24,507 nt of DNA. Source: a virus. Lineage: Duplodnaviria > Caudoviricetes. Position 1 is the first letter of the stretch; each line of letters starts with the position of its first letter. Positions 1-24,507 of the stretch are shown here, one piece after another. Below the pieces are notes generated by a model. That model had not been told where the DNA came from. It was given only the letters and a program-made list of their open reading frames with translations, and made no database searches. The position numbers were made by a program, and so were the translations under genes. The DNA is taken from positions 1 to 24,507 of the IMG/VR virus record IMGVR_UViG_3300006802_000538; one strand, written 5' to 3'.

Positions 1-1
1 A

Positions 2-58
2 CAGTGTTATAGAGCTTATAGCAATGATGAACCATTCGGCGAACGTTTCTCCTGTCAC
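2..58 (-). CDS. Partial small hypothetical membrane protein (5' end only; runs off the window)
   Basis: GTG overlaps the TGA of ORF 55-276 (GTGA coupling) and reads MTGETFAEWFIIAISSITL, which is hydrophobic. An alternative ATG at 35 in another frame is also possible. Confidence 0.3.
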   Translation of the reverse strand, partial: MTGETFAEWFIIAISSITL

Positions 59-276
59 AAATCCCCCAGTATTTCGTCTTCAAGGTTGATGACCTCTGCT
101 TCACTAAGCGAGTACAGCAAGTTAGCCCGTCTGGCCCGAGGAGAGTTCTCAGAGGGAAGGGCAAAAATGCCCACAATTTCCACCTGAGGAGGGAGGTCTA
201 GCTCCGTGTCCTCAGGAAATTCCTGATACTCCACTTCAACTTCCAGCGGGAGCACGGTTTTATGGACGCGCGGCAT
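55..276 (-). CDS. Small acidic hypothetical phage protein
   Basis: ORF 55-282; ATG at 276 preferred (MPRVHK...), overlapping the 3' end of ORF 260-550 on the same strand. Confidence 0.65.
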   Translation of the reverse strand: MPRVHKTVLPLEVEVEYQEFPEDTELDLPPQVEIVGIFALPSENSPRARRANLLYSLSEAEVINLEDEILGDL

Positions 277-550
277 GTGCACCCACCTTCTTCATCTTGT
301 CCGCGTGTTCCTGCTCCCAAAGAACTTTCTTAAATTCTTTTTCGACCAGTCGCATGCAGACCATCCCAACGGAGCACTGCCAGAGTTCGCCAAGTTCACG
401 CATCATGGCGTAGTGGCTTGATCGAACGGTGACCGTGGTCCATGGCTCTCGACGCCTTGCCGGTGACACGTACTTCACCGGGTCGCCCGGTTGCCGGGCA
501 TGGCGTCGTTTGCCATATCTTTTGCCAAAAGTCTGAACTTTCTTTGTCAT
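260..550 (-). CDS. Putative ribbon-helix-helix (Arc/CopG-like) DNA-binding protein with basic N-terminal arm
   Basis: Strong SD GGGAGG upstream. Strand WTTVTV, helix SSHYAMMRELGELW and helix SVGMVCMRLVEKEF fit the RHH pattern. The fold call is inference. Confidence 0.6.
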   Translation of the reverse strand: MTKKVQTFGKRYGKRRHARQPGDPVKYVSPARRREPWTTVTVRSSHYAMMRELGELWQCSVGMVCMRLVEKEFKKVLWEQEHADKMKKVGAHAARP

Positions 551-570
551 CGTCTTTCCTCCCTAGGCCG

Positions 571-598
571 AGAAAGGTATCGTAAAAACTGCGATACC
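571..598 (-). terminator. Possible weak intrinsic terminator after DNA polymerase
   Basis: 7-bp inverted repeat GGTATCG (576-582)/CGATACC (592-598) with a 9-nt loop, followed on the minus strand by only TTTCT. Confidence 0.4.
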
Positions 599-599
599 G

Positions 600-2462
600 T
601 CAACAGGCTTCGCCCCATGAGGGACCGATTTCAATATCAACCTTGCTGGGAACCTCCAACTTGACCGCATTCAGCATGATTTCGGCCGCAGCCTCGGCCT
701 CTTCGCGGCTATTCACGCTGATGGCAATCTCGTCGTGCACCTGCAACAGGGGAGGGAATCCGGCCTTGAAGAGCTTCACCATAGCCGACTTGGTCTGGTC
801 TGCCGCTGACCCTTGGATGAGCCTGTTCAGGCCCTTGTAGGTCATCGCCCTGCGGATGCGGGGACCGTACTTGGCCGCTGCTTCCTCTCGGGGGAGCGCC
901 TTGTTGATGCCGTACTCAATGGGCTCCCACAGTGGGAACCGGCACTTGCGGCCCAGTAGCGTCCGGATGGCCCCGCCAGAGGCTGGATGTTCGATCCTCT
1001 TCATGACCGAATCAACAGTGCCCCGGAGGAACGGCACCTTCTGGTGGAAAGTGGCCATCAATTCCGACGCCTCCTCCACAGGCATATCGAGCTGCCCTGC
1101 CAGTTTGGCCTTACCCATCCCGTACATTAGACCGAGTCCAATAGTTTTGGCCTGTTTCCGCTTAATTTGGGCCAAATCCGCGACCATCTGGTGAAAGTCA
1201 GTGTCAGGGTTCTCGCGGTAAGCCTGTGCCATGGTCTCCGCGCCCGGTAGGCCGAGGAGGGTTGCGTAGTGCACAAGCAGGCGAGGCTCCTGCGAAGAAA
1301 AGTCCATCGCGGCCCACTGTTGCCCCTCTTCTGGCAGGAAGAGCGACCGGACGGTAGGTCCGATGACCTCGTGCCGCGCAGGGACCTGCTGAAGGTTAGG
1401 ATTCGACATTGATAGGCGGCCTGTGACCGTCCCGCCGTCGTCCCCACGCAGCTGGTTGATGTGCGGATGGATGCGACCGTCCCCTGCGAAGTCGATGTAA
1501 GGCTTGAGGAACGTTCCGTAGGTTTTGTTCAGTTCCCGGGCAGACACGATCATACGTGCAATCGGGGCATCGCAGGATTCCAGAAAAGACCGTGTGAAAC
1601 TTGGCAGTCCGGTCGTCGTCCGGGGGTATTTTATTTTTAGTTTGTCAAAAGCAGGGGCAATGCTGGCCGCAGCCCAGATGTCCACCTTCTGTCCTGCAAT
1701 CTCCGAGATGGTGTCAATGGTCCTTCGTTCTTCGCCCGCCATCTCCTGAATCAACTCCCCTGCCTTGGCCACGTTGAACCGGACCCCTTTCAAGGTAACG
1801 TTCACCAGTACGGGCAGAAGGTCGCACTCCAGTTCGAAGATCGCTTCTACGTCCTCTTTACGCAGCGCGGTCTTCAGGTATTGCCAGAGCTTCAGCGTGA
1901 GCGCTGCGTCCTGTTCTGCGTAATCCCCCACGAACATAGCCGGAAGTTTCCAAAGTTCTTTCTTCGGGTGGACGCCAAAATCGGCAGCCGCCTCCTTCAG
2001 GCCGACCTCGGATTTGGTCTCCTTCAAGAAATCGAAGCCAAGACTGTTGAGGGCGTAGGAATACCTATTCTCATCGACGACGCCGGCGGCAATCATCGTG
2101 TCCAGAATGCGGCCATTCACTTTGAACCCTGACGCCAGCAGCCACCCAAGGTCGTAGGCAGCATTGTGCATAATCTTTGGGCATGGCAGTTCAAGCACCT
2201 TGGTCATCCATCGCTCGACAACTTTGCGATCAAGGTTTCCACCGCCTGCGTGGGCAACAGGGAAGTATCCCTTCCATCCCTCCACAGCCACTGCGTAGCC
2301 TACGATGTATCCGTCTTTTCTGGGCCACCCCGGTCCATGAGTATCCATGTGCGGGTCGCAGGTCTCGAGGTCGATAGCGATTTCTGTGGCCTCGCTCAGG
2401 TCCGGGAAAGAAGCAGGAGGAACCCACTCCGATTTAGGGGCGAAAAGAGGAAGTGTTCTCAT
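600..2462 (-). CDS. polA: Phage family A DNA polymerase with 3'-5' exonuclease domain
   Basis: ExoI DLET, ExoII HNAAYDL, ExoIII YAEQDA; TGRLSMSNPNLQQVP; motif A DFSSQEPR, motif B RKQAKTIGLGLMYG, motif C QVHDE. 620 aa, no 5'-3' exonuclease. Confidence 0.97.
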   Translation of the reverse strand: MRTLPLFAPKSEWVPPASFPDLSEATEIAIDLETCDPHMDTHGPGWPRKDGYIVGYAVAVEGWKGYFPVAHAGGGNLDRKVVERWMTKVLELPCPKIMHNAAYDLGWLLASGFKVNGRILDTMIAAGVVDENRYSYALNSLGFDFLKETKSEVGLKEAAADFGVHPKKELWKLPAMFVGDYAEQDAALTLKLWQYLKTALRKEDVEAIFELECDLLPVLVNVTLKGVRFNVAKAGELIQEMAGEERRTIDTISEIAGQKVDIWAAASIAPAFDKLKIKYPRTTTGLPSFTRSFLESCDAPIARMIVSARELNKTYGTFLKPYIDFAGDGRIHPHINQLRGDDGGTVTGRLSMSNPNLQQVPARHEVIGPTVRSLFLPEEGQQWAAMDFSSQEPRLLVHYATLLGLPGAETMAQAYRENPDTDFHQMVADLAQIKRKQAKTIGLGLMYGMGKAKLAGQLDMPVEEASELMATFHQKVPFLRGTVDSVMKRIEHPASGGAIRTLLGRKCRFPLWEPIEYGINKALPREEAAAKYGPRIRRAMTYKGLNRLIQGSAADQTKSAMVKLFKAGFPPLLQVHDEIAISVNSREEAEAAAEIMLNAVKLEVPSKVDIEIGPSWGEAC

Positions 2463-3958
2463 AGGAAAAAGGCCTTTTTTGCATTGCGTGGATGCACCAA
2501 GTGCAGAGACTGCTTCGCGCGAGTAATCCCCACATACAGGAGCCTGTTGATGTCATCCGGATTCCGCTGATACTCGTCAGCGAACTTGGTCGAAAGTTCT
2601 GTCAGCATCAGCACGTTGTCGGCCTCGCCTCCCTTCGCGCCGTGTATCGTGGACAGTTTAACGTTTATCTCTCCAGTTAACTTAGTCTTTCTGCGGAGAA
2701 TAGCGATGATGTAATCGCGCTTTGCAGCGTCGATCTTGGTTAACGTCTCGTGCCAGATGGCGTCTGTCTGCAGCCCGTAGTTCTCGCGAAGTCTGTTCAA
2801 CGAGAACAGGCCTTCTTCTGGCAGAAGCGCCAAGGACCGCTGTCCTCGGGCCACGAACGGTGTTCCAAGGTACTTGTAGATTGCCTTGACGGTCTTTGAC
2901 GACACGCTTCCTCCGCGTCGCAGTGTCTCCCACCCCATTACGGCGGTAAGGACGGCCTCGGATATGCTCCGTTGTCCGTGGCGCTCGAACAGAATCCCTT
3001 GGCCCTTGAGCCATGTGTGCATTTCGTTGAGCAGGTGATTGGTCGCCGCGAGCACGAGCCACTGCCCTGAACTCAGGTCTACTTTCTGGAAGTCGTTGTA
3101 GAACGCTATCGTCCCGCGTTCCTCGCGAGGGTGCCATATTTTTTCCTGACGCACGCGAATTCGTTTGACCACGCGGTTTGCCAGCGCATGGATTTCGAGC
3201 GGGACTCTATAGGACTGCTGTAAGACCAGAGGTTCGCCTTCAAAGCCTAGAAAGGCATGGACATCGGCCCCTGCCCAGTTGTAGACGGCTTGATCGTCAT
3301 CTCCCGCAAGGTATGAACGCTTCGCCTTCTTCACGAGATGTTCAACAATCTGCCACTGGAGTTTCGACAGGTCCTGCGCCTCGTCGATGATGAGCACGTC
3401 TAGCGACGGCAGTCTCTCCGGCTGCTCCAGAATACGTTCTAGCAGGTCGTTAAAATCCAGCAGCTCCTTGGACGCCTTATAGTGACGATAGGCACGCGAG
3501 ATGTACTCGAAGTGATGCCATTCGATATCTATGTTGCTTCTGTTGTAGTGGACGCGCAGGTCCTCGCCCTTGATTCTGGCAAGGTTTATTTGATTTAGAA
3601 TCGGATTGTCTGCCCGAACAGAAAACACTTCGTCGTCTGTCTCGGTGACTATTTCGATCCCAACCTGCGCGGAGAACTCCCGGAAGTTCTCGGGCCGCAT
3701 CATGTCCTTTGTACTCACGCCTAGGCAGTAGTACGCCAGACTATGTAGCGTCCTGAACCACGGGAAATCGATGTCAGGAACGAGGGTCGGGAATCGCTGT
3801 ATAGCGCGTTCCCGAGCCTCTATTGAGGCCTTTCTGGTGAAGGAGAAGTACCCTATCGCAGAGGAACTGGTCCCCTCTTCTAGTTCCTTCTCAACAAGGC
3901 CTAGAAGATAGGTAGTCTTGCCTGAACCCGGAGGCCCAAATATTTTCTGGACCCGCAT
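2459..3958 (-). CDS. UvrD/Rep-like superfamily 1 DNA helicase
   Basis: Walker A GPPGSGKTT, FRTLHS, Walker B IIDEAQD, GDDDQAVY, QSYR, STIHGAKGGEAD, LLYVGITRAK. Overlaps the polA start by 4 bp. Confidence 0.95.
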   Translation of the reverse strand: MRVQKIFGPPGSGKTTYLLGLVEKELEEGTSSSAIGYFSFTRKASIEARERAIQRFPTLVPDIDFPWFRTLHSLAYYCLGVSTKDMMRPENFREFSAQVGIEIVTETDDEVFSVRADNPILNQINLARIKGEDLRVHYNRSNIDIEWHHFEYISRAYRHYKASKELLDFNDLLERILEQPERLPSLDVLIIDEAQDLSKLQWQIVEHLVKKAKRSYLAGDDDQAVYNWAGADVHAFLGFEGEPLVLQQSYRVPLEIHALANRVVKRIRVRQEKIWHPREERGTIAFYNDFQKVDLSSGQWLVLAATNHLLNEMHTWLKGQGILFERHGQRSISEAVLTAVMGWETLRRGGSVSSKTVKAIYKYLGTPFVARGQRSLALLPEEGLFSLNRLRENYGLQTDAIWHETLTKIDAAKRDYIIAILRRKTKLTGEINVKLSTIHGAKGGEADNVLMLTELSTKFADEYQRNPDDINRLLYVGITRAKQSLHLVHPRNAKKAFFL

Positions 3959-3961
3959 GGC

Positions 3962-5491
3962 CTAGAACGGAGCACCCGAGCTTTGTTCCGGCGTTGGGAA
4001 CGGGGAGTCCTGTTTAGTGAATGCGTCGATCTTCCAGACCCGTGTTGCGCGGGCCTTGAGCCACAGCACTTGAGACTGCCCTCCGAGGTCGCGTAGTCGC
4101 TGCGCTACTTTAGGAGATGAAAGAAGCATGTTGTTGCGCTTCAAGTGCGCCTCTAGGTCCTTCATTCGGAAGTACACCGCTTCCTGCTCTTCGTCCGTCC
4201 ATGGCCTGCCCATGAGGATTTCATCACGGTCCATGGCTTGATGCAGGTGCGTGCAAAATTCTTCGAGAAGGTCGTTGAAGCGCCCCGTCGTGGTCGTGTC
4301 CTCTGAGGCGTCCTGAATATGTTCCAGCTCCACCATCTCGCGGAGAAGTCCATTCAGGACACTTTCCCAGTCGTTCTTACGCAGCGTCGGAGGGACTACG
4401 TTAATCTTCTCCATGCAAGCCTTCTGGAAAGATGCCTGATTGAACAGGCTCTCTGTCTCCAGTTCGATGCGTTTCCCGTTCACGTCCAAGAACCACAGCG
4501 GCGGCTCTGATGCGTACTTGCTGAGAGATGTCAGGCGAGGGCTATCAGGACCCTCGGACCCTATTCCATATTTACGCGTGCGGCACAGCCCACTGTTGCA
4601 GAAGCTAACCAGCGGCTGGTCCTTGCACTTGTAGTTATATGTCTTCTTGTTGAGCTGCTTGACGACAATCTGCAGTTCGGAGATTCCCAGCGGGGGCGAG
4701 AAGTAGTTCATGTTGTGTTCCATGAGCTTGTTCTCCCACGCCTCGGGGAACGCCTTCTTCAGATAGACGCCAAGGCTGAACAGGCCGTTGTTACGCGTGC
4801 CCTCCGGAAACCCCTGTGAACACAAGGCCTGCAAGCAAGGCGGCCCGTCGGCGATGACCTTCTCTGCGGCCTTAGGAGCCTGCGGAATAGTCAGCGGAGG
4901 CGTCTGGACATGCTGCCGGTAGAGTTCGAAGAACTCTTCTAGTGTCGCCGCCTCGCCGTTGTCCTTGATCGCATATCGAAGCGTCTCGTCCGCGTTGTGG
5001 TACGGCAGATTCAGGAAGTTCCCCGTGTCCCCACGCTCTATGAGAATTTCCGCCTGCTTTGGGAAAATTTCCCGACCTGATTCACCTATCAGTGCCGCGC
5101 AGGCACGCAGGTACTCCTGCATATCTCCAGCAGGGATAGGAGAGGAAACAAAACAAAATACGTGCGCGCCTCCGGATTTGGAGCGGCAAACAACTAGAGG
5201 GAGGCCAAGGGAGCGAACCTTGTGAACAACCAGTCCAAGGTCCAAAGGATACTGGTCAATATCAATACAGCCCCACCCACAAGAATTATCGCCACGAATC
5301 GGAATAATTCCCAGAGAAGGCTCACCTCCTCGTAGATGTCGTTCCCAAAGGTCCCTAGTCGGAGGTTGTCTGACGACGACCGCTTTTCCTGCTTGTTTTC
5401 CATTGGATTTCGACCCCTCAATTCGATAGGTGCCATAGGCGATGTCGAGTCCCTCGAATATCGCCATGAATTGCGAGAGTTCGTTGGTCAT
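3962..5491 (-). CDS. Archaeo-eukaryotic-type primase (AEP/PrimPol) with PriCT-like and Cys-rich C-terminal region
   Basis: AEP motif I GCIDID and motif II RSKSGGAHVF; GNFLNLPY; PriCT-like GTRNNGLFSLGVY. No Walker A. Confidence 0.85.
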   Translation of the reverse strand: MTNELSQFMAIFEGLDIAYGTYRIEGSKSNGKQAGKAVVVRQPPTRDLWERHLRGGEPSLGIIPIRGDNSCGWGCIDIDQYPLDLGLVVHKVRSLGLPLVVCRSKSGGAHVFCFVSSPIPAGDMQEYLRACAALIGESGREIFPKQAEILIERGDTGNFLNLPYHNADETLRYAIKDNGEAATLEEFFELYRQHVQTPPLTIPQAPKAAEKVIADGPPCLQALCSQGFPEGTRNNGLFSLGVYLKKAFPEAWENKLMEHNMNYFSPPLGISELQIVVKQLNKKTYNYKCKDQPLVSFCNSGLCRTRKYGIGSEGPDSPRLTSLSKYASEPPLWFLDVNGKRIELETESLFNQASFQKACMEKINVVPPTLRKNDWESVLNGLLREMVELEHIQDASEDTTTTGRFNDLLEEFCTHLHQAMDRDEILMGRPWTDEEQEAVYFRMKDLEAHLKRNNMLLSSPKVAQRLRDLGGQSQVLWLKARATRVWKIDAFTKQDSPFPTPEQSSGAPF

Positions 5492-5502
5492 TCTGCTTTC
5501 TC

Positions 5503-5528
5503 AAAAAAGCGGGGGCCGAGGCCCCCGC
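5503..5528 (-). terminator. Rho-independent terminator between SSB-like gene and primase
   Basis: 8-bp GC stem GCGGGGGC/GCCCCCGC, 4-nt loop, followed by T6 on the minus strand, 5 nt after the stop codon. Confidence 0.85.
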
Positions 5529-5533
5529 ATGGG

Positions 5534-6304
5534 TCAAAATGGGATTTCTTCCGCCGTGGTCGCAGCTTCGTCTTGATGCTTGACCTTAACGTCCCCCGAC
5601 TTCACCGAATTGGCGAACTCCTTCGCTAGACGGTAGACACCCATGTCCTCCACAGACCCAACACGCTCGATCTCCCAGCCGTACCACTTACCCTTATCGT
5701 TTGATTCTTGGGTCGTGGTCAGTCGATAAATCTGACTGAACATCGGCGGGGTATAAAGACCGCCCTGACTAGACTGGAGCTTCACGCTCATCTGCATGCT
5801 GTTCCACTTGCGGCTCTTCTTGAGCTGCGTGGACTTCATGGAGATAAGAGCGGGAGAAGGCACGCCATTCTCGTCCAGCACCATCACATAGTGATTCGCG
5901 GTGTTCTCGATATAGTTACCGTTATCAAGATAGTCGCGATTGTCCCCCGGCTCACGGTGTGTTCTGGACAGAATGTCGCTAGTCGCCGAATAGATCGCAA
6001 CCGGAGCACCACTGCCAGACCCACGAGGAGCCCATTCAATATACTGACGCACGTAGGCGCACGGAATCACCATCAGCCCCTTCTTGCCGTCGTACAGCTG
6101 ACCAGTCACGGTGTTGTACACCATGCCGGGCATTGCTCCATCGACTTCGCCAACTTCTGGACTGGAAGCCGTCAGAAGCCGTAAAAACGGCAATGCAAAG
6201 TCTTCTTGATTCATTCCGTCAAAACCCGACGCAGCAGCATCCTCCTCAAACGTGCTGACGACGACCATGCCGGTTTCGGCCTTCTGTGCTAGATCTTTGC
6301 TCAT
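5534..6304 (-). CDS. Putative single-stranded DNA-binding protein
   Basis: Position in the replication module, beta-rich aromatic core (YIEW, KWYGWEI) and an acidic C-terminal tail ending EEIPF, typical of SSBs. Confidence 0.7.
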   Translation of the reverse strand: MSKDLAQKAETGMVVVSTFEEDAAASGFDGMNQEDFALPFLRLLTASSPEVGEVDGAMPGMVYNTVTGQLYDGKKGLMVIPCAYVRQYIEWAPRGSGSGAPVAIYSATSDILSRTHREPGDNRDYLDNGNYIENTANHYVMVLDENGVPSPALISMKSTQLKKSRKWNSMQMSVKLQSSQGGLYTPPMFSQIYRLTTTQESNDKGKWYGWEIERVGSVEDMGVYRLAKEFANSVKSGDVKVKHQDEAATTAEEIPF

Positions 6305-6316
6305 GTTTCTTTCCTC

Positions 6317-6862
6317 TTATGACTTGATTACGGCCTTCTGGCCAATGTATGCGCCGAAGAGTTCTTGAGGGAACTCATTTCCGCGTTCCACCTGCTCACG
6401 AACCCATGCCTTAAGGGTCATGGGCTCTACCTTCTCCGACTGCTCAAGCGGGTATCCCGTCTCACGCAGCAACCGAACAAGACGAGCGCACAACTCGTCT
6501 TCGCCGCGCCCAAAGCGCACCGAGACGGTGTTCTTAATGATGTCATCGAAGCCGCGTTTCCGCAGCCATTCGTAAGCCTCCGCCCGCCTTCCTTCTGGGA
6601 TCGACGCACCGTAAAACGGTTTGATCTCAATAGAAGACCCGTCGTCCATCCTGAACGACTTCATGCCTAGTGTAGCAAGGGCTTCAGGGATGGACTCCTC
6701 AGTGAGCTTTCGGTACTGGTCCTTCCGCTCCTTGAGGCTCTGCTCCATGTCGTCCAGTTCTTTCTCAAGTTCCTTGGCCCGTCGGGCAAGGGCAGAAATG
6801 CCGGATAAGGCATCATCTGCAATACTGAATGCAGCAGCATCTTTTTCGAAGAGGTCAGTCAT
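6317..6862 (-). CDS. Conserved phage replication-module protein with N-terminal coiled coil
   Basis: 181 aa; heptad region ARRAKELEKELDDMEQSLKERK; motifs AYEWLR..G.DDIIK and VEPMTLKAWVRE recalled from phage hypotheticals; 8-bp overlap with the upstream gene. Confidence 0.8.
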   Translation of the reverse strand: MTDLFEKDAAAFSIADDALSGISALARRAKELEKELDDMEQSLKERKDQYRKLTEESIPEALATLGMKSFRMDDGSSIEIKPFYGASIPEGRRAEAYEWLRKRGFDDIIKNTVSVRFGRGEDELCARLVRLLRETGYPLEQSEKVEPMTLKAWVREQVERGNEFPQELFGAYIGQKAVIKS

Positions 6863-7187
6863 ATTCGTTTCCTCTGCTCGGGAACAAGTCTATCTGTATT
6901 GGGATATATCGGCGCTCAAACTTATCCCATTTCAGGCACTTAAAGCGCCCTTTGTTGCGGTGAGCGGCCACGGCACTAATGATGCCAATGGCTGTCGGGT
7001 CGCCGATGAACAAAAGATAATCTTCGTCTCCGAAGTTTGCAAGCATGCGCTTGATTCTTGCAACGGTGGGCTCAACAGAGAACGCCACTTGAGCATTAGG
7101 GGGAAGAATCACCTTGATTTCTCCCCAGTTCAGCGCTCCAGTGATGTTGTGCTGCTTGGTCTCAGACACGACGTAGACGGTCGGCAT
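6855..7187 (-). CDS. Small alpha/beta hypothetical protein (110 aa), first gene of the leftward operon
   Basis: Start reassigned from 7247 to ATG 7187 because of the SD AGAAAGGAG (7194-7202) 6 nt upstream. Contains motif DYLLFIGDP. Confidence 0.8.
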   Translation of the reverse strand: MPTVYVVSETKQHNITGALNWGEIKVILPPNAQVAFSVEPTVARIKRMLANFGDEDYLLFIGDPTAIGIISAVAAHRNKGRFKCLKWDKFERRYIPIQIDLFPSRGNEYD

Positions 7188-7217
7188 CGTTTTCTCCTTT
7201 CTTTGTAACGAGGACTG

Positions 7218-7247
7218 ATAGTACACTCGGCCCTGTGGGAAATACAA
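7218..7247 (-). promoter_or_regulatory. Sigma70-like promoter for the leftward replication operon
   Basis: TTGTAT (7247-7242), 18-bp spacer, TACTAT (7223-7218), in the divergent intergenic gap 7188-7269. Confidence 0.6.
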
Positions 7248-7269
7248 TCCCCTCTAGAAAGAGAGACCA

Positions 7270-8721
7270 ATGGAACAATTTTTAGCCAACTATCCATTCA
7301 AAAATAAGCCGTTCCTACACCAAGAAGCCTATTTGGCTAGGTTCTGGAACAAAGAAAACGCCGCCCTTTTTGCAGAGATGGGAACAGGCAAGTCGTATAT
7401 GGTGATCAACAACATTGCCATGCTGTACGACCTTGGCCGTATCAATGCTGCTCTCATCGTCGCCCCGAAGGGCGTCTATCGGAACTGGGTGGACACAGAA
7501 ATCCCTAGGCACATGCCCAGCCATGTGGTGCACCGCATTGCACTATGGTCCCATGCCCCACGAAAAGCGGAAAAGAAGGCGATGGACGACCTTCTGGAGT
7601 CCTCAGAAGACCTGCGAATTCTGGTCATGAATATCGAAGCACTGTCCACGTCCAAGGGAACAAGTTTCGCAAGGTTCTTTCTGAACATGTATAAGGCGCT
7701 CATGGTCATTGATGAAAGCACCACCATCAAGAACCATACTGCGACAAGGTCAAAAAATGCCGCAAAAATAGGCAAATTAGCGCGTTTTCGGCGAATCATG
7801 ACCGGCTCTCCCGTGACTCGTTCGCCGATGGACCTATACCAACAGTGCTTCTTCCTCAACGAGGATTGCTTGGGGTTCAGTAGCTACTACGCGTTCCAGT
7901 CGCGTTACGCTGTCACCGTCGAGAAAGCCTTGGGCAGTCATTCGTTCCGCAAGGTCGTCGCTTACAGGAAACTCGATGAACTAAAAGAACGCCTTGATAA
8001 ATTCAGCTTCCGCGTCACGAAAGACGAGTGCCTAGACCTACCAGAAAAACTCTACATCAAGCGAGAGGTAGACCTGACCGATGAGCAGGGCCGTGTCTAC
8101 ATGGAAATGAAACATCTGGCCGTCGCGAGCATTGAGCGTGACATGGCCAGCACAGTCAACGCGCTTACACAGTTGATGCGCCTACATCAGATTGTATGCG
8201 GGCACCTAAAGCTAGATTCCGGGGAGGTAGTCTCGCTTCCCAACAACCGCCTCAAAGAACTGCTGAATGTGCTGGAAGAATCCGATGGCAAGGTCATCAT
8301 CTGGGCCACGTATCGGCACGACATCGAGGCGATCAAACTCGAACTTCAAAAGACCTATGGAATGGAGACCGTCGGTACCTATTACGGAGACACTGAAGGG
8401 GAAGAACGGCAACGCGTGGTCAGGGACTTCCAAGACCCTGATAGTCCCTTGCGCTTTTTCATCGGAAACCCCCGGACAGGGGGCTACGGGATTACCCTGA
8501 CCGCCGCCAATCTGGTGGTCTACTACAGTAATAGTTTTGACCTTGAAATCCGCCTGCAGTCCGAGGACCGCGCTCATCGAATTGGTCAGAAGCGAAACGT
8601 GACCTACGTTGACCTGATGTGCCCTCGAACAGTTGACGAAAAAATAGTCAAGGCGCTCAGGGACAAGATTGACATCGCAAATCAGGTGCTAGGGGAGGAC
8701 ATCCGGTCATGGTTGATTTGA
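7270..8721 (+). CDS. SNF2-family (SF2) helicase/ATPase
   Basis: AEMGTGKS, IVAPK, IDESTTIKN, MTGSPV, KVIIWA, GGYGITL, QSEDRAHRIGQ. Confidence 0.95.
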   Translation: MEQFLANYPFKNKPFLHQEAYLARFWNKENAALFAEMGTGKSYMVINNIAMLYDLGRINAALIVAPKGVYRNWVDTEIPRHMPSHVVHRIALWSHAPRKAEKKAMDDLLESSEDLRILVMNIEALSTSKGTSFARFFLNMYKALMVIDESTTIKNHTATRSKNAAKIGKLARFRRIMTGSPVTRSPMDLYQQCFFLNEDCLGFSSYYAFQSRYAVTVEKALGSHSFRKVVAYRKLDELKERLDKFSFRVTKDECLDLPEKLYIKREVDLTDEQGRVYMEMKHLAVASIERDMASTVNALTQLMRLHQIVCGHLKLDSGEVVSLPNNRLKELLNVLEESDGKVIIWATYRHDIEAIKLELQKTYGMETVGTYYGDTEGEERQRVVRDFQDPDSPLRFFIGNPRTGGYGITLTAANLVVYYSNSFDLEIRLQSEDRAHRIGQKRNVTYVDLMCPRTVDEKIVKALRDKIDIANQVLGEDIRSWLI

Positions 8722-9446
8722 TACCCATCAGGAAAGAGTTCAAATACGAAGAACTACGTCGGGAAGACGGCCCCAACGGGCGCCGGTACGTGTACGGTGA
8801 ACAGCGCCTTCCCAGCGTGACCCATATCTTGTCGTCAACAGGCGACAAACAGGCCTTGAAAGACTGGGAAAACAGGGTTGGAACAGAAGAGGCAGAGCGC
8901 ATCAAAACAGAGGCATCCCTTGTGGGCACCCACATGCACTCTGTGATCGAACGAATGGTGGCTATGCGAGACCTGCCAAGGCCGACGAACTGGGCCATGA
9001 CAAAAGGCTATGAAATGGGCTATCGGCTCATCAATACCTTCTTCAAGAACATCGACGCCATCCATGGCTCCGAGGTGCCCCTGTACTACCCGGACAAGTA
9101 TGCTGGAACAGCGGACATGGTGGCCGTGTACCGTGGTCAGTTGGCCATTATCGACTTCAAACAGTCCAATAAGGTCAAAAGAAGGGGCTGGATCGACAGC
9201 TATTTTCAGCAACTCGCAGCGTATGCGCTTGCACACGACATGGTCCACGGTACTCGCATCGATTACGGCGTAATCCTAATGGCTTGCCGTGATGATGCGA
9301 ATACCATGCTGGAGTTTACGACCACGGGCCGCGATTTCGCCCAACATCAGGAGAAATGGCTGCGCCGGGTAAGCGCCTACTATGACGCTACGCCGCAGGT
9401 TGCTGCTCCTCCTCGGGAGGTACTGCCGCCTGTGCCGGGGGAGTGA
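8709..9446 (+). CDS. PD-(D/E)XK exonuclease (RecB/Cas4-like superfamily, no Fe-S cysteines)
   Basis: LPSVTHIL, GTHMH, SEVPLY, YAGTAD, IIDFKQS, QLAAYALAH. Confidence 0.9.
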   Translation: MVDLIPIRKEFKYEELRREDGPNGRRYVYGEQRLPSVTHILSSTGDKQALKDWENRVGTEEAERIKTEASLVGTHMHSVIERMVAMRDLPRPTNWAMTKGYEMGYRLINTFFKNIDAIHGSEVPLYYPDKYAGTADMVAVYRGQLAIIDFKQSNKVKRRGWIDSYFQQLAAYALAHDMVHGTRIDYGVILMACRDDANTMLEFTTTGRDFAQHQEKWLRRVSAYYDATPQVAAPPREVLPPVPGE

Positions 9447-11520
9447 GCCCCTGCAAAAGCTGGTCGTTCGGGAACAACTGCTCAAGCATCATGCGGCTCT
9501 GGCTGTTCGGCGCTCCTCCCGGAGCGGGAGCAGCAGGTGCCGCCGGCGCTGGAGCAGCAGGTGCCTGAGACCCGGGCATTCCTCTTGTGGAGGGGACAGC
9601 AGCATTTTTTTCAAATGCCCCTCGAAAAGCCTCCATCCGTCTTTTGGCGGATACCTCATTGAGCAGCTTATCTTTGGCCTCTTCTTCTGCAATGTTATAC
9701 GCTTCCTGCAACCACGCAGGAGCGGCAACCGTCTTTATGTCAGACATAGGGCTATAAAGATCGACGCCGGCTATCTCAGAAAGCAGGCGTTTTCTATCAA
9801 CGTCCGCGCCTCTGCCCACAAGGCCTAGTACTTTTTGCAGCGCCTGCTGCTTAAGGGTACTCAGGGCCAGTGTGTTATTTGCGCCCAGAGCATTGGCAAT
9901 GAGGATTGCTGCGGGCCTATCCAGCGCCTCTGAAATCTTTTCTTTGCCCATTTTTGTGGCGTCGTAGGCCGATGCCCAGTCTCGCATCGAGCGGAGATTC
10001 TTTATATCGTCTTGCGACAAAAGCTCCGTTGCAAGGCTGTAGTTTTTAAGCAAAAGATTATCGACGTTTTCCTTGAACTTGCTGAGATCTCTCTCTTCCA
10101 GAAGAGGCTGCAACACGGAATAACGTACCTCTGTTGAAAGAGCCTTTATCTGCGGGCTATCTTCTCCAAAAATTTCCTTTAAGCGAGACATAACACGCTG
10201 GGCACCCGCCGGGTACTTCTGCGCGCTTTCTCCAAACAAGGATTTACGAACCTCCTCCGGCGTGATCTCCTTGTTGCTAAGTATCTTTCGAACTGCTTTT
10301 TCTTCGTCAAATAGACGCCGATAATTCGCCCAGAACTTATCCGCGCCAATAAGCGCCGGAAAAACAGACCTATCCCCAAGCATTGTTTGGTTGTCGTAAG
10401 CATCACGGATAAGGCCATCAAGCCTTGCCCGGATGTGGCCAAATGCTGCGCCTTCTTCGCCCTTTACTCTTTTCCCAAGAGCCCTTCTGAGCGTAACGAT
10501 TCCGTTCGGCCCTCCCATGGGAACAGCGTCAGGCATTTCAGCCTGTTTTTTTATGTTACTAAGAACTGCCTTAAGCTGAGGCATTGCATCAAGCGCAAAA
10601 CGACCCTCGTTAATGTAGTTCGTGATGTCGTCCGAAAAATCCAAGAACGCTTTTTGAGGAATCGCTGCTTTCTTTGAAGAAGCGAGCGTATACAACTCGT
10701 CCCCTTTTTCTTTGTATCTTTGATCTAATCTCCGCCCAGCGTCTGCAATTTCTTTCAGTCGTTCAGCATAACGAACCTGATTTCCAGACAAATTTTTAGC
10801 TTTTAGTACAAATTGCTTGGCCTGCGTCGCGACTGGCTCAGTCAAGTCTATGCCGGACTCAGCAAAGCGCTTGGTGGCCTTCTTGACGAGATCTTTTCTG
10901 CCTAGTTTATCGGGAGAAACAGCCGAAAATATGTTTGCATTTGCGGCTGCCGCTGTTAAGTCTTCCAAGGCCTTTCTAGCCTCTCCCTTCGCCAGATTTT
11001 TTGCCCCAGATTTTACATTTCCAGCGGCTCTGGCTACTCCTCCGCCCGGGATCAAATTAGGAATAAACTCGATTCCAGAACGAACAGCCGCTCCAGCCGC
11101 CGGACCAAGAGCTTCTGCTGCCTGCTCGCCTGTCCAGTCGGCTGCCTTCGCTACAGGCTCCATAAGCTGCCCAGCAGCTCCTACAATCGCTTTTCCGCTC
11201 CTAGACCTAGGCTCGTAAGTCATCTCTTCCTGCGTTTTTTCGACAGACTCTGCGGCCTTGTTCAGATCCCCTGTCGCGAGGTTATAAAGCCCCTTCCACC
11301 CAGCAAGCGGTTCGGCAAGCATCGACGAAGCCATTGTCATTCCGGTCTCAGCAACGCCTTGTCCGAAATCCAATGCCTTCTCAGCAAACCCCTGCGGAGA
11401 AGTCTCTTTTTCCCGAAGCTCCTGAACTTTCCTGAATCCGCGTTCGGCTGCTTCGGGGCTGTCCGCAGTTATCTTGTACTTTTTGCCGTCAACATTGATG
11501 CTAAAAGACTGGGCGGCCAT
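9388..11520 (-). CDS. Putative internal virion/DNA ejection protein (710 aa)
   Basis: Last gene of the structural operon. Gly/Ala-rich N-terminal region with MTYEPRSRSGK motif recalled from DNA-transfer proteins, helical core and Pro/Ala-rich tail. Function is inferred from position and composition. Confidence 0.65.
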   Translation of the reverse strand: MAAQSFSINVDGKKYKITADSPEAAERGFRKVQELREKETSPQGFAEKALDFGQGVAETGMTMASSMLAEPLAGWKGLYNLATGDLNKAAESVEKTQEEMTYEPRSRSGKAIVGAAGQLMEPVAKAADWTGEQAAEALGPAAGAAVRSGIEFIPNLIPGGGVARAAGNVKSGAKNLAKGEARKALEDLTAAAANANIFSAVSPDKLGRKDLVKKATKRFAESGIDLTEPVATQAKQFVLKAKNLSGNQVRYAERLKEIADAGRRLDQRYKEKGDELYTLASSKKAAIPQKAFLDFSDDITNYINEGRFALDAMPQLKAVLSNIKKQAEMPDAVPMGGPNGIVTLRRALGKRVKGEEGAAFGHIRARLDGLIRDAYDNQTMLGDRSVFPALIGADKFWANYRRLFDEEKAVRKILSNKEITPEEVRKSLFGESAQKYPAGAQRVMSRLKEIFGEDSPQIKALSTEVRYSVLQPLLEERDLSKFKENVDNLLLKNYSLATELLSQDDIKNLRSMRDWASAYDATKMGKEKISEALDRPAAILIANALGANNTLALSTLKQQALQKVLGLVGRGADVDRKRLLSEIAGVDLYSPMSDIKTVAAPAWLQEAYNIAEEEAKDKLLNEVSAKRRMEAFRGAFEKNAAVPSTRGMPGSQAPAAPAPAAPAAPAPGGAPNSQSRMMLEQLFPNDQLLQGLTPPAQAAVPPEEEQQPAA

Positions 11521-11529
11521 CTTCTTCTC

Positions 11530-13623
11530 CTAATCGTTTTCGGCTTCAATACTGAAACCATCCCCAGAGTAGATCACGTTGGAAGACGGGGCTATCCCAG
11601 TTTCGGATGAAGGCCCTTGGCTCCCTACAGCAGGGGGAATACGCGGATTAAACACCGCAGGGTCTATCCCTTTTGATCTCAAATGGGCGTCAATCATTCC
11701 GTTAATCTTCGGGGGATCCCACGGTTCATCATAGGCATTCATTCGATTGATAAACGCCCCTTCGTAGGCTCCTCTTACCACGTTATTTACATTGGACAAG
11801 ATAACCCTTGGGTCACCACTTCCGGCACCCACCGACATAAGCGCCTGCTCCATGTCCTTGTTACTAAACTCCGCAGTAATTTTTCCTCCTCGCTGTGCTT
11901 TTGCAACGGCATAGGCAAGAGCGAGAAGACCTGTTCTCATGTTGTTTGACGTGATATTTGCCTCGTCAAAAACGGCATAGTTATTGGGATTAAAGATGTC
12001 GTTGATTTTTTCTGCCCCGCTATCCCCTCCAAATTTTCCACCAAGCGCCGATAGTTCTGTGCCAAACTCACCCAAAGCCCCTGCAATCCTGTTGACAGAG
12101 GTCGCTGAATCTGGGTTCTCGGTTATGCTTTGGGCCACCCTTAGTGCGGGCATTAAGATCTGGTCTGCGGCATCAATTTTTACTTCGGAATCTTCTTTTC
12201 TTTCCTCAGTGTCCGGAACCATGGACGGATTGATCTTCATGCCTGTGATGTTGGCCGGAGCCGGGGTCCCGTCTAGGAAAAACAACCTTCCGTCTTGTTC
12301 AACTCCTGACCCCACCACCCTGCGTTTATTGATGTCATAAAGAGTAATGGAATTTGGGCTACTCTTATTCTTTGACGCCGTTGGGAGTTCAACTACCTGT
12401 TCGCCTTCTCCCAAAACATACGGCTTTCCTGAGCGTAAATCCACCAAGGAAGTAGAGACCCCATCTTCGTTTATAACCCTTTCCACATTTGCTAGGATAT
12501 TCCCCCTACTGTCTTGGATAGAGAACATTCCCAGTGGTTTAGTTGCTGTCGATCTATCCTTTAGCGCACTTGCCGTAAGTTCGCCCTCTAGTTTCCTGTT
12601 TATGACTTCGTCAGAAATAGCCTGTTGCAGGGCCGCGAGCCGTGCTTCTTGGCCCATGGAATTTATCCGTCCTGCCGACTTTACGGCCAACGAAGGGACA
12701 TCACCAAAGGCCCCTGCAGCACGTGAGGCAAAGGAGCCGCTCAAGGGGTTTCCTCTGGCATCTTGGTTCGCGGCAAACGCAAAACTTCTTCGCGAGATAT
12801 CCGCCAGCAGGGCCGCCCGTTCTAGTTCTTTGTCTCGCTTTAGGTCTTGCCCCAAGGCGGAAGAAAACAGCCTCTCGTACGCCTTCGCATTACTTTCAAC
12901 GGCATTAGAATCAAGGGGGCGGATTAAAGATGAAAACGGGTTAGCTTTTTTTTTAGCTTCCCCGCCCGCCGCATAACGGGCATAACTTACCTCTCCCCCG
13001 TCAGCCATGTTTAGCGGTGGAAGCGCTCCTCCCGGGGGCATTCCTCCCGGGGGCATTCCTCCCGGGGGCATTCCTCCCGGGGGCATTGCGGGGGGCTGAA
13101 CCCCAGCCGTTACGCCCGCTCCCTGAAGCTGCTGCCCAAGGTCCGCTAGGCCTCCCCCGGCGGGAGAGGGCGGTGCACCAGCGCCCGATGGCGGGAGGGG
13201 GGGAGGAGTAGCCCCACCGGGCGCTGGGCCCGCGTTCTGTTGGCCGGGAACGCTTGCGATTCCCTGCCCGAGTTTGGATTGAAGAAGAGTAAGCACTTCT
13301 TCGGGAGTTTCCATGGCGGCTTCTTCGCCTACGAGATCTGCCAATTCCTTACGGCGAGCGTCAGGAGAGCGCATGTCTCCACGCAGGGTATTCATGAGGA
13401 TTTCTGGAGAGCGCGGCGTGCGCCCGATCATCTTGCCGGATTCCCCCTCCTCGTCGTCGTCTTCGCGTTCTAGTGCATCATCGTCTTCTTCCGGCATTCC
13501 ATTTTTTGACAGAGCTTCCATAAGGGACTCGTGCATAGAGTCCTTGAAGCCGTCCATGATGCCCACGTTCTCAATGTCCATGCCTTTACGGAACATTTTT
13601 CGATTAAGCACTTTTGATTTCAT
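11530..13623 (-). CDS. Putative internal virion/ejection protein (697 aa) with acidic and Pro/Gly-rich leader
   Basis: SD AGGT upstream. D/E-rich N-terminus, Pro/Gly linker, MADGG and YAAGG motifs, then a helical body. Confidence 0.65.
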   Translation of the reverse strand: MKSKVLNRKMFRKGMDIENVGIMDGFKDSMHESLMEALSKNGMPEEDDDALEREDDDEEGESGKMIGRTPRSPEILMNTLRGDMRSPDARRKELADLVGEEAAMETPEEVLTLLQSKLGQGIASVPGQQNAGPAPGGATPPPLPPSGAGAPPSPAGGGLADLGQQLQGAGVTAGVQPPAMPPGGMPPGGMPPGGMPPGGALPPLNMADGGEVSYARYAAGGEAKKKANPFSSLIRPLDSNAVESNAKAYERLFSSALGQDLKRDKELERAALLADISRRSFAFAANQDARGNPLSGSFASRAAGAFGDVPSLAVKSAGRINSMGQEARLAALQQAISDEVINRKLEGELTASALKDRSTATKPLGMFSIQDSRGNILANVERVINEDGVSTSLVDLRSGKPYVLGEGEQVVELPTASKNKSSPNSITLYDINKRRVVGSGVEQDGRLFFLDGTPAPANITGMKINPSMVPDTEERKEDSEVKIDAADQILMPALRVAQSITENPDSATSVNRIAGALGEFGTELSALGGKFGGDSGAEKINDIFNPNNYAVFDEANITSNNMRTGLLALAYAVAKAQRGGKITAEFSNKDMEQALMSVGAGSGDPRVILSNVNNVVRGAYEGAFINRMNAYDEPWDPPKINGMIDAHLRSKGIDPAVFNPRIPPAVGSQGPSSETGIAPSSNVIYSGDGFSIEAEND
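13028..13087. repeat. Perfect 15-bp tandem repeat x4 encoding (MPPGG)4
   Basis: CCTCCCGGGGGCATT at 13028, 13043, 13058 and 13073. Confidence 0.95.
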
Positions 13624-13632
13624 AGCTATACC

Positions 13633-16600
13633 TTAGATGATTCCGGCTCTGCTAGCAGCCCCTGCGCCTGTAAGAACGCCCGCTCCAATCCCCGCTATGG
13701 TCTGCAGGGGAGAAGTTGATGGGGCAGTTGTTGCCGACATAGACATTTGTGTAGAAGGAACGCGAGAGACGACGTCAGACAAGAAAGCAACGTCGTTACG
13801 CTCCTGCATAGCATTTTGAAGAGAGGTTGCTCTGGCCGCATCAAGTTGCGCTTGTGCATTTTGCTGCTGGCCCACGCCCATGTTGTAAAGCATGGAAACG
13901 TCGGACTGTTCAAGCTGCTGCTGCGCTTGCCCAAGCGCGGCTTGCTGGACGCCCATTGACGCCATTTGTTGGCCAAGACTTCCAAGCCCTTGTCCTTTGG
14001 CCAAGGTCGCTTCTGCTTGCTGCCCAGCAATACTTCCAAGCCCTTGTCCAAGCTGCCCGTACAACTGCCCCTTCTGAAGGTCGAACTGCCCCGAACCAAG
14101 GCTCAACTGCCCCTGCTGCGCTCCTATCTGCCCAAGGGCCTGTCCGACTGCAGCCATGTTCTGCACTCCCTGCTGACCAAGCTGAGTCTGCTGAAGCTCC
14201 TGTTGCCCAAGCACGTTTCCTGCATTTACAAGCTGCTGGCCCCTTTGAATACCAAGCTGTGCCTCTTGGGTTTCCATGTTGGCAAGATTCTGTGCCTGCT
14301 GGTTGTATATATTCGCACTTTGGGCGGCGAGATCTCCGTACAGCATGCCAGCCTGCGCTTCTTGCGAGGACATTCCGGCAAGCGCCTGAGCAGCCTGTTG
14401 GCCAAGTTGGGTCTGCTGAATTTGCTGCTGACCAAGAGTTTGGCCAGCGGCAACGAGCTGCTGTGCGCGCTGCAATTCTGCCTGAAGTTCTCTGGACTGA
14501 GTGTCCGTCAGCAAACCCGCCTGCTGTGCCTGCATCTGCCCCTGTACCTGAGCAATCTGTGCCGGCGTATACCCAGCCTGAACCATGTTTTGGTAGATAT
14601 TTGCCTCAAGGCCTGTGGCCGCCTGACCGAGCTGCGCCTGCTGAACAGCCTGTTGCCCCATAGCCTGCCCAGACTGCGTGATCTGCTGTGCCCTCTGCAA
14701 TTCTGTCTGGAGTTCGCGAGTTTGCGCGTCGGTAAGTAGTCCCGCACGCTGCGCTTGTATCTGGCTTTGGATTTGAGCGATCTGCGCGGGAGCATACCCA
14801 GCCTGAACAAGGTTCTGGTAGATAGCCGCCTCGGATGTTTCGGCCTGCTGCCCCAACTGCGCTTGCTGAAGCTCCTGTTGCCCCATCTGAGTTCCGATAT
14901 TTGCCAGCTGCTGCGCTTGGGCAAGTTCCGCCTGCGCCTGCGCGGACTGCAGTGCTCCTGCCTGCGTACCAAGCTGCCCCTGAAGCGCGGCTTCTTGTGC
15001 AATGGCGGCGGCACTACGCTGCCCAATTTCGCTCTGCGAAAGACCGAGATTACCCAGAAGGTTTCCTTGCCCCAGCTGACGCTGTTGCTGTTGCTCAAAT
15101 CCTGCCATTGCGGCCTGTTGCGCCTGCCCATAGTTTTGAGCGTAATCCTGCAGAATCTTTTGCTGCATCTGGTCTTGGATGTTTCGCTCAAATTCCGCTC
15201 GCTGAACGCCTTCGCGAGTCCCTCCAAAGGCCCCCGCCCGCACTGCCTGCGCGGCCATATCCTGCCTTGCGATGTTCGCCTGACGACGCATTTCCTGCAT
15301 CGCCTTTTGTGTCACCGCCTGTTGATAGGGGTTCATAAACTCCTGAGCAGCTTCTGGCGAATATGCTTCAGCGCCCTGCAAAAGTCCCTCAATCCCTAGA
15401 TTGATAGTTCTAGCTGCCTGTTTCTGGGCGGGAAGAGCTGCCTCAGCAACGTTCGAGGCGTTTTGAAGGCCTGCACGAACGGCCTTATTCGCCGTTCCCA
15501 TGTCAACATCAGCGCCCCTTGCCTGCTGTGCAGCCTGTCCGAGAAACGCCTGAGAACGCCCTAAATCCGCCTGAGAATACTGCCCTATATCTCGCGCAGA
15601 AGAGGTCATTCCACTGACCCCTTTTTGAATCGTCCCTATACCGCTATCTGCGGCATCAGCATAAGTTCCAAGTTGGTTAGCTACTGCTCTAGACGCGGCA
15701 AAATTAGGGTCTACGCTACTCGCAGCAGAAAGTCCTTGACGCAACGCAGCATCGCTTGCTGCTAGGTCTGCTCCAGAATACTGGCTAGCTTTCATCGCAG
15801 CTTGCCCCATTCCAGCAGTTCCCTTGGCTACTGTATCAAGCCCGTTGTCTGCAGCGTTGATAAACTGCCCTATTCCACTTGCCGCCGCGTTGGCGGCGGA
15901 AAAGTTCGGATCTATCGCCGTTGCTGAACCAATTCCGGCATTGATCGCGGTCTGACTAGGGGCTAGATTCGCCTGCGTGAATCCCCCAATCAATGCCTGA
16001 GCGGAATTAAGCCCAGCAATCCCTCCCGCAATCCCGGTCTCGCCTTTTGTTGCGGTGGCAACGGTATTGCCTAGGTTGTTGGTCGCGGTGACTGCATTGG
16101 TATAGTCAGGAGTCGCCGCTGTAAGAGCAGATGTCCCAGTGCCAATAGTGGTTTGGGCATTTGCAAGATTTGCCGCAAGGTAGTCGTCAGCCCGGCCTCC
16201 CGCGTCTTTTGCGTATCCCGCTCCTGCGTCCAAATACCCCAGCGCGTTTGTTAGACTCGGAGTAGAAGCGGCTCCTGCTGCCGTTAGCCCAGACGTATAG
16301 GCCCCCTGTGCACCGGAGTATAAGGTAGACAAATTAAGGTCGCTGAGGGCTTGTTTACCTAACTCAGCATAATCAACGCCGGAGCCTATTGTGGTGTCGG
16401 CGTCAGCTAGGTAGTCCTCCCACCCTGAAATTCCATCCCCTTTTAGCGTGTAGATGGCAGGAGATGTTTTTGTAGCCGGCGTGATGTCGTATCCGGTATA
16501 CCCGAGATCTTTTAGTAGATTTGTTTCTGCAAATTTCTGGAAAGGTGAAAGACCTGCGGCTTGGTAAGCAGGAAGTTCTAGTGTTTTTGCAATCTCGTCT

Positions 16601-16683
16601 TGAGCCGATTTAATTACAGCGGCGCGCTGCGCCTCTACTTCTGGCGCTTCTCGTACGATCTGGGTGGTAACGGTATCAACCAT
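13633..16683 (-). CDS. Putative DNA transfer/ejection channel protein, Gln/Ala/Gly-rich (1016 aa)
   Basis: N-terminal TTQIVREAPEVE, central FMNPYQ...AGAFGGTR motif recalled from podovirus ejection proteins, hydrophobic Gly-rich C-terminus IAGIGAGVLTGAGA. SD GAGG; 8-bp overlap with the upstream gene. Confidence 0.75.
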   Translation of the reverse strand: MVDTVTTQIVREAPEVEAQRAAVIKSAQDEIAKTLELPAYQAAGLSPFQKFAETNLLKDLGYTGYDITPATKTSPAIYTLKGDGISGWEDYLADADTTIGSGVDYAELGKQALSDLNLSTLYSGAQGAYTSGLTAAGAASTPSLTNALGYLDAGAGYAKDAGGRADDYLAANLANAQTTIGTGTSALTAATPDYTNAVTATNNLGNTVATATKGETGIAGGIAGLNSAQALIGGFTQANLAPSQTAINAGIGSATAIDPNFSAANAAASGIGQFINAADNGLDTVAKGTAGMGQAAMKASQYSGADLAASDAALRQGLSAASSVDPNFAASRAVANQLGTYADAADSGIGTIQKGVSGMTSSARDIGQYSQADLGRSQAFLGQAAQQARGADVDMGTANKAVRAGLQNASNVAEAALPAQKQAARTINLGIEGLLQGAEAYSPEAAQEFMNPYQQAVTQKAMQEMRRQANIARQDMAAQAVRAGAFGGTREGVQRAEFERNIQDQMQQKILQDYAQNYGQAQQAAMAGFEQQQQRQLGQGNLLGNLGLSQSEIGQRSAAAIAQEAALQGQLGTQAGALQSAQAQAELAQAQQLANIGTQMGQQELQQAQLGQQAETSEAAIYQNLVQAGYAPAQIAQIQSQIQAQRAGLLTDAQTRELQTELQRAQQITQSGQAMGQQAVQQAQLGQAATGLEANIYQNMVQAGYTPAQIAQVQGQMQAQQAGLLTDTQSRELQAELQRAQQLVAAGQTLGQQQIQQTQLGQQAAQALAGMSSQEAQAGMLYGDLAAQSANIYNQQAQNLANMETQEAQLGIQRGQQLVNAGNVLGQQELQQTQLGQQGVQNMAAVGQALGQIGAQQGQLSLGSGQFDLQKGQLYGQLGQGLGSIAGQQAEATLAKGQGLGSLGQQMASMGVQQAALGQAQQQLEQSDVSMLYNMGVGQQQNAQAQLDAARATSLQNAMQERNDVAFLSDVVSRVPSTQMSMSATTAPSTSPLQTIAGIGAGVLTGAGAASRAGII
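14242..14916 (-). repeat. Three 75-aa protein repeats (aa 590-814) plus partial fourth
   Basis: Units begin AQQLANIG, AQQITQSG, AQQLVAAG and GQQLVNAG at an exact 75-aa spacing. Confidence 0.9.
15580..16182 (-). repeat. Three 67-aa protein repeats (aa 168-368) plus partial fourth
   Basis: Units begin YLAANL, FTQANL, YSGADL and YSQADL at an exact 67-aa spacing, with shared (D)P(N/D)(F/Y) and G..G(L/M) positions. Confidence 0.85.
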
Positions 16684-18592
16684 TGGAGTTGCCCTCTAAT
16701 GCTTTCATTAAAGCATACATGCGTTTTGCACCGTTTCTGCGAGAGCCTTCGCCCGCTCCTCGTACTGCTTTGGCTGTAAACACGAACTCCCCGTCCGATA
16801 GCATCGCCGGGATGGAATCAGAAGTTCCAGTTCCGGGGCCGTTAATGGGTCCTGTCTTTCTTGGAAAATGATTTATCTCTCCACCAGAGGCGGCAGCTAC
16901 GACCGCTGGCGCTGCCGCCATTTGGTTGGGAGTCAAGCCTGACGTAACGAGGTCGTAAGCATTAGGATCTGTCGACAGGTTTGGGTAGGCGTAGGGGTCT
17001 TTTGTGATGTAAGCGGTATCCGCCCCACCAAGTTTGAAAGCCCATTTTTCTGGGTCTTCCTCAAGGAGCTGGTATCCCGTTTTTCCGGCATACCTTTGAT
17101 CAATCATTCCCTTGAATTCAGGGGGAACTTCTACCTCCGGAGTATCAAAAGCGCCAAGCGCATACGCTGCCCCAAGTCCTGCGGCTGTGATAGGACCGTA
17201 TGTCCGTAGAATACCCGGGGTCGCGGCCTTGAACGCTTCCATTGCCGCCGACTTACTTCCGGTTTCCAAAAGGGTGGTGTTGTAAGCCTCTTTTGCACTA
17301 GCCATCCCGGCTTCCTTAATTCCTCCGGGCATGATGTTTTGATTGACCCAGTCCCCCGCTTTTGAGAAAAACGACGGCTCTGCCGCCGCAGTAGCAGGAG
17401 AGGTGTACGCGTTTACATCTGCGGGAGTAAACACGTCTTTGGCCGCTGACAGCTCCCCAGTGGCGACATCCGAAGGTTTCATCGGAACCGTATCAAGCGT
17501 AACGGCCTCTTTTCCAGCCTCAATGCCCGCTGTTTTTGCGTTGCTAAGAGTTTCAATGCCCCCCGCTGCTCCTGTTGCACCCGCTGTTTTTGCAGTGGCG
17601 GCAGCAGCGGCTTCTTTGTATGAGGTCGGAGTTAGCCCAAAAACCTTGGCACCAATGCCCGCCGTTGCGCCGGTTATAAGCCCAGTTTTAAGCGCGTCTC
17701 CAAACTTTTGCCCGCTTGCCATACCAACAAGAGTGCTTGCGGCCATCGTGTTCACGGCAAGAGCAAGATTAGGCATTGCCGCAAGCCCCAAAGACCCTGC
17801 GAGACCTGCCCCAAACGGGCCGGCAGGCCCGAGTAAAAAAGTTGCCCCAACCGTCAGAACCGCCCTCCCAATAGGATTGGACGCTACCGACTTGACGACG
17901 TTGACAACGCCTTTAACAAGGCCAGTAACGGCTTTAGCTACCCCACTAAAGATGTTTCCAACGGCCTTGAAAATACTTTTCAAAAAGAATTCTGGGAGCC
18001 CTGTGATGGGGTTTATAGTTCCGCTGCCCCCGTTTCGACGTAGAAGACGTGCTTCTGAGGGGGTGATGTGGGCAAGCATCGTGTCCTGCTTGCGTCCTTG
18101 CGCTGCAACAGCGGCGGCAAGAGGCTTAAGGGTTGCCAGTCCGCCTTCCGCAAAATTCATGGAGGGGATCTCTGGCCGCTGCGACATTTTTTCGGAAAGT
18201 TCGTCCAAAACGATGTTCATCGCAGCAAAAAAAGCAGGATCAAACCTTTCCGGAAGAATGTCGGGCGGAACCCCCTCGTCAATAAACCCCTGTCGGTTTT
18301 CTTCGTAGTTCTCCGGCTCGCTTACGAGAGCATCTATCATTTTGCCCAAGGCATCGATGACTTCTTCTGGGAGGGCTACTCTTTCCAGTACTGCACGGAG
18401 CTGGGCGACAAGACGAGGGTCTGCCTTTTCGATGGTTTCTATCAGATCTTTTCCGAAGCGTTGTGGGTCTTCTGCAGCATACTCTCGCACGGCAGACTCG
18501 AATTGCTGCATCTCTTCTGGAGAAACTTCGGGGACGCTCGGGGCCATGGAAGAATCCATGTTCTCCCCTAAAGACATGATACCTTCAGCCAT
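16676..18592 (-). CDS. Putative internal virion/pilot protein (638 aa) with two tape-measure-like AxGG modules and a membrane-active segment
   Basis: FAEGG...DTMLAHITPSE...GGSGTINPITGLPEF; amphipathic helix and Gly-rich hydrophobic stretch; C-terminal ASGG...GPGTGTSDSIPAMLSDGEFVFT. Confidence 0.75.
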   Translation of the reverse strand: MAEGIMSLGENMDSSMAPSVPEVSPEEMQQFESAVREYAAEDPQRFGKDLIETIEKADPRLVAQLRAVLERVALPEEVIDALGKMIDALVSEPENYEENRQGFIDEGVPPDILPERFDPAFFAAMNIVLDELSEKMSQRPEIPSMNFAEGGLATLKPLAAAVAAQGRKQDTMLAHITPSEARLLRRNGGSGTINPITGLPEFFLKSIFKAVGNIFSGVAKAVTGLVKGVVNVVKSVASNPIGRAVLTVGATFLLGPAGPFGAGLAGSLGLAAMPNLALAVNTMAASTLVGMASGQKFGDALKTGLITGATAGIGAKVFGLTPTSYKEAAAAATAKTAGATGAAGGIETLSNAKTAGIEAGKEAVTLDTVPMKPSDVATGELSAAKDVFTPADVNAYTSPATAAAEPSFFSKAGDWVNQNIMPGGIKEAGMASAKEAYNTTLLETGSKSAAMEAFKAATPGILRTYGPITAAGLGAAYALGAFDTPEVEVPPEFKGMIDQRYAGKTGYQLLEEDPEKWAFKLGGADTAYITKDPYAYPNLSTDPNAYDLVTSGLTPNQMAAAPAVVAAASGGEINHFPRKTGPINGPGTGTSDSIPAMLSDGEFVFTAKAVRGAGEGSRRNGAKRMYALMKALEGNSNG

Positions 18593-18595
18593 GTT

Positions 18596-18659
18596 TCATA
18601 CCTTTCCTGTAATGTGCCATGGCCCGTGGGCCGCGCGCCAAGAAAGGACGCGAATATGA
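18596..18659 (-). promoter_or_regulatory. Candidate 5'-UTR RNA structure sequestering the ribosome-binding site of the 638-aa gene
   Basis: In the mRNA, CCUUUCUUG pairs with CAGGAAAGG (9 bp, one G-U). There is an inner GGCC-CACG-GGCC hairpin and an outer UCAUA/UAUGA pairing. Confidence 0.55.
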
Positions 18660-18680
18660 CACTAATAATGCTCCAAAACC

Positions 18681-19013
18681 CTAGTTTCTGTCCACTTCTA
18701 GATAGGATAAATAGAAGTAAACCGTCGAAACTGAGGATTCCACTGAAATCTTGTCCCCTGCCTCCAAAATACAGGGAACGCCGTTAAAAACGTCCATCGT
18801 ACTGTTAGGGGCAAGGACATAGGACCTTAGCAGGTAGTATTCGGTGGCCGACCCGCTAACGTACTGAGAAACGGTGATCGAGGCCCTAGAACCATTGCCG
18901 TTAGTCACCCTCAACGAGCTTAAAATCGCCGTATTGGCAGGCGGAACCGTGTAAAGGTCGGTTTCCGTCGTCGCACTGGGGGAAAGCCGCTGCCGAAAGT
19001 ACTTGTTTGCCAT
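18681..19013 (-). CDS. Small beta-rich virion structural protein
   Basis: 110 aa; pattern TDLYTVP...TAILSSLRVTN...LEAGDKI recalled from phage tail-region proteins; located in the structural operon. Confidence 0.75.
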   Translation of the reverse strand: MANKYFRQRLSPSATTETDLYTVPPANTAILSSLRVTNGNGSRASITVSQYVSGSATEYYLLRSYVLAPNSTMDVFNGVPCILEAGDKISVESSVSTVYFYLSYLEVDRN

Positions 19014-19017
19014 TTTT

Positions 19018-19710
19018 TTAGCTCAAAGATGAGATATAGCCCACCGTCAGGATGACAGAAGGCGTTGCTGGGCGGGTCGGAGAGGTCGCCGAGGCTAATT
19101 GCTGGATGGATACCGCCGTATTCGTCGTACTCCAGTAAATTTCGAAGTAATCCCCCGGATTAAGGTCCAGATAGAAGTTAAGAGCGGCGATTATTCCTCC
19201 GTCCACGCCCCCGTGCGAGGAGGTAACGCTGTAGCGACTGTTACTATCTGCAATGTTAGTGCCGTTTTTTGAGAACCAGATATCAACGTCGTGTATTTGA
19301 CTGTCCGTATTGATCAACTGAAGGCTAAACTGGGCGTTGTAAACCCCCGCGTAGTCCACGTTCACCCGCGAGGAGTTGGTGACATACACGCCCTCTGACA
19401 GGTCTGTCACGTTGTACGTGATTGCATAGCCAACGGTCGTAGATGCCGCCGTCTGGTCTTGGTTACTCCTGAAAGCCCCGTGAGGAAGAAGGAGTTGCTG
19501 GGCACCTTGCGGCCCAGAAATGCCTGATGGCCCTGCCGTTCCTCCAAACCAACGCCCCGCCCCGTCCGTGTTCTCGGTCGTAGTCGGGGTGTAGCTCGTG
19601 TTGAGCTGGAAAATGACCTGTTCCAGTGACCGCACAAGCTGGTTGAACTGCTCCGGGCTATACTCCCGGGGAATAGCATTCGGCAGGCGGACGTTGAGAA
19701 TCTTGCTCAT
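19018..19710 (-). CDS. Putative tail needle/spike protein with short collagen-like linker and C1q/TNF-like C-terminal domain
   Basis: N-terminal helix EQFNQLVRSLEQVIFQLN, five Gly-X-Y triplets, then PHGAF...AGVYNAQFSLQ...KNG...LNPGDYFEIYW. ATGA-type coupling to the nozzle gene. Confidence 0.65.
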   Translation of the reverse strand: MSKILNVRLPNAIPREYSPEQFNQLVRSLEQVIFQLNTSYTPTTTENTDGAGRWFGGTAGPSGISGPQGAQQLLLPHGAFRSNQDQTAASTTVGYAITYNVTDLSEGVYVTNSSRVNVDYAGVYNAQFSLQLINTDSQIHDVDIWFSKNGTNIADSNSRYSVTSSHGGVDGGIIAALNFYLDLNPGDYFEIYWSTTNTAVSIQQLASATSPTRPATPSVILTVGYISSLS

Positions 19711-21566
19711 CTAAGGCCGTCCGGCTGCAAGTCTACCCGCAGGGTTCCATATCGCCACTTGGTGTCAATCTCGTCACTCTCGATCCGAAGCGAGATTTGC
19801 CTACCACGCGCCCTTGTGTCGACCTTAGTAGTCGTAGGCGTGATCGTGTACGGGTCCAAAGAACTTGGTGTGGCAGTGCCTTGCGGATAAGCGCGAAGCA
19901 ACAAATGGACCGTAAGGTCTCCTTCCTGCCCCTTGAAGTCCGGCAAGAACCTGCTCATGAAGAGCATGTTGTCGCCATCTCCAATGTCAAAGTAGCCCGA
20001 ACGAATATAGGCTGTTATGGCTTCATCAACCGCATTCTTACCATACTCCTGCGCGTATGCGGGAGATCTTCCTGCCGACAGGCCGTAGATCGTCGAAATG
20101 GTGCTTTCAGTGCTGCTTGGCAAGTAAGAGAATGCCGAGGGGTATTTGAATACAGTAGCATCTTCCCACCATGTTCTAGCCATGGTTCCAATGCTCCAGA
20201 CCTGCTCAAGGTAGTTAAACGTCACGCAACGGTCGATGTAGTCCGAATTCTCAGAGCAATACCACCATGTGACTTCATTGAAGTCAGAGTTGATTCCAAC
20301 AAAGAACCGTGAGCCTTGGGTCGAGTTCATGTCATCAAAGACATAATCCTGTACGGTGCATGGAAGTTTCTTAACCGTACCGTCGAACACGTAGAACGCC
20401 TCATGGCCCATCCAAAGAGCAAGCCCGTTCACGTCTGCCGCTGCATGTGCCCCAATACAACCACAGTTAGCGCCAAGTTGCTGGAACCCAAAAGTGTAAG
20501 GGGGTCCTATGTACTGCATGCCGTGCAGTGACGTATCCGTGAAGATAAGAATTTGACCTCTTGAGCGGATGGCCGTCACGATCTGATTGCCGTCCGTAAG
20601 GCGTTGGCCCCCCGCCGTGTTGGTCGCAGTCTCGGCAAAGTTCCCAATGTCCTCCTGCGAGGAAAACCTCACGAACATCGGGTCCTGCGTCGAAGGGGTT
20701 CCAATCGTACTTTCAGTGCCAAAGCACACCAGATGTCTGTCAGGAGTAGAGACGAGCGCATAGGTGCTCTTCGTCGGCGCTCCCGATATCTGGGAAGCGC
20801 GCGTGCTAGGGCCTGCGCTAGTATCCCAGTAGTAAGTACCGCCGTTATACAGCTGGCAGACCATGTCTTCGCCGTAATTATCGAACTGCCAAATTCGAGC
20901 AAACAGGCCTAGGCCGGCAGCGCGAGGAGTTCCCCATGTCCCACCGCCCCATGCTCCAACACCCCATCCAAAGTCAAAGTAGTTGATGTCTAGACCAATC
21001 GAAATCTGGTACGCCCCTACAACAGAGGCTCCTCCGTTACCGCTGTCAGAAGCATTGGCGTTAACGGGAGCCGTTATAGTATAGGTGTTCGCGGTCAGAA
21101 CTGAGGTAACTTCATATTCGGCATTCAAAATAGAAGCCGTAATATTTCCTCCGAGAGAACTGGCCCCGCTAAACGTAACAAAATCCCCAGCTGACGCGCC
21201 GTGAGCGGTGTCCGTAACTGTAATGATCGAAGACCCGTTAGTCGCCGCAAAAGTAACATCTCCAGCGGCAGTCGTTGCCCGCAGCGGCGTGATGTCGTCC
21301 CAAAGACCGCCAGAATAGACGTACAGTTTCTTTGTTGTCCCCACCATCATGTAAGGAACACCCGCCAGTGAAGTCCAAGATCTTGAGTGACTTACAATTC
21401 CTACAAGATACGTCTCAAGCTGCTCGAACCAAGTCCAGCCGCCTACTTTTTCAGGAAGGCCATAGCGAAAGCGCACGTAGTCGCAGTCGGTCCAGCCGCC
21501 CTCAGCTCCGTACTCTGTATTTTGTTTGTCTATGCCCGGCTTTAATGCCAAACGAAGAAGAGCCAT
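19707..21566 (-). CDS. Putative tail nozzle / packaged-DNA stabilisation protein (P22 gp10/T7 gp12-like role)
   Basis: 619 aa, beta-propeller-like composition; N-terminal LKPGIDK...W.DCDYVRFRYGLPEKVGGW and C-terminal RARGRQ...WRYG...QPDGLR. SD AGGAG. Confidence 0.75.
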   Translation of the reverse strand: MALLRLALKPGIDKQNTEYGAEGGWTDCDYVRFRYGLPEKVGGWTWFEQLETYLVGIVSHSRSWTSLAGVPYMMVGTTKKLYVYSGGLWDDITPLRATTAAGDVTFAATNGSSIITVTDTAHGASAGDFVTFSGASSLGGNITASILNAEYEVTSVLTANTYTITAPVNANASDSGNGGASVVGAYQISIGLDINYFDFGWGVGAWGGGTWGTPRAAGLGLFARIWQFDNYGEDMVCQLYNGGTYYWDTSAGPSTRASQISGAPTKSTYALVSTPDRHLVCFGTESTIGTPSTQDPMFVRFSSQEDIGNFAETATNTAGGQRLTDGNQIVTAIRSRGQILIFTDTSLHGMQYIGPPYTFGFQQLGANCGCIGAHAAADVNGLALWMGHEAFYVFDGTVKKLPCTVQDYVFDDMNSTQGSRFFVGINSDFNEVTWWYCSENSDYIDRCVTFNYLEQVWSIGTMARTWWEDATVFKYPSAFSYLPSSTESTISTIYGLSAGRSPAYAQEYGKNAVDEAITAYIRSGYFDIGDGDNMLFMSRFLPDFKGQEGDLTVHLLLRAYPQGTATPSSLDPYTITPTTTKVDTRARGRQISLRIESDEIDTKWRYGTLRVDLQPDGLR

Positions 21567-21577
21567 GACCGCACTCC

Positions 21578-24382
21578 TTAGGCCGCCACTGCCTTGATAA
21601 CCGCGAAATTAAACACCGGCTGCTCTGTCGTCGTTCCGCCAGTTGTAGCAAATGAGATACGAAAAGATCCAGCGGCAACGTTCGTGACGTGCATCATATA
21701 CAGGTCAGTCCCAGACTTTTGGTTCACGATCACCACGTCCGTCGCAGCCACTGTGCTATTGGTCACCGTAAAGCTCTGCCATGTCGCCGTGCCTGCCGCA
21801 GAGACCAGCGTAATCGCGCCGTTCGTCTTGTTCAGCGTGACACCTGTCGTTCTGCTGGTGGCCTGAGTAACTGCGCCACCCGTCCCAGTCCCATAACCAA
21901 GGCCCGCAGTATCCTTGGTCATCGTGAAGCCGGTATCGGCAACTCGACAGATTTCGGCGACAGTCGCCGCGTTAGCCGCAGCACCAAACCGAATCGTACC
22001 ACCGCCGTCTACACCCGCCGAGGACGAAAGGATGTAAGCGCCAACCGCCGCGTTAGTGGCGTCTGAATTGTAAAACTCAATTTTACCAATCGGCTGATTG
22101 GCGGCAGACGTGGTGTCGGTATCAGTGAATCGAAGGGTGTTTACCGGGGTATCCGAAGCCGCTCCCTGATTACTCCCCGCAAGATCCAGTAGCTTTTGGG
22201 GGTCAACAAAAGTATTACCAATTCCAACATACCCGTTAGAATCAATACTTACTCTTGTCGTTGGGTTTGTCCCTGCCGCTGCCGTGGTAGCAAAAAGTAT
22301 TTTCCCGGGAACAGAACCATCAGCAACGGTTCCATCGCATCGCGCAGTAATTCTAGCGGCGGGAGCGAATTCGGAACTAGTAGAATTTCCGTCAGCCCCG
22401 CACCAGAGGATGTCTCCAAGATTGGTGCCAGAGGCTACAGCCGTGTAAGACCCCGCCGTTGCATTACTGCTTCGACTAAAATTTATGATATTTGCAAAAG
22501 TAGTGTTTGTAGACCATGTAAATAGACCAAAACTACCCTGTGTGCTGCCCGCAGTATGTCCTTGAATTCCCGGTGTATACACGGCGGAACTAATCCCAAC
22601 CGTAGAAACAGCGGAGGTGTAGCCTTTGACTAAATTTCCAGACGCGTCAACTACGAAAGGCGTCGCGTCAGGATTGGTGCTGTCTTCGACTAACAGCGCG
22701 TTACCCGTGCCAAGCTGCGTGACGCGCAGAGCAGCATTAGTGTTGTCGGTGACGCTGATTACTGTGCTACCGCCGAAGTAGTTCGGTGCACTGCCTGCGG
22801 CGTAAAAACCGTAGCGACTAGTTCCAGAAGCGCCTAGGTTAGTGTAAAAAGCGTAATTAGTAGTCGCGTCGGTAAGGCTGTTTCCAACTATAAATCCATA
22901 TTGATTATCTACAGTAGCGCTAGTTCCTTTCGCTATACCATAAGTAAGATAAGCATAATAAGCCTCTAATGCAGTAGAGGCTGAGGTGCTGGGGTTTGCA
23001 TTATAAGAAACATGTGTTGATCCTATCCCGGATACAGCGGAAGAAAGAGTTACTGTATCTTCAAAGGTGATTCTATAACTTGCCCCAGTAGGCCCAGTGT
23101 CTGCCCCGTCAACTCGTACCGCTGTAGGACTGGATGAATTAAAATTAAACCTAGCGGATGTCGCGGAAGTATTTCCAATCTGTGTATTGTCAAGGGTTCC
23201 GCCTGTAATTGCCGGAGTTGTGATCGTCGGACTCGTCGCAAATACAAGTGCTCCGCTGCCCGTCTCATTGGTAACCGCTGCAGCAAGGTTTGCAGAAGAG
23301 GGGGTTGCTAAAAACGTCGCGATCCCTGTTCCCAGTCCAGAAATGCCGGAGGAAACAGGCAGCCCCGTGCAGTTCGTCAGCGTTCCAGAAGTAGGCGTTC
23401 CAAGAACAGGGGTGACAAGAGTCGGACTCGTTGCAAAAACAAGCGCTCCACTGCCCGTCTCATCAGTAACCGCCGCAGCAAGGTTTGCGGAAGAGGGAGT
23501 TGCCAAAAACGTTGCGACCCCAGTTCCTAATCCAGAAATTCCGGAGGAAACGGGAAGCCCCGTGCAGTTCGTCAGCGTTCCAGAAGTAGGCGTTCCAAGA
23601 ACAGGGGTGACAAGAGTCGGACTCGTTGCAAATACAAGCGCTCCACTGCCCGTCTCATCAGTAACCGCCGCAGCAAGGTTTGCGGAAGAGGGAGTTGCCA
23701 AAAACGTTGCGACCCCGGTTCCTAATCCAGAAATTCCGGAGGAAACGGGAAGCCCCGTGCAGTTCGTCAGCGTTCCAGAAGTAGGCGTGCCGAGGACAGG
23801 AGTAACAAGAGTTGGGCTGGTGGCCAAAACGTTGTTGCCAGTGCCTGTATTGGTAACGCTGGCCACATTCTTGTTCGCATCAAGCGCAAGCGCCGTGCTG
23901 GCAGTCAGCGAAGATACCGAAAGATTCCCTACCTGCAGGTTTTCTAGCACATTGTAGATGTAAGACGTGCTACCGCCCCCAGAACAACGCACAACGATGT
24001 CTTTCCCGTTCGGGATCTCGTAGTCACGAGCAGCGTCATACGTCCCTTGGAACAGCAAAATACTGCGGCTTCCCGAAAGCCCGTTCCGAATAAAGTAATA
24101 CCCCTCAAAATCATTTGGGGTAATCTGGACGTAGGTCGTGCCTCCAAGGTCTCCCGCGTCCACGAATTCAACAATCCTGTTCCGCCCGTTAGACGCTGCA
24201 AAATCCGCAACATTGAGCGTGTTCGGAGAACCAGAACTACCCGCAGAAGCAAGCGTAACGCTGACATAACCAACAATGGCCGTGTCAAAATAATCAAAAT
24301 TGGTATTGGTCGAATCGCCCCACGTGCCGGATTCGTCGCCCGTGGTGATTTGCTTGATGCCAAGATTCGTATATGTAGCCAT
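21578..24382 (-). CDS. Tail fibre / receptor-binding protein (934 aa)
   Basis: Thr/Ser/Gly/Ala-rich; N-terminal anchor TGDESGTWGDSTNTN, 65-aa shaft repeats, knuckle motifs (RVSIDSNGYVGIG) and C-terminal VTQATSRTTGVTLNK...FNFAVIKA domain. SD AGGAG. Confidence 0.85.
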   Translation of the reverse strand: MATYTNLGIKQITTGDESGTWGDSTNTNFDYFDTAIVGYVSVTLASAGSSGSPNTLNVADFAASNGRNRIVEFVDAGDLGGTTYVQITPNDFEGYYFIRNGLSGSRSILLFQGTYDAARDYEIPNGKDIVVRCSGGGSTSYIYNVLENLQVGNLSVSSLTASTALALDANKNVASVTNTGTGNNVLATSPTLVTPVLGTPTSGTLTNCTGLPVSSGISGLGTGVATFLATPSSANLAAAVTDETGSGALVFATSPTLVTPVLGTPTSGTLTNCTGLPVSSGISGLGTGVATFLATPSSANLAAAVTDETGSGALVFATSPTLVTPVLGTPTSGTLTNCTGLPVSSGISGLGTGIATFLATPSSANLAAAVTNETGSGALVFATSPTITTPAITGGTLDNTQIGNTSATSARFNFNSSSPTAVRVDGADTGPTGASYRITFEDTVTLSSAVSGIGSTHVSYNANPSTSASTALEAYYAYLTYGIAKGTSATVDNQYGFIVGNSLTDATTNYAFYTNLGASGTSRYGFYAAGSAPNYFGGSTVISVTDNTNAALRVTQLGTGNALLVEDSTNPDATPFVVDASGNLVKGYTSAVSTVGISSAVYTPGIQGHTAGSTQGSFGLFTWSTNTTFANIINFSRSSNATAGSYTAVASGTNLGDILWCGADGNSTSSEFAPAARITARCDGTVADGSVPGKILFATTAAAGTNPTTRVSIDSNGYVGIGNTFVDPQKLLDLAGSNQGAASDTPVNTLRFTDTDTTSAANQPIGKIEFYNSDATNAAVGAYILSSSAGVDGGGTIRFGAAANAATVAEICRVADTGFTMTKDTAGLGYGTGTGGAVTQATSRTTGVTLNKTNGAITLVSAAGTATWQSFTVTNSTVAATDVVIVNQKSGTDLYMMHVTNVAAGSFRISFATTGGTTTEQPVFNFAVIKAVAA
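23240..23824. repeat. Three tandem 195-bp (65-aa) repeats in the tail fibre
   Basis: ATSPTLVTPVLGTPTSGTLTNCTGLPVSSGISGLGTGVATFLATPSSANLAAAVTDETGSGALVF x3; units at 23240-23434, 23435-23629 and 23630-23824. Confidence 0.97.
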
Positions 24383-24394
24383 TATCGCTCGCTC

Positions 24395-24505
24395 CTATGC
24401 TACTCGTGACCATGTCGTGGTCTGGGAATCGTCTACAACAGACCACCCCGGGGAAGAAGTTCCCTCTACGGCAGCCCATGCGGGTGTCTGTGAGTCTGAA
24501 ACAGT
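24395..24505 (-). CDS. Partial virion protein, C-terminal end with Trp every 11 residues
   Basis: Frame not in the ORF track: ...TVSDSQTPAWAAVEGTSSPGWSVVDDSQTTTWSRVA-stop. The TAG overlaps the AGGAG SD of the tail fibre gene. Confidence 0.75.
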   Translation of the reverse strand, partial: TVSDSQTPAWAAVEGTSSPGWSVVDDSQTTTWSRVA

Positions 24506-24507
24506 CA

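Follow-up and report, generated by a model that had tools for sequence, protein, structure and literature searches.

The ejection proteins of short-tailed phages, a fast-diverging group of proteins, are hard to study: they adopt different shapes in virion and host, and virion maps mostly fail to show them. In long-tailed phages, tape measure proteins are single extended chains that set the length of the tail. According to preprint text that is accessible in part, gp56 of the Bruynoghevirus Pa223 lies within the virion, where it was detected by LC-MS yet is invisible by cryo-EM; it has been proposed to be an outer-membrane channel and was modelled as a nonamer, and gp59 of the same phage is named the tail hub. 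The accessible portion of another preprint describes gp41, the outer-membrane protein of the phiKMV-like phage Ar-KM, as a helical-hairpin channel after ejection. It also reports that the summed length of three ejection proteins is nearly constant (2378 +/- 162 aa), which is read there as a fixed periplasm width. In SMC proteins, arm length is periodically constrained, including a 3.5-aa period (PMC5344682, in the part available).

Here, a 1016-aa protein (P0001) encoded within a window of 24,507 nucleotides, the whole stretch of DNA that was analysed, is compared with these systems. We lean towards the reading that P0001 is a giant podophage protein of the PHROG 4287/Pa223 gp56-like kind, forming one predicted antiparallel helical hairpin that turns at GAFGG, with its repeats as matched rungs of the two arms.

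The gene, its family and its neighbourhood

The ORF of P0001 occupies 13633-16683 on the minus strand and is the longest member seen of its family, the hairpin ejection proteins as read here. At its start, the ORF shares 8 nt with the end of the upstream gene, and the N-terminal motif shared by the family stands at the beginning of P0001 and of its homologues. The coordinates given by an earlier, sequence-only reading of the window were correct, with window positions 16182 and 14242 falling on aa 168 and aa 814, respectively. The protein shows a strong compositional bias (A 19%, Q 16%, G 11%).

The conserved N-terminal anchor (aa 1-50, QIVREAPEVEA...LPAYQAAGLS; 16534..16683, minus) matches aa 4-49 of the homologue in phage DSL-LC04 and is present in 215 of the 241 family proteins. 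It is followed by the N arm (aa 51-444; 15352..16533, minus), predicted to be helical with breaks, whose length is variable in the family (394 aa in P0001 vs 41-371 aa in relatives) and which contains, at ~aa 53-77, an unmatched insert of 25 aa. The conserved tip of the predicted hairpin (aa 445-556, FMNPYQQ...AGAFGGTREGVQRAE...; 15016..15351, minus) is predicted as helix, turn and helix. Across aa 447-555 it is 65% identical to DSL-LC04, and P452, R467, Q468, G484-G487, R490 and E497 are invariant in 84 sequences. Within the tip lies GAFGG (aa 484-488; 15220..15234, minus), the putative fold-back point according to covariation anti-diagonals and mirrored gap positions. The C arm (aa 557-905; 13969..15015, minus) is a predicted helix rich in Gln, Ala and Gly, with a periodicity of 25 residues (seven turns). 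The conserved C-terminal anchor (aa 906-1016; 13636..13968, minus) shares 46% identity with DSL-LC04 aa 188-294, and its last part is a hydrophobic tail rich in Gly and Ala (aa 993-1016; 13636-13707, minus). This tail contains the most hydrophobic 19-aa window of P0001 (aa 993-1011), whose mean Kyte-Doolittle value of 1.16 falls short of the 1.6 customarily required of a transmembrane helix. The 294-aa DSL-LC04 homologue aligns only to aa 5-50, 447-555 and 910-1016; P0001 is a family core of ~294 aa (N end, tip and C end) plus two inserted, nearly equal arms. The N-terminal anchor and the C end would together form the base of the hairpin.

No PHROG is matched by P0001 itself at E <= 0.001, and no Pfam family either; its connection to phrog_4287 goes via short homologues. 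PHROG 4287, 'DNA ejection protein', is matched by 23 of 30 short members (best E 1.5e-9), and P0001 is clearly homologous to the short members (E down to 1e-100). The profile is also matched by DSL-LC04 (E 6.9e-9), HTVC027P gp83 (5.6e-6) and Pa223 gp56 (1.5e-10), and the short members, DSL-LC04 and Pa223 gp56 cover the same stretch of it. A tblastn search against named phages found DSL-LC04 and HTVC023P only. Short forms of the protein are carried by HTVC023P and HTVC027P, both of them cultured pelagiphages. Comparison of the family with Pa223 gp56 by hhalign was not significant (E 0.13), a search with the family HMM did not recover Pa223 gp56, and Pfam gave no domain above the curated cut-offs in the 30 short members.

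The surrounding module is of the type found in short-tailed relatives of HTVC023P/HTVC027P and, at a greater distance, of Bruynoghevirus. A 619-aa tail-hub homologue (19707..21566, minus) is homologous to Pa223 gp59 and anchors the synteny with Bruynoghevirus. The upstream neighbour p638 (16676..18592, minus), which is kept beside the hairpin gene, carries a short tape-measure-like motif at aa 557-615. The downstream neighbour p697 (11530..13623, minus) has no PHROG/Pfam family match and is, by its position, a candidate periplasmic-tunnel ejection protein. The last gene of the module, p710 (9388..11520, minus), takes the position where relatives have a protein of ~800-1150 aa, annotated in DSL-LC04 as 'DNA transfer protein'. 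The conserved order is hub, p230, p110, p638, hairpin, p697 and large protein; among 80 loci, matches were found to p638 and the hairpin in 80 each, to the hub in 74, to p110 in 66, to p697 in 59 and to p230 in 49. This order (hub, needle-sized gene, small gene, then hairpin and two large proteins) parallels Pa223 gp59-gp53, the hub alone being homologous by sequence. Host assignments from the genome collection placed the contigs in MAGs of unrelated phyla and were not trusted. We infer that P0001 may serve as a DNA conduit, because of PHROG 4287, the Pa223-like gene order and the published helical-hairpin outer-membrane channels.

Matched arms and the predicted hairpin

Both arms of P0001 contain repeats, recognised as self-matches and as blocks absent from relatives. 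The N-arm units N1-N3 (3 x 67 aa) span aa 189-389 in the register used here (15517..16119, minus) and aa 168-368 in that of the sequence-only reading; the C-arm units C1-C4, of 75 aa each, span aa 584-883 (14035..14934, minus) and begin near aa 584, 659, 734 and 809. Self-comparison used ungapped 30-aa matches against 30 whole-protein shuffles, with a shuffle maximum of 52. The C half scored 127, 94, 89 and 70 at offsets 75, 150, 225 and 307, and the N half 82 at offset 67 (aa 256 vs 323) and a borderline 51 at offset 134. Matches between the N arm and the C arm did not exceed the shuffle maximum, thus the two repeat families look unrelated. This had been claimed in the earlier reading, together with three units and a partial fourth in each arm. 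The units are indeed there, C1-C3 being its 3 x 75 and C4 its partial C-arm fourth, but the possible fourth N unit (aa 122) reaches an identity of only 18-19%. That reading had also called the inner units the most alike in each arm, in agreement with the identities of C1/C2 (68%, the remaining C pairs 32-41%) and N2/N3 (43%, N1 vs N2 or N3 27-28%), and the motifs it listed (DPNF, AAD.G, IYQN.VQAGY.PAQIAQ and AGLLTD) all occur in the repeats. The N units are ~10% shorter than the C units. At the DNA level, C1/C2 are 65% and N2/N3 46% identical, and Tandem Repeats Finder on the ORF returned three short arrays (periods 6 and 10) and none at the 67/75-aa repeat periods. The repeats of P0001 are old.

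Relatives differ from P0001 by paired blocks. The 850-aa relatives P0005 and P0006 are without one 67-aa block (~aa 305-371) and one 75-aa block (~aa 608-682), and the 567-aa relative P0007 is without 201 aa (~aa 177-377) and 225 aa (~aa 605-829); relatives differ in paired units (exactly 0, 2 or 3). The proposal that matched duplications lengthened both arms is well supported by these paired differences of 67+75 or 201+225 aa.

Across the family, the arms change in step. In 213 complete homologues, the measurable ones among 241 proteins, N- and C-arm lengths correlate with a Pearson coefficient of 0.975 and a Theil-Sen slope of 1.04, over 61 distinct length pairs ranging from 41/37 to 394/405 aa. 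Phylogenetic contrasts, computed on a tree of the family's conserved columns, gave r 0.847, which 0 of 10000 permutations equalled or exceeded. Both arms are altered by matching amounts in 17 of 22 sister pairs, for example 67/75, 134/150, 23/25 and 7/7. The correlation was replicated in complete IMG/VR genes (68 of 69, r 0.978), in further long proteins (44 of 47, r 0.896), with motif landmarks (228 of 288 proteins, r 0.976; P0001 is 473/483 by these landmarks) and in divergent 50%-identity cluster representatives (32 of 143, r 0.845). About 430 sequences were covered in all, from a family that falls into about 1,650 clusters at 90% identity and 2,066 at 50%. Exact matching is not obligatory, since 14 of the 61 length pairs fall >20 aa off the line, such as 134/80 and 198/344. 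The roughly 1:1 co-variation predicted from P0001 alone was thus found and replicated several times, and the check for independent variation of the arms, named beforehand as contrary evidence, did not refute it.

Additionally, the positions of the changes are informative. Sister-pair gaps in the two arms are mirror-placed about GAFGG (r 0.94 over 17 gap pairs, a nested double pair among them). Residue covariation in the tip forms an anti-diagonal, with the best pairs at i+j = 0 to 7 from the first G of GAFGG; near i+j = 3 lie 8 of the 10 top unique-position pairs vs 27.5% expected. Together with the co-varying lengths, the mirrored indels and this anti-diagonal give good support to the earlier proposal that the two arms pair antiparallel about AGAFGG. 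Furthermore, C-arm lengths are quantised family-wide at 3.57 aa, which is one alpha-helical turn, with a coherence of 0.78 to 0.85 at this period vs null maxima <=0.48; N-arm lengths, tested likewise across the family, showed no quantisation. In P0001 the C arm bears stripes of Gly (R 0.62) and of Gln (R 0.45) with a period of 3.568 aa, and the N arm a hydrophobic stripe with a period of 3.53 aa (R 0.37), all of them beyond 200/200 shuffles. From such sequence patterns, the family protein is predicted to be an antiparallel alpha-helical hairpin.

The AlphaFold2 monomer models, one for the 376-aa form and one for P0001, are all-alpha, with a helix-turn-helix at residues 483-490, at low global confidence (pLDDT 47 with pTM 0.22, and pLDDT 66 with pTM 0.28). 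In the P0001 model, the tip comprises a helix at 452-482, a turn at 483-490 and a helix at 491-547, and the C arm contains long helices with pLDDT ~95 at aa 620-680 and 700-750. Both arms are split into segments and not modelled as single continuous helices, and the two monomers gave no usable tertiary structure. Helix breaks that seemed mirrored between the modelled arms were judged by eye and were unconvincing. The profile search of PDB sequences yielded no relative (best E 1.4), and Foldseek of the large model against the PDB gave none at E <= 0.001; its hits at E > 4 are assorted long helical proteins and meaningless. For neither query did the ESM Atlas contain a structure; its weak lead to P22_gp7 (feature score 0.88, 18% of cluster members with the family) lies below what the tool requires of anything beyond a lead and was dropped. 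Comparative inference suggests an alpha-helical hairpin protomer as in the gp14-type proteins (T7 gp14, Ar-KM gp41, DEV gp73 and N4 gp52), with which AlphaFold2 agrees at low confidence; PDB profile search and Foldseek found no solved protein of that type related to it in sequence or fold.

Proposed function and competing explanations

In the hairpin reading, a glycine groove on the C arm would receive the hydrophobic stripe of the N arm. Several hairpins may ride in the virion and be expelled upon infection, as in other short-tailed phages, after which they would line up laterally to build a helical tube. The hairpin base, consisting of the N end and the C-terminal tail rich in Gly, would be located at the tail or the outer membrane, with the conserved tip as the docking site for the next ejection protein. 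Arm length would then set tube length, each arm measuring ~6 nm in the shortest members, ~12 nm in the common form of 376 aa, and at most ~60 nm in P0001 if fully helical. A further step, which is tentative and on the doubtful side, is that the hairpin is an evolvable ruler. Gain and loss of paired rungs, from ~6 to ~60 nm, would fit the tube to the thickness of the host envelope or surface layer, the longest versions, P0001 among them, being by themselves an envelope-spanning extensible tail that is deployed during infection only. As the reason for a tube as long as P0001 would build, a thick host envelope or surface layer is the leading guess.

The arms might instead pair antiparallel between chains, in head-to-tail dimers or higher assemblies in which the N arm lies against the C arm of the next chain and the tips lie side by side. 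Co-varying arms, mirrored indels and anti-diagonal covariation are predicted equally well by this arrangement; low monomer pTM would be expected if the fold requires partner chains, and ejection proteins are reported, in sources available in part, to alter conformation and stoichiometry between virion and host. It is nevertheless unlikely, as the invariant GAFGG with its flanking helices resembles a tight turn, both AlphaFold2 models show a helix-turn-helix there, and the Ar-KM outer-membrane ejection protein, whose structure is solved, is an intramolecular hairpin in the accessible part of its description. The dimensions of the virion also speak against it. The capsids of ~60 kb genomes have a diameter close to ~60 nm, and an extended chain of P0001 would be ~120 nm long, twice that value.

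The same dimensions bear on a second explanation, in which the hairpin is a rod inside the virion (such as an axial core, a plug of the portal and tail channel, or a spacer organising the packaged DNA) with its length matched to a virion dimension and not to the host envelope. An arm of ~60 nm is near that capsid diameter, and versions of 376, 446, 668 and 1016 aa all occur on ~60 kb contigs and would therefore share a similar-sized capsid; Pa223 gp56, moreover, is inside the virion yet unseen by cryo-EM in the available preprint text. Matching to a capsid is hard to reconcile, however, with a tenfold range of arm length at similar genome size. A structural neighbour of such a rod should also co-vary in length, and none does, the hub, p110, p638, p697 and the last large gene all having been compared with the hairpin protein. 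The rod is considered improbable.

Even less credit is given to non-contacting arms, that is, independent spacers of equal span with their ends and centre anchored on other proteins. Equal arm lengths alone would follow from such spacers, and the N arm, unquantised and with units 10% shorter, behaves as if it were a mere tether. On the other hand, mirrored indels and anti-diagonal covariation near the turn would be unexpected, and the complementary stripes, bulky and hydrophobic on the N arm and glycine on the C arm, suggest packing. Slippage in Q/A/G-rich low-complexity sequence, by which equal arms would be functionally meaningless, would fit the biased composition and the unmatched arms tolerated in some lineages but can hardly explain old repeats lacking a DNA-level tandem signal, matched changes in many independent sister pairs and lengths quantised by helical turn.

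If the predicted hairpin holds, the family represents a natural series in which hairpin length varies more than tenfold with the tip and base conserved, making the setting of conduit length in short-tailed phages testable. In addition, mirrored indels and helical quantisation offer sequence-only tests for antiparallel hairpins in uncharacterised phage proteins, which could serve where structure prediction fails.

Comparison with known systems

P0001 resembles Pa223 gp56 in matching, through its family, the same part of the phrog_4287 profile, in its position in the gene order, behind a tail hub and a needle-sized gene, and in sequence, both proteins showing AG.[FY]G..R.GV and a hydrophobic C end, rich in Gly, that closes with GL(L)F. 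Unlike P0001 with its 1016 aa, however, Pa223 gp56 has 313 aa, and direct comparison of the family with gp56 is not significant; no arm-length variation has been described for gp56, and the phage group of P0001 has an additional conserved gene, p638, that separates the small gene from the hairpin gene.

Tail tape measure proteins are likewise largely helical, change length by gain and loss of repeats and could set a physical distance. P0001 differs from them in belonging to a short-tailed phage module and in having two mutually matched arms. A tape-measure identity was rejected, as P0001 has no PHROG/Pfam tape-measure match and only the neighbour p638 has a short motif of that kind.

With SMC/Rad50 proteins, the family shares a long antiparallel coiled coil made of one chain, N and C ends that lie together and a conserved fold-back domain, as predicted here. 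In contrast to them, it is part of a phage virion module, is without ABC ATPase head, hinge, zinc hook or Pfam match, and has arm lengths that are continuous over a tenfold range and not confined to a few modes. No Pfam domain was found in P0001 and none above cut-off in the 30 short members; membership was rejected and the likeness is one of architecture only.

The Ar-KM protein gp41 is, in the accessible preprint text, a continuous alpha-helical hairpin after ejection, six copies of which line an open nozzle, and the same architecture may apply to P0001. The arms of gp41 are ~27-41 residues long vs ~400 in P0001, and no sequence relationship was found between Ar-KM gp41 or T7 gp14-type proteins and P0001. 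Unlike the nearly constant sum reported in that preprint, the hairpin protein of the P0001 family varies 3.5-fold and its neighbours do not compensate, which argues against a constant summed length of ejection proteins dictated by a fixed periplasm width. That outer-membrane ejection proteins form helical-hairpin channels is known; what is new here is the matched tuning of both arms over a tenfold range.

Core, arms and repeat units of the 1016-aa protein

The 1016-aa protein (P0001; window 13633-16683, minus strand) is rich in alanine, glutamine and glycine (19%, 16% and 11%, respectively), and direct searches with it gave no Pfam or PHROG family match. Its sole named-phage match is a 294-aa hypothetical protein of DSL-LC04, a metagenome-assembled phage, which aligns in three pieces alone (aa 5-50, 447-555 and 910-1016). 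Judged by sequence, P0001 is a small core carrying two inserted arms. The family is almost wholly uncultured, with 273 clusters of at least 558 aa and 1344 shorter clusters at 90% identity (2066 clusters at 50%), and a search with the centre alone gave 308 long clusters. Members of about 376 aa are the most frequent, pelagiphages carry short forms, and P0001 is the longest member seen. Additionally, two bacterial MAG contigs (L091, 1.6 Mb; L092, 0.57 Mb) encode only the tip, the conserved centre around GAFGG (equivalent to aa 449-525, 40-50% identity), and may hold distant prophage relatives of the family.

The sequence-only reading had placed repeat families on both sides of this centre, and ungapped 30-aa self-comparison confirms them. 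The C half has a period of 75 aa, scoring 127, 94, 89 and 70 at offsets 75, 150, 225 and 307, and the N half scores 82 at offset 67, the maximum across 30 shuffles being 52; the first N unit (N1) is weak alone, offset 134 scoring 51. The inner units are the most alike in each arm, as had been proposed: C1/C2 are 68% identical against 32-41% for the remaining C pairs, and N2/N3 43% against 27-28% for N1 with either. DNA-level identity is 65% for C1/C2 and 46% for N2/N3, and the ORF has no DNA tandem-repeat signal at the 67-aa or 75-aa unit periods; the duplications behind the repeats are, on such comparisons, old. Moreover, the units are real units of change. When P0001 is aligned with its closest relatives (63-68% identical), P0005 and P0006 (850 aa) each lack one 67-aa N-arm block together with a 75-aa C-arm block, and P0007 (567 aa) is shorter by 201 N-arm residues (3 x 67) and 225 C-arm residues (3 x 75). 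Paired units thus number 0, 2 and 3 within the P0001 lineage. A Thr-, Tyr- and Pro-rich insert of 25 aa near aa 53-77 of P0001 (window 16453-16527, minus strand) occurs in none of the four closest relatives and has no C-arm counterpart.

Matched arm lengths and probable antiparallel pairing

Arm length was defined as the stretch between adjacent conserved pieces (N end, centre, C end) located in each homologue. It was measurable in 213 of 241 proteins, the 28 dropped being 26 without an N-end match, one with a match not at the start and one without a centre or C-end match. N-arm/C-arm lengths span 41/37 to 394/405 aa, and their Pearson r is 0.975 (213 proteins, 61 distinct length pairs); the distinct pairs alone give r 0.937 and a Theil-Sen slope of 1.04, with 39 of the 61 deviating from the line by no more than 15 aa and 14 by over 20 aa. 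Independent contrasts, on a tree restricted to alignment columns with an occupancy of 90% or more, give r 0.847, a value reached by none of 10000 permutations. Among 22 sister pairs with a difference of 5 aa or more in either arm, 17 show matched changes (such as 7/7, 16/18, 23/25, 31/32, 46/50, 54/57, 67/75, 73/82, 100/107 and 134/150), four changed in one arm only and one has an extra unmatched N insert. Because of these contrasts and matched sister-pair changes, the correlation is not simply a product of common ancestry.

The correlation was replicated with genes from IMG/VR contigs (68 of 69 complete genes, r 0.978), with further long proteins over a narrower range (44 of 47, r 0.896) and with distances among three short motifs (228 of 288 proteins, r 0.976), by which P0001 has 473 and 483 residues on the two sides of the turn. 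Divergent cluster representatives, of which only 32 of 143 keep all three strict motifs, give r 0.845, with 29 of the 32 within 20 aa of equality. The expectation of the sequence-only reading that the two arms co-vary across homologues is thus upheld. Some stable lineages do have unmatched arms, two clusters and two contigs with 134/80 being an example. One such unmatched insert, of 56 aa and apparently made of a helix, a short Pro-containing linker and a second helix, is found in two otherwise different members, at aa 130-185 of P0201 and aa 285-340 of P0046, and lies in the N arm near the turn without a C-arm partner. It might fold into a side hairpin paired with itself, which would be consistent with the pairing rule and would account for several "unmatched" outliers.

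The direction of pairing can be read from gap positions. In pairwise alignments of 18 sister pairs, N-arm and C-arm gaps lie nearly equidistant from G[AS]FGG (for example -65/+70, -150/+143, -111/+117, -98/+97 and -57/+58), and one pair has a nested double gap at -68/+71 and -139/+152. The mirror distances correlate with r 0.94 over 17 gap pairs, a set excluding one pair that duplicates another's values and one with an unmatched insert. Furthermore, mutual information with average-product correction over 297 distinct 120-aa tip segments (effective number about 61) shows that 14 of the 25 strongest covarying pairs in the tip span the turn, the best anti-diagonals being i+j = 3, 4, 2, 6, 0 and 7 from the first G of GAFGG. 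When no position is counted twice, 8 of the 10 highest-ranked cross-turn pairs lie in a band holding 27.5% of such pairs (binomial p about 8e-4, the band being chosen post hoc). Both results agree with the antiparallel fold-back at AGAFGG proposed earlier. Parallel arms within one chain are geometrically impossible, since the 110-aa centre cannot bridge 400-residue arms. A hairpin with matched expansion is strongly supported by these sequence comparisons.

C-arm lengths fall on a 3.57-residue lattice (coherence 0.78 for 45 distinct values versus a 99% null of 0.43), also by the motif-based measure (0.85 versus a null maximum of 0.48) and in the divergent set (0.66); family-wide, the N arm has no such lattice. 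A C-arm lattice would be expected if helix angular phase must be kept at both ends. In P0001, the C arm (349 aa) has glycine and glutamine stripes (R 0.62 and 0.45) at period 3.568 = 25/7 = 75/21, and in the N arm (394 aa) hydrophobic residues form a stripe (R 0.37) at 3.53 = 67/19. None of 200 shuffles matched any of these stripes; their long-range coherence is partly a harmonic of the repeats. With units of 67 versus 75 residues the N arm is about 10% short, which might be offset by one short extended linker per unit, a candidate being the Pro-containing DPNF, where AF2 breaks the helix. Structure prediction adds little. From an 84-sequence alignment, AF2 models P0001 as 24 helices without any strand, turning at 483-490 (mean pLDDT 65.8, pTM 0.28; some C-arm helices about 95), and the 376-aa form (pLDDT 47, pTM 0.22) has helices 137-167 and 176-231 around a GAFGGTRE turn. 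Both models split the arms into several helices, and Foldseek found no significant match in the PDB.

Late module and what arm length might set

The record, a complete IMG/VR entry of 24.5 kb with an estimated completeness of 41%, comes from a short-tailed phage. Its replication end encodes a family A DNA polymerase, UvrD-like helicase, AEP primase, SNF2 helicase and exonuclease. Adjoining the primase and conserved across the phage group, a gene pair (window 5534-6862, minus strand) matches Pfam families named after cyanophage Pam3 gp34/gp33 (E 8e-67, 1e-33); the DSL-LC04 counterparts carry the annotations ATP-binding protein and DNA-end-protecting protein. The late module occupies the other end on the minus strand, in the order tail fibre (934 aa), 619, 230, 110, 638, 1016, 697 and 710 aa, the 619-aa protein being homologous to the Pa223 tail hub gp59. 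The upstream neighbour p638 (window 16676-18592, minus strand) carries at aa 557-615 a 40-60-aa motif common to many tape-measure PHROGs (E about 5e-8) and at aa 199-342 a weak endolysin-PHROG match (E 0.002); within the module it may be what cuts the cell wall. No Pa223 gene occupies the corresponding position. The last gene, p710 (window 9388-11520, minus strand), is unrelated to its 1050-1070-aa counterpart in the closest relatives save for the last ~60 residues (53% identity), which looks like a module swap that retained the C-terminal end alone; in 43 other loci the gene here encodes about 800-1150 aa.

Contigs of about 60 kb carry hairpin versions of 376 to 1016 aa, so capsid size is probably not what the hairpin measures. 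Among the hub, the 110-aa protein, p638, the downstream neighbour p697 and the last large protein, none tracks hairpin length, and against the sum of the other three the Spearman correlation is -0.10 (43 loci), unlike the summed length in T7-like phages, which is nearly constant according to the available part of 10.64898/2026.05.18.726046. A host-envelope ruler is put forward as a hypothesis. Fully helical P0001 arms would reach about 60 nm, exceeding the need of a Gram-negative envelope; the rod would be shorter if the units are kinked, as the AF2 models hint. MAG bin labels were rejected as host evidence, being unreliable. The needle-position gene (window 19018-19710, minus strand) encodes 230 aa here and 73-488 aa in relatives, and tends to be longer where the hairpin is shorter (Spearman -0.51, p 5e-4, n 42, without phylogenetic correction). 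Needle and hairpin might both contribute to crossing the envelope.

Probable ejection role and known systems

PHROG 4287, "DNA ejection protein", is matched by 23 of 30 short members, the DSL-LC04 protein and HTVC027P gp83, and Pa223 gp56 matches the same portion of this profile (E 1.5e-10). The link between the family and gp56 is transitive, because their direct comparison is not significant. Over 80 loci the hairpin gene is accompanied by its upstream neighbour in 80, a hub homologue in 74 and the downstream gene in 59, always in a conserved order, which parallels Pa223 gp59 (hub), gp58 (needle), gp57, gp56, gp54 and gp53. Family and context make an ejection-channel role a reasonable inference. 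A full-text literature search over the main texts of openly available articles listed none whose title or opening abstract lines mention co-varying arms or ejection-protein length tuning, and the words "hairpin" and "coiled" occur nowhere in the accessible text of PMC8954989, a review of ejection proteins.

The architecture inferred here fits a hairpin-shaped kind of ejection protein that is already known. According to the portions of these reports available, Pa223 gp56 is present in virions by LC-MS, invisible in the cryo-EM map and proposed as an outer-membrane channel (10.1101/2025.06.11.659172); the counterpart in Ar-KM, a phiKMV-like phage, is a continuous helical hairpin post-ejection, six of which form a channel lining the open nozzle (10.64898/2026.05.18.726046); and the small N4 ejection protein is a predicted elongated helical protomer (PMC13434306). 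Among antiparallel coiled coils under length constraint, SMC is the closest analogy (PMC5344682).

Follow-up and report, generated by a model that had tools for sequence, protein, structure and literature searches.

A duplicated acidic module in a phage ejection-region protein is common to tape measure proteins and forms a candidate self-processing cassette

The window, the whole 24,507-nucleotide stretch of viral DNA analysed here, carries genes for DNA polymerase A, UvrD and SNF2 helicases, a primase, and a nuclease on its left and virion genes on its right. The latter include a 638-aa virion/ejection-region protein, P0001 (16676..18592; minus strand, as are all features below), recognised from its ORF call, its homologues, and an orthologue, WJZ48115.1, in phage DSL-LC04. 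This phage is the closest annotated record and has the gene order of the window: a stabilization protein, two small genes, the P0001 orthologue, and then three ejection-type genes. A 294-aa neighbour in DSL-LC04 matches phrog_4287 (DNA ejection protein); a 1016-aa ORF of the window appears by reading to have its start and a G-A-F-G-G motif in common with that neighbour, and a PHROG search with this ORF returned no match. The orthologue is annotated as a tail tape measure protein, probably because it contains the C-terminal module described below. Profiles of tape measure proteins (TMPs) match P0001 at aa 557-616 only rather than over the whole protein, and the DSL-LC04 neighbours are the stabilization protein and ejection-type genes, not the tail tube and chaperone genes that mark a TMP locus. 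P0001 is likely a DNA-injection protein of an uncultured phage; gene content suggests that the phage is short-tailed and that P0001 is ejected.

The most conserved blocks of P0001 are two modules, M1 (aa 164-202; 17987..18103) and M2 (aa 568-634; 16691..16891). The best 120 of 4,204 homologues, query included, are identical (100%) at D170, H175, E180, E201, D592, D600, E602, G150-G151, and G571. A preliminary description of this DNA had noted two D-x9-E cores, each behind an AxGG motif, and these lie where it placed them: D170-E180 with H175 in M1 (18053..18085; conservation and profile alignment), D592-E602 in M2 (16787..16819; conservation and motif counts), FAEGG at aa 147-151 (18140..18154), and the conserved ASGG at aa 568-571 (16880..16891), with 19 aa from G151 to D170 and 21 aa from G571 to D592. 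An acidic conserved N-terminal domain (aa 1-135; 18188..18592), delimited by alignment of homologues, is missing from many orthologues, which start at M1 or nearby. The two copies do bracket, as was proposed, an amphipathic-then-hydrophobic passenger; its start (aa 203-320; 17633..17986), delimited by composition and orthologues, consists of a basic amphipathic helix and, after it, a hydrophobic stretch rich in Gly and Ala. Residues 203-220 have the top hydrophobic moment outside the N-terminal domain, aa 203-320 contain a single acidic residue, and no 19-residue Kyte-Doolittle window over P0001 exceeds 1.33. This middle part of the protein (aa 203-320) may be membrane-active.

M2 is a real domain common to P0001 and TMPs, and the resemblance of the second copy to the C-terminal region of TMPs, stated in the preliminary description, is borne out by PHROG, tblastn, and profile matches. 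Seven of the eight PHROG matches of P0001 span aa 557-616, and six of those seven are TMP families; by profile, aa 568-634 belong with the TMP modules. A tblastn search with M2 matched 710 of 50,697 phage records, and among 60 matches drawn from across the ranking the majority are annotated as TMPs, from phages of Gordonia, Mycobacterium, Pseudomonas, Arthrobacter, Burkholderia, and Vibrio, so that M2 is found in both actinobacterial and proteobacterial phages. The profile search against TMPs that the preliminary description had suggested was likewise positive: an M2 profile built without lambda sequences matches lambda gpH (E 2.6e-6), and M2 also matches the JBD30 TMP at residues 1016-1088. 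Long proteins (n = 117) carry one copy (67 proteins), two (30), three (12), or four (8), that is, two to four in 50 of the 117. Among 160 distinct copies the Glu is kept in all and the Asp in 157 (three gaps), although these counts, like those for the long form described below, are inflated because the search patterns contained both residues. Of 148 non-redundant copies, 110 have the Ala of AxGG exactly 14 residues ahead of the Asp and 12 have no AxGG; a second AxGG follows within 60 residues downstream in 96 of 131 internal copies. In the M2 of the window the distance is 24 residues, not 14, as in other C-terminal copies of ejection proteins. A near-identical core occurs in Pelagibacter phage HTVC115P, where its gene (335 aa, four AxGG motifs) lies between the portal gene and the genes preceding the capsid.

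The D-x9-E pattern of the preliminary description occurs twice in P0001; among 20,000 shuffles two copies never arose and one copy arose four times, figures that overstate significance since the pattern was chosen post hoc. Shallow profiles of M1 and M2 gave no significant match (0.17%, E 0.35) and were replaced by deeper sets, with which the direct match is weak (11%, E 0.0027; 0/25 shuffles). The bridge is a long form, seen at locus L052, in which D-x4-H-x3-G-E-x-V-x-P is followed by helices and then by an M1-type end, N-P-x-T-G-x-x-E-F. It stands where M1 would be in orthologues that have kept the terminal M2 (L158, L159, L167, and L174); the 195 distinct complete ORFs from the collected loci, a sample shaped by the queries, include 79 with the long form plus M2 and 77 with the short form plus M2. 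Short M1 matches the long form strongly (99.3%, E 1.7e-20) and is without its G-E-x-V-x-P stretch and about 27 of its residues. The long form also matches M2: six non-redundant long sequences found from M1 alone gave 26% and E 7e-4 (0/25 column shuffles), and 41 sequences, gathered partly by a G-E-containing pattern, gave 87% and E 3.9e-6, with a score of 30 against a shuffle maximum of 15.7 (0/30). Every alignment among M1, the long form, and M2 places D170 on D592 and E180 on E602, so the register first proposed is right, and profile comparison identifies M1 and M2 as diverged homologous copies by way of the long form.

The short M1 (G-R-x-G-D ... A-H ... P-x-E ... N-P-x-T-G-x-x-E-[FY], delimited by conservation, motif counts, and covariation) behaves as a portable leader that ends at E-[FY] and is mostly independent of AxGG. 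It matches four phage records, none of them a true TMP, and M1-type proteins number 2,443 among 1.84 billion representative proteins (50% clustering). M1 frequently opens a protein, the sequence after E-[FY] being unrelated from the first residue on, and it occurs twice in 35 of 143 representative proteins. In Venkman gp46 and at locus L048 it is carried instead by the phrog_4287 protein and ends where that family begins (in gp46 at Y56, with the family starting at residue 59, profile position 5, and K-G-G-G next, which resembles the mature N-terminus of P22 gp7 described below); of the 153 other phrog_4287-type ORFs in the collected loci, 152 are without M1. The end of M1 coincides with the start of module-less relatives: orthologue L130 begins directly with the amphipathic helix, and in L133 an AxGG-like Y-G-I-G-G precedes the helix, where M1 would stand. 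No AxGG lies in the 45 aa upstream of 49 of the 71 short copies, nor of 40 of the 42 long ones; when one does occur, its spacing varies from 14 to 39 residues. The proposed tie of the module to AxGG stands for M2, mostly at a 14-residue spacing, and mostly fails for M1.

The acidic pair is not universal. It is invariant among the closest homologues, but the Glu is absent from 17 of 71 short M1 copies and lambda has Tyr for Asp; H175, suggested as a possible active-site residue, has no conserved counterpart in M2. Among the short copies the Asp is kept in 69 of 71, and H and E are gone from a fifth to a quarter. The Glu is present in all 108 single-copy proteins and missing from both copies in only one of the 35 two-copy proteins, a comparison biased by the higher score required of single-copy matches. 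H175 and E180 are lost together (61 copies with both, 11 with neither, 8 with one, n = 80; Fisher P 3e-8, kinship ignored), and R167 and E201 covary fully (67 with both, 13 with neither). Together these covariations suggest that the terminal strand of M1 folds back on the D/H/E face.

Cleavage at AxGG is suggested by two TMPs known to be cut. The cut mapped in T5 pb2 lies after R1127 (PMC10038345), and R1127 directly precedes AEGG, which places it exactly before an AxGG motif. The module after this cut is a variant, G-E-x-G-P/T-E-x-V-x-P (GE-x-GPE), with 71 matches in 123 loci and an AxGG exactly 14 residues upstream in 48 of the 71; pb2 residues 1123-1168 match its profile (E 1e-6). Its link to M2 is weak (26% over 12 columns, in the AxGG arm only), and the M2 profile does not match the T5 module, nor the GE-x-GPE profile P0001. 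In lambda gpH, F-A-T-G-G and Y-A-T-G-G flank a module (734-782) in which E755 is kept and Tyr stands at the Asp position. We predict a cut at F733/A734, for which the computed products are 79.8 and 12.5 kDa; the products have been estimated at ~78 and ~14 kDa, gpH* has been modelled at 691-730 residues, just short of the predicted 733, and the same 2025 paper states that cleavage site and catalyst are unknown (PMC12617516). Extending the T5 case to P0001 gives predicted cuts at A567/A568 in M2 and at F147/A148, at variable distance before M1. The residue preceding AxGG is variable (F, Y, K, A, L, R, H, or M) and the AxGG side fixed; this, together with the presence of M2 across actinobacterial and proteobacterial phages, would argue against a single host protease.

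Pfam and NCBIfam contain no model for M1 or M2, and the best match of the long form to PDB sequences (E 0.02) was to unrelated proteins. AlphaFold monomer models of M2 (103-sequence alignment) and of the long-form M1 from L403 (65 sequences) are mediocre (mean pLDDT 72.5 and 72.9, pTM 0.49 and 0.51, respectively), with low confidence in the AxGG arm of M2 (pLDDT 46-58) and the C-terminal strand of the long form (50-61). Both models have an irregular D-to-E segment without strands, a short helix that begins five residues past the Glu, and then a long helix. The M2 model found nothing at Z >= 2 among 48,161 PDB chains; in BFVD neither model had a match at E <= 0.001 or a significant match to a named viral protein, the long-form model did not retrieve TMPs, and M2 and the long form did not cross-match structurally. 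One BFVD entry, A0A516MFJ4, was retrieved by both models and was not counted as a shared fold, since it probably carries both modules. No fold or profile match was seen to aspartic or glutamic autoproteases (retropepsin, Rhs core, S74, G2), with PDB folds compared with the mediocre M2 model only. The zinc carboxypeptidase (M14) motif H-x-x-E was considered and rejected: M1 has H-x4-E, M2 has no His, there is no Pfam M14 match, and the His of the T5 module recurs in none of the 71 other GE-x-GPE modules and so is not conserved. The N-P-x-T-G-L of M1 resembles the Rhs cleavage motif, a likeness dropped for want of profile support.

From these observations we favour, tentatively and knowing that the idea may well prove wrong, the reading that P0001 contains a self-processing cassette, in which the two-copy acidic module would cut its own polypeptide during virion assembly and free the amphipathic middle at both ends. 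M2 would hold the AxGG strand and cut before the Ala, at A567/A568 in cis and perhaps also in trans, at F147/A148 or at sites in a neighbouring protein. The M1 leader would use its own C-terminal N-P-x-T-G-x-x-E-[FY] strand in place of the AxGG arm and remove itself, probably after F202, to leave a 36.5-kDa passenger with a free amphipathic N-terminus. The conserved Glu (E180 and E602) would be the likely catalytic or metal-binding group, aided by the Asp and, in M1, by H175; with modules as small as 40-65 residues, it would probably take an oligomer to complete the active site. Several points count against self-processing. Lambda gpH is the only protein with M1 or M2 for which cleavage has been observed, at an unmapped site; the Asp is missing in lambda and the Glu in part of the short M1 copies; the T5 module is weakly linked; and the models, such as they are, have no strands in the D-E core and no protease fold.

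The cuts could fall in the same places and be made by a separate phage or host protease, with the module merely presenting or binding the AxGG strand or serving as a head/tail sorting tag; we consider this doubtful, though the distribution of the motif counts in its favour. Two sites found by motif search, MADGG and YAAGG (aa 206-221; 12961..13008), lie in a neighbouring 697-aa ORF that has no module and are candidates for cleavage in trans. Homologues of that neighbour contain 34 [FYM]AxGG motifs in 48 non-redundant proteins against 3.1 expected, the top of 36 permuted patterns; the corresponding figures are 123 in 107 proteins against 15.3 for P0001 homologues and 2 in 70 against 3.5, no enrichment, for homologues of the stabilization protein. 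In all three sets the homologues are related, so the events are not independent. In DSL-LC04 several module-less head-region proteins have the motif, and M1 and M2 occur only in the P0001 orthologue (69 of 85 proteins examined). AxGG in proteins without the module requires action in trans or another reader. In the phrog_4287-type neighbour [FYM]AxGG seemed depleted (1 against 8.3 expected from the AxGG count), but this was set aside: Gly precedes 67 of the 100 AxGG, most of them in a single conserved motif, and equally low values come from two other permutations. Candidate enzymes exist: DSL-LC04 encodes an HslV-family peptidase (phrog_1040, E 1.8e-27), lambda gpK carries a C40 peptidase annotation, and the processing of P22 gp7 by host OpdA is a precedent for an outside enzyme (PMC8402733). 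The HslV-like protein is distributed differently from M2, however (78 record matches, none named Pelagibacter, Pseudomonas, Gordonia, or Mycobacterium), and was rejected as the universal cutter, and a pure tag would need no near-invariant acids at a fixed distance.

Rather less probable is a purely structural role, in which the module is a hook or oligomerisation knob anchoring ruler and ejection proteins, AxGG is a tight-packing strand, and the podovirus-type protein stays uncut. The JBD30 TMP has a predicted "hook" at 1022-1066, two helices and a short hairpin in which the cited account found no peptidase motif (PMC11445458), cleavage in particles is described as known only for the T5 and lambda TMPs in the text cited (PMC12617516), and the fold searches described above gave no catalytic fold. 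A hook alone would not account for a T5 cut that matches AxGG to the residue, for mid-chain modules in up to four copies between blocks of cargo, or for natural N-termini exactly at the M1 end. Less probable again is that M2 processes and short M1, retaining only some of the former core, has decayed to a leader or targeting sequence without catalytic activity; the loss of the G-E-x-V-x-P region and the persistence of the Asp while H and E are lost are consistent with such decay, and the retention of the Glu in single-copy proteins and in nearly all two-copy proteins, allowing for the score bias noted above, speaks against it.

Extending self-processing in P0001 to a general case is more speculative, and we regard it as doubtful: a minimal Glu/Asp self-cleaving domain would trim and subdivide TMPs at X/AxGG, free the ejection proteins of short-tailed phages (in an AxGG-armed version and a leader version cutting after E-[FY]), and be the catalyst for both gpH and pb2. 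If true, module action would explain how the ruler proteins of lambda and T5 are trimmed, and ruler and ejection proteins would be polyproteins of modular build that carry their own cutters. Seen in this light, the JBD30 "hook" and the "carboxypeptidase motif" of T5 become versions of one module, which connects these TMPs to ejection proteins of aquatic phages that are very abundant. For lambda gpH there is now a specific bond (F733/A734) and a specific residue (E755) to test in a laboratory phage, so that a 50-year-old question becomes accessible to single substitutions, although the enzymatic role is itself proposed from sequence.

Cleaved TMPs, self-cleaving domains of phages, and the removal of leaders are already known; what is new here is the M1-M2 bridge, the leader behaviour of M1, and the predicted gpH cut. 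In the openly available main-text literature covered, neither the module nor AxGG as a cleavage motif is described, and the passages covered of PMC10461980, PMC2248197, and PMC7824862 contain nothing on either. Glu autocleavage is found in phi29 gp12. Like the S74 chaperone, this protein provides a precedent for a virion protein that releases a domain in a single turnover, but both use other residues, and M1 and M2 are far smaller and match no Pfam or NCBIfam model. The S74 chaperone is a self-cleaving phage domain that relies on Ser/Lys (PMC7824862). P22 gp7 offers a parallel to M1: this ejection protein loses an N-terminal leader whose last residue is Glu, which exposes K-G-G (mature start Lys-Gly-Gly-Lys-Gly), the enzyme being host OpdA (PMC8402733). 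It differs in its 20-residue leader without a D/H/E module (by inspection), in the use of a host enzyme, and in family (PHROG 598, against 4287 for the M1-bearing ejection proteins). The JBD30 "hook" is likewise an M2 domain with D and E, but the published reading is that of an anchor, and the cut suggested there, speculatively, follows R1066 instead of preceding AxGG (PMC11445458). T5 pb2 has the cut directly before AxGG and an acidic module at a fixed distance after it, but that module belongs to the GE-x-GPE group, whose link to M2 is weak. The T5 sequence record carries InterPro IPR000834, and the cut is followed by a "metallopeptidase motif" said to be muralytic, self-cleavage not being proposed in the text cited (PMC10038345). 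A further close parallel is lambda gpH, cleaved to gpH* and gpHC (the TIGR01541 C-terminal region), in which residues 734-782 are of the M2 type, with AxGG on both sides and E755; it differs from P0001 in lacking an Asp at the D592 position and in belonging to a long-tailed phage.

The orthologue of P0001 (the window's 638-aa ejection-region protein) in phage DSL-LC04, WJZ48115.1 (L001:16132-18411), contains about six tandem 19-aa repeats and is annotated as a "tail tape measure protein"; this is probably a mis-annotation caused by M2, the C-terminal AxGG/D-x9-E module that also occurs in tape measure proteins. Long relatives of P0001 (P0226, P0306, P0315, and P0340) carry a precomputed Pfam match to PF07591, and P0315 also matches PF14890. 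We take both to be HINT/intein-type domains, an identity that would give the family another self-processing unit in its long members.

A 378-aa gene product (L048:4402-5535) contains an internal I-N-P-V-T-G stretch and ends in a divergent M2 (D-T-M-L-A-Q-L-A-D-G-E), intermediate in sequence between M2 and M1, the N-terminal D-x9-E module of P0001; the short M1 in this locus is carried by a gene of the "DNA ejection protein" family phrog_4287.

Two other window proteins, both encoded on the minus strand, are repetitive: a Gln/Ala/Gly-rich protein (13633-16683; 1016 aa) whose internal repeats are long, highly variable in length among relatives since its DSL-LC04 counterpart has 294 aa, and a 934-aa tail-fibre-like protein (21578-24382) that contains three nearly perfect copies of a repeat unit about 74 aa long. 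DSL-LC04 also encodes an HslV-family peptidase (L648:21530-21982; phrog_1040) matching 78 phage records, the majority from Salmonella, Klebsiella, and Escherichia phages.

Large proteins encoded between terminase and portal in three stretches (L648:10344-12821, L045:5770-11196, and L050:1407-5195) contain three to five [FYM]-[AK]-x-GG motifs, and x-x-G-G motifs occur in very small Lys/Met-rich ORFs close to head genes (L648:1315-2218 and 7313-7918; L054:6150-6287), possibly internal DNA-binding peptides.

The M2 core of Pelagibacter phage HTVC115P gp72 (335 aa; L054:6293-7300) is almost the same in sequence as the one in the window, and AxGG occurs four times in this protein; its gene is flanked by portal and capsid-region genes, a position where prohead protease genes are often found.
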